Assembly: GCA_958009085.1 (NCBI GenBank) | Contig: OY253672.1 | Coordinates: forward strand, 1,054,001-1,118,000 | Reading direction: 5' to 3' | Origin: Protoeuglena noctilucae | Taxonomy: Eukaryota | DNA length: 64,000 bases | Shown here: positions 1 through 64,000 of the stretch, piece after piece | Numbering within the stretch: position 1 is the stretch's first letter | Layout of the letters: the number at the start of each line of letters is the position of its first letter | Notes under the pieces: generated by a model | The model's database searches: none | The model's input: only the letters and a program-made list of their open reading frames with translations | What the model was told of the DNA's origin: nothing | Made by a program: the position numbers and the translations under genes

Positions 1-2967
1 GGTGGTCATCTTCCGCGACGGCAAGTACCTGACCCTGAAGGAGGTCTTTGAGTCCTTGAAACTCAGCGCCTACGACCTCAACATCGATCTCATGGACATG
101 CACGCGGACAAGAGCACGTTCCATCGATTCGACAAGTTCAACTCCAAGTACAACCCCTGCGGCCAGTCGCGGCTGAGGGAGATCTTCATTAAGCAGGACA
201 ACCTGCTGCACGGGCGGTATTTGGCGGAGCTGACGAAGGAGATGATCCAGGACCTGGAGGCCTCCAAGTACCAGCACGCCGAGTACAGGTGTGATGATGG
301 GTGATAGATGGGTGATAGATGAGGGATGTGTGTGATAGAGGCTGTTTATGGATGGGCTTCCAAGTACCAGCACGCCGAGTACAGGTGGTGGAGGGGTGAC
401 GTGATTGTGAGTGCATGGGGTGGTGTGGGGGTATGAGAGGGGTGGCATGCGGATCTAACCCTGCCTCCTTGTCTCTTCTGTGCTCATCTGACTTGTAGGA
501 TCTCCATCTACTGTGTTTCACCATCTCTCCTGTGCCCCTTTCCCCCCCAGGACCTCCATCTGCGGTCCATTGTCTCTGTGTTTCACCGTTTCTCTTGTCC
601 CCATCACACCCCCAGGATCTCCATATACGGTCGCCAGCAGCGGGAGTGGGACACGCTGGCAGCCTGGGTGGTGCAGAACAAGCTCTACTCCAACAACGTG
701 GTGTGGATGATCCAGATACCCAGGTGAGACCTCAGATGGCATGCGAGGGGATGGCACGTTGCTGTACCTACGCACATCCCTGCAGCTCCCCTGGCCCCGT
801 CTGCACCCCTGCACCGCACGCTGCCCCTCCCTGCACCCTCCCTACCGACCCCGCTACTCCTCCCACCCCACCCACCCCCTCACCCCCCCAGGCTGTACAA
901 CGTGTACAAGGACCAGGGCCTGCTCGCCAACTTCCAGGAGATGCTCGACAACATCTTCGTGCCTCTCTTTGAAGTCACCGTGGACCCCAACAGCCACCCG
1001 CACCTCCACATGTTCTTGCGCATCGTGGTGGGGTTCGACATGGTGGACGACGAGGTGAGGGATATGTGGAATGGGTGTTGTTGGTATTACTATGGTGTGT
1101 GTGTGTGTGCATCGTGGTGGGGTTCGACATGGTCGACGACGAGGTGAGAGGTGGGGCGTGTACTGGTGGCTACCCTCACGTCCCCTTGCCGTCATCAACC
1201 CCCGCAGCCCCCCTCTCCTCCCCCCTCCCCAGTCCCACCATACTGCCCCCCTCACTGCACTGCCTCCCTCGCTCTCCCCCGCCCCCCCAGTCCCGCCCCG
1301 AGCGCCGCCCCAGCCCCAGCGTGCGCATGCCCGCGGAGTGGGACGGCATGCACAACCCGCCCCACGCCTACTACGCCTACTTCATCTACGCCAACCTCTA
1401 CACGCTCAACAAGATGAGGGAGGCCAGGGGGCTCAACACCTTCGCATTCCGGCCGCACTGGTGAGGCGGGGGGGGGCTGGGGAGAGGAGACGAGCCGTGA
1501 CTCCGCGATTTGGTACTAAGTAATTCTATGATTTTGGACAAACATGAGCACCTGCATTCCCACCCCCACCCTCACCCCCACCCTCACCCCCACCCTCACT
1601 GCCACCCTCACCCCCACCCCCACCCTCACCATCACCCACTACCATCCCTTCCCACCCCCTCCCCCCTCTCCCCACCCCCAGTGGTGAGGCGGGTGACGTG
1701 GATCACTTGGTGGCTGGCTTCATGCTCTGCCAGAACATCGCCCACGGCATCAACCTGCGCAAGTCGTCCAGTCTCCAGTACCTGTACTTCCTGGGGCAGA
1801 TCGGGCTGTGCATGAGCCCCCTCTCCAACAACTCCCTCTTCCTCGACTACCACCGGTGAGGGCAGTGGGTGTGGGTGTGGGTGTGTGAGTGCCTATGAGC
1901 GCAGCCCTTGTGGCGACCGTAACGAGGGGTGCGGGTATGGTGAGGGTAGCGCGAACTCCCCTCACCCTCCCCATTCACCCCCAGCAACCCCTTCCCCACC
2001 TGTCATGCTCTCACTCCCCATCTCTCTCCCCCTCTCCCCCCCAGCAACCCCTTCCCCACCTTCTTCGCCCGCGGCCTCCAAGTGTCGCTGTCCTCCGACG
2101 ACCCCGTCCAGATCCACCTCACCAAGGAGCCACTGGTCGAGGAGTACTCGGGTGAGCATGGGACAAGTAGTGCTATGATTAGCAATAGATGGCCATGCAT
2201 GTCCGTGTCCACCTCACCAAGGAGCCACTGGTGTAAGAGCACTTGGGTGAGCATGAGACATTCATGGTCGGTCATAACAAAATGTCATACCCGGTCTTGG
2301 TCATACCATGCGTGTCGGTGTGTGATGACGCACTGCCCTGCCCTCTCGCTGCCCTCACTTCCCCGCTCCTCTCCTCTCCTCTCCTCCCCACTACTCACCC
2401 ACACCACCCTCACCACCCTCACCATCCCTCTCCTCTTCCCCGCAGTGGCGGCGCAGGTGTGGAAGCTCTCAGCCGCGGACCTGTGCGAGATCGCCCGCAA
2501 CTCGGTGCTGCAGTCGGGGTTCCCCCACGAGTGCAAGATGCACTGGGTGGGGCAGGAGTACTGGAAGTCAGGTGAGAGTGGGTGGGGTGCTGAGTGATGC
2601 ACTGGGTGGGGCAGTGAGTGATGCAGTGGGTGGAGTGCGGGCTGGGGCAGTGGCAGCGAAAACCGGGTGGGAGTGTCAGCGGCAGCGCCGAGCACAGCAG
2701 CTATGAGCATGGTGACCGGCATCCGCCATCATGTCTCTACCTTTGCAACAATAACCGCCTCGATCTACGCCCCCTCGTCGCCTCGCAGGCCCCAGCGGCA
2801 ACGACATCCAGAAGACGAACGTGCCCGACGTGCGCCTGCGTTTCCGGCAGGACGTGTATGTGGAGGAGATGACGGTGGTGGTGGGGGGCGCGCATGCGTA
2901 CGCGCAGCGGCAGAGGGCCAAGTTAGAGAAGATGGACAGGGAGGCCAGGGAGCAGGAGGGGAAGTGA
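1..2967 (+). CDS. AMPD: AMP deaminase, 5'-partial, 7 exons in window (~1-288, 616-723, 892-1054, 1291-1460, 1682-1855, 2045-2151, 2446-2571, 2789-2967 incl. terminal exon)
   Basis: Spliced translation gives AMPD motifs [72 protein letters not shown] and NDIQKTNVP. Introns are GT-AG and the stop is TGA at 2965-2967. Confidence 0.97.
263..387 (+). repeat. 29-nt perfect direct repeat of exon end plus donor (263-291 = 359-387)
   Basis: TCCAAGTACCAGCACGCCGAGTACAGGTG occurs twice, 96 nt apart. Confidence 0.95.
1020..1148 (+). repeat. 40-nt direct repeat of exon end plus donor (1020-1059 vs 1109-1148, 1 mismatch)
   Basis: GCATCGTGGTGGGGTTCGACATGGT(G/C)GACGACGAGGTGAG occurs twice, 89 nt apart. Confidence 0.95.
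1559..1637 (+). repeat. Intronic hexamer microsatellite (CACCCC/CACCCT)n
   Basis: A tandem hexamer array is visible in the AMPD intron 1461-1681. Confidence 0.9.
2113..2260 (+). repeat. 53-nt degenerate direct repeat of exon end plus donor (2113-2165 vs 2208-2260)
   Basis: The first 25 nt are identical (TCCACCTCACCAAGGAGCCACTGGT), there are 6 mismatches overall, and both copies contain GGTGAGCATG. Confidence 0.9.
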
Positions 2968-3140
2968 GGGGAAGTGAGAGGGGAAGTGAGATGTGTGGGG
3001 TGGGTGGGGGGGAGCAGGATGGGGGGTGAGAGGGAGCAGGAGGGGAAGTGAGATGTGTGGGGTGGGTGGGGAGGGAGCAGGAGGGGTTGGTGAGAGGAGG
3101 GACGGTGGATGGGCGGGATGGGTGGGGGAGGGAGCAGGAG
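2947..3140 (+). repeat. G-rich degenerate tandem repeats spanning the AMPD stop codon and 3' flank
   Basis: Units AGGGAGCAGGAGGGGAAGTGAG and GAGATGTGTGGGGTGGGTGGG recur. Confidence 0.85.
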
Positions 3141-3733
3141 GGGTGGGACGGGTGGGAATGGAGCTAGAGGGGACTGCGGGTACTGCGGTTGGGTAGGCGA
3201 GGAGGAGCGCAAGGGAGTGGCTTGCAGTGGCATGGGTGCCGCTCTTGGTTGCCGCCCCGTGACTCGCGTTCCCTCCGCACTGAAGCGTCCTTTACTCTAG
3301 TCCCACGCTGTTTGCGCTCTTTTCATTCCTGGTATGGCCAAGGTGCCTTCCAAAGCGCAGCGTGCGCTCCGCGACTTGTTTCCGCCCCGTGCTGTCACAA
3401 AGACTTTAGTGCACAAGCCCGGCCGGTGAGCCCAGCGGGCGATTGAAGCCGAATCTCGACTTCCTGACCAAGCCTTACTGCTGACTTGATGATACGGGGG
3501 TGCCGCGGTCAGCGATTACTTGCGACACGTCGGCTCTTCCTCGACCCCTCAGCCGAGGCTGTGCTCACACCCGCCGCTTCCGCGCCTTGCCCCGGCGGTG
3601 GCGGTGCTTCGGATGCATTGACTCCCTCAACAGCCCCCGCATCGTCCCCACCATTGGCAGCCCCTCGCCCGTGGTCATCGCTCCCACCCTCGCTCCCACC
3701 ACGCGCCTGCAGGAAGGGCTTGAGGGTTCTGAC

Positions 3734-6700
3734 TCAGCCACCGTCGCCAACAGCGACTCGCTGTTGCGATATACAGTCAACCACCTCCCTCCCATCCTCA
3801 ACCAGCAAGCAACCCACAACCCCATCGTCGCACTTACACGCCCCACCACTCACCTTTCGCTTCCCTGGCCTGCGCCGGGATCCACCCAACCCCGACGCCC
3901 GTCCTCTGCCTCCCGGCACCGCAGCCCCGCCCTGCGCCTCGCTCCCCGCCCGCCCTTCTAAACCCAGCCCCTCCCCACCACCATCCACGCTTCGCCCATC
4001 ACCCCTCGCCGCGAGCCCAACCCTCTCATCCACATCCACGCCATCCCGTCGCGCATCCCCGCTCCTTGACACACCTCCCGCACCGCGCCTGGAACCCCCG
4101 CCCGACCCACGCCCCCTCGACCCCCCGCCCTCGCTCCCCCCACTCCACTCCTCCTCCTCCCCCATCTCCACGTCACCCGTCCCCGACGATAACTCACCCC
4201 CCGTGCCCGTGCTCGCACTGCCACCCTCACCACTGCCACCCTCACTGCGACGCCCCACCCTTGTCGGCCCCCCGTCAGCCACCCCGCCTGTTCTCCCCCT
4301 CATCATTGCAGTGGCCTGCCTCGTCATGTGCACAGGCGCACCCCCGGGATACGACACCTTGGTCGGCACCGGCGCACGCCACCCCTCGCTCTCTGAGGTG
4401 GTCTCCTCGTCGCTGCCCCCACCGCTGTCGACCTCGCTCCCTGTCCCCACAGCACCCACCCTCGCGCCCCTCCTGCCCCCAGCTACCCTGGCCCTCCCCT
4501 CGTCTCCCAAGTCGTCCATTGGGAGCGGCTCCAAGTCCCGCAAGCACTCCGAGGCACGCCCAGCCACCAGCACCGAGCGAGGGGCGGGTGGGGGCATGGG
4601 TGCCGGGTTGCGCGAACGCAGGATAAAGGCCCGGCCATTGACGCCGAGGACGATCGCCCCTTGGGCGGGCGGGCGAGGCTCGGGGGCGGGGAGGCGCAGG
4701 AGGGGCGGGGAGGGGCCATTGGGCGTGCTGTCGGGGGCCGGGAGGGTCAGGACGTCTGCGGCGGACTCTGGCAGGGCACCACCCGCGCCGGGGAACATGA
4801 GGTCGTCCCAGTTGCCCCTGCGTTGGGTGTGAGAGGGGCAGTGTGAGCCAGCGAGGTAGCAGCGGAATTGAGGACGCACAACAGCAGTGCAGCAACACGC
4901 CACCTCACTTTGACGACCAGACAGCTAGCACTTGCTTGGCAGAGACACCAACCCCACCATGCCCGCCCTCACCCCTCGATCTCTAGCCTCTCCTGAGCGG
5001 CGATGTCCGCCGCCCCTCCCTCTTGGGCCGCCTGCTCCGCGCGGATCCGACGCAGCGTGTCCGTCAGAAAACGCATCCGGGCGATGGTCTCCTGCGGCAG
5101 GCGAGAAACACACGGGACGACTTGCAAAGACCCTCAAGGTGCACACGGGTGCAAGGGTGCGCATCAATTTAGCTCCTCTCCTCTCCATGCCACCAAGCGC
5201 TCGCCTCGCCAGCAGCACAGCATCCCCACCCCCCTCCCCCCGAAGGTGTGAGGCGCCCTCACCTGGGACGTGGCGTACTGCGTGGCCTCCAAAGCAGCGT
5301 CGACCTTGGCCCGATTCGATCTCTTCTCCTTCACGAACTTGCGCTTGATGTGGGGGCGCGTGCGGCCGGGGAACAGCTTCGATATGAGGCTGAAGTCGGT
5401 GCCAAACTGCTCCAGCGCCAGGTAAAAGAGATCCGTCTCCCGGTCCGTCCACTTGGGACCCACGTCCCGCGGAGGGACCAGGCTGAATCCACGTGACCCC
5501 TCCGGCGCCGCCCTCCGGTACTCGTCCGCCGGGGCGCGCGTCTCGACCACCAGCCGGCGCTCGTCGACCTGGATCTGCCCGTCCACGATTCGCACCTGCA
5601 CCGCCAGCTCCTCGCCGTCGCCTCCGGTTGGCGCGGCTGCCGGGCCACGGGGGGCAGACGGCGACCCACGCTCGCCCCGGAGCTCGCCCGCGCCGCCCTG
5701 CGCCTTGCCCCCGCCGCCCTGCGCCTTCCCGGCCGCGAGGGACTTCCTGCGCTGCTCCAGCTGGTCGATGCGCTCCTGGACCGTGCTCTCAGCGATAATG
5801 TGCTGCAGGGTGCGATGGCCCCCCGCCGCCTGCGCCAGCTCCTTCTTCTTCTTAATCAGAGTCTCCAGACGCTTGACCGCCGGCAGCTGCGCCAGGGACG
5901 CGTCTGGGAGCGCCACCGGGTCCTCCTCGCCGGCCGGCGCAGGCACCAGTGCCTGCATGGGGGTGGGGTACGCAACAAGTTGCGCTTCTGCGATGAACTG
6001 CAAAGGGCATCGAGCAGGCTCACCACGCCCGGGCGCGCGGCAGCATGGGCACCTGAGATGGGTCTTGCCTCTCTGCAGGTGCTGCCTCTCGCTCCCAAAA
6101 AGGCGCAGAGGGCCCCTCACGGCCTCCCTGCACCCGCCGCCCCTCTCGCGCAAGCCCATCCCCAGACGCGGGCGCCCTGCCCGGCGCTCTCCCTGTCACC
6201 CCGCCATCTCCAGAGTCGCGCCGGGCACCGCTCTGCGCCCCCGTGCCACCGCCCATCACCCCCGCCCCCGCCCCCGTCCCTGCCCCTGCCCTCAGCGCCG
6301 CCCCCAGCCGCCCCGGACCCACCCCCGCCTCCCCCGGCCCCTCATCATCATCATCGTCGCTGTCGTCCTCCGCACGCGCCGACGCCAAGTCCAAGCCCAG
6401 GCGCCCCGCCCGTGCCAGCACCTGCGCCCGCTTCGCAGCCACGTCGTCTCTCGGGGCTTGTGGCCGTGCAGAGACCGCCGGTCCGCTGGGTCGGGCCACG
6501 GGGGACTCTGCAGCCTGTGGACGGAAGCGCGGCTGCGGCAGGGCGGCGGGCGTGGAGGCCTCCGGCCTGGCAGGGGTGGCCGCATCGACAGAGCGGCGTG
6601 GCGTGGCTGCTTCTGCAGGTCGGGCTGGGGTGGACGGCTCCGGGGCGGCACGGGCGGGAGTCCGAGGAGAGGCAGGAGGTCCAGCGGAGGTGGTGGCATC

Positions 6701-7293
6701 CGCTGCGCGGTCGCTCGGGCCCGCCAGCGGCTCCGTCGGTGCGGGGCGGGGCGGCGTGTCGGGAACCGTTCGCCCAACCGACGCTAGATACGCACGGGAC
6801 GAAGTGATGGACTTGTTCTGCAGAATGCGATTGGGAGGCAGCAGAGAGATGCCCGACAGGGCGCCCTGGCTGGCGGGGCGAGGGGCCTGGGGCTCCGGCT
6901 GGGGCTGGGTGACGGAAGGCCCCGCTGCGAGCAACCGAGGTGCGTCGCGTTGCAGTCGTGCTGTAAGACTAACCATGAGCAAAGATAGAACTTGTCGAAG
7001 GATTTCTCAGAGAGCGCATGCGACAGCGCGTCGGGAGAGGGGCGCGAGGGTTGCGCCACGCTATGCATGACGGCCCCCTCACCGCTCGCCGAAACTCCGC
7101 CATGACTCGGAGCGACATGCGCCGCTACGTCTTGTGTTTGGCTGGTGAGGGGCTGGGTCGCCGGCTCGGCTTCCTGGGTCGCCTGCGTCTGCTTCGTCGG
7201 CGTGGGCCGCGCTCCCTTGGGCTTGAACAGCGACGGCTTCCGCTGCCCGGCGCCCTCCTTCAGGTTAGCGAGTTTGCTGATGTCGAAGTTCAT
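3734..7293 (-). CDS. BDP1: TFIIIB B'' subunit (Bdp1-like SANT/Myb protein), multi-exon; 3' end approximate
   Basis: The SANT domain KWTDRETDLFYLALEQFGTDFSLISKLFPGRTRPHIKRKFVKE is preceded by VQVRIVDGQIQVDERRLVV, both typical of Bdp1. ATG at 7293 (MNFDISKL). The low-complexity last exon ends at 3734. Confidence 0.8.
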
Positions 7294-7643
7294 CTTTCCG
7301 CCAAAACCACCCCGAGGCCCTCAAAAAAATGCGCCTCCGCGTCCACACGCGGGGCCTTACATGCGAAATGCGCTGCTGACCCCTTGCGAGCAGCGCTGTC
7401 AGGTTGTGTGGTACTGCGCGACGCACCAGGGCGCAAAGGGAGAGTGTTGACAGCGTCAGTCTGGCGTATCGCCTTCGTGTGCTTCACGGCCGCGTTCGCA
7501 CGTCCTGCCGAAGAACTGCTGAGTAGACTCCTTGGCTCTGAAACCTGCCGTGACCCTCCTAGCTGCCAAACTCATCCCGCTTCTCCTCAACTTGTTCAGC
7601 CGCTGCAGGGTCTCTGCAGAGAGAGCTTTAGTCGCACGCAGTC

Positions 7644-9165
7644 ATGCCGATGGGGCTTTCACGTCCCACACGGCTGATCGCGGGCGTGGCTGGGAGCGGA
7701 GCGAGGCCAGCTCGATCGTCACGGCAGGCTGTGTGCCGTGCGGTGCAATTCCGTCCATGGTGGGCCGCAGGCCGTCGGCTGTTGATGCTGGCGCTTAACT
7801 GAACAGGAAGTCAACGACACAGAGCACCTTCGCTGGCCGGTAAACCGCTGCATCGGTCTATCCGGGCCGCCATCACTTCGCTGTGCACGGGCCTCGCTAT
7901 CCGCGCCCGCAGCATCGACATCCACAAGGGAAAGGTCAAGCAGATCGTTGGATCGACACTGCGTGACTTGGGAAGGTGCGGCGGTGCTCACCCTCTTCCC
8001 CAAGCGCACATTTCCCTGATCCGTCCCAGCCGACGTACGTACCCCGTCCCATCCTCGCAGCGACTCGAGCGCTCCTCAAACAAACTTCGAGTCAGAGATC
8101 CCGTCGTCGGAATACGCGCGGATGTACCAGGAGGACGGCCTGCGTGGCGGACACATCATCATGCTGGGGGCGGACGAGTGGTCGCGCAAGGCGAGAGGCT
8201 TCCTGGTTGCACCGAGCATGGCGCCGTTGGGGCATTGTCAGACACACCGAGAGCAGACTGTCACGCTTGGGAATGCTGAGCTTGCGGCAGCGGCGCACTC
8301 AGACCCCAGCAACGGCACTTGTTCACTCACAGGCGGCCATCGCAGCGCTGCAACAGTACCCGGGAGGCATGCACCTGGGCGGTGGCGTCAACCCGACCAA
8401 CGCGGCGGCCTACCTGGATGCGGGGGCCAGCCACGTGATCGTGACATCGTACGTCTTCAGGGATGGGGAGCTGGACGAGGGTCGGCTGGGGGAGTTGGAG
8501 CGGGCGGTGGGCAAGCAGAGGCTGGTCCTCGATCTATCGTGTCGCAAGCGGGATGGCCAGTACTACGTGGTCACCGACCGGTGGCAGCGGTTCAGCAGCC
8601 TCAGGTGTGCGACGGCGGACAGCATGTGTAACGGGCCCTGCACCGCTCTCACTTCGTCCCTGCACCTCCTGCACCTCCTCATTGGCTGGAGTACAAAGTA
8701 ACTAGTGCATACTTTTTATGACCATAGCCTGGTTCCATCGCACGCCATCGCTGCTTGCAGTCTGTCGCGGGAGTCCCTGGCTCGCCTCGCCGACCACTGC
8801 GACGAGTTCCTGGTTCACGGGGTCGACGTGGAGGGCATGAAGCTGGGCATCGATCGGGAACTGGTCGAGCTACTCGGGGAGCTCTCGCCCATCCCTGTGG
8901 TGAGCAGCGGGACCATTGAAATGGCCCACGGGCACTTTGCAGCAACTGGCAGCAAGGTTGGGAATGTATAGACCTGCGTGGCCCGTCGCGGTCGCAGACG
9001 TATGCGGGAGGAGCGACGACGCTGGACGACCTGGAGTTGGTGCGGGAGGCGGGGCGCGGGAGGGTGGACATCACGGTGGGCTCTGCGCTGGACATTTTCG
9101 GGGGGTCGCTGCCGTACAGGAAAGTCGTGGAGTGGCACCGGGCGCAGCAGGCAGCCGCCGCATGA
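7644..9165 (+). CDS. HISN3: ProFAR isomerase (His6/HISN3 type), plastid-targeted
   Basis: Spliced motifs [61 protein letters not shown] and [13 protein letters not shown]. The N-terminus is Arg/Ser/Ala-rich. One GC-AG intron (8191-8332). Confidence 0.95.
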
Positions 9166-9323
9166 CGGCAGCTAGCGCGAACATTGTGATGCATGTTTGA
9201 AAGCGCGCCACTGCACGCCACTGGCACGAGCGCCGCAGCTCGCACCTCACGAGCCCTTGCACAACACGGCACTCCTTGCATCAAACTCTACCCCACCCCC
9301 TATGCGCCCTATGCCCCGCCCCG

Positions 9324-12300
9324 TCACCAGTCGAGGGTCTGCGACCCGCTTTCTGCCCCACCCCCGTGCCCCTGCGAGGCACGGCTGTCCCCGCAGCTAC
9401 TGCCCCCGCCCCTCCCGGCACCCCACTGAACCGCGGCGGTGGCCTCAGGGGACCCCGCATCCACCGCGCCCTCGCTCTCGCACCCACCCCCACCCCGTGG
9501 CGGCGCGCATGGCGGCGCCGCCTGCACCATCTCCACCTCCCGTGGCTCGGCACGGCACCCCGTCCGGCCCCCAGCGCCGCTGGTGCCCCCCACGCTCTGC
9601 GCCGCCTCCGCGCCAGCCTGCCCGCGGATCAGCGCCGTCACTTCCGGGCTCGGCTCCACCGGCGGCATATGCGCCACTTGCCTGCAGAGGTGAGGGAAAC
9701 GCAACCACTCAACTTACACCCCTCGCCTCGCGCCAAAGCACCCCAACAGGCAGTCCCCGACATCTCAGCTTCCCCTCGCATGCACCAGTCCCTGCCAGTC
9801 CCTCAAGCGCGTCCCTCGCCTGTACCGCTCCACTTCCTTCAGGGCGTCTCTCAGCAGAGGTGCCCCACCCACGCCGGCAGGGGCGCTGGGCCCCTCCTGC
9901 GCCCGCGACCACCCCACGGGCGCCTCGCTGAACATCCGCAGCACCGCAGACACGTCGCGGGCGCTGCTGGGCTCGCGGCCCGGTCCCGCTACGGCCGAGG
10001 CGCCACGCGGTGCGTCGTGCACCGACGCGGGCGCCGGCCCCTGCCCCCCGGGGCCCACTAAGGCAGGGCCCGCGAGGGGCGCCGCCACGGCACTGCGGGC
10101 ATGTCCCGCCGTGGACCCCGGGTGCGGCGCGGCGTCCTCCAGGTCGAAGGGCATGGCCGCGTCCTCCCCGTCCACCTCCATCACCGCGCTCTGCCGGGCG
10201 CCCGACCGGGCCCGGAAGTGGGGGCTGGCCGTGGAGGTGGGCGTCCCCGAGGCCTGCAGCGCGCCGCCCGGGGGCCCCTCTCCCATCGAAACAGACGCCT
10301 GGGACGCCTCGCGGGACCGAAGGGAACGCCCCAGGGCCGCGCTTGACGGCCGGCCGAAGGAGGGCATCTGCAGCATGGAGCCCACGTGGGGGGAGGACCC
10401 CGCGCCGGAGAGCAGCTGCGGGGAGTAGGCGTAGCGCGGGGTGCTGCCCGTCGGGGCCATGGACCCGCGGGACCAGCTGGCCGCAATGTCGATGGCCCCA
10501 GGAGGGCGCGGTCCGGACGAGGGGTGGCCGCTCATCCCGGCGGACGAGGGCGACGCGTCCGGGCCGCGGGTGGGCGCCGCGGGGGAGCTCGACATGCGCG
10601 ACGACGCCCCTGCGGTTGCGAAAAAGAGGTGGGGCGACGCGGTGGGTGAGGAGGCCCCAGTGCGGGGGCAGAGTGGTGAGGTGGAAAGGATACAAGTAGT
10701 CATGGCCAGGCGGGTATCAGATTAAAAGCAGTCAGCAATGCGCAGGACAGGGCCAGAGGTCAGAGGGAGGCTCACCCACAGATGCGGGCTCGATGGCTCG
10801 GAAGCCGCCCCCAGGGAGGCCGCCTGTGCCTGGGGCATCGCCGGGGAAGGCTTGCGGGGCCGAGACGGGCGGCGCGGGTGCTGGGAGGCGCTCGGCGGGC
10901 GCGCGGAGTGGCCCGGCGGCGAGGGCCAGCTCGGGGCGGGCGGCGAGGCCCGGGCTGGGGGCGGAGGATGGGAAGAGGCCCGACGGGTCGTTGGCGGCGT
11001 GGGGCGGGGTGTCCTTGGAAATGGCGCCTGGGAGGGCCGGTGCCAGTGGCCTGTCCTCCCCGTCGCCTGCAGGCACGTGCCGGCACGTGGGCGTCGTGAG
11101 ACAAAGCTCCCTTTCGCGCGCTTGAGTATGTGGGCCCAGCAGCCGCGACGCACCTTGCCGGCGGGCCAGCTGGCCGAGGTCGTTCGCGGACAGGCTGCTG
11201 CGCGCGGTGGGCTGCGGCTGGACGGGTGCCGCGGCGGGCGGTGCCGCCCCCGCCTGTGCCACAAAGCCCCTCTGGATCTGCGCCGGCTGGTTGATGGACG
11301 GCGTGGCGGGGCGCGCGGGGCCCGCCGGGGCGGTGGGCGTGGCTCGCGACGGGGCGCTCTCCCCATGCCTGGGCCCCACACCGCCTACGTCGGGGCGGCC
11401 GGCCCCAGCCCCAGCCCCAGCTGCATCCTGCAGTGGGTGGTGCTCCCAGGCGCGCGCTTCCCGAGCGGCGGGCGCAGCGCTTTGCCCCGTAAACGGCCTC
11501 GCCGACGACGAGTGCAGGGACTGCTGCGACTGCTGCGAGGCCGTCATGTGAGCGGAGGCGGGGCGCGACCAGGCCGTGGGCGCCGCGGGCCGTGCACCCG
11601 CCAGCGAGGGCCCGTGGGGGACGCCGCGGTCGTGGGAGCCGTGCGGGTGCGCCGCGACGTGGCCGTGCGGGCCGGAAGAGGACGCGGGCGACGAGGAAGG
11701 GGTCGTGGAGCGCAGGTAGTCACCGTGGCGTGATGCGTGCCCTGCGTGGGGGGGGCTGGGCGCCCGCGGTCGGGCCCCGCAAAGCGCCTCTCGCGCAACC
11801 GTGCCGGGGGCCGCGAGCCGCGAGCCTCACCTGTGGGAGGGAGGGCCAGGCGCATGCCCTGCACGTACTGGAGGCCCACACACACGGCGCCCGACTGCGT
11901 CTCGACGGGTTGGAACTGGAAGGCCACCATGGTCGAGCCCGGACGCTGCTGCGAGGGGGGAGACGAGAAGCCCCGCGCGGGCGTCTGCGACCCGGCCTGG
12001 GGCACTGGAAACACGGCCTGGGCCACGGCGGATGCGTCGGCCTTCTCCAGCACGCGGAAGCACACACGGCAGGAGCCCTGGGCCCGTAACGCCACCTCTT
12101 GGCTGGTCCTGCAGGGAGGGCGGGGTTGTGTCGCGCCGGCGGGGGGAGGCGGGGCATGCCAGGCGGGGGCGGGCGGGCGGCGCTCGCCTGTGCGCTGGGA
12201 GCAGGGGCAGCATGCAGCAGAGGGAGCGCAGCAATATAATCATCCTCTTGTACACGCCCGACTCCTGCCGCGCCGCCTGCTGCCGCGCGCTGAGCGTGGG

Positions 12301-13353
12301 GTCCGACGTGGCCCGCCCCAGGCCCACCGTGCACGTGCCCACATACTGCGTGGGCGTCGGGGCGGGCGCGTCGGGTGCCGCGGGGGCACGTGCGGTGGGA
12401 CGGAGGGCCGAAGCGAGGTCGGACGAGAGCCGGGGCGCGACGCGACGCGGCGGCACCTGCAGAACCCAGCGCTCGAGGACCACCTCGTCAACGACGTCGG
12501 CATGCTCCCCCTGGCGCTGCAGCAAGACCTGGGAGAAGCGGGGAGGCGACGCGTTGGTTTATCCGCAGGCGGACACGGAAAGCCGCGTGCCCTTCGGGTA
12601 GCGCGCGAGGCGCGGCGCGGGCATCCTCGTCACGCGCCCTAGGCAGGGTGGGTCGACGCGCGTCGCCGGGGGCGCTCGCCTCAAAAACAATAGGATTGGC
12701 GACGTCTTGTCTCCAAGCGTCCAGAATCTTGGCCAGGGGCACGGACTCGTCGACGTCCAGGTTGAACTGCGGGGGAGGCAGGGAGCCTGTTCGACACTCG
12801 ACAGGCCCCTCGCGGCCCCGGACACGCCTAGCGGTGGGGCCGCACGCAGCGCATTTCGACCCAAGATGGCTGCCGTGCCGGCGTCCGGGCCGTCGCGCCG
12901 CGCCAGGCGCATTTCGGATGGGGCCGAGGGGGCTCGCGCTTCGGTGCCCCGGGGAGGGGACTCTGCGCGTCCGGACGCCCGCATCTCGTGTGTCCGAAAA
13001 CAACAAGCTCAAATCCATCGATGAGAGTCGCCACGGCCCGTCGCGGGCGCGCGGGGCCTCGCCCGGAAACGAGCCCAGGGTTCGTTCGACTTTCGCCCAA
13101 ATGCCGGGGCAGGAGGGCCCCCCGCCGCGCGACATCTCGCCTGTCGCTCGTATTCGCAACCGCAACCCCGCGCTCGCCGCAATTCTCCGCTGCGGCCTGC
13201 GTGCTCCGCCCTCACCCAAGCTCGGCCCTTCTTGTCCTTCCCGGGCTTGAAGGGCGCGAGGGAGGACGCCGGGATGCGGTCAAGGGCCACCAGTTGCGTC
13301 AGCTTCGAGAAGAACTCGAAGACGATTTGGCCCAGGCGCCCCTCCCCGCTCAT
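9324..13353 (-). CDS. ATG13: Autophagy protein ATG13 (N-terminal HORMA domain plus disordered tail)
   Basis: QIVFEFFSK...AW|FNL, VVLERWVL, VYKRMIILLRSLCCMLPLLPAHR and FQPVETQSGAVCVGLQY match the Atg13 HORMA pattern. The C-terminal half is Ser/Pro-rich. Internal exons in the tail are less certain. Confidence 0.85.
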
Positions 13354-13613
13354 CGCCCGCGCCTGTACCCCAGACGCGCCTTTTCGGCGATTCCTCCGGC
13401 CATCTCGATATTCAACAGGCTCACTGTTTCTAGATGTGCAGGACGGCACGCGCGCGGGGGGGAGTATAAACGCGAGGGGCGCAGGCAGTCCGACGCCGAC
13501 GCTTCACATCCGACGTCAGGGCCACCTGGGCGCTCCTAGCCGCCATAGCCACGCGGCCGCGGCGTAAAGGCGAACGCTATCGCGCCAAGCGGCGTTTCGC
13601 CGCCAGCAAGTCT

Positions 13614-14212
13614 TCACTTGCAGTACTTGTCGTGCTTGACCGCGGACCGCATGTCTAGCCGTTCGCTGGCCGTCTTCCCCGTCACCTTCTTGTCGTAGCC
13701 GTGGAGGATCTCTGGAGCTGGTCGGTACGATGAGCCCCACGGGGTACTCCTCGCCTTCGTCTCCTTGATGCGCTGCAGGAACCGCGCAATGGCTCGGGCC
13801 GTTGGCAAAAGCGCTTCCGTGCAGGCCCGTGGAGCAGGCTCACGTTGCCAGGATCACATAGGATACACCGCAGCGACGCGAGCAAAGCAAAATGGGGCGT
13901 GGCGGCACCTGCGCCTCGAACCCAAAGGCCTCCTCGTACGTCTTGCCCGTCTGCACGTCGACCATGGCCGGGTTCAGGCTCTTGTCAGCTTGACCCGCGA
14001 CATCGTTCCCTTCCTGACCTTCCTGGACAACCTTTACGGCCTGCTTCTTCTTCTTCTGCGTTCAATCGCCACGGAAACTCAGCTCACTCTCTGCTCTCGC
14101 TCGCGTGCCCCACACCGGGCCAACGGGACTGCTGGTCCGCACACACCTTCACAACGCCGTCTTTCGTCACTCGCTCCCCCCCTTTCAGCTTCAGTGCCCC
14201 TCCGATGGGCAT
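13614..14212 (-). CDS. Small basic protein (~123 aa) with FRG1-like termini; exons 14212-14147, 14055-13909, 13772-13614
   Basis: Clean GT-AG splicing gives MPIGGALKLKGG...KKKKK...ERLDMRSAVKHDKYCK*. The C-terminal D(R/K)YCK motif resembles FRG1. Confidence 0.75.
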
Positions 14213-14431
14213 GGTACTCGGCCCGGACGGGCCCTTTGAGCAGCTGCTCGACCCGGTGGCTGTGCGAATGGCCAATTCCGCGACGGGAAGTCGGGATTAT
14301 TTGCTGGGGACCGTTTTCTCGCGCGGGAAGATCCGGACCAGGAGGCAGATGCAAGGAGTCAGGCGCGCGTCAGGGGCCAGAAGCTCGCCCGTGAGGATCT
14401 GAGGCGCGCCAGCTCGTCTGCCAGATGCAGA

Positions 14432-15308
14432 ATGCTCCTGGTACGGTGCGGCATGCTCAGCGCAAAGCTACCGCGCCTGTTTGCGAGCCTCCCCAAGCGG
14501 GCATCGCCCGCCTGCCGCACGATGGCCACGCTGCTGCCCTGGGACCAAGTGCCCGAGGAAGGAGTGAAGTTTGCGCAGTGGTGAGTCGGTAGGATCGATC
14601 ATCTGGGAGGCTATTGCCGGCGTTTGGGTGCTGCGATCGAGCATTCCCCTTTTCACAGGCCCATCGGCAAGGGGGAGATCTTCGCGCACAGCGCTCTGAC
14701 CTTCGCGTTCGTGAACTTGAAGCCCATCGTTCCGGGCCACGTGCTGCTGTCGCCCAAGCGCCCCGCGCCGCGATTCCAGGACCTGACTCCCGAGGCGAGC
14801 CCGGCTCATGCGCAGCGAACCCGGGATCTCACATCGGGCATTGCAGCTGACGGCATGGACTCGGTGGCGAGCGTTTGCGGGCTCTCCGACCGTCCGCAGG
14901 AGACGGCGGACCTGTGGCAGATGGCGCAGCTCGTCGCCCAGCGCATCGAGCCCCACTACGGGTGCTCGAGCGCCACGTTCGCGATGCAGGACGGCCCCGA
15001 GGCGGGCCAGACCGTCGCGCACGTCCATATCCACCTGCTGCCCCGGAAGAACGGCCAGTTCGCCAAGGCACGCGCAGCGAGAGGGGCGGCGCCGGGATGC
15101 AGGCAGCACTCGCCAAGCGAACCGGCACCCGCGTGCGCGGCCGCAGAACGACGAGGTGTACGACAAGATTGAGGAGAACGAGGCGGAGCTGGGCAAACCC
15201 GCGCACGAGCCGCTGACCAAGGGGATGGACGCGGACGAGGAGCGCAAGCCGAGGACGCGCGAGGAGATGAGGCAGGAGGCCGCCGAGCTCCGGAAACTGT
15301 TCTATTGA
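14432..15308 (+). CDS. FHIT: FHIT-family bis(5'-adenosyl)-triphosphatase (HIT protein)
   Basis: [32 protein letters not shown] (histidine triad), NDEVYD and [11 protein letters not shown]. Introns at 14581-14658, 14795-14899 (GC-AG) and 15068-15146 (GC-AG). Confidence 0.95.
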
Positions 15309-15385
15309 ACGCGCTCGGTCCGCGACGCGTGACCAGCGCTCGCGCCGAGTGCACGTCGGCCGTCCCCGCCGCGGGCGGTCGACCG

Positions 15386-17670
15386 TCACCGGTGCTTGGT
15401 GAGCCCGAGGCCCTGGCGCTGCATCTCCAGGCGGATGACGCCCACCTCCTCCTGGACGCGGTCCAGCAGCGTCTTGGGGTCGAAGAGCTTCTTTTGGGCG
15501 GCCTGCGTGTGGCGGAGGGGAGCAACTCGCTCTCCGCAGCGCAGCACTCTGCCCACCTTGTTGGGCGGCAAGGGCCGCGCGCGCGTTGCGTGCGACCCGA
15601 CCGCCCGACACATGCGCAGGCTCGCTGGCGTCCCGAGGGTACGCCTGTGCGCCTGTGCAGCTGACTTCTCTCACCTTCCACCCGCCGAGCTTGCCGTCGA
15701 CGGTCCACGGGGAGACCTTGGGCATTCCGGCCTCGACCTGCTCCTTGAGAATCGCCGGGTTGACGGACCGGAAGCCCCATTTTCCAAACTCCCGCTGCGC
15801 CTCGTCCGAGTAGAGGAACCTGGGCGTGCACGCGGGGCTTTTGCACTTGCTTCGTGTGCTAGAGGTGGGTGACGACAAGTCACCCAGCGCTGGCATGCCC
15901 CGTCTGCCGGCGGCCAGGGGCGCCTATCTCGCGGCGCCCCTGTCGCCGGCATTTTTGGCACGGGGGAGGTCTGGCCCGCCGCTCCCGTGCCCCCACAGCC
16001 GTTTTCGTCGGGTGCGTGCCTCGATTGCGCAGCTCGCTTGCCGCGCCGCACCTGATGAATGCCTCCGCGGCCTCCCTGACCTCGGCCCCCCGGGAGTCGA
16101 CGACGCTGTCGACGAGGGCGATGGGGTTCTCGACCACCACGTTGTTAGCCGGCACAACGTGGGGCAACACCTTGGAAGCCGTCCGCGGCGATCGCCCCAG
16201 CATCCAGTTGGTCACGATCACCTCGTTCTCGTACGTCAGCAGGCAGTCCCCGACCCCCTGCTTGTAGAAGGCATCTGCGAGCAAGCCCACGCGCAGTCAG
16301 GTACGCCCATCGGCCCATCCGGCGTCACCGGGCAGGCACGCGCGGTGCGGGCCTTACCTGAGGCCTCCCGGGTGTCCCTGGGCTGGATGGGCACCTGGAC
16401 GAACACCTGCTTGACAAAGTCCTCCGCCTGCTGGTCGCCCTGCACGGGAGCGGGGGCGGATAGGAGTTAAAAGACTTGCACTTGCTTCCAACGATCGCAG
16501 CGCGGGGTGCCGGGACGCATGCACAGTGTCACCTGAGCCATCTTGTGTCCCCAGAGCGCCAGGAAGTTCCACCGAGCTCCCCCCGCAGTCTTGGGGTTGG
16601 CGCAGACCGTGAACACGTCAGGGCGCGCCAAGTCCCCCCAGTCCTTGACCCCCTTCGGATTGCCCTTCCTCGTCACGATGGCCACGACAGACTGCGGGAG
16701 CGGGGCCGATGCCGGTTGCGGACCGGCGGCCCTGGCAGGGCGGGATGGGTCAGAGGGGCATGCGTGGCTCGCACCATGGAGATGACAGAGCTGTAAGGGA
16801 AGCGCTTCTCCCAACCCTGGCGGATGAGCCCCGCGTCGGCGATCTTCTGAATGTCGATCGGCAGCGCCAAGGCCACGATGTCCGCGGGCAGGCCATCAAT
16901 CACGGCCCGCGACTGGGGACAGAGGGCGGGGGCAGGCGTCGCGTCCCCGCCCGCCTCGGCGGAGGAGCTCCTGCGCAGCAACAAGAACGGTTTCGAGCGG
17001 CGCGGGGAGCACTTACCTGCGTCCCCGAACCCGCGAAGGTGAGCCGCCAGGCCACGGATCGACCCGTCTGCTCCTGGTACATCTTGCTGAACATCTTGGT
17101 GAGCTTCACGTACGCCATCTTCGTGACAGCGAAAGATGCCAGGGTCAGCACGATTGGCTGGTCGGCCTTCCGGCGCTTCTCCTTGTCCGCCTCGCCAATC
17201 AACGCCAACTCGTTCCACCCGCCCCCGCCTCCCCCGCCTCCCCCGCCGCCGCCGCCCACCGAGCCCGGGGGCGGCCATCCTCCCCCCTCCATTCCGAGCC
17301 ATGACGAAGCATCGCCCATGCCTGCGCGTGCGGGCGAAGCTCACAGCAGTCACAGCGACTGGCGGCTTGCTCGGCAGCCCCGTGGCTCTGCGCGGCCGTT
17401 CCGCGTCGCACCGATGGACGGCCCGATGGACATGAACGACGTGAACACTAGACCTCGAGACCAGGCGCCCGAGTTGGACGAATGGGCCGCCTCGTCCCCT
17501 CGTCCAGCCCCCTCTGGCTCCTCCGATGGCCCCGCGCCCCCGACGCACGCCCGTTGGGCGGCGTGGCACACGTGCCTCGCAGCGGACGGCTGCGCATAGC
17601 CATGTCTGCCAGCGGCCCCGCCGCGCTGGCGCGGGGTCGCGCGAGCGGCCTGCAAACCGGCGCTGGCCAT
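15386..17670 (-). CDS. SBP: Chloroplast sulfate-binding protein (Sbp/CysP-like subunit of the plastid sulfate ABC transporter)
   Basis: FAGSGTQ|SRAVIDGLPADIVALAL, SVVAIVTRKGNPKGVKDWGDL, ANPKTAGGARWNFLALWG, GDCLLTYENE and FLYSDEAQREF match bacterial-type Sbp. The first exon looks like a transit peptide; the start is inferred. Confidence 0.92.
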
Positions 17671-17898
17671 CAGAGCATCATCGTTCTACTTGGCGGGTCA
17701 GTGTGGGTGGGTCCAGCGTCTTCATGCGAGCAGCGCCATCTGGCCAGCGTAGCCCGCATGTCCGCTGACAAAAAAACCATCTGACTGGGGATGCCCCGTG
17801 CCATTTGCCAGCCAGGCCCTGGACGATAGTGCGGCGATGGCATCGCCAACACTCAGTTATTGCACAGGGACACCGCCAGGCAAGACTGTCGTGGCAAG

Positions 17899-19396
17899 AT
17901 GGGAGACGAAAGCGTCCCGTTCCCCCTCCTCGCGGACCCCACGTCTTATGACCCGTGCACGCTGGATTACGTGGCGATGGAGGCCCAGGGACTTCCAGGA
18001 AACAGGGAATGGATCGAAGTGTTTCGCAAGGTGACGCGCGCCCCTGGAGCCAGCCCTGCGCCGGGGGAAAAAAGCGTCGTGCCATCAGTCCGTTCCTCCG
18101 CGCCCGCAGAGCATCCCATCGTTTGAGAAGAAGGTTGCGACGGACTCTTCATTATCGCCAGAAGCACGAGCGCAGACGGCTTCGGAATTCGCCTCGCGGT
18201 TCGGCGAGATCCTGGACACCCTGCTGCAGGACCCGAGCAGCCCTGTGCCTGGGCTCGAGGACGGCCCGGGTCCGCTCCGTCTGGACTGCGTCAGGCTCTG
18301 GTGAGACATGTTAAGGGGGCGTAGGCTGCACCATGTAGCGACTGCATCTGCACAGCATCCGCATGCCCATCCGTCTGCAGTCGCATCCGGGAGGACCTGC
18401 TTCGTGGTCTGGGGGTGAAGGACGCCTTTAAGAGCGTCAAAGAACAGGAGAACAAGCTCGCCCTCGCCGTGCTGCCCTCCGTGTTGCGGGAGCTGGACAG
18501 CTTGGACGGGGACAGCGAACGGGGGCTGGTACGGTGCTGCCCCGCCCCTTTGGCTGATTGCACCGAGCTGCCAGGCAGCGGCCAAAGGCGAGGTCTCTGC
18601 CCGTCCACCCTCGCAGGCGCTGTTGCGGGGCGTGTTTGCAGGGAACATCTTTGACCTGGGTGCAGCTGCCACCGCCGAGATGTACGACAGCCATCAGCGT
18701 GACGGGGAGGGGCACGCGTCCGCCTCGGCACGGATGTTCGACGCTGCCCGCACGTCCCTGCTCCCGAGGCCCTGGGTGGTGGATGACGCGGACCAGGTGA
18801 GCCCCGGCAAGGGACCGTGACAGCACTCGGTGCACAGCGCAGCACTCCAACGGCCAACCATGGGGCCGCCGCGTGGGCCTTCGCAGGCTGCCGCGGCGCT
18901 GGTGTCGGGTCGTTACCGGAAGGCGCTGATGTTTGTCGACAACGCGGGGGCGGACTTGGTGCTGGGAATGGTGCCCCTGGCAAGGGAGCTGGTGCGGCGG
19001 GGGGCGTCCGTGGCGCTGTGCTGCAACACCCTCCCGTCCATCAACGACGTGACGGCCGAGGAGGTGGCCGCGCTGCTGCCGGAGCTCGCGCGTGCCGACA
19101 GCGTGATTGACGAGGCTGTGCGGTCGGGGCGGCTGTCAGTGGTGTCCGACGGCTCCGACCTGCCCGTCATCGACCTGCGCCGGGGATCGCGCGCGCTGGC
19201 GGAGGCCGCAACGGGCGCTGACTTGGTCGTCCTGGAGGGCATGGGCCGTGCCATCGAGACCAACTTGCGCGCCGCATTCACGGTCGACAGCCTCAAGGTG
19301 GGGATGATCAAGCACCCCGAGGTGGCCCAGAGCCTCGGGGGTCGACTGTACGACTGCGTGTGCAAGTTCGACTCTGTCACCGCGACGCGAGACTGA
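17899..19396 (+). CDS. DUF89/ARMT1-like damage-control phosphatase (PanK C-terminal-like subfamily)
   Basis: PFPLLADP, DAFKSVKEQEN, RGVFAGNIFDLG, RPWVVDD, FVDNAGADLVLG, NTLPSINDVT and LVVLEGMGRAIETN. Confidence 0.93.
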
Positions 19397-19408
19397 CGGC
19401 GGATGCTA

Positions 19409-20947
19409 CTAGCACGGCTGCGGCGACGGCAGCGCTAGGGGGGACGCAGGGGGCGCTTGCTGACTCCGCGCCGCCGCTGCCTTTGCGGCTGTCCACTTGA
19501 GGAGGTCGCGCCACAGCAGCTCCCTCTCGAGCCACTGGCACATCGTGGACCGCCGGGCGCCCACTTTCTGGAACCCCCCTGCGGCAGGCCAGGCGAGTCG
19601 TTGAAAAGCGAGACCGGCGAAATCGACCCGGGTGTGGGGCGCTGCAGTTGCGCGTCTCACCTGACGCAGGCGCGCAGAGGCGGCTGTAGAGGTACCGAGG
19701 TGACAGGCACCCGAGCGCCATCCACCTCCCCAGCTCGCCCTGCAGCTTCCCGAGGGCCGACGTGGGCAGCATGGCGCCTGCGTGCACCATCTTCGCCAAC
19801 TCCTCGACCCGACAAAGGGCCTGCGCCTCGCCATGCACCTCGGGTGACGGCCCATCCCAAGCATGGACACGCGTGGCTTCGGCCGATGCCGCCCTCTGCT
19901 CCGGACACAGCTCGTCGAGCGAGGGTACTGGGCCCTGCGCAGGAGCGGAGCAATGCGGTGACAACTGCGTCGCCGTGCCTTGCTACGGTCTCCACTTGGC
20001 GATTGTGGGGACTAGCCGTGGGGGCAAGCGGCGCTCACCATGTCGATGCCTGGGGGCGGGCCCGGGAGCGAGGCTGGTGTCTCTTCGGGGGCCCTCACGC
20101 GCACCCCCGCGACGCTTTCGCGGAAGGACGCGAGGTTAGCGGGCACGCTGGCGGCTTGAAATGGCACATCGTCTGGGTGGAAGAGCGTCCCGTGGCCCAC
20201 CGACTCAAGGCGAGCCCCCGCACGACGCACGGCAGCAGCGAGGGAGCGCTCCGTCCCCGGCTCCGTCGCCGGGTCCGTCGGCCCGCAGACCACACGCCGC
20301 GCTCGCGCCGCCGCCACGAGGCCGGCGAGGACCTCCTCAGCCTTCCCGACACGCACGGCCAGCACGGACCCCACCTGCCCCAGGCGGGCGCGCAGGTCAG
20401 CCACGGCGGCGCGCAAGAGCGACGCACGTGCGCGGGAGGCCCGCAGGCCCGGCTGGGCCGCGGTGCCGAACTCGGCGGCGTCAAACACGAAGACAGGGAG
20501 CAGCGCCGACGCCCCTCGTGCCGCGGCCAGCAAGGCCGCGTTATCGTGCGTCCGGAGGTCGGTCCCTCGAAGCCACAGGACCGTGACCACGCCCGTGGAT
20601 GAGCTCACGCTGGCATCGGGAGAAGCACGGCTGTTATCGGGACCGGGGCAGGGCCGTGTGCGCCGGGCGGGGCCTGGTGTCTGTTGTGCATCGTTAGCGC
20701 AGTTGTCGTGAACGGATTCGAGCTGAGAAACGGAAGAATATTGCGACCTGCGGCGGCATCGCGCGACCATATGATGCCGAAGGAGGAAATGGCGCGCCGG
20801 CCATCGAAAGACACATCTATCCACTCGCCTGCGCAGTCGCTGTGTCGGCGCGCCACTCCGCGGGCCTGCAGCAAGCTTGTTAACACGAGTGGCACTGCTT
20901 CCGTCCTCGGTGAGGGGATTCTTGCTGATCAAAAACGCGCTAGACAT
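19409..20947 (-). CDS. PHR2: Photolyase/cryptochrome-family protein with truncated FAD domain (PHR2-like)
   Basis: VLWLRGTDLRTHDNAAL, LLPVFVFD, RASLLRAAVADLR, TLFHPDDVPF, WMALGCLSPR and ELLWRD, followed shortly by a stop as in plant PHR2. The start is inferred. Confidence 0.8.
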
Positions 20948-21487
20948 TTTTATCGGCCTGCTTGCCTCCCCGGGGCCTGCCCGACACAGGGGCTGCCACG
21001 GGAGGACCACAAGTATAGCGTGAGAGGCAGAGATCACAAGTATGTGGCGAGGAAAACCGCCTGACGATGAGAAACCCTCTGTGGTCTGGCGTGAGAACAT
21101 GGTTGACTTGCGACCCTGCAGGTCGCGCGCGCTCCAGCATCCACCCCTCGCCCCAGACCACATGAGACGGCGGGCTGGACACACGGCTCATCGACGCATG
21201 GATCCATCCACCAGTCTAAGGTGTCCACAAGGTGGATTGAAGCTCTGCGAATAGCTCTGCAGCCGACTGCTGCTCCATGTCTATCGGCTGAGCCTTGCTA
21301 GCGCAGAGGGGCGGCCCGAGCGGGTGGCTGAAGACACAGCCATTTGGGAGCATTTGGGACGCCCTGGATGGCCCCAGGGCCGTGGGGTCAGCGGCCCGCG
21401 GCCATGGATCGGACCCATGCCCGGTAAGCTCGGCATCATGCAGGGGAGCTGGGCCAAAGAGCCCACGGCAGCCTCTTTTCAGCGACA

Positions 21488-24400
21488 TGCCCCGCGAGGG
21501 ACCCTTGCCGAGCTGGCACGCCTACCCTGGACGATCCCAGCTCCCAGGTCTACATTTGACTTTCTGTGCGCTGGTGCATGTGTCGCTAAGCGGAAATCCT
21601 ACAAGACTCGCGCTCGCAGGGCAACAACAAAGGAAGATGCGCTGGCGACCCACGCCCACGGGCGCGCGGAGGGCCGCAATTCCGGAAAGTCACTGATCCG
21701 TGACGAATTAGCCGGTGCGGGCGGGGTCGACGAGCTGAAGCGGCGGATCCTGCTGTGGATGGATGCGGCGGACGCAGATCCCTCGGCGCCCCATGCCCTG
21801 ACCCCTCCCGGAGAGGCCGTCCCGCCGAGACTGGCACACGGCTCGTCCCCTACGCCTCGTCGCGGCTCGTTGCGGGCGGTGCGAGAGGAGATGAAGTCGT
21901 ACACGGGGTCCCCGTCCAACGGGCTGAGCCGCGCCGGGTTTGCCGAGTCGCCCTTCAGCCGCCGGCGGGCGTCGCCGAACGCCGGGCGCTCCGACCTGGC
22001 CGGGCGGTCGGTCTCTGCCGGCCGCATGGGCCACGGCCCTCCAGGTCCCTCCCCACCTGTGCGGGAGCGCGAGACAGACCCCGCGGCCATGACCCGCGAG
22101 GGCCTCTTCGGCGTCAACGAGGCGGCCGTCCTCCGCACGCAGCGCAGCGGGCGCGTGGGCAGTCCCAGGTCCGCGCTCGCAGCTGCTCTCCCCGCCAGCC
22201 GCATCTCATGCCCTCCACGGCATGTGGCCCAACCCCCGCCCCTCCTTCGTCCCCGCAGCAGTCCTACCTGCTCCCCGCGGTGGGCCTCCCGCGCCAAAGC
22301 GCAACACGCGAGCGCGGCGGACCTCGGGCAGGCATGGAAGGGCGCCGACGACCTGGGTGCGCTGCAGGCTGACCCAGAGGCCGACGCTCTGGTGACCCGC
22401 GTGGTGCAGGGCGCGGGAGTCGCGGCCGGGGCCGCCGTGCGCGGCTCCTCGCTCGACGTCCCCGGGGCAGCGAGGCCCGGCGAGGGCCACGGGGGTGACC
22501 GGGAGAGGGAAAAGGACCGGCTGCCGGCGCCGCTGCGGCCGCTGGGGTCCATGCGCAAAAGCGGGGTCATCTCCTCCGTCCGCGAGTCCTACCACAACTC
22601 GCCGAGCCCCGCGGACGCCTTTGAGGGCCTGCACGCGGTGTTTGCAGCAGGAGCGGAGGGGCCGGAGGGCGCGCCGGGGCCGCGGGGGGCTGGGAAGGAC
22701 GCGGCGGGGGTGGCGAGGGACGTGGCGGTGGTGGCGGATGGCGCGTTGGCGCCGAACGGCAGGGGTAGCGCGCAGGGAGCGGCGGCGTGGGCGGGGGTCG
22801 GTGGAGGTCGGGACGACTTTGGGTCGAAGGTCTTCCGCGACCAGGGATACAGCAGAATCCACCGGTGAGTTTGCGCTTCGACCTGTTTTCGCCAGACCCA
22901 GTGGTGCAGGCAGGGACAACCTGGCATTGACGGTCGATTCGCCATCGCTCTTTCAGGTCCGCGAGCCGGTCCAAGCCGCAGCAGGTGGCGTCGCCCCGCG
23001 GCGCGTGGCACGTGCACGCAGCGGGAGGTGGGAACGCAGGGCCACGGCCCGTGGCTGTGGCGGAGGCACAGCGCAGCAGAAGCGTGGGGCCCCCGCTCCG
23101 GGCATCCCCCACCCGGGCCAGCAGCACCACGCAGCGGCGACTGCGACCGGCAAAGCCCGAAGCGTTGGACCTGCCGAGGTGCGTGGGGTGCGGTGGAGCG
23201 CGGCGGGCGGGCCGCCGACCCTCCATGGCACTCGGCCGGGATGGGATGTGCCATGGTGTCACTGTGGGCGCGGTTGCACTCCTCGTGTTCTTGCATACCC
23301 CGGGCGTCTCGTGTCGCTCATGTGGTCTCACATCATCTCGCCTCGTCGCAGGGCCCGTGTGTCGCTCTTGCAAGTGGCCGAGGCCACGGACCTGGCGCTG
23401 TTAGGGGCGGACGCAGGACAGGCGACCCAGGGGAGGGCGAAGGGGGTCGGGAGGGCGAAGGCGAGTCGCGAGCCCGACCGAGGGAAGGGCCAGGTGGCGA
23501 TGGGGCCCAAGGCGGGGTCGGCAGCCAAGGGTGGCGCAGGTGGCAGTAACACAGGTGGCGGGGTTGGGGCGGCCACTGCGGGTCTTGTTGGGGACGTGGC
23601 AGCGCCTGAAAACTGGCCCGCCATTCCGGGGCTCGAGACGGAGATGCCGAGCGTGGCGGGGACAAAGGGTGACGGGGCCCCGGGGGCGGTCGATGCGACC
23701 GTCGATGCGACACATGCAGCAGCCACGGTGGAAGGCCCTGCAGAGGAGGCAGACCCAGCAAACGAGGCGATCGAGGACCTGCCGGCGTCGCTGAGCGTGA
23801 TGTTGGGTGAGCTGAGGCGGCAGTTCGCTCGGGGAATCGATCCGGGTCTGCCGCAAGCTGCCGTTTGCGATGTCCATCGTCTGTGGCCCCTGACGCCTCC
23901 CCTCCCGGCCTGCCCCGGCGCAGAGGCCGCGCTGCACGAATGCCACGAGACGACGTTCGAGCTGGAGGGCCTGCTGATGTCGGCGCTGCGGGACGAGGGG
24001 ACGGGGGCAGGCGCGGATGAGACGCTGGGGCGGCTGACGCAGTGCCGGGAGGTGCTGGGCCGGGGCCAGGAGCTGCTGGCGGGGGCGCTGGAGGAATTTG
24101 AAGCAAAGGGCGGGGGCGAAGGCGGGGAGAAGGAAGGGGACCCGGTGAGGGGCGGCGGCAGTGTTGCGGGTGTGGTGGGTGACGCGTGGCATGCGTGGCT
24201 TTGTGACGACTTGCAAGCCGCCTCGCAGGCCCGCGCGAGGGGGTTGGCGGCGCTGCGCGAGGTGCGGCGGGACATGAAGCGCGTGCGTGGCATGCTGGGG
24301 GGCCTGATGGACTCTCAAGGGTCAGCGGTGGTGCTGAATGCGGACGGGCGCGTAGAGCCGGTGGCCCCGGACCAGGGGCAGCTGCCGATGGAGCTCGAGC

Positions 24401-25320
24401 CCGCGCACGCACGGGCGGCGGCCTTCCTCAAGTGAGCGGGGATGCATCGTGCCTGGTCGCGCCGGGACGAGTGCGGCGTGAGGGCCGATCGGCTGACTTG
24501 CGACCGACCCTGGCCGCCCCCGCAGGAAGGGGCAGGGGACCTCCCGCCGGTGGAGCCGCATCCGGTCGTTCGCAGATGGCCGCGGTTCGAATCGCACGAG
24601 CATCACGGAGGGGTCGGAGCCCAACGGTCCCGACAGCCGCGCTGCCGTGCCAACACGGCACACCCTCGGCGGAACGATGCGGTCCGAGGCTGAGACGTCG
24701 GGCCAGTGGCCGAGTCCGACGGGAGCGGGGTCCTCGCGCCCGCGCCGCTCGGCTGCGGGTGGCCGCCCCTCGGGCCGCGCCCTGAGCATCGTGGTACCTG
24801 AGTCGGAGCCGGGCGCACCCCGTGGGGTGGTGTACGGGCGGCCCCAGGATGAGTTCGACAACCCCGATGACCCCCTGCACCGGACGCTCTTCTCCTCCCA
24901 CGCCCTCGTCAGCCGCCCCGTCTTAGAGAGCCCCCGGTGAGTGTGTTTGCTCTCTTGCGTTGCAAGCCATGTCTGACGACCCCCTTCGCCGTCGTCCGCT
25001 GCAACCCGCCCCTGCATGCCACCGCCTGCACCCACCTGCGCACCCACCGCCCGCACCCACCCGTGCACCCTCGCAGCGACCACGGCCGCGAGGAGGACGT
25101 CGGGGCGCCCGGGGCCGGGCCCGAGTCGTCCTTCTGCCCCGACTTTGTCGCTGAGAGGCTCAAGGAACTCCGAGAGAAGCTGTCGGGAGGCAGCGACGGG
25201 GGCACAGCGGAGTCCTCGCCACGCAAGGATGGGGGCCAGGGCCTGCCCAACCCGCTGCGGGTGTTCGGGAGGGTGACGAGCATGCTATTGCGGAGAGGCC
25301 CGAGCTCCTCGGGTCGATAG
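21488..25320 (+). CDS. Hypothetical multi-exon protein, largely low-complexity with a helical C-terminal region; boundaries tentative
   Basis: Long ORF segments with plausible splice sites and coding-like codon use (DELKRRILLWMD, EAALHECHETTFELEGLL, LAALREVRRDMKRVRGML). No family recognised; it could be more than one gene. Confidence 0.5.
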
Positions 25321-25530
25321 CATCCCTTTTTGACGCGTGGGTGATGGGCGCTGGGTGGTCAGCACTGGAGGGACTTGAGACCCTCCACGTGCTGTTAGCA
25401 AAGCCGTCCACTCGTTTTTCCTCTTGGCGCTTTTGATGCCTGCGTTTCCCAATTTTTCAAACGCTCTGGCATCCTCATAGTCTTTGCTAGCTAGTCGCAC
25501 GGCCCAAGCAGCACCGTAGCCCTCTGCACA

Positions 25531-26624
25531 TCAATGTAGGAACTGCTGCCGGGGTACCTGTCGGAACACCGTGCAGCCCGTGAACTCGCACCGCTTCTCC
25601 CATTCCTCGCTGCCCACGTCTCGACCATCACCCCGCACTGCAACAACGTAATGAGAGTGACGTGCTGTGTGCGCAGTGCGGCGCATCAGCCCCGGCCTGT
25701 ACGCGCTGTCTCAGTCCCCGCCTCACCGTACAGCATCAACAGTTTTTTCCGCACCGCCCGCGCCACCCGCACGCGCGCATCCATGTCGTTCTGTGGATTG
25801 CCGCACGACACTGCCGACCCGTCCGACTCCTCCAGCAGCCGGCCCTCGGGCAGCGGCACCGTGTGGACCACAAACAGAGAATGACAGGCCTCCGGATGCT
25901 TCCTGGGGTGAGAGAGGCGGGCGCGATCTGCGCACCGCTGCGCGAAAGTCGCGTAAAGGCTCTACGCCCCGCTCCGCACCTGTATACCACCCAGTCGCCC
26001 CCGACGAGCGCCCCCGACCGCACGAGCCAGCCAAGGCCCCGAAGATGCATGAACGCTGCGAGGCGGTAGGCCCCCCGGAGGCCGCCGCGCGCGAGAAGGC
26101 GTCGTCTCAGCACGCGCCCTGCCTCGCGCCCCTCCGCACGCTCGTGGGTCGGCGAAGAGGCCCCTGTCCATGCAGATGAGCGGCGAATAGTTACGTGCTG
26201 TGAACGGGTGCCTGCATCGGCAGAAAATCCCCGAATCGCGACCCTCACCGCCATCCCGGTCACCGTCGGCGTGAAGCACTGCGAGGCACCCGACGCGCTC
26301 CGCCAAATACGTTGCCTCCTCGAGGCCCATGAGAACGGAGACAGGCGCATCGTTAGGAGACGCCTCCTGGCCCCCGGCGCTCGTGGCAGCCCGGAGTTCC
26401 AGTGGCGCCCCAAGGCATGCATGCCCGTGGTGCACCTCCCCGCCGCCGCTCGCGCAGCCTCTGTCCCATCGGCTGTCCAGAGTCCCGAATCCGGCGTCGT
26501 CGAGCAACTTGCGCTGCCGCGGGTCGCAGGCGAGCAAGAGACGGCCGCCCTCCTGCAAGGAGAGTGGGGGCAAGCCGCACACGTCGCGCTTGCTGGAGAT
26601 GGAGAGGCCCAACTCTCTAGCCAT
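25531..26624 (-). CDS. SEN2: tRNA-splicing endonuclease catalytic subunit, Sen2-like
   Basis: LEEATYL, HLRGLGWLVRSG...DWVVY|RKHPEACHS and RVARAVRKKLLMLY supply candidate Tyr/His/Lys triad residues. Stop TGA at 25531-25533. Confidence 0.85.
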
Positions 26625-26984
26625 GTACAGACGCGGTCCAACAATAACTCACCAACACGCAAACGAGCTTCTCGTTGTGCAATCGCTGCTCCGCCGCGAC
26701 GACCGTGCCCCGCGCACGGCCCGAGGTCCTGACGCGCTTGCTGTCCTCTTCCATTGCTGCTTACGGTCTTCCCATCATCTGCCCAATGCTGCTTCTTCAA
26801 ATGAATCGCGGACGATGGAAGCGGGCGAAATGGAGGCAACCTCAAGCCGCTGGCACCCAATCGTCTTGCGTACTCCTGACAGCTGACTCGCCCCCGATGG
26901 CCAATGCCTGCCGCCATCGGCGGTGCTGTATAATCACAAACGAGCGATTGTGTGCATCCCTGTACTCTACTCGCCCCCTGAGAC

Positions 26985-28015
26985 ATGGAGCGAGGAGTGC
27001 GGCCAATGCAATGCGCGTGCCAATCGCCGTCGCGTCGGCTCGTCCTCTGGTCCTCCGGCGCCCTGTGGATCGGTGGATTTGCATCATCGCGCCCGGCAGC
27101 GGCCACCCCGGGCCCCAAGTGCCCGGGAAAGTCGGGCTACGAGCTGCGCAAGTGCCTGAAAGAGCTGCGGGAGGCCGAGGGGCTCGGGGATGCGAGGGAC
27201 GAGATGCTAGAAGTGCGGCAGTACGAGCAGCCTGGAACGCTCGTCACGCTGCCGAGCGGTGTGCAGTATCGCGAGTTGCTGGAGGGCACGGGGCAGGCGG
27301 CGGAGGTGACCGACAAAAGGGTGGCCCGACAGCCACATCCGCGGCTCCACTCAGCCTGATGCCCCGTCTCATGCCATGTACTGGGCTCAGTCTCTCATGC
27401 CATGTGCTGGGCCCACTCCCGCTCCCTCACCTGCGCCTGCAGGTGGGCCGGGTGTGCGACATCCTGTACACCGTCTACCGCCTGTCGAGCGGGGGCTACT
27501 ATCGATACAGCGGAGGGGGCACGCCTGTCCTCCTGTATGGGCTCGGTTACGGTTATGAGGGGGCAGACGACGTGGGTAGCACATACCGTTTCACCCTGGG
27601 CGACCGGTCTGCGATGCCCGTGGCAGGGACGCTGGGGATGGTGGGGATGAGGGAAGGGGGCCGGCGGCGCATCTTGGTGCCCCCGCAGCTGGGGTGGGGC
27701 TCCGAGGAGAAAATTGGGCCGCTGCCACGGTCGTTCGGGGGGCGGAGGCGGCTGGCAAACCACAACGAGGACCCCTTGCTGCTGGAGGTGGAGGTGCGTG
27801 AGCAAGCCGTGCTGTCAATGCAGCGCTGGGTATGCATTTGTGAGAACTGGCAACACCTTGCTGGTTGCGGGCGACGGGCCGCGACGTCTCGCCCGCAGCT
27901 GCGTCGGGTGGGCGAGGCCACGGAAGGGCAGTTCGTAGCAGCCCCTGAGGTGGTGCTCGACCCGTTCAAGCTGCCTGCGCCTCCGTCGCCCTACAAGCGA
28001 CTCCTGGGAGACTGA
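26985..28015 (+). CDS. FKBP-type peptidyl-prolyl isomerase, probably thylakoid lumen; true start may lie upstream
   Basis: TLPSGVQYRELLEGTG, GMREGGRRRILVPPQLGW and PLLLEVE|L. A twin-arginine signal-like segment SRRLVLWSSGALWIGGFASSRPAAA is present. Confidence 0.85.
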
Positions 28016-28127
28016 AAATGCCTGAACTCGGCTAAACTAGGCTAGACTCCGACCCTACTTGAAGCGCGTCTGCAAGTAACCACGCTGTTACTTGCCACGC
28101 CTGCGAACCCCGCGACACAGCGTTCAC

Positions 28128-31100
28128 CTACCCGCCCACGCTGGGCCGCCCCTCCGCCGTGCTGGCGCCGCTGCTGTCCCCCTGCCCCTCGTCCGCCTGA
28201 GCTTCGGCCCCGCCCTCCTCGCCAAACATCCCCAGGTACAGAGAGTCCATCACAGATGCATCCGCGACCCCCGCCTTCACCGCAGCCTCCGCTGCGGCCC
28301 TGCGCATGGCCCCCGAGGCACCCCGGGACGTGCTGTCGATCAGAGCTCCGAAAGACGAGCCAGGCCGCTGCAGGAGCGTGTGGGGGTGGTCGAACTCCTT
28401 CAGGTTTCCATGGTCCAAAAGGAGAATCTTGTCGGAGTCGATGATGGTGTGCAGGCGGTGCGCGATGGTCAGGACCGTACAGTCCGCGAAAGCAGTGCTG
28501 CGAAGAAGGGGCGGCGAGTGTGGTCGGCGGGTGGGTGGGGGGCAGGATGCGGCGGTGCAGCAGCGGCAGTGAGGGCGGGTCATGGCATGTCTCTCTTATA
28601 CTGCATCCCTTGGCAGCAATCTAGTGAAGGCATCTCGTGGTGCAGTGCTTGAGGCATCTCAAGCCACACGCTGTTACGGGTCTCTCATACCATGTAATAT
28701 GCTCACCGGATGGTCTGCTGGATGACGGTGTCGGTGTTGCTGTCGACGCTCGACGTCGCCTCGTCCAGCAGCAGCACCCGGGAGTTGCGGAGGAGGGCGC
28801 GCGCCGTGCACAGCAGCTGCCGCTGCCCCACTGAGAGGTTGCCCCCAGCCTCGGCGATGCCCGCGTCCAGGCCCCCCGCCTCCTCCACCGCCCTGCGCAG
28901 GTGCACGCGGTCCAGGGACTGCAGAGGGAGACGCAGGCAGCAAGGGTGATGAGAATGCAAGGAAGCGAGGGCGAGGGGTGGGGCAATGGGGCACGTGGCA
29001 CGGCGAGCAGTGTGGGCGAGCAGTGAGGATGATGACTCTGTCGCGTCCAAAACAAGCAAGGTTCTGCCATGAGCCTTCTTTGTCGCACACAAAGCATGCC
29101 ATGCGATGTGCCCGTGTCGCACCTCCCAGATGCGTGCGTCATCTCCCACGACGTTGAAGGGGTCCAGGTTGCTGCGGATGGTCCCGGAGAAGATGACGGG
29201 GTCCTGGGGGACCTGCGGGTGCGTGGATGGTGAGGCGGATGTGAGGGCCGCTGTGTGCATGGGTGGCAAGCTGACGTGGGGTTGATGAAGAATAGGGTTG
29301 ATGGGCTCCGATGGTGGAGCACAAGTAGAGCTCGCAGTGCGCACAGGTGGCCAGACAGAGATGTTAGGGTAGCAGCGGTAGGCCATTCCATTACAACCAA
29401 TCGCTCCTTGGCAATCTCTGGCAACCAAGCGAGCGTGGGTCCTCTCCTCACCAGTGCCAGCTTGGACCTCAGGTCGAAGAGTCCGATGTGGGAGGTGTTG
29501 ATGCCATCGATGGCCACGTAACCGCCCGCCGGCTCCACGATCCGATACAGTGCCAACATGAGCGTGCTCTTGCCACACCCGGTGCGACCGCACACCCCGA
29601 CCTTCTCACGGGCCTCCACGGTGACTGCGGGAATAGTGCAGGAACAATATCAGGCCCAACAGCACACCCACAATTGCACCCGCACCCACACCCACACCCA
29701 CACCCACACCCACACCACAGACCCTCCCTCACCCGAGATGCCCTTGAGCACGAGGTCCAGCTCCGCCCGGTACCGCACTTGCAGGTCTTTAATCTCCACG
29801 CTGCCTTGCGCGGGCCACTCCGGGGGCGGGCGCTTGTCGTCAATGACTTCGGCGGCCTCGGTGGGCAGGGAGCGGTACTCTGTGATGCGCTCGACGGCGT
29901 TCATCGCCACCTCTAGCTCCGACACCTGTGTGGGGAGGGACGTGGGGTGGGGAGGTGTGGGTTGGTGAGACATTGGCGGGTGAGAGAGACGGGGTGGCTT
30001 GTGCAGGGTGGGCGGCCAGAAAACGGCGAGACATTTGGGCGGGTGAGGCAGGTGGGGCGACTGTTTCGTAGTGTGTGGGGTGGGCGGACAGAGACACAGG
30101 CGAGGTGAGAGAAATGTGAGCTGGTTTGCTGTTAAGCAGCTAGGTGGAGCTACCCAACAGCCACTACCACTTGTCCGGCCCGCTTGTCGCTAGCTAGTTT
30201 CGTCGTCACCTGTCGCACGAGCCAGTTCATGACGCCCGTGATGCTCATGGCGGAGGAGATGACCAGGCCGGCGAAACCGGAGTTGGAGCTCGTGATGACG
30301 GTCACGGCCAGCGCCGCCACCGTCGTCACCAAGTTGCCCTGGGGAGCGGAGCGAGGGGAGGTGCTCAGACGCACGCACGCGTCTGCTGGCTTGTCGACGC
30401 AGTGGGCCACTCATGCACGCGTCTGCTGGCCCATGCACAGTAGGCAACTAGTTCTACTGAGCACTGAGCTGAGCCTACGTCACAGCTGCGTCTGCATCCC
30501 ACGTCGCCCACCAAGCGAGCGCCTGCATGTTGCGCAATGCGTCTCGTCATCGCCGCCCACCCACCTGGGACTCGAGTCTCATGCTGAGCCACCGGTTAGT
30601 GGTCATTTGGGGCCAGAAGGCGCGGTTGGAGCGGTTGAGGAGCTCGATGTTGCGCGCGGTGAGGGGCTCCTGCTTCCGGAAGGCGCGGACGGTGGGCAGC
30701 CCCGCGACCATCTCTGAGAAACCGCTGAAGATGGGCGAGAGGTTGACCGAGTCGAGGCGCTTCAGCTCCCTCGACGTGGAGACGTAGATGCGCTGGGTGC
30801 GCCAGTAGATGACCCCGACGAAGAGGATGGCCACGGCGATGCCTGGGGTGACGATGACCATGAGCGCCACGGCAGACACCACGCTGATGAGCGTCGTGAG
30901 GGTGGAGGACACGATCTGAGACAGGTTGGTGTCGATGGCGTCCAGGTCGGAGGTGAAGCGGTTGAGGAGGCGGCCGAGGGGCTGGGAGTCGAAGAAACTC
31001 ATGGGCAGGCGCACCACGTGCTGGAGCAGGCTCAGGCAGAGGTTGCGGGAGGCGTTGTTGGACCCGACCACGATGAGGGCGGACCGCGCGGCCGTCAGCA

Positions 31101-34100
31101 CCACGCTGCCCAGGCCCAGGCCGGCGTAGACGCCCATGTAGTACTGAAAGGGAGCGAGGGGGGGCGGGGTCGCGTGTGGGGTGTTGGGGAGACCAAAGCC
31201 ATGTTCATATTCATGTTGGATAGGAACGAATTGATAATAGCTGTAACTGATACTAACTGTGTGTTTGCATCTTACACCCACAATCTCATGTGGGTGCTGT
31301 GCTCACCCACACGTCGATGTGCTTCCCCGCCGCCTCTGCGTTGCTCCAGATTGCGAGCCAGAACTGCTGGGCTGCCTGCAGGCCACGGTCTCCCAGGGCC
31401 AGCACCAGCGCACCGACGGGGATGAGGAACTGCGAGGGCAGGGGGGTCCAGGGGATGGCGAGCGAGCGGTGATGAGAGCGGCGCGAGCGTCCCATCTCAG
31501 CTTGTCACCCGACCCAACGTCACTGTCGCCATCCATGCGTCCCTGTCTCATCGTCAAGCCCACGCATCTTGACACCCTCACCCCTCCCCACCCTCTGCAC
31601 CCCTCCCACACCCCCACCGCTCCTCACTGCACCCCTCCCACGGCACCCAACCCCACGCCCCCACCCCCTCACCAGCGGCCCCCACGAGAGGAAGTATGCC
31701 GAGTAGACCTTCTTATCCACCGACCCCGTGGCTCGGTTCTCCGGTCGCGTCAGGTTGCCCCGGTCCGCGCCCCCCGTCTTGGCCAGCGTGCGACTGCGCT
31801 CCGCCCACGCGGCCTTCTCCCCCTTCCCGTCCCCCTTGCCCTCTCCCTTCCCGTCCGCACCCTTCTCGTCTTTCTTGTCCTCCTTCTTGTCCGCCATCTG
31901 GTACTGCGATGGCGAGCCACTCACGGGAACGTCAAACAACGGTGCTTTGCCCAAATCTCTGACTGCTGCTCATGGGTAGGGTTTATCAGGGAATCGGGCC
32001 GTAGCAGACGCCAACCACCGTTAACGCCTTGGTTCACGCACGGCCACACAAGCATGGTCACACACAAGCACAGTAACACCCAAGCATTGCCACCCAGACA
32101 TATGGTCACACACAGCCACCGTCACACATGTGCCCCCTCCACCCTTTCCCGCCTCTCCTCGCCTTGGTGAAGGACACCCCCTGCGCCTGCAGCTCCGCGA
32201 AGGTTCCCCAGTGCGCCACGCGCCCCCGCTCCATCACCACGATGCGGTCGGCCTGGGCCAGGAACTGCAGCTGGTGGGTCACCAGCACGCGCGTCTTGCC
32301 GCCCAGCTGCCCCGCGATGCACTGCGAGAAGAGGTGCTGCCCCACGTGCGCGTCCACGGCGCTCAAAGGGTCGTCAAGCAAGTAGATGTCGGCGTCGGCG
32401 TAAGTGGCCCGTGCCAGCGCCACGCGCTGCTTCTGGCCCCCGGAAAGGTTCACGCCCTTCTCGCCGATCTCCGTCTGGTCCGCCGCCGGCAGCTGGTCCA
32501 GGTCGGCGTCCAATGCGCAGACGGACACCACGCGGTTGTACCGGTCCTCGTCCATGGGGAGGCCCATCTGGGGGAGGTGAGGGGGGTAAAGGGGTCGCTG
32601 AGTGATGGGGGCGACTGCGGGAGTCAGGGACAAGAGGATCACTGATTGATGAAAGACGGATGGGAATTGAGAAGACGGTCTATGCACAGCCTCGTCACCG
32701 TGTGCTGTCAGACAAGATCCCATGCAAGCACAACACGTGATGGGTGTCACTGAGATGTCATCATGCACACGCGAACCGTGCCGCGTCTCACCAGGATGTT
32801 GTCTTGCAGCGTCGCGTTCTGGATCCACGTGTCCTGGCTCGTGTAGGCGATGGACCCAGCCATGAGCACCTCCCCTCCCTTCTGCGCCATCTCCCGCAGC
32901 AGCCCCATCAGCAGCGACGTCTTGCCGGACCCCACCTCCCCAATCACCATCAGCAGCTCGCCCCTCTGGATCTCCAAGTTCACGTGCTCCAGTTTGAATC
33001 CCTCCACCGGCTGCCCGTTGCTGCTGGAGCCGTTGCCGGACACCAGGCTCGCCATCTCCTTGCCCTGCAGGGAAACAACAGAGGATCGATTGCTAGCAAT
33101 AACAACATCTAAGTGGCAGTCACTTTGCCAGGACTTGTGGCTTCGACAGCCACGGGCGCCCACCTCTGTGAGCAAGCACAGCGTGTCTGCCCCGACAGTC
33201 GCCCCCACTTCCTGCCACACTCACCCCTTCCCCTCATCTCCCACTTCCCATCCCCGCGCTCACCCCCTTGCCCTTCCCCTTGGCCTGCTCCGGTGCGGCG
33301 GGCTTGGGCGGCGGCGTGGACCATTGAAAGGTCGCATCCTTAATGGCCACGACCACCCCCGGGGGCAGCCGCGAGGCGTCGTTGGGGATGGCGGCGGCCT
33401 CCTCCGAGTCGAAGAAGTCTTGGAGGCGCTTGAGGGAGACGTGGGCGTTGACGCACTGGTTGACGATCATGGGGAGCATCATGATGGGAAAACGCAGGAG
33501 GTTGAAGAGGGCCAGGGCCGGGAAGGCCACGGACGCTGGGGGAGGGAAGGGGTCAGGGGTGCTAAGAAGGTTTGTGTGAAGATGGTCAGCAGATACATGG
33601 GAAGGGGTGGCGGAGTGAGGGAGCGCGGACGTCAAGTGGTGTAGGAGCGTCAAGGTGCAGGCGGCGGTTTGCATGGCTGCCTGGCACGGCCAGCTCATGC
33701 CTCATCGCGCTCTCCCTGCCACGTCACATGCACCCTCACCGGTGAGTTGGTTGCCCATGCCGACGAAGGTGATGAAGGCGGTGAGGGAGACGAGGACGGG
33801 CGAGGAGAGGAAGATGACGATGTTGATCAGGCCAAGGAAGCCCGTGCGGCGGATGTACCGGAGCTCCTCCTCGCGAAGATCCTCGACACTGGCGGGGGCG
33901 TAGAGAAGGGGCGTGCGTCGGCATGCGCGTGTGTTGGGATGCGCTGGGCGGGTGGCATCGACAGCGCCAGTCGTCTGGCAGCAGGTGGTGACTCCTCGTC
34001 TGCTCCGTGTGCTTCCACAGAGCACCCAGAGAGCAACCATAACTCACCGCTTGAGGTACGGCTTCTCCCAGGCGTAGAGCTTGATGGCCTTGATGCCTTG

Positions 34101-35898
34101 CAGGACCTGCAGAAGCAATGCATCATCACACTCGGGAAGGAGCTGAGAAGGCTTTGCACTGGAGCGAGTGGTGTGTGAGCAGCAGGGAAAGGGTGTGCAT
34201 CGAAAAGAGGGCCACGCAGATGGGGATGCGTGTGAGCCGGTAAGACTCCATGTGCCTTGGCCCAGCCGCAGCCCTGGCCATTCCCAACGCCCCCGCATCA
34301 TCCAAGGCTCGCCGCGCCTCCTGCAACCCCACGGTGTCACCTCCGTGATCATCTTGACCCGCTTGTCGGTGCGCGCGATGAGCTCCTTCCGTGTCGCAAA
34401 GAGGAGGCGGCCGACGTAGGCGTTGACGGGGATGAAGGCGATGGTGGTGAGGAGGCCGACGAGCGCGGGCACGGGCTTGAGGATGCGCATCAGGAGCGCG
34501 ATGGTGATCAGCACCTGCGGCGACGACCAAGCAAATGGGACGTGTGAGAGCGTCGCGTGCGAGCGGGACGGGTCCCTGTCTTTCATTGTCTCTGTCGGGG
34601 CTTTGCATGCGGGTTCCCTTTCTAGCAACCAATGTCAGGACCCCTCCCAAACACCCCAGCGCCCCTCTGCCCCTCCCACGCAACCCAGCGCCCCTCGTAA
34701 GCAACCCAGCGCATCTCCCACGCAACCCCGCGCCCCTCACCTGCTCTGGGGCGGACCACAGCTGGTGGAGGAACTGCGCCGTCTCCCAGATGCGTTTGCC
34801 GTCGTTGGACTGGAAGTTGATGATCTTGCCGAGGCCCAGCTCGCCGCGCACGGCCCCGGAGATGAGCAGGGACTTGCGGAAGATCATGTCGATGACGCCC
34901 GTCTTGAGCCCCATGCTCACGCGGAAGGCCCGGTGGAAGTACAGGTTGCTGTACACGATGCGGGCCTGCTCCAGCACGGCCATGAGCACAATCATCACGG
35001 CGGTATACCAGGTGGGTCCCCCTTTCTGGATATTCGCAAGCAGGTACTGCAGGATGATGGGGCCCGTGACCTGGAGGCCGTCCTGGATCGCCTGTGAGTG
35101 GGAGAGACGGATGAGAGAGGGACATGAGAACAACACGCCCTCAGCCACATCCTACGTTCCATCCCATCTCCCCAGCCCGTCACCTTGTATACGCCCGCGA
35201 TGAGGAAGGGCCGGCGGAAGGCGTGCCAGAGGGACGTTAAGACGACGCCGCGCGGGTGCTCGGCGGTCGTCGTGCCCCGGAGCGCGTCCTGCACTCTGCC
35301 GGTGAGCAGCTCGGCCCGGTCCTGGTCGTTCACGTCCGGCAAATCCTCCATGATGAGGGGCTGCACGTATCCCAGGTGCATGAGCGGGGACAAGTACTCG
35401 TACGTGATACGGGAAAAAAGGTTCGCTTCTTCCTCAGGCTGCCACGTTCGCCGCCCAGCCCGCGGGTGCTGCTTCGGCGTGGGCATGAAGAGCCGCGACA
35501 GCAGCGAGCGACCCGGGGAGGGCTTGATGGTGAATAGAGCGTCCTGGCCCTGCTCCACATCTTCCAGAGCCTGCGGGAGCGCAACGAGAAGGGCATGCTG
35601 GTGTATATCTCCCGAGCCTGCGCCGCAAGCGTGGGAACAGGGCATCCTGGCCCCGCCACAGATCTCCCAGGGCCTGCGCGAGCCCAGCGAGGGGAGATTC
35701 TCGCAGAGAACACGCTGTGCGAACGGGCCGCCACGAAGAGTCGGGGGCGGCCGCGGGTCGCCCCTTACATCAGAGCCACAAGACGGCCCCGTCCGCTGGA
35801 GCAGCGGGGCGCGGCTCCGACTGGCGGATCGACTGCCTTTATCAATACCCACCATACGCGCCCCAAGTTCGCACCTGAAAGTTGCCTCGTTTGTCCAT
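28128..35898 (-). CDS. ABCC/MRP-type full-size ABC transporter (short form, no TMD0), many exons
   Basis: NBD1 has [16 protein letters not shown] and [14 protein letters not shown]2 has [23 protein letters not shown] and TIAHRL. TMD motifs include [14 protein letters not shown] and RELKRLDS. The start is inferred from a short first exon MDKRGNFQ. Confidence 0.95.
29677..29715 (-). repeat. Intronic (GGGTGT)n microsatellite just downstream of a donor site in the ABCC gene
   Basis: The plus strand shows tandem CACCCA units. Confidence 0.85.
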
Positions 35899-36164
35899 CG
35901 AGGCCCGCATTGCGCCCTCGCGGTATCGAGACGCGCTGGGGACGCCAGACGATTTCAACAGGCCAAGATTCAACAAATGAGCTCTCCCGAAAGCCAAACA
36001 CTAAGGAATGCTGGCGAGATGGGCGAGGGAAGGCGAGGGCTTCGGAAAGAGGAGGAGGCGCGGGCAGGAAACCAACACAGCATCTTCAGCCCGCTATGAG
36101 AGAGGTAGGGTGATGCGGATGAGGGAACATAAGGGCCGGGCTGCGGCACAGCACGTTGTGACAC

Positions 36165-37091
36165 TCACGCCAGTGCCCCCGCAGTCAGTGCCCTGATGCC
36201 CGCGACTGCCGCCCTCCTCGCCTCGGGTACGGTCGTTCCGGAACCCACTGCAGGCAGATACGCCCCATGTATCATGGAAAACACCGTGGGACCGGGCGCG
36301 GCGTGTGACACTGGACGTCGGGACTCACCGAACACGCCAAAGAGGGCCCTCGACATGCCGGCAGACGAGATGCGCAGCCCCGCCTTCACGGACGACCAGT
36401 CCACCTGCCCAGGCTCCACCGAAACCTCCAGCGCCCCCTCGGGGCGCCACCGCAAGACCACGTTCGTCCCGCGGCTGAGCTTGCGACCCAGGAAGAAAGC
36501 CTTGAACTCCTCGAGCGCCGATGCCTCGCCCATCGCGGTCACGGGCGCTTCCAGGCTCTTGCGGATCGCGTCTCCGAACGTCTCGCCGTCCACGTCGCGC
36601 ACCAGCTCCAGCTGCAGGACCTTGTCGTACTGGCCAGAGAGGAAGGCCTCGGCGCACGCATCGTCGGTGTCCAGGCCGCCCGACCTCGCGCGCTCCGCGG
36701 CATCCGCGACGGCCTTATCCGCATCCGCGAAGACCGCGACCGCGTAGACCTTGACCTCAATGAACGCGATCTTCTTCGCGCGGTGTCCGACGCCCAAACA
36801 CGCCATATTTGCCGAGTCCCCGAAGCGCGACGTGGCCGGGAAGGACACGCCCGTGGCCGAATCCACCTGCGCAACGCAGCGACGCAAGCGCGTGGCCACG
36901 GCAGTGTGCGGCCACTGCACCATGTCTCGTTAGGGGCTCATGGAGAAAGATCTCACCTTTGGCGCTTTCGCTGCCGCCTTAACAAGCACTCGTCGTGGCG
37001 CCTGGCGTGCCACGTGGACCCGGAGGGCGGATCCCGCTCTCACTGGGGCCCGGATGCCGACCGCCGTCCGTGCCATCACATGCCACGACAT
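36165..37091 (-). CDS. Chalcone-isomerase-fold fatty-acid-binding protein (FAP-like), plastid-targeted
   Basis: DSATGVSFP, LGVGHRAKKIAFIEVKVYA, LQLELVRDVDGETF and SRALFGVF. The transit-peptide-like exon 1 starts at ATG 37091 or 37076. Confidence 0.9.
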
Positions 37092-37224
37092 TTTCCTTCA
37101 AAGGCCGATGATACGCGGGCCGGCTACAATGAAGAGTGGCTGCCAGTGCGTCACGCTGTTAAAACGATGGGCACTCCTACTGGCAGGACACCTACGCCAG
37201 AGTTCCGCAAGCAGACGCCCTCCG

Positions 37225-40200
37225 TCACCACACGTCCCTCAGGTAGCGCCCCTGGTCCCCGAGCTTCTTGAGCTCTGCCTCAGCCTGCTCTGCCGTGCAC
37301 TTGGTGGCCGCCATGCACAGATCGACCAGCGTCCGGTGCACGTCCTTGGCCATGGCCTTGGCGTCCCCACACACGTACACGTATCCCCCGCCCGCCTGCG
37401 TGGGTCCACGACGGCGTCTGAGTGTCGACGAGGGATCCTGTGACCCGTCTGCGCCCCGCCTGCACCCCTCAAGAACGCTGCCCTCACCACCGCAGCCCAG
37501 ACCTCCGCCCCGTCCTCCCTCATGTGGTGCTGCACGTACTCCTTCTGTGCCCCATCCCGGCTGAAGGCCACCCGCAGCCGGCGCAGCACCCCGCGCTTCT
37601 CCCACGCGCGCAACTCGGTCTCATAGATGAAGTCCTTCTGCGCGAAGCAACGGCAAAGGCTCTCGCTGGGCAGGGCACGCAGAGCCAACCACAGCGGGCC
37701 GAGGGACGAGTGGGGCATCGGACGTGACCAAGCCCTGGCGAGGCCGCGGCTGCCCTCTCGCCTGCTTGGACCGGCACCCGAAGTAGAGCGCGGCGGTGCC
37801 CAGCTTCTCGCCCTTGCTCATGCGGGCCTCCCGCTCCTGTAAGAAACCCCGGAAGGGCGCCAGGCCCGTCCCAGGCCCCACCATGACCACGGGGGCTAGG
37901 GGGTCCCGGGGAAGCTTGAAGTGCGACGACCAGAGGAAGACGGGGACGCGGTCGCCGGGGCACAGTCCCTGCGGCACCCGCCAGACGTCACAACGTCACC
38001 TCACCGCTACCAGCCGCAACGCAATGCCATCACCGCAACGCCATGTCATCCTCGCTGCATTCTCATCGAGCGCGCTCGCGCGCTCGCCTTGAGGAAGGTG
38101 GAGCAGACGCCCTGGTGGGTGCGGCCCGAGGGCGTGGGCTCGGCCACCACCGCGCACGTGACGTGGACGCGGGTGGGGTGCATGGCCGGGGAGGAGCTGA
38201 TGGAGTAGGCGCGGGGCTGCAGGCGCTGGGCCACGGAGGCGAAGAAGGTGCCCAGGGACGGGCGGGCCGACGGGAAGGCCTCCATCACACAGAGGAGCGA
38301 CCGCGATGCTTCGTGGACGAAGGAGCGGAACAGGGCCTTGCCCTCCGCGCCCGTGTCCGCCATCTGCAGCAGCCGCTGCGGACAGAGAGGGACGCGGGGG
38401 GAGGCTCAGCAACGGACCCGTCGCACAGACCGACAAGCCATGCAAAGCAGATGGCGGGCGCCGCAGGCACTGCGTCATGTGCGGCTCGATGACTTGCGCC
38501 GCGATCCAACCCCACCTGCTGCTCCTGGCGGTCCTTGGCGCACTGAGCCAGCGCCACCAGCGCCGTGCGGGAGGGAGGGCCGGCGATGTCGCAGTAGCGA
38601 GCCAGGGCCTTGCGAAGCGTCACGGGACTCGGGAAGGGCTCCGAAGGCGGCTGCGAAAAGCGGGCATATGCGGCTCGCCATCGGTGCCGCCGGGGATGGT
38701 GTCAGCGGGCAGGAAGCGCCCCGCCCGAGTCTCTCTTGCCACGCACCTGGGTCCCTTTGGCGGGCATGGAGAGGCGGATGGGCACGTCCAGCTGCGACTC
38801 GATGCCCAGCAGCCGCGCGGCGCGCTCGACCTCGGCGGGCACGTTCTCGGGATACACATTCACGTGGTCCCTCGCCGCGTACGCCTGGCCCATGCCGGCA
38901 ATGTCCAGCTCCACGTGCACGCAGCTGCGGTCGCTCTGCCGCGAGTGCAGCTCGCGCCGCTCCACCACGGTCGCGAGGAACGGGTGCCGCGCGTCGTACG
39001 TGCCTTGGGGCGATGCGCCGGGCGCCACCCACACGTCCGAAAACTGCGGGAGTCGCGGGGGAGCCACCGGGGGTGGGGGTCCGGCCAAGGAGAGGGTCAT
39101 GCAAGAGAGCGGAGAGGGTCACGGCTCAGCGAGCACCTTGGTGGAGGGGGCGAGGAACTCCACATCAAAGGCGGGGATCTCCTGCCCCATGGTGTGTAAG
39201 CTCGACTTGCGCCGGGAAGCCTGGATCCCCGCCGACTGGAGCCCCGGGAAGAACTTGGACTCCTTCCACGTGTCGAAGTCCGCCTGGATGTCCTGCGGGC
39301 GTCGTCGCAAGACCGACAGTGCGATCCCGCATCGGGATGCCCATGTCCTGTGCCGCGCTATGCCTGCACCAGTGTGCGGCGCAAGAAAGGGTGACGAGCT
39401 CTCTCAAACACTCTTCCCCAACAATGGTCACGTGCACGGGTCTTCCCAGCCCCCGCCGCACCTCATCGTCGTCCCCCTCCCCCCGGTCGCACACGCTTGC
39501 GGCACCCAAGGCCTTCAGAAACCCGTCCACCTTCCGCCCGACGGCGTTGAAGTGCTCGTACTGCTTGTTCCCCAGCCCAAACACCGCGAACTTCAGCCCT
39601 GACAGCTCCGAGCCGTCCGCCCCCTTGCTCTGCATCCAAGCATTGGCCTCGTGTCAATCGCGTCTGTGCAAATGCCTGCCTGGGTCAATCAATCTCCCGC
39701 ACCATGCACTCACCCGCGTCTCCAGCCACTTGAAAAACTCCGCCGCGTCGTCCGTGGGCTCCCCGTCCCCGTACGTGGCCAGACACAGCACCACGAGCAG
39801 CTCCTGGGCCAAGTTCCCCTCGAAGTCGTAGTTCGCGCAGCCCATGGGAACAGCGGGAGTGCCCGGGCCCACTTTCTGCTGGAGCTGCGCGGCGAGGGGG
39901 CGGAGGGCGGGTGAGGGCCCCGAACGACAGGTGGCGGCCTCGCCAGGTCGCACGCGCGAGGGGGCTCACCTCCAACGCCAGTTCCTTGCTGAAACGCTCC
40001 GATGTGCCCGTCTGCGACCCCCACAAGATCAGGATGCGCCCCCCCGGTCCCGCGGCCGGCGCGGCGGTCACGGCCACGGGGGCAAGCTTGGATGTTGACG
40101 TCGACCGCAGGCAAAAGGCCGCCACCGAGCCCAGAACTGCAGTCAAGCGTTGCTTTGTGTCCTTTGATGCTGGCGGACGACGCGCGGACGGGAAATCACG

Positions 40201-40308
40201 AGATCCTCGCGCGCGCCAGGACCACGCACCTGCCAGGCCGCCCGCAGCGACGCCGAAGATGACCGGGAAGTCCGGCCCAAGGGCCAGTGGGATGCTGATT
40301 AACGACAT
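37225..40308 (-). CDS. CPR: NADPH-cytochrome P450 reductase
   Basis: N-terminal hydrophobic anchor, [78 protein letters not shown] and terminal RYLRDVW*. Confidence 0.95.
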
Positions 40309-40894
40309 TGCACACGGCAGCTCCCCTGCGGCGACAACGCGACTCTGCTGGGCCGGAATGGCCACAGCGCTTTGCAGCAGGCGCAGGGCCTTGCCGTGCC
40401 GAGACAGCAGCGCATCTGACAGCGCCCCGATGACGGCAAGATCCAAAGCTATCGGCAGCCGATCGTCAGGGCCCGTGACAGCCTCCCAGGGGCACTTCCG
40501 GGGCGCGGCCAGCCCCGGCCATCAGTTCCACCGGGGCGCGGCCCCAGCGACCGCACGGCCCACGAGCAAGCTATCGCGCATCCCACCTGCGAGTTCGAAA
40601 AGAATGCGGCGCACAGACTCGCCCAGCAGGCGCGGGGAGCCCTGATCGACCGCGCGGGCACGCGTGCAGGGACGAAGGTCAAGACAGACTCCCTCAGCCG
40701 CACTTTTATCGACGAAAGAAGGCAGCTTGGGGTTCCCGGAAGCATGAGGAAACCCTTGAGCCTGACGTCAGGGTGCCAAAGCAGCTGGGGTGGCCTTCTC
40801 CGCCGTGTCACCGCGCTAGCTGCTTCAGTTCTTGACAAGGGCACGTCGCCCACCGCGCTTGCATCGCCTGGGGCACCTAGCTGGCAGCTCCACC

Positions 40895-42487
40895 ATGCAA
40901 CAGGCTGCGCTTGCCGTGGCCGTCGTGTGCGCGATTCTAGCCGTTGTTCGGGGCGCCAGGCTGCTGGAGCCACCGCGTATCGGGGAAAGCGTTTACGTGG
41001 AGGAGGGCTTGCCCGTCAGCGTGGCCGGTACAGGGCTCGTCAAGCTCGCGCCTAGGGATGGGGATGGCGGGGAGGGACAGGAGGGCGCGGGGGGATCCCG
41101 GATGCCTGTGGTGCTATGGCATGGCATGGGCGACACGTGCTGCAACTCAGGTGCGAGCCGCTTGCTTCCCAGCAGGAAAGGGGGCCCACCCTGGGGCCTG
41201 GTCGTGATGCCCAGCGCTCCTACCTTGCAGATTCCCTGGGCGGCTTCGCGGACTGGCTGTCGAGCCACCTGAACGGCGGGGAGGTGTGGTCGGTGCGCCT
41301 GGGCGCCACCGAGTCGGCGGACCAGACGGCAGGCTACTTCGCCAACATGCCCGATGCCGTCGGGCAGGTCTGCCAGGCCATTGCCGGCGAGCCGTCCCTG
41401 GCAGCTGGCTTCTACGGCCTTGGCTTCTCCCAAGGCGCCCAGTTCCTGCGCGCGGTGGCCGAGTCCTGCGGTGGCTCTGGCCCGAGGATGCTGCGCCTCG
41501 TCTCCCTGGGCGGCCAGCACCGAGGAGTGTCCCAGGTCCCGCACTGGTGACAGAAGCACGCGCACCAGCACCGCTCGCGGCTCATCCGTTCTTCGCAACT
41601 GCAAAGTCGCACTCCACGTCTGTCGCTCCCCACAGCAACTCCGATGCCCAGGACGCGGCCTACTGCGAGCGCATGCAGGCGCTCGTCAGCCACGGGGCGT
41701 ACCTGCCGTGGGTGCGGGACCATGTCGTACAGGTGTGTGTATTGACACCTGCGGAGAGTGCGCTGGCTCGCTCGATGAGCCGCTTGACCTCGACCAGCCG
41801 CCTCTCACGCACACCCTCACGTGTTGTACAGAGCCAAAGCCGAAGCTGCGTCCTGGATACATGCCACAGCCGAATCGCAGCTCCCCTGCCATGTGCCCGC
41901 AGGCGCAGTACTACCGTGACCCGGCCCACCTCGACGCGTATTTGTCGCACAACCCCTTCCTGCCACTCGTCAACAACGAGGACCCTGCGTCTCAGGACCC
42001 CTCGCGCGCGGCAGCTCTGGCGTCATTGGAAGCCCTCGTGCTCGTGATGTTTGAGCAGGATACAATGGTGGTGCCGCGCGAGAGTTCGCTGTTCGGGGAG
42101 GAGCAGGTGACGAGGGCGCTGTCATAGGGGCCGGGGCTGGCAAAGACGTGTGCGGGAGGCGTGTGCCGTAAGCAAGGCGTTTGGTGTGCATGATCAGTCA
42201 TGGAGCTTGTGGTCTGACTTGAGATGCAGGAGGACGGTACGGTGCTGCCATTGAGGCAGACTGAGCTGTACCAGGAGGACTGGCTGGGTCTGAAGAAGCT
42301 GGACGGGATGGGCCGGCTGCACCTCTTGTCGAAACCGGTGCGTCGACACCCCGGCGTGGGCCAGCTGGCATTGCTCGACCGCGCTCAGCACGACGGCGCC
42401 TCGCTCGTGGCTCTGTGAGTGCAGGGAGATCACCTGGACATCGACGCGCAGTGGTTTGAGGATCACTTGCTGCCCTTCCTCATGTGA
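40895..42487 (+). CDS. PPT1: Palmitoyl-protein thioesterase 1-like, with signal peptide
   Basis: PVVLWHGMGDTCC, GFSQGAQFLRA, LVSLGGQHRGV, QAQYYRDP, DTMVVPRESSLFG and GDHL (catalytic Ser/Asp/His). Confidence 0.95.
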
Positions 42488-42963
42488 AGCAAGCGCGATG
42501 GCTGCCCTTGGTGCGGACTGGTTCGCGAGGGCGCGTGCGAACTGCGCGGCGGGTCGCCGTGCGTGTGTGATGTCAAGGAACAAGGCTTCAAGCTCGCACG
42601 CGACATCACACGGCTGGGCCCCGTGAGGCAGAGTGCAGCATCCACACAGGGGCAGTGAAGCACTACTGGAGGTAGAATTGGAAGCGCTATTAGAGGCGAA
42701 AGGTCCGGAAGGGGCGAGGGCAAAGGAGACTGAGAGGAAGAGCGGTGCACGCATCATGGTCGGCCGCCTAGTGCATGAACTTGGAAGGGCAGTTGCTGCC
42801 CTTGGTAAGACCTTGGTGAGAACAAAAGGGGCCCTGTTATTGCCTGGACCATGGGAAAGTGAAACGGAGCCCGGCTCACAGTCGGGACACTGTGAGAGCC
42901 ATGTGCCACCTAGCTGGTGCAGGGCTCTGAAAAGTCAGCAGTTAGCCGAAGTACAAAGACCAG

Positions 42964-45900
42964 TCAGCGCTTGCGGTCCTCCAACTTGAGCATGAGCTTG
43001 GCGAGGTCGCTGTTGGAGGCATTGACGATCGCCGTCTCCATAGACCCCTTCCCTGCGTCCGTTGAGCAACGGCAGCTGTCAGCGGGTCCCAAGAGATGCT
43101 TTTTGGCGACAATCGCGGGGCAGTTGCTCACCCTTGATATCGATCTCCTCAAAGTACAGGAGAGACTGCACCTCCCGGGGCAGGCGGGACGCGGTCGTGC
43201 TCGTCAGCCGGACGTGGCCGGGCGACGACGCGCTCTCCATCCGGGCCGCCACGTTCTGCGGGGGAGCGACCCGAGAGCCAGGAGCTACCTCACTGCCGCT
43301 CTCCGACTGTCCACGGCCCCGCGCTGTCTGACTCGTCCCCGCGACACCGCCCCGTGCGCCCTGCCATGGTGTGGCCACTCACCAGCGTGTCCCCGCACAA
43401 CGTCAGCAGCGTGCGCCGCGTCCCGATGACGCCCCCCGCCACCGGCCCCGTGTGCATCCCCACGCGGATCTTCAGCTTCCCGCTCCCGTCCGCCTTGTCC
43501 ACCTGCGCGGCCAGCGCCACCATCGACACCGCGATGCGCAGCGCCACCAGCGGGTGCTGGGGCTCGGGCCGCTGCAGGTTGACCGCCACCACGTACGCAT
43601 CGCCCACCGTCTCGTACTGCGGGGAAAGGGCGGTGGTTTCTGCCTTCTGGTGGCCAACAACGACAGGCTCCAAGCTCACAGCCGCCACCCCAGCAGGCCG
43701 GCCTGCCCGGGCAGCCTCATCAACGGCCGCGCCTCCCCAACCGACCCCCAACTCGCCTTGTACGCCCCCAGCGAGTCCACCATCGCGTCCAGCTTGGAAA
43801 AGTACGCGTGCAGCATCCCCAGCACGTCGATGGGCGCGCTGTGGCTCGACATGTCCGTGTACGACACCACGTCACTGCGGGAGCCCACGAGCACGAGCCG
43901 GGTCTGGTGGGCGAGTCTGATTCACACGGAGGCCATGCGTGCATGCATGACGGGCCCCGCCCAGCACCGGCACCTGAACACCATGGTCACGTCCTCGTAC
44001 GTCTTGTAGTAAACCAGCCCTTTGTTTAACGGGCTCAGAGACCCGTGAACGCTGTGTCCAAGCGAGAGGCCGCCCCGCAAGCGGTCGGTCTGGGTCGTTA
44101 CGCCCGCCCAGGGGGATGCGGCGCTCAGGAAGTGGCGGGAAGTTTGCGAATCCCCGGCCTGCATGTCTGCCGCCATGCTAGCCTGGTTTGGGACGCGGGG
44201 CTCATCGTCCGTGGGCCTCGAGGGTGCATTGACTCTCGACTCACTGCCCCTCCAGTCCTTGCGCTGACGTTCTTTGGAGGAAGAGGTGCGGCAGATGTTG
44301 GCCGTTGGGACGGGCATCTCCTGTGCGCATGGCAAGGATCGGAGCGTGAGGCAGCCACCGTCGCAGGCGTCACCGTGGCGAGCGGGGCGTGTCGCGGCAG
44401 GCACCTTGACCGTCAGGTGGTGCGACGTGGGCGCGACGCTTGTGGCGTTGCTGACCCAAGCATCGCCCCCTTCGCCGGGGAGGGTGTGCATGAGGGCCTC
44501 CGCGACGTCGTCCGGCACCAAGTTGGCGATCACCACGTCCCGGAACCTTATCGCATCTGTGCACAAGCACAGCGCATGGTCCGGACTGAGTTGAGTGGAC
44601 GAGACAGACATCCCCGGGCACCCACGGCGGCACATGCACAGTCATGCCGCCCCCGGTCCTCCCAGCCCCGCGCCCTCACCCATTGCCGTCTTCCTCAGCG
44701 CCGCCACCATCACCGGCACCAGCAGCAGCCACGCCGGGTGCAGCGTGACCTCGTCCGGCGACAGCAGCACCACGGTGATGGCGTACATGGCCAGCATCAG
44801 CCCCAGCCACCCCACCGCGTACACCGCCACCCACCCCAGCGTCGCCACGTACCACGCCCCGTGCACCCACGGCCGCATCGCCCACGTCGCCCGCGCCAGC
44901 ACCGTCTCCACCGCCGCCAGCGGGGCCCACCACAGGAGCGGGCTGCCCTCCTCCACCGCCATCATCGACGCCCACCCCCCCGCGCTGAGGAACGCGTGCG
45001 CCACCAGCTTCGTCCCCACGCTCAGCGCCGCCGCCCCCACCGCTGGGCCCCACTGCACCCGCCCGCCCTCCCACAGCCCCGCGTGCGACGCAAACGCCAT
45101 CATCGACGCGAAGCAGCTCCCCACCGACAGGTACCGCGCCGTCAGCGACCCCGACACCACCACCACGTTCAGCAGCCCCAGCCCGCACGCCACCCTGCGG
45201 TCGCAAACGACGAGCCCGCTTTGCCACGCCGCCCCGCTGTCCGCGCCGCACCCGCCGCCCCTGCCCCACGTCGCCCCCACTCACATGGCCACGTCCCCCG
45301 CGCCCATCCTCTGCCCTGCCACCGCCAGCACCCGCGCCGCGGGCACCAGGAAGAACGTCGACAGGATGCGCGGCACCGCCAGCGCCTCCGCCAGCCACCA
45401 GTGCCACCTCCCCCGCACCACCCAGTTCCCCACCGACAGCACCGTCAGCCCCATGTGCATCGCCGCCACGGCCACGTCCATCCCGCCCGCCGCCCGGCAC
45501 CCCTGCAGACCACCCTGCGACGCAACGGCGGACGGTCGCGAGGCGCTCGCACATGCATGCTTAGAGACCCCGCGCCCCTTCCACTTTGCTTCCCACAGCC
45601 GCTCGCGCCCCTTCCGGCCCTCACCGACGCGCGCAGGTCCACCCAGGCTCCGTGCCCCGGGCACAGGCGGAGGGCCAGCCGGTGGTGCCACAGCGCGTTG
45701 AGGAAGAACAGGCCGATGCACAGCACCGTCAGGGCCAGGCGATGACGGAAGCGGAGCGTCGTCGCCTCCCGGAGAAACGTCAGCTTGATCCGCGTGATGA
45801 ACTTCGCCAGCGTGCTCTTCTGCTCCCCGCTCCTCTCCGTGGCTTGCGAGGGGAGCCCTTCCACAGCAATAAGCGCACCGAGCCAGTCACTTTGAGCCTC

Positions 45901-46008
45901 CCACCACGAGCCCCCCGCGTTGATGGAGCGATTCAGGTCGGTGAGCGTCGCGTCTACTTTGGGAAGACCTTCATTTTCCGGCTGCGAGGTCACGCTGGGT
46001 CCCTGCAT
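42964..46008 (-). CDS. Multi-pass membrane class III adenylyl/guanylyl cyclase; start approximate
   Basis: VTMVF|SDVVSYT, YK|YETVGDAY, IRVGMHTGP, GDTL|NVAARMES and IKG|KGSM. Several hydrophobic segments lie upstream (44680-45760). Confidence 0.88.
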
Positions 46009-46772
46009 GCGAAAGCCGCCCCCCCCACCCGCACGTGGGCTGCGGAGCCCCGACGGCCCACCGTCCGCCGGCCACAGCCGCGGCGAGAGGGATGAAAGAG
46101 GATCCTGGTCGTTGATTGCCTTCGCCGCTTGGAGGATTCTCGACAGGCCGGCGCTGGGCCTCACGGTGCTCCTGCGGGCCAGTCAATGGTGTGCATTTCA
46201 GCGACCATTCCTCCATGCAAGGCTTGGCAACGAACAAACACTCCTAAAGTTTCGCAATCCCGGCGGCGCGACTCGCGAACGTGTCGGGGCGCACGCAGGC
46301 GTCCTGCCGCAAGTCGCGCATGCAACGCACCCCAGCGGCTGCAACGTTGGCCTTGAGAAGGTCACATCCTCAATTCTGGAGCCGGATTTGACCAGCTCCG
46401 TTCCCGTGGATCGCTTCGTCGGCTCCCTGTGCTCGTTGCCGCGGCTCTGCCCGGTCTGGGCTGCAGGTTCGTCGGCCATGTCGCCAAACGCGTGTGGCCG
46501 TGTGGCCTGGGTTTAAACGCAAAAGGGGATTGTGCTGCGCTGCACCGCTCCAGCGAGTGGGCAACGGCGGGCCGTTGAGCCGGCCGAAAAAGCTCACTGA
46601 GAGCGCCGCGACATGCGGCCACCCTGCTGCATTACAGGTGGGAAAAGCCCGGCTGTCGTCGCCGCCGCGATCGTGCGCTTCTTCCGTTCGCCGCTGGGCT
46701 GACGCCGGTTTTGCCAGTCCTTCCAGCGGCTTCACGTTCGGGCGTGGCGATGGGTTCAACACGACCATCGCG

Positions 46773-48207
46773 CTACAGTTGAAGCCGCTGGGAGAGCTCC
46801 TCCTGCAGCGAGGTCTCTGCGCGCGCAGCCGTCTGCCTCGGCGCGGCACCAGCCCTCCGGGGCGTCGCAATGGGCACGGCCACGTCCACCATCTGCACTC
46901 CGAGGTGCATCGCCAGCCACGGATGTCGCAGGAGCTCCTGCGCCGAGGCTCTGGACGCCCCGTCCTTCTGAAGGCACCGGCCCAGGAAGTCCTCGAACTC
47001 GGCCGAGTACCGCCCCGGCGGCAGAGTCGGCACCTCCCGCTCGACGATGCGGTCCAGCACGTCCCAGAAACCCATCGCCCCGCCGTTGGCCGAGGGCCCG
47101 TCCCGGGGTGCATAGGGGAAGCGCCCCACCGCGCCCTCCATCAGCGACAGGCCCAGGCTCCAAATGTCGGTGTCGGACTTGTACGGCTCGCCGCGGATGC
47201 GTTCGGGACTCATGTACGAAACGGTCCCCACCCAGGACGTGCACATCTTGCTCGCTGCGGGCCGGGGAACGCACCGGGCGTCGCGGCTGGATGACACACG
47301 GTGCCCCCCGGGCCCGTCGCAGCAGAGTGCCGCTCTCACCGTCGTTGCTGATTTGCCCCGCGACGCCGAAGTCGGCGATCTTGACGTCCCCGCGGGTGGA
47401 GAGCAGGAGGTTGGAGGGCTTGATGTCGCGGTGGACGACGCGGGCCTCCTCGTGGAGGTAACTCAGGCCCTCTAGGACCTGCCTGGCCACCTTGCACAGG
47501 TAGGGCTCGGGGAGTCCGTCGGGATGGGCGCGGAAGAGCCCCTCCAGGGACCCGCAGTCCATGAACTCGAGGGCGAGGGTGATGGCGCCGTCGCGCAGGA
47601 AGGACTGGTAGCACGTGACGACGTTGGGGTGGGAGGCGAGGTGCATCGCCCGTAGCTCCGCCATGACGCTCTTGCGCACCAGCTCGTCGTGGACGGGGAA
47701 GGGGATGACCTTGACGACGAGGGGGTCCCCCGTGGGCCGGTGCACGCAGTACCGCACCACCCCGCTGCACCCGTGGCCCAGCGTCCCGTGGCACTCCAGG
47801 TCATCCATGCAGACCTCGAACAGCCCCCCCGCGCCCGCCGTACCCCGCGACGAGGCCGCGTCCTCCCGTGATGGCGACGGCAAGGTCGTGGCGTTCGTGG
47901 TTGAGGGCCGCGTCGAGCACCCCGAGTCGTTCGCGCCCTCCGCCACGGGCGAAATGGGCTCTTTCGACGCGATCTGGGTCCCCAGCCTGCGCGCATCGGC
48001 GTGAGAGCCGCTCGACCGCCGGCCATCGGGACTCGCCGTCACCCACGCGAGGCCCCTGCCCCGCCCCGCACACCCCGCGTGCGACAGGCGCGCGACCCAC
48101 CTTCCAATGGACACTCCCTCCTGACAAAACGTTCCCGACTCGGTCAGGTTGAACTGCGCGCGCCCCAGCCCCGCGCAGAGGTTGAGTGGGGACGGCCTCC
48201 CCCGCAT
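46773..48207 (-). CDS. MAP kinase kinase (plant group A-like)
   Basis: Docking-site-like MRGRPSPLNL, FNLTESGTF, GHGCSGVV, HRDIKPSNLL, DFG, WVGTVSYMSPERI and DIWSLGL. Confidence 0.93.
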
Positions 48208-48900
48208 CTCCGCCCCTCCGCCCCCACCCGCGCCCTGTGAGAGACAAGGACGGGCCCAACAGACTCGGTCGTCGGCGCGGGCCGCGGCGACGGACCAGCG
48301 GCCTCAGACAAGGCTTGCGCCCAATGCCCTTGAGTGGGCTGGGACCGCGCTGCCAGCTCCGCGGAGCCCCGCCCACCTATGCGCGTTGCTTTTTGTCGGC
48401 CACGGCGGAGAGAGGGTCGGCGTGACGCTCCTCGCGCCCGAGCGTCCGCGTCAGCTCCCTCAGATGCGTGGCGCGAACGGAGGGTGACCCGTCCAGCGGG
48501 GCGGGGGTGCCGATGCCTTGCGCCGTTGCGCGTCGCCCACGCTTATCACAATAAGCCACGAAGGACGAGTTGGGCCGCAAGCCGCTTCCTGCGTTCGGTC
48601 AAGCGGGCGGTTTGGGCTTGCGGGGCGCGGACGTGCCAGTCGCACCACCCGCCGACGTCACCAGCTGGTGCTCCTGAAAATACAACGCAAGAGCAGGTGC
48701 AAGGCCGCCGCGACCCACCCGACGGCCGATTTCGGAAATTATGCCCTTATCGTCTCCCTGCCGACCTGTAAATTCGATGTCACGTCGGTGTGTTTTGCTA
48801 CCGAGTCAAGCAGATGGGGTTCAAGCACGGCGGGCTCAAAACCCTACCCGGGTTGCCGCTTGCGGAAACCCAACGCAACGTGCCGCCGGCGGTGTGACTC

Positions 48901-51900
48901 TCAGACTTGCAGGGCCAGCGCCCGCATGGACTGAATGGCGACCTCGATCTGCTCCAGCTCTCCCCGCTGCGTCCGCAGCTGCTCGGCGTCTTTCTCCTGA
49001 ATGTCCTGCGGCCGCGCTCGGGCGAAACAGCACGTCGCCAGCCCTCCCGACGCTGCTTATCGAGGACAGCAGCCACGGCCCCCCCCACGCACCTCGGGCG
49101 TGTTGTTCTTGTACCCCGGGTCCCCCATGCGGCGCTCCATCTGTTCCGCGCGCTTGCTGGCCGCCTCCCTCTTCTTCTCCAGCTTGGCCAGCTCCTGTTC
49201 CAGGTCCACCATGCCCCGCAGGTGCAGGTGCGCCGTGACGGCGTCGTCCACCACCGCCACGCCGCACCCAGTCGGGACGTCGGCCGAGGCCGGGATCACC
49301 TCCACCTCCCCGGAGAGGCTCAGCGTGGCCACCTCCCGGGTCGCCGCGCGCAGCGTGGCCGCTCGGGCCTCGTCCGCGCACCGCAGCGTCAGCTTGGGCT
49401 GCGCCTTCGGGGCCAGGTTGTAGTCGGCCCTCAGCGACCGCACCTTGGCAGCCACGGCGAGCACCACGGCCACCTCCGCCTCCGCCTGCGCGTCCTCCCA
49501 CCCGGGCCGCGCCTGGGGATACTCGGCCACCATGATCGACGGCGCCTTCTGCGTCCAGCACGAGACACCAACCCCATTCGCATCGAACGCCCCCGACGTA
49601 CCCCCACTGCCGGCGACCCCTGCGCAGTGGCTACAACCCCTGTGCCCAGCCCAGCGTCACCTCGGAGGGGGGTTTGGGGAGGCGCTGCCAGAGCTCCTCG
49701 GTGACGAAGGGCATGAAGGGGTGGAGGAGGCGGAGGCCGGTATCCAAGCACGTCCACAGCGCTTGGCGGAAGTGAGCCATCTCTGTTGCGTCGCCCCCGG
49801 CCATGGCGGGCTTGGTCAGCTCGATGAAGACGTCGCAGAGCTTGTACTGCCAGAAGGAGTAGAGGGCGTCGGTGGCAGCGGAGAAGGCATAGGTCTCCTG
49901 CAAGGGATGCGACACGCAGGGTCGGTCAGTCTAAGCCCGATGGGCACATGCGGGCTACAGGGTGCGGGAGGGACGGCGGTGGTAACGATTACAGTGAACT
50001 TTGGCCGTTTGCGACCTCCTATGCCATGCCACTCGCCATGGCGTTGACGGTGACGGCGACCGTCTGATTGAGGTTGTGCAAGACCCAGCGGCACGCCAGG
50101 GGCATGGAGCGGGGGTCGAAGTGCTCCGCCGGCACGAAGCCCGGCCCGATGTTGAGCATGACGAACTTGAGGGCGTTCCACAGCTTGTTGCACCTGTGTC
50201 GGGGCGGGCGCAAGATGGCCCCGTCCGCATGCACTGACAAGATGCACATCCTACCCGTCACTGAGCACGTCAGCTGCTCAGAAAGTTCCGCGTGTGATGC
50301 GGCCCTGTTGCACCCCGTAGCTGGGGTCTGTGTGTGCTACGGCCGATGCGCCCCTCGTCCATGGCCAAGCCATGGCCCACCGTTGGTCTCGTCACGCAGC
50401 TCTCACCAGTTGCGGTACGCCTGGACGCGCTTGATGTCCAGGTTGATGTCCCTGGCCTGCGACGTGTAGGCCACGAGGGCGAAGCGGAGGGCGTCAGTGC
50501 CGCACTCCCCGATGCCGTCCGGGAAGTCCTCCTTTTGCCCCTGCATGGCCGTCTTGACCTCCTTGGCGTCCAGATTGCCCGTTAAGAGCGTCTTGTGGAG
50601 GTCCTCCAGGGAGATGCCCTCGATCACGTGGATGGGGTCGATCACATTGCCGAGCGTCTTGGACATCTTGCGGCCGTGCGCGTCCCGCACCATCGAGTGG
50701 AGGTACACCTGCCGGAAGGGCACCTCCCCCGTCAGCTTCATGCCCATCATGACCATGCGCGCGACCCAGAAGAACAGGATGTCGTGCCCGGTCTCCAGGA
50801 GCGTGGTCGGGTAGAACTTGGCCAGGTCCCGCGTCTGCTCCGGCCACTGGAACACCGAGAAGGGGAACAGGCCCGAAGAGAACCACGTATCAAGCACGTC
50901 CTCGTCCTGCGAGTCCATCGCAGGGGGGCGCGAGTGGGGCGTCGGTGGTTGCCGTGGCGGTCGCTCTCACCGGCGCCCTTCCAACGCGCTTGCGTGCTCC
51001 CCGCACCCGGCCCACGCGCTCGCGCGCAGTGTCACCTGCACGACGCGCACCGCCTTGCCCGGGTTGTCCGCCTGGGCCCTTGCCAGCGCCTCCTCCTCGC
51101 TGCGCGCCACGACCCAATTCCTCATGTCCTCCGAGGGCATGCCCGCGCCGCCCCGGTCCTCGCCCTCGACCTGGACGTAGTAGGCCGGGATGCGGTGGCC
51201 CCACCAGAGCTGCCGCGAGATGCACCAGTCCCGGATGTTGTCCAGCCACCGGAACCACGTGGCCTCGTACTCGCGGGGAACGATCTCCAGGCGGCCGTCG
51301 CGCACCGCCTGCGCGGCGCCCGCCGCCATGTCCTTGCAGTCCACCCACCACTGCGGGACACAGACGCACAGCGCAGGGCGGTGAGTGCGCGGGCACCACC
51401 ACCGCCTTCGACGGGCCGCCTGGGTCATCCAGCCCCATATACTGCCCCGTGCCCACGCCACCCCAGCCTCCCGGAACCCGCAAACTCGCCTGGGGCTTCA
51501 GGATGGGCTCGATGACGTCCTTGGACCGGCTGCACAGGGGGATGGCCATGGCGTTGTCCTCCGTGCCCCGGAAGAGGCCCTTGTCCCTCATGAAGTCCAC
51601 GACCTTCTTCCTGCACTCGAAGCGCTTGAGGCCCGCGAAGGGGCCACAGTTGGCGTTCATGCGGCCCTCGTCGTCCAGGATGTTGATGAACTCGAGCCCG
51701 TGGCGCTTCCCGGTGGCGAAGTCGTTCGGGTCGTGGGCGGGCGTGATCTTGACCGCGCCCGTCCCGAACGCCATGTCCACCAGCTCGGCGTCGCAGATCA
51801 CGGGCATCTTGCGGCCCAGGACCGGGTGGACCAAAAACTTGCCGTGCAGAGCCTGCGCAACGCAAGAGGAGAGGGTATGGATAACGCAGCCCCTAGCACC

Positions 51901-54900
51901 CGCCCCAGAGATGCTTCTCACAGACACCCTCTGCACCAATCCGCAACAGCGCAGGTGCCTTCCATCATTGTTCCCGCCGGGCCACCGCGCCGCTGCGACC
52001 TGTGCCTCCACACAGGTCGCACCCCGCCACATGTTTACACTCATCGTGGCAGCCCAGCGCCCTTGCCTTGTAGCGGGGGTCCTCCGGGTGCACCGCGACC
52101 GCCGTGTCGCCCAGCATCGTCTCCGGGCGCGTCGTGGCGATGACCACCTCCCCGGACCCGTCCTCCAGTTGATAGGCAAACTTGGTCAGCACGCCGAACT
52201 CGACCGGGGCGTCGTAGCCGGGGATGGACATGAGCGTGCGCCCGGGGACGTCCACGTAGTCCACCTCGATGTCGCTCACGGCCGTCCGCAGCTGGCAGCA
52301 CCAGTTCACCAGCCGGTTGTCCCTGCAGAGCATGGATGGGCACAACAGCGCTCGACACCCCACGACGGCATTTGGAATGCCTCCAAGGGCTTGCCACCCT
52401 TCCTCCCCGCAATCTAGCAAATGCACCGAGGCCCTGATGACGCGACAAGCGACCCGCTCGCCTGTAGATGAGGCCCTCGCTGTGCAGTCGGATGAAGGCC
52501 TCTTGCACGGCGCGCGACAGGTTGGCGTCCATCGTGAAAGCCTCACGGGTCCAGTCGACCGAGGATCCCAGGCGCCGCAGCTGCGTCAGGATCTTGCCGC
52601 CGTACTCCTCCTTCCACTCCCACACCTTGGCCACGAACGCCTCGCGTCCTAAGTCGTGGCGCGTCTTGCCCGTCTCCTTCTTGAGCATCTTCTCCACCAC
52701 GGTCTGCGAATAGCATCAGCATTGAGAGTTGCTGCGCCGTGCTGCAACAATGGCGTCAGGCACACACCCTGACATGCGCTGCGGTGGCGAGCCCTCAGCA
52801 TGGAACGTAAGCGTTAGCACCCACACGCTCGCTGTGCCCACCCTCGCCCGCCGCTTCTCGCCCGGCCTCGCACCTGCGTGGCGATGCCGGCGTGGTCCGT
52901 GCCCGGGACCCACAGGGTGTTGAACCCCGACATGCGCTTCCACCTCACGACCGTGTCCTCAATCGCGTTGGTCAGCGCGTGCCCGATGTGCAGCGCGCCC
53001 GTCACGTTGGGAGGCGGAATCACAATCACGAACGGCGGCTTGTCTGCGGAGACAACGGGAGAACGCTCGCCGGGCTGAGCGGGCACCCCAGGATAAACAC
53101 CCCGAACACCCCATGCTGCCCTGCACCGCCACACCAGCCACGAGTGGTGACACCCCGTCACCCCCGCCCCTCACCCGAGTCGAGGTCCGGCTTGAAGAAC
53201 CCGCACTCGCTCCACCAGTCGTACCACCCCGCCTCCACGAACTTCGGGTGGTAGCCCTTGGGCGCCTCCATGGTCACGTCCTTCTTGGCACCCTTGGGGG
53301 TGCCCCTCGCACGCTCGATCAGCGCTGCGGGTCATCAGCAAGTCGGACCATGCCACGCGCGTCCACAGCCCCAACGCACCGCGGCAGGCTCTCCGCGCGC
53401 CACAACAGGCGTCGCCACACCAGCCGCGCGCCCCTGCACCCCACGCCGCCCTCACCCGCCTCGGCCGCCTCCTCCTCCGCCCTCTTCCGAGCCTTCTCCT
53501 CCTTCTCCTTTTTCTTCTTGTCGTCTTTCTTGGTGTCGGTCTCCGCCTCAGCCGCCTTGGCTGCCGCCTTGGCCAGCGCCCGGGCCCTCTTGGCCTCCTT
53601 CTCGGCCTTCTTCGCCGCGGCCTTGGCGGCCTTCTGCGAGACACGAGTGGCGGTGCCAACGCATCGCACCTGAGCAAGCCAGAACAACGCGCGCCTCCTT
53701 ACCCCACGCAACCGTGTCGCCAGCGCTCGACACCCTCCTCGCAGACCCAACCTGACAAGCACCGTGCAACTCTAGACTCACTCACCTCCGGATCCTTCTC
53801 CTTGGCGCTCGCCCCGTCGGGCTTCCCCGCATCGTCGCCGTCCGCATCGCCCGCCTCCCCCGCAGCCGCACCGTCGCCCTTCTTGGCCTTCTTCTTCGCC
53901 TTCTTGTCCGCCACGGCCACCCCCTGGACCTCCCACCTGCTGCCCTTCGAGAACGCCGCCTCCTCTGCGAACCAAACGGTGCCGAGCCATGACCTCGCCT
54001 GCCGCAGGGCGCTGAGCCGGCATCGGCATCCCAGAGTTGGGTGACGAGAACGAGACGGCAGGGGCATCGGGGCTGAAGGCGTGGCACTTGTCGCCAAAGA
54101 GGCGCAACCAGGCTCTGCGCTCCAGGCGCTAGCTCACCGGTCCGCCCCGCCAAGGCAGGGACCCGGCCCATGGTCGCCAGCCACTGGACAATGCGGGGGT
54201 ATGAAGCGGCGCGGACATCGGCGCCGATCACGGACGTGAAGAGGGGCAGGACGGCACAGGCCACGGCTGCCTCGCCCACGCACACCCCACCCGCTCCGGC
54301 ACCCCCGCACCCGCCCTCCGCCTCCAGCTGGCCGAGCAGCCCCTCCAGGCGCTCCTGGTCTGCCTTCCGCTCCTCGTCCGTGGCCTTGGCTGCGGGCGGC
54401 GGGCGAAGGCGACGTGTGCTGGGCACGCCCGCTGCGCGACCGTTGCGCTGGCCCCAGCCAGGCACGTCGGGCCGCTCACCGCTCGTCGGAGCGATCCAGG
54501 AGGCCGACGCTGCGCCGAGTTTCTCAGCCATGTCCAGCCACTTGTCGTTCGCGTCGCGGGCCCCATAGAAATCTGCTGGTGAGGCCGGGTGGCATCTTCA
54601 TCAGGCAACGCCGAGCGCGGTGAGGCGTGTGCGCCGGGGGAACGACGTCGCCCGCATGCGCAACGCAAGCCCACCTTCGCCCGCCTTCCCCGCTGCCGCG
54701 CAGAGCTGCCGGCAGATGGCGGCGGTGCCCTCCGTGCGCCCGCTATCGGTCGTCAACACCGCATCCTGCGCACATCGAGCAGCGATTGCATGTCGCAAGG
54801 AGCGCGTTCTTGACGTTGCCAGCGCTCTTGCCCCTACCCGTCGATCTATCTCTGCAGCTGCGCGCAGGACGTTGCGGGGTGAGCCCGCCAGCGTGGGCCA

Positions 54901-54965
54901 GCGGCCCAGGGATCGCGACGGCATCCGCGAGGGCTGCTGCGCGTGCCCGTCAATGCCACCCTCAT
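48901..54965 (-). CDS. VARS: Valyl-tRNA synthetase with GST-like N-terminal extension; start codon uncertain
   Basis: [78 protein letters not shown] and a C-terminal coiled coil. Stop at 48901-48903. Confidence 0.96.
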
Positions 54966-55515
54966 GTGCCGAATGCGCGACCTCCTCGCGAGGAGCGGAT
55001 CCCGCGCGTCGGGGTGGTGTTCCGCGCACTGGAGTGAGGGGGCCCCCGGTGCATCTGGCGCAGCGAAGGCGAGGGCCGCCGAGCCCGGGGCATTCACCTT
55101 CAAGTCCGCATCCGGAGGGGATATGGAGAGATTGATTCCCAGAGCCTGGATAACGACGGCCGCCAGGGTTTGCGAGAAGTGCCCCGGAGGGGCACAAAAC
55201 GAGCTCATTGCTGCTTTTTCGAGCGACTACCACAGCTCGGCCGCTGCGCTGACCGTCAGGGGCCACGGCCAAGCGGATTCGGGGCGGCAGGGGCGGCGGC
55301 CCCCTGTCTGACTGGTCGGACGGAAAGCGCGCGAGCATCTCTCGGCTTCCCAGCACTCCCAGCGACACTTTGGATTAAAAAGTTCCTGCGCGGCCACCTG
55401 CTTGCTTCCATCTTGACCCCAGCAGACGACAGGCGTGCCCTGAAGTCTTGGCACGCCGCGAGCCCCGCCGACGGCCGCACAGGGACGCCGCAAACTGTGA
55501 GGGGTTGCGGTCAAG

Positions 55516-58500
55516 ATGCCGCGCAAGAGGTCTGGGTACATAGACAAGAAGAAGAGCACCTCGTACGCGCTGCTGGCGGGGGATGGCGACCATGGGTCGC
55601 GCGTTCTCCATCCCATCAAGCGCGGCGGACGGTGAGCCGGGCGGGCCGACTGTTCTCTCTATCGTGGTGCTGGGTTGCTCTGGCGCAAGGGCTCAAGCCG
55701 CCTCGCGGTTTCCGTCCACCACCCGGTTTAGGGTTGCCGGTGCATGGCCAGCCGCAGCGACTGGTGGCCGCCGCGCTGCCTTACGATTACATTGGCCTCT
55801 AGTTTGTCTGTCTCCCGTCCACATGCGCACCCCTCAGCAACGGTGCGCGACCCGCTGGAGCCGCTTGACCCGACCATCGCAGGTGGATTGACGGCGACGA
55901 GGCTCTGGACCATTTCCCCCAGGAGGACGGCCCGCGCGACGACCACGATGACTTTGACCGGTGGATCCAAGCGTCCATCCACCCCTCGGAGCGGCAGCGT
56001 GCGAGGGAGGAGGCGGCGCGGGCGGCGCGGGCTGGGTGAGTTTCCTCGCGCGCCCCGAAGAAAGGCTCCCTATCTTATTGCGCATTTCGTCGACAACAAC
56101 ATGTTTTACATGCCTGTGAATACGATGGGCCCCTCTCAGGGCCAGGGCGCTGTTGGGAGGCGATGGCGACGCCCCAGGCGAGTACGGCGAGGAGTTCGAG
56201 GCCAAGCGGCGTGAGATCCTTGCGTTAGGGCTTCCGGACGATGGGTACGACTACACTCAGCATTTGCGCACCATGACGGTCTTCGCGGGGGACGAGTCGT
56301 CTAGCGAGGAGGAGGAGGAGGGGAAGCTCGTGTTGGGGGAGCGCAGGAAGCGGGAGGAGGGGCAGGTGCGGGCGGACGCTGGACATCCGAGATGCCGCTG
56401 ATCTGGCCAGCTTCGTGCGGCTCTGTGTCCCGCGACGCACCCCTATGGGTCCCTCCCATGCACCCCCCCGCCCCACCCATGCGCCTCGCAGGACCGGAGG
56501 GACGGCGCCGTCGTGTTTGTGGAGGCCCCCGCGGCGCCTTCTCGCGTGGACGACCGCGCTCTGTTCAACGCCCGGCACCTGCGCGTGGACCGCGGGGCCC
56601 GGGATGACGATGAGGCGGAGGAGCGCGTGGACGCCGTCAGCGCGTTTGCGCGGCCAGGTGGGCTGTGCTTCAGAAGCCTGAGCCTCAGCTTGACCCTTAA
56701 CACCTCATCGCTTGCTTGCTTGTTTGCTTGCTTGCTTGGTGCGGGGTCAGTAGCACTGCAGCAGCTGTGGTGCGATGGGTGCCCGGTGGTGCTGCCCTGC
56801 AGTGGATGAGTTCAAGGGCTTCGCGGCGCGGGAGCTCGTGGAACTGGAGGAGGCGATGGCCCAGGCAGAGGTGGGTGGTGGTTGGAGTGAAGGGTAGCGA
56901 CGGACTGCAGATGCATGGATTCTGGCCTTGACCTGTGGAGTTGCCTGGCCCGCATCTCAGAAGCATTACCGAGCAATCGGTTTCGTTCGCAGGACGACGA
57001 GGGCGACGCGTCTTTCTTTGACGAGCTCGTGGTGCAGGCCTCCGCGCCACCGCCCCAGGGATCGTCTGAAGAGGGCGAGGAGGTGGGGAGCGAGTCGGGT
57101 GCGTCGTACTCTGACAAGAGCGAAGACGAGGAGGACGATGAGGAGGAGGGCGCTGAGGCGAACGGCAGGAGGCTCCCTTTCCAGGCGCAGAGGTATGTGC
57201 GGGTGTGTTTCGAAGGGTCGCGGTGTGCAAGTGGGCAGTGGGTGCGCGTGTTGGGTCGGGTTGCGCGGCTGGCGCTAGAGCCGCGCGCAAGCATGGCACA
57301 GTCGGCTGCATGCCATCACTGCGCCTGCCTTGGCCCACGCAGCGTGGCGTCGACTGCGTGGATGAAGCCGGCGCGCACCGACCGCAACGAGGCGCTCGAC
57401 CTGGTGGACGAGCGATTCGAGGCGATGGTCATCAAGGAGGTGCGTGCTGCTGTTAAAGAGAAGGGTCCTTGCCCTTTGGCTTCAGACCGTACCCGTTCAA
57501 CCGCCGCCTAAGACCCCTTTGCATCGAGAGCCTCGTCCCACCGCCGGTCCGCCTGGTCCCTGCAGTATTCGGAAGAGCAGTACGGGGACTTGGAGAGCGA
57601 CGAGGACGAGCGGGACCGAGCGCGTGGCCCGGGGCAGGTGTCGAGCCTCGCCCCGGCACTCGACGACTTCCTCGCCCAACACGTGGGGCCCAGTGCGAGA
57701 CAGCCCAAGGCGAGTCGATGCTGGCGCTCCCGTGGCGTGGAGCACGTCTGCTTAACACGAGAGTGGCTCACAGGCGGGGTGGCTGGTCGTTTGCTCACGG
57801 TCAGGATGCGCGCGAAGGATTGCGTCGTGTCGCTTGCAGGAGAAGCTGATTAGTGCGGCGGAGTGGTTCGCGCAGCAGGAGGAGATCGAGCGGGGGCGCA
57901 GGGCGAAGGGCAGGGGCGTCGATGGGGACAGCGACGACGCAGAGGGGGACGGGGAGGACGAAGGCGATGAGGGCCTGGGCCTCGCGGGGCCGGTGGCAGA
58001 GGGCCTGCCTGGGGGCTCGTCACCGGAGGCGAGCGAGGCGGGGGTGGAGTGGCTCAAGGAGGCGCACCGGCGGATGCAGGAAAACAGGGAGCGCGAGGAC
58101 GCGGCGGCCGCGCACGCAAAGACGAAGGAACTGGCCGAGCGCATGCAGGTGAGCGCGGGCGGTGGGTGGGTGGGAGGCATGCGGTGTGGAGGGTTGGAGA
58201 TGGCTTGAGGAGAATGGTTTGAGAGGGGTGGCTGTGAGGGAGAGTCTGCATGGGTGGGCGAAGGGACGTGCACAGGGGCGCGGGGTGCAACGTTAAGCCA
58301 CAGTGAAAGCGGCAGTCGTTGGACGAGCGTCTGGGCTTAAGTCCATCGCTTTGGCAACTGACTGGGTGCCGACAACAGTGTCTTTGCTTTCGTTTCTTAT
58401 ACAGGGGGAGGACGTGCAATTGGATGCGGAAGAAGACTGGGAGCACGCGGTGGGGAAGGGGTACCTGCGACCCACGGTGCGGAGCAAGTGGGACTGCGAG

Positions 58501-58902
58501 ACGGTCCTCTCTTTGCGGTCGAACCTGGACAACCACCCGGGGACGATCGACACGGGGCCGCGGGGCAAGATCACGCTGAGCGCCAAGACGGGGCTGCCGG
58601 TGGGGTTCGTGGGGGCGCGGCCGCTGGCGGAGGTGGCGGAGGGCTCTGAGGGGTCCGGGGAGGAGGGTTCCGAGGGCGGCTCGGGTGGCTCTGAGGGCGA
58701 CGTGCCAGTAAACGCGGGGCAGGCGCGGCCGCGCGGAGAGACGGCAGAGGAGCGCCGGGAGCGCAAGCGCGAGGTGAAGGAGGCGCGGCGGGAGGCGCGG
58801 ATGCGCAAGAAGGAAGTGAAGCAGGCGTTCGTGGGGGCAGAAAAGGAGGTGCAGCGGCGGCAGGCGCGGGGGGGGCACGGGGTCTCTGCCATGCGGCTGT
58901 GA
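55516..58902 (+). CDS. LTV1: 40S ribosome biogenesis factor LTV1
   Basis: YIDKKKSTSYAL, LGLPDDGYDYTQHLR, WDCETVLSLRSNLDNHPG and ETAEERRERKREVKEARREARMRKKE. Confidence 0.93.
56711..56737 (+). repeat. Intronic (GCTT)n microsatellite
   Basis: CTTGCTTGCTTGTTTGCTTGCTTGCTT in an LTV1 intron. Confidence 0.8.
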
Positions 58903-59165
58903 GGGTGCGTTGCAGGGGCAGCGCAGCAGTGGCTTGTTGAAAGGAACGTTTCATGATGACATATGCAGTGTCGACGCATGGGGTGTTGGCGCACGAGGGC
59001 GCCTGCCAGGGAAAGTCGCGCTGGGTGACAACAGCTCAGCTGGTAGGAATGGGCAGCGCCGTCGCTCATAGGCACAGAATGTTGGAGCGCAGTCTATGCG
59101 CGCTGTACGGAACAGAAGCGAGTTGCTGACTGAAGTGTGCGGCTGGACTGAGGCTCTAAGGGACG

Positions 59166-59907
59166 TCATACTGGTAATGCCCTCGGGAGGCATCGGGTGA
59201 CCATGTCCATCACCCCGGGGTTCTCAAGAGCTGCCGAGGTGCGCTCCTTGTCCGCCAACTGCTTATTGACCTGGGCCGAACAGAGCGACTGATCGGTGGC
59301 ATCCGAGAGCTGATGAGGCAGCGTACCATGTGTGCCCTTTCAAGCCCCGCTCGCCTGGTCGTCCGTAGAGTGGCTCCCCGGCGCCACGACGACGTCGACC
59401 TTAAACCGCCTCGGCAGGCTGCGCTGGAGCTTGACGCGGATGCAGAGGCCGATCAGGGTCGCTGCGAGCAGTGCGCCGCGCTGGGGGTCTATCGCGGAAT
59501 AGAAGTGCCAGCAAGGCAGGTCAGGCACATCGCCACAGCCTCGCACCCATGCTGCAGTGGGAGACGGTGGGCGTGAACGTGACTCGCACCCAGCCCTTGG
59601 CGTCGTCCACGGCAATGTCCTTCTCCTTCACCACGTCGAGCTGCTCCAGCGTGTACGGATGCTCCGGGTCTTGTATGTCACGAATATGCTCGAAAACCTC
59701 CTGAGCGTCGATGGGTTCCTGCGTGGGGCGAGTGGCGAACGCCCAACTCATCCTCGCGTCGTGGCAGCGGAGCTGGAGCCTGCCCCGCCACCCCAGCCGT
59801 ACCCTTGCACTGCCGTCATCCTCAGCGCGTGCCTCCCTCGGGCGCCGGGACAGCGATGCGCGCTCGTGGACCACGGGGTTCGGGTTGATGAGCGCGCTGG
59901 CGTCCAT
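59166..59907 (-). CDS. AE7: Cytosolic Fe-S assembly factor CIA2/MIP18 (AE7/FAM96B-like)
   Basis: [38 protein letters not shown] and [17 protein letters not shown]. The last intron is GC-AG (59271-59354). Confidence 0.96.
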
Positions 59908-60131
59908 GGCCGCGCTGGCTCGTCGAGGGACGCGCTGTGCCCTTGTCACGCACGCGATAGCCACCAAGTGAACGCAGACGGCCACAAAGCGAAGGGATGA
60001 CCCGGCTTTTGGGGTTTGAAACTTGCCAGAGTTCGGCGTCGCCCCGCGGAGATCCCGGGCGCGTGCGGCTCCCTCGTCGCCATCCACCTGCTCGAATTCC
60101 CGCGTTGTATCGGAGCAGAGGCGCAGAGAAG

Positions 60132-61160
60132 ATGGAGCGCTCCTTCATCATGATCAAGCCCGACGGTGACGGCTGGGCGACGCCCCGGGGGCCGGCTTGC
60201 GTGGCCTGCGCGGCCGCAGGGACGGCCCGGGGCGCCTCATGATCGTTCGTGACTGCTTCGATGCCCGCAGGGGTCCAGCGTGGCCTCGTCGCGGAAATCA
60301 TCAAGCGCTTCGAGCAGAAGGGGTTCAAGCTGGTTGGTGAGCGGGGGCTGGTGGAATCCGGGTGCCTGCGGTCCCACGCGCGCAATGGTGTCATGTCCTT
60401 GCCCTGAGCGGGCCGCCACCCCCGGGATCCGACCGGTTGCGCGGCCCGCTGGTCCACGCACCCTTCGGCCCTGGCCCTCTCAGTCCGGGCCGCTTAAGGA
60501 AGTCCGGGTGCCTGGAGATCTCTCGTATGCATAAATTGCTTTCACCCGTTGCTGTGTGCGCGTCCCCCGTGCGCATGCGGTCCAACAGGGACCCTGCGAA
60601 AGTGCGGGGAGGAATCTGCCCCGTAGTCGCGGACGCTGACCCGCCTCGACGACCTCGCGCACGCAGCGATGAAGATGCAGGTGACCGGTGAGGCGCAGGC
60701 CAAGGCTCACTACGCCGACCTCGCGTCGCGTCCCTTCTTCGGCGCGCTGGTGGATTACATCTGCTCGGGCCCCGTGGTCGCCATGGTGTGGGAGGGCAAG
60801 GCGAGTTTGCCTGCCGGGGTTCCGCAGATCTCGGAGCTTGCGCCGCCGACGCCCTTGCCTCGTGCGCCACGATCTCCCGTGGATGTGCGCGGCCCCGGCG
60901 CGTGCCGCGCTGAGCAGCGGCTGCCTGGTGCTGGCCTGCAGGGTGTCGTGAAGACGGGCCGCGTCATCATCGGCGCGACGAACCCCGCCGACTCCGCCCC
61001 CGGCTCCATCCGCGGCGACTTCTGCATCGAGGTGGGCCGCAACATCATCCACGGCTCGGACGCGGTCGAGTCCGCCAACAAGGAGATTGCCCTGTGGTTC
61101 CCCGAGGGCATCTGCGAGTGGTCCCGCACCGTCGACTGCCAGATCTACGAGAAGCTCTGA
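60132..61160 (+). CDS. NDK1: Nucleoside diphosphate kinase (cytosolic type); exons 60132-60165, 60271-60336, 60667-60800, 60942-61160
   Basis: [28 protein letters not shown] and [20 protein letters not shown]. Confidence 0.98.
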
Positions 61161-61808
61161 ACAATTCGCTGACATGCGTCCACGTGCACGTCCACGTTGA
61201 ATTGCGTGAGCCAACCGAAGCAACCGGCCGCGAGGCCGACCATGAGAAGGAGCCTTATGATACAAGCGTGCAGGGTGGTATTGCGAACCGCACGGCGGGG
61301 TGTGCGAGTGCATATGTCTGGGTAGGTGCCAACCTGCTCCCGGCGCCACGCTGGACCTGCCGAACCCCGCAAATGTCCTGATGGCAGCAGAATGCGAGGG
61401 CCTGTGGGAGCCGATGCCCTCGATGCGCGGTCAGCAACCTCCTGGGTCTGACCTGACCCAGCCATCGGGAGGCGCGCAACAAGGCCCGAGAAGCGCGACC
61501 TATCCCCCCAGATCCCGCCATCGCGCATATATATCCCCCGTTCTTGACCTTGCGGACCGTCCCCGGCGCCAGAGACCCGCAAATAGCTGAGAAGCTTTTT
61601 CCGCCCCTTCTGTCCCCGCGACGCGGTCCCTCCACCCGCAAGTCCCAGCCAGATCGCGGCTTTTAGACGTGCTCTGTCTGTTGTAGACGACGGCGTCCCG
61701 AGGTCTCGCTCGCGCGAGAGCTGCTGTCGAGGTGCACGGGCGCTGCCGTCAAGGCTGGCGGCAACTTGGCGCCGCTCGCGTCGGGGACAGGGCGGCGGCG
61801 GGGAGACG

Positions 61809-63448
61809 ATGAAGCCCGGTGTCGGAAAGCCTCAAAAGGGCGTCTTGGGGAGCGCGCTGTCGTTCATGAGGGGCCGGACGAGCGCGGCGCTGTCCTTCAA
61901 CCAGGGATCTCCGACACGGGACCCTCGGCACGCCGCCGAGGCTCCTGCGCGCGAGATGGCATGGCATGGAACGGGAGATGCCGCTGATGATCGGTCGGAG
62001 GTCGTTGCGGAGGCCAGCAGCGCAGCGTCCGGCCCGGGTCTAGAAGCAGGGCATGCCCTGCGCGGCGGCACACGCTGGCCCCGGAGCGCCTCCGGCAGCC
62101 CGCCGACCACCGAGGTGGTTTCTGAGGAGCATCATGTATCGTCTGCGGTGGACGCGCTGCGTGCCCACCGGCCCCTCGCGGCCCGGGCCGCGCTGTCCAT
62201 CCGGCCCCTCACGGTGCAGGGATCGCCCGAGCCCAGGCTCCCCGACCGCTCCCGAGCCAAGCGCGACCTGCACCAGCTCGCCCTCGACGCATGCTCCCGC
62301 CGGAATCCACGCGAGGGACGCGGCGCGGTCGCGGAAGGGTGAGGATTTCAAAAGCCGCCCTCGACAGCTGGGCTCGCCGGCGACGCGCGCGATTTGCGTC
62401 ACGACCCCCGCCTGTTTCACGTCGCAGAGCTCTTCTCTCCGATGCGGCTGGAGCCTGGGCCGCTGCGAGCCATGGGGAGCGCACGAACAGCACCTCCTCG
62501 GACGTGCTTCGATCCAATGCTGAGAACTCTCTCCGCCTCAGGTGCGCAATTTTGCCTCGCGAATCTGCACCAGCTTCAAGTTTGCTGTCGGTTCGTCATC
62601 CTGAGGAGGTCCGCGTTCGCCTCGCTCGCTCGCAGGCACCACGACTCGCGCCCGCTCTTGTTTGCTCTGGACGAGGCGGAAGCCCTGCCAGCCACAGTAG
62701 AGATGCAGCTGGTGAGCCCGTGGGGATATGTCGTGTGGGATGCCAGACGACGCCAAGCGCTGGGAGCATTTGGGAGATGCGATTCGTTCCACGCATCCGC
62801 AGCCCGACGGGGACGACATGGCGGGCGTTAGGGCCCCCCCGCGGCGGCAGAGGTCCCCGACGCACACCCCGGCTCTCCAGCGTATGGGTATCTTGGACGA
62901 GGGGGCCGAGGGCAACCTGCCCAGCCCCGGGAGCCGCCCCAGCAACCGTGCGGACTGCTCGGGTGGGTGCCCGGGGTGCCATGGCAGGGCTGCCCTCCTG
63001 AGCGCGACGCGCGCACGCGGTGGCATTGCCTTGCCCCGCTTTCGCCGCAGCGTCGCTCGAGATCGGGTGGGAGGAGGTGCGTGGGACGGCGGCCAGCGAG
63101 GGCGTCCAGGGCTGGTCGCAGCACGACCGTCACGACTCTATCGACGGTTTCACGGCGGGCTTCCTGGATGAGGACCAGGCGCTGCTGGAGCGGGTGGTGC
63201 AGGGCCAGGGCATCGCCGAGGCTCGGCCTCACAAGCGCCACGGCAGCCTGGCACGGTCGGTGCTGGCGTCGGCCCAGCAGCCGCAGCACGAGCGGCTGCC
63301 CGGGGCTTTGGCGCCGATGTCTGACGCCATTCCCGTGCCGATTCGGGCACCCGCGGTGGAGGATGAGGAGCCCATCCTGTCGAGCCAACGCGAAGTCAAG
63401 CTCTCGGGGTCCCGGGTGAGGCGCGCCCTGTGCGCAGACGGGCCATGA
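61809..63448 (+). CDS. Hypothetical multi-exon protein; structure tentative
   Basis: An ATG-initiated ORF (MKPGVGKPQKGVLGSALSF) ends at a G|GTGAG donor, and further plausible exons run to TGA at 63446-63448. No family recognised. Confidence 0.45.
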
Positions 63449-63639
63449 GCAGCTGCGTGGCCCAGTCATCTCAACAGCATGTCGTGCCATGAATGCCCGC
63501 AGAGATTGAAGCGAGGGTCCGTGTTCATGGACCGCCTTCACGACTAGGTAGCACGGCGTGGGTGCAAGTCCACAAGACTCTGTTCACCAGGCTCATGCTG
63601 CTCTCGGCGCAAGCATCAATTGCGACGGGAGCGTGTCTG

Positions 63640-64000
63640 TCACGTACCACGGATCGGCTTGTCCCTTATCCATTTGGTGGCCACCCACTTGGTCCCTTGC
63701 CGCACTGGGCAGCCTCCATGCAGGGCATGGGGCTCGATCTCACCCGCCGGTGTCAGCGACCAGAACGCCAGCGCCCACCCTTTCCTCGGACGCACCAGGA
63801 GCCCGTGCTCGCAGCTCTGGTAGTCTGCGCGCGCGGGACATGTGCAACTGTGACCCACGTGTTGCCAACGATGTGTGATGCAACGCTCCCTTGCATCGGG
63901 TGCATCCTTGGCCGCACCGAGCCGTGCGAGTTGAATGCGACTCGGGCGTAAAAGCCACACGAGCGGAACGCACCAGAGTAGTCGCGGTTGGCTTTGCCCT
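63640..64000 (-). CDS. P4H: Prolyl 4-hydroxylase (2OG-Fe(II) dioxygenase), 3' end only
   Basis: GLLVRPRKGWALAFWSL...ALHGGCPVRQGTKWVATKWIR matches the plant/algal P4H C-terminus. Confidence 0.9.
   Translation of the reverse strand, partial: GQSQPRLLWCVPLVWLLRPSRIQLARLGAAKDAPDARERCITHRWQHVGHSCTCPARADYQSCEHGLLVRPRKGWALAFWSLTPAGEIEPHALHGGCPVRQGTKWVATKWIRDKPIRGT

What the first reader, a model, noticed from the sequence alone, without database searches (positions are those of the whole stretch)
263..2633. AMPD introns carry 'echo' copies of the preceding exon end, usually with the donor site
Seen: four introns repeat the end of the upstream exon a short way inside the intron. The pairs are 263-291/359-387 (29/29 nt, 96 nt apart), 1020-1059/1109-1148 (39/40, 89 nt apart, the one difference being a synonymous GTG/GTC), 2113-2165/2208-2260 (47/53, 95 nt apart) and 2537-2555/2596-2614 (19/19, 59 nt apart, without the donor; fainter third copy at 2620-2633). 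Three echoes retain an intact GT donor, and their spacings are strikingly similar. The sequence between copies is not exon-like, so this is not simple whole-exon duplication. Inference: a recurrent process copies or homogenises sequence at splice junctions, such as short-range duplication, templated repair or gene conversion. The result would be decoy or alternative donors that could gate expression or seed intron sliding. I am not aware of a named mechanism for this.
Basis: partly seen in the sequence, partly recalled or inferred. Interest (0 to 1): 0.72.

Follow-up and report, generated by a model that had tools for sequence, protein, structure and literature searches.

The report
Exon-end echoes inside algal introns
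In a marine green alga, about one intron in twenty holds a short second copy of the neighbouring exon end with its splice site, and these copies look as if they were working gene pieces picked up from different gene versions during DNA exchange, which would leave a readable record of past mixing inside introns.

Summary
All four repeat pairs are real and are spanned without differences by marine metagenome contigs; RNA contigs splice at the first donor. The pattern is genome-wide: 35 of 729 introns in random stretches, 0 in cross-gene controls. It also occurs at acceptors and stop codons. Each echo is a ~90-nt tandem duplication across the junction, a known kind (human F7 'pseudo-donor' minisatellite), and intron-internal repeats are as common (64 vs 65 of 712). 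What is unexpected: echo and exon differ at 18% of fourfold sites but 4.6% of zero-fold sites (ratio 3.9, bootstrap 2.9-5.3; neutral decay allows about 2), while the duplicated intron halves are 32% diverged even when the echo has no zero-fold change. So echoes evolved as coding exon ends for much of their history. Best reading (0.5): capture or refresh from diverged haplotypes by imprecise recombination anchored in the conserved exon. Against it: no allelic diversity seen today. Decoy-donor regulation is unsupported. The scan noted a similar echo pattern in one sea-urchin gene.

The parts
1..2967 (+). 3' half of an AMP deaminase gene; exons 2-288, 616-723, 892-1054, 1291-1460, 1682-1855, 2045-2151, 2446-2571, 2789-2967 (the gene begins upstream of the window)
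   Evidence: open frame through the joined exons; Pfam AMP_deaminase E 2.5e-47; five of the seven in-window junctions listed as RNA joints; single copy in the genome
259..291 (+). source of donor echo 1 (exon end plus GTG; true donor at 289)
   Evidence: RNA joint skips 327 nt
355..387 (+). donor echo 1, 32/33, GT at 385
487..567 (+). acceptor echoes in intron 289-615: copy 511-567 matches 576-632 (46/57, echo AG ends at 550); an older remnant has its AG ending at 498
1020..1059 (+). source of donor echo 2 (true donor at 1055); this intron position is shared with relative L087, which has no echo there
1109..1148 (+). donor echo 2, 39/40, one synonymous difference, GT at 1144
1978..2001 (+). 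acceptor echo, 24/24 with 2038-2061; echo AG ends at 1984, true AG ends at 2044
   Evidence: the RNA piece of the following exon is 107 nt, which fits the true acceptor
2113..2165 (+). source of donor echo 3 (true donor at 2152)
2208..2260 (+). donor echo 3, 47/53, GT at 2247; decayed (carries a stop in the exon frame)
   Evidence: read from the sequence
2537..2555 (+). exon source of echo 4 (ends 17 nt before the donor at 2572)
2579..2638 (+). echo 4 (2596-2614, 19/19) inside a 24-nt minisatellite of 2.5 units; no donor
2947..3098 (+). stop-codon echo: coding end plus TGA repeated in the 3' UTR with period about 62 (2947-2968/3031-3052 22/22; 2948-3009/3010-3071 54/62)

Best explanation
Echoes are ~60-120-nt tandem duplications that span an exon boundary. 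SHOWN: they survive because the outermost splice site is still used, so the mRNA is unchanged. SHOWN: the exon-derived part carries a protein-coding selection signature, and the intron-derived part is already about 30% diverged in the least decayed echoes. INFERRED: the copy did not come from the sister chromatid but from a diverged working version of the same gene (another haplotype or lineage met in a zygote or hybrid; an ancient homeolog is a variant). Introns of such versions are too different to pair, so repair or crossover can anchor only in the exon. A break in the intron is repaired by copying the partner's intron and overshooting 15-50 nt into its exon; the join to the retained first part of the intron is made by end-joining. 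This gives exon | own intron start | partner exon end + splice site | partner intron. Later unequal exchanges between a real exon end and an existing echo refresh it or build arrays with shared breakpoints but diverged spacers. After capture the echo decays neutrally. The echoes would be recombination scars with no function of their own.
For: Fourfold sites differ 65/360 (18.1%) and zero-fold sites 66/1443 (4.6%), ratio 3.95, P(ratio<=2) 8e-5. The ratio is 6.8 in 15 echoes from held-out stretches and holds for donors and acceptors, and for non-CpG G/C sites (28/219 vs 16/496). Cluster bootstrap over 39 gene clusters gives 2.9-5.3; random loci alone 3.97; wrong-frame controls 0.57 and 0.82. Spacers: 32% aligned mismatch (unrelated 41%), 0 of 73 near-identical; the 26 echoes with no zero-fold change have the same 32%; no correlation with echo decay. 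Identity falls from about 0.9 to about 0.45 right after donor +5. Sequence after donor echoes has intron-start composition (G 0.48) and sequence before acceptor echoes has intron-end composition (C 0.54). Simulation: plain duplication gives synonymous fraction 0.41 and spacer score 0.65; pre-diverged alleles give 0.56 and 0.36; observed 0.53-0.56 and 0.345. In 14 arrays, differences at degenerate sites are private to single copies (24/110 vs 24/210 zero-fold, P 0.02); only 3 are shared by all copies against about 11 expected if the exon alone had drifted (P 0.006). Stop-codon echoes show the same pattern without splicing. Mnd1 and two Spo11-type domains are in the genome.
Against: No diverged haplotype was seen: contigs from three metagenome samples match the 7-kb AMPD locus with no listed differences in the long pieces (contigs drop rare variants). 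AMPD has no second copy in the genome. Several arrays share one breakpoint, so single captures are not enough and the extra refresh step must be assumed. The allele simulations keep the echo donor in 81-88% of cases, against 50 of 50 or 63 of 66 observed. The simulated split depth was chosen to fit. Sister-type duplicates with identical spacers exist (L038 43/43, L022 158/165). The breakpoint mechanism itself was not tested. Gene models are my own HMM, checked only on AMPD, which also seeded its training.
Confidence: 0.5

Rival explanations
1. Plain neutral tandem duplication from the sister chromatid. The low-complexity spacers then scramble much faster than exon-like sequence, and only the exon-like part stays recognisable.
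For: Intron-internal repeats occur in 64 of 712 introns (null 3), so duplication is common. Young identical duplicates exist. A five- to eightfold spacer rate reproduces the wall and the spacer score in simulation. Echoes do decay: 7 of 118 copies have stops, and there are 9 frameshift gaps.
Against: Gives synonymous fraction 0.41-0.45 and donor survival 0.69-0.83 at every spacer rate tried with normal exon drift. It needs a second ad hoc effect, exon synonymous sites 2.5 times faster than the same sequence in the intron, to reach 0.53-0.56. Many diverged spacers are complex sequence, not microsatellite. Spacer divergence does not track echo decay.
Confidence: 0.2
2. The echoes are old duplicates kept by selection as decoy, backup or recursive splice sites.
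For: Donor dinucleotide intact in 50 of 50 and 63 of 66, higher than in any neutral simulation. Full intronic splice context is present. Exon ends in AG in 26 of 42 echo donors vs 114 of 245 others, P 0.07.
Against: No RNA joint at an echo site in one metatranscriptome (weak, contigs only). Acceptor AG kept in only 23 of 29. Stop-codon echoes exist. No frame preference. Selection at the nucleotide level predicts synonymous differences shared by all copies of an array; 3 seen vs about 11. 17 of 83 donor-side copies stop short of the junction.
Confidence: 0.12
3. Old duplicates whose exon-like part is repeatedly overwritten by the neighbouring exon of the same chromosome (gene conversion) or by its mRNA.
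For: Would explain arrays with shared breakpoints, identical exon parts and diverged spacers (three 18-20-nt copies with no mismatch in one intron).
Against: Overwriting from the same exon erases synonymous and non-synonymous differences alike, so the ratio should be at most about 2 (inference); 3.9 is seen. An mRNA template would not restore the GT or AG.
Confidence: 0.12
4. Short templated insertion (polymerase-theta type) of only the exon end plus splice site into the middle of the intron.
For: About two thirds of spacer pairs are not individually distinguishable from unrelated introns (25 of 73 significant).
Against: Sequence after the echo has intron-start composition, not mid-intron (G 0.48 vs 0.31). 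The remainder after the last donor echo (median 169 nt) equals a whole neighbouring intron (177 nt). No synonymous bias is predicted.
Confidence: 0.06

Closest known systems
Junction-spanning minisatellites with 5' pseudo-sites: human F7 IVS7 (37 bp), and CBS, LAMIN B2, PDGF and 6-16 as cited there (PMC1557585; abstract and passages read)
   Same: The first unit spans the exon-intron border, the donor is repeated downstream, and the most upstream donor is used.
   Different: There: a few single loci, 5-25 monomers, and only 4 exon bases in the F7 unit. Here: about 5% of all introns, mostly one extra copy, 15-50 exon bases, also at acceptors and stop codons, intron part about 68% and exon part about 94% identical, with a coding-selection signature.
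Repair-mediated duplication by SDSA (PMC2671141; abstract and passages read)
   Same: Short (50 bp and up) closely linked duplications attributed to break repair, sometimes including splice sites; the authors suggest templates on the homologous chromosome.
   Different: Their copies are mostly over 90% identical and on average 1.2 kb apart; only 4 of 824 donors are partial exon/intron. Here the copies are tandem, anchored on the junction, and split into a conserved and a diverged half.
Intron gain by tandem genomic duplication (PMC4974935, PMC3265369; search listings and abstract starts only; geometry recalled) and internal tandem repeats at exon-intron boundaries (PMC2812944, passages)
   Same: Tandem duplication involving splice-site sequence.
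   Different: That model creates a new intron from duplicated exon sequence. Here the intron pre-exists (the intron at 1055 is shared with relative L087) and the exon-end copy sits in the donor-side half, followed by its own donor.
Direct repeats near intron borders (PMC11782384; abstract and Methods read)
   Same: Direct repeats close to splice sites.
   Different: That study compares the 5' border with the 3' border (4-30 bp, mean 11) as insertion scars. Echoes repeat one border within the same half of the intron.

Membership tests
F7-type junction-spanning minisatellite (5' pseudo-sites) | First repeat unit spans the exon-intron boundary and repeats the splice site inside the intron | tested here: met
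   63 of 66 junction-reaching donor copies keep the donor dinucleotide; 23 of 29 acceptor copies keep AG
F7-type junction-spanning minisatellite (5' pseudo-sites) | Authentic (most upstream) donor is the one used | tested here: met
   RNA joints skip 327, 236 and 294 nt from the first donors in AMPD; minor use of echo donors cannot be excluded from contigs
F7-type junction-spanning minisatellite (5' pseudo-sites) | Array of many similar monomers over the whole unit | tested here: not met
   84 of 98 intron sides have one echo; spacers 32% mismatched, 0 of 73 near-identical; one array (L022) does fit
F7-type junction-spanning minisatellite (5' pseudo-sites) | Variable copy number among individuals | tested here: inconclusive
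   no length difference in three metagenome samples at AMPD; contigs drop rare variants
Repair-mediated duplication (SDSA) | Duplicon of about 50-600 bp close to its source | tested here: met
   unit median 90 nt, 10-90% range 57-118
Repair-mediated duplication (SDSA) | Microhomology, filler or deletion at breakpoints relative to the empty site | not testable with these tools
   no strain with the pre-duplication state was found
Repair-mediated duplication (SDSA) | Young copies near-identical to the source along their whole length | tested here: not met
   26 echoes with no zero-fold change still have 32% spacer mismatch
Intron gain by tandem genomic duplication | The intron itself is duplicated exon sequence and is new (geometry recalled) | tested here: not met
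   the echo sits inside an intron with its own intronic ends; the intron at 1055 is shared with relative L087
Recursive-splicing ratchet points (AG|GT; definition recalled) | AG immediately before the internal donor | tested here: inconclusive
   26 of 42 vs 114 of 245, P 0.07; 16 echo donors lack it
Introner / transposon-derived introns | Families of similar introns at unrelated sites | tested here: not met
   3 cross-intron matches in 712 random pairings; a one-partner-each test, not an all-against-all search

The most novel reading that the evidence does not exclude
Introns of this alga are an archive of past genetic exchange. Where haplotypes differ too much to pair in introns, recombination anchors in exons and leaves, at thousands of junctions genome-wide (extrapolated from 35 of 729), a captured exon end, splice site and intron piece from another lineage. 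One haploid genome would then hold fragments of several lost or unsampled alleles per gene, and intron lengthening would be driven by recombination between diverged lineages.
Probability: 0.4. Interest if true: 0.8.

Novelty: new variant of a known kind. Interest (0 to 1): 0.64.

Why it matters
The duplications alone are ordinary. The signature is not: intronic copies that differ from their exon mainly at silent sites, with an identity wall at the splice site, are not what neutral duplication predicts. If they are captured alleles, they give a single-genome test for cryptic sex or hybridisation in picoplankton and a direct mechanism for local intron growth. They are also a natural set of dozens (genome-wide probably over a thousand, extrapolated) of near-identical competing splice-site pairs for testing how the first donor and last acceptor are chosen. 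The test used here (fourfold against zero-fold divergence between exon ends and intronic copies) can be run on any annotated genome.

Tried and rejected
Assembly artefact: rejected. Chance: rejected (0 of 2532 cross-gene trials). Donor-specific phenomenon: rejected (acceptor and stop-codon echoes; 2 of 184 predicted stops vs null 0, 0 of 191 starts). In-frame alternative donors: rejected. Paralog as template: not supported for AMPD (one match); not tested for other genes. CpG hypermutation as the source of the synonymous excess: rejected (ratio holds at non-CpG sites). Purifying selection on echoes through conversion load: considered and set aside on paper, since it needs implausibly large N times mutation rate (inference). 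A gradient of decay away from the junction and with rank in arrays was weak and open to alignment-end bias; not used. The '50 of 50 donors intact' figure is softened by the gapped search (53 of 58, 63 of 66). The metagenome pattern scan found one distant relative (L087) and one chance hit (L088), no sister strain. Ten literature searches returned no listing that describes a genome-wide exon-end echo with synonymous bias. The library lacks most subscription journals, most hits were judged from titles and abstract starts, and no supplements were opened. The pedinophyte genome preprint (10.1101/2021.10.04.463119; passages) mentions nuclear introns in none of the passages found; its supplements are closed.

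Full report
Observation. The four pairs are in the sequence exactly as reported. They lie in the 3' half of an AMP deaminase gene whose eight in-window exons give one open frame (Pfam). The window is G000:C5:1054001-1118000 of a 26.3-Mb, 27-contig genome. The exon's best named match is Pedinophyceae sp. YPF-701 (88%), with unnamed proteins at 91% and other chlorophytes at about 85% or less, so this is a green alga, probably of or near that class (inference from one exon).

Real DNA, first donor used. I laid 4 of 23 listed runs on the 7-kb gene. Contigs of metagenome X5 span every intronic echo with no other letters; X6 and X7 span part of them. These are three samples of one study. Metatranscriptome X11 joins at the first donor in all three donor-echo introns (skips of 327, 236, 294 nt) and lists no joint at an echo. 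All are contigs, so rare isoforms and rare alleles are invisible.

Genome-wide test. I examined 1,044 kb: 59 evenly placed 10-kb stretches chosen blind, the window with 100 kb of flank, and 290 kb chosen next to echo-rich stretches (not used for frequency). A self-trained gene finder, seeded on AMPD and a second window gene, called 1363 introns; 1266 were tested (60-800 nt, no N, flanking exons 50 nt or more, the mis-called AMPD stop left out). Local alignment of the 50 exon bases next to each junction against its intron found 118 copies on 98 of 2532 intron sides in 88 introns, with no hand removal. Controls: 0 of 2532 against introns of other genes; 3 of 1971 for exon segments 80-130 nt from the junction. 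Blind stretches: 35 of 729 introns. By length in the whole sample: 0 of 259 under 100 nt, 16 of 702 at 100-200, 66 of 277 at 200-400, 6 of 28 above. Echoes cluster in stretches with longer, AT-richer introns (echo-free neighbours 177 nt, GC 0.58; others 127 nt, GC 0.65). In the 164 kb around the window only AMPD has them (5 of 172). An earlier ungapped search (105 hits; 8 dropped by rule, 6 more by eye as low-complexity) gave the positional profiles. The printed outputs were cut; counts come from the saved tables.

The ordinary part. Each echo is a tandem duplication across the boundary, unit median 90 nt. What follows a donor echo looks like an intron start, and what precedes an acceptor echo looks like an intron end. 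The rest of the intron after the last donor echo is as long as a whole neighbouring intron, and 25 of 73 spacer pairs are significantly similar. Repeats wholly inside introns are equally common (64 vs 65 of 712, null 3). A duplication that takes exon sequence can survive only if it spans the junction and leaves the outer splice site in use (inference). This architecture is known from single human loci: the F7 intron 7 minisatellite repeats the donor and only the most upstream site is used (PMC1557585).

The unexpected part. First, asymmetry: 18-mers on the exon side of a junction recur in the intron at 16/18 or better in 37 donors and 19 acceptors, 18-mers on the intron side in 6 and 5 (712 introns, null under 1). 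Identity drops from about 0.9 to about 0.45 just after donor +5. Spacers are 32% mismatched after alignment (unrelated 41%), none of 73 is near-identical, and the 26 echoes without a zero-fold change are no better. Second, a coding signature: echo and exon differ at 65 of 360 fourfold and 66 of 1443 zero-fold sites, ratio 3.95. A neutral echo plus an exon drifting at silent sites allows about 2 (inference; simulation). The ratio holds in held-out stretches, at donors and acceptors, outside CpG, in blind stretches alone, and under a bootstrap over 39 clusters (2.9-5.3); it vanishes in wrong frames. An earlier count gave weaker but consistent P values (0.001 to 0.05 as edges were trimmed). AMPD alone has too few sites to show it (3/17 vs 2/76). 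Third, in arrays the silent differences belong to single copies rather than to the exon lineage. Echoes also decay: 7 of 118 have stops, and there are 9 frameshift gaps.

Mechanism. Simulations run through the same detector reject plain duplication on synonymous fraction, wall position and spacer identity. Fast-mutating spacers fix the wall but not the synonymous fraction. Duplication from an allele that had already diverged by about 0.2 per lineage in introns fits exon identity, synonymous fraction and spacer score (parameters fitted, donors only). I therefore favour capture from a diverged working copy: repair or crossover can pair only in exons, overshoots the junction by 15-50 nt, and is closed by end-joining. 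Repair-mediated duplication by SDSA is a described process (PMC2671141); the diverged-template version is my inference. Shared breakpoints in several arrays require a further step, unequal exchange between a real exon end and an existing echo. The genome has Mnd1 and two Spo11-type domains, so meiosis is possible, not shown.

Against this reading. No diverged haplotype is visible today at AMPD, and none turned up in the one metagenome pattern scan. No model reproduced the near-complete survival of echo donors (50 of 50, or 63 of 66, vs 69-89% simulated), which leaves room for selection on them. Breakpoint signatures could not be tested. Gene models are unverified outside AMPD, although frame errors would weaken the signal, not create it.

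Function. Nothing here supports regulation by decoy donors: the first donor is used, spacings ignore frame and mostly contain stops, and stop-codon echoes show the same pattern. Low-level use is untested.

Novelty and verdict. The scan's own notes hold one similar case, a sea-urchin gene filed under the F7 type (e1-7787398; not checked here), and none for this genome. Ten literature searches showed no genome-wide account with this signature, within the limits given under Tried and rejected. Verdict: a real, genome-wide new variant of a known kind of junction-spanning duplication, with a well-supported and unexplained coding-selection signature; mechanism about even odds; interest 0.64.

Noticed in passing
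L087:2335-4047 vs L031:1394-6467: A relative's AMPD has 3 introns (read by eye) against 13 predicted here; only the one at window 1055 is shared. This points to heavy intron gain or loss between the lineages.
   Followed up: partly
genome sample; L031:3273-3480: GC-AG introns look frequent: 126 of 913 predicted donors start GCGAG or GCAAG. One in AMPD matches an RNA joint of 208 nt.
   Followed up: no
window 289-2788 and genome sample: Long introns have G/T-rich first halves and C-rich last halves (G 0.47 at the start, C 0.53 at the end in 178 echo-free long introns).
   Followed up: partly
L031:1-7000: No sequence differences in the long contig pieces of three metagenome samples over the AMPD locus, introns included: very low present diversity or one dominant clone.
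   Followed up: partly
window 28128-35381 (-): A multi-exon gene that reads like an ABCC/MRP transporter (label recalled from motifs, not tested) has about 16 long introns and no echo.
   Followed up: no
L074:4919-5277 (-): In a kinesin-like gene (label recalled), two acceptor echoes encode Thr where the exon has Met; Thr is the residue I recall as the family consensus, so the echoes may keep an older state.
   Followed up: no
L018:4895-5018 (-), and two sites: Coding ends with their stop codon are echoed in 3' UTRs (36/41 in L018; 2 of 184 predicted stops).
   Followed up: partly
L014:2169 and L014:9865: A coding repeat with period about 114 nt recurs 7.7 kb away, suggesting tandem paralogs of a repeat protein.
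   Followed up: no
G000:C22:460033, C4:561021, C7:290809: Mnd1 and two TP6A_N (Spo11-type) matches above cut-off.
   Followed up: partly
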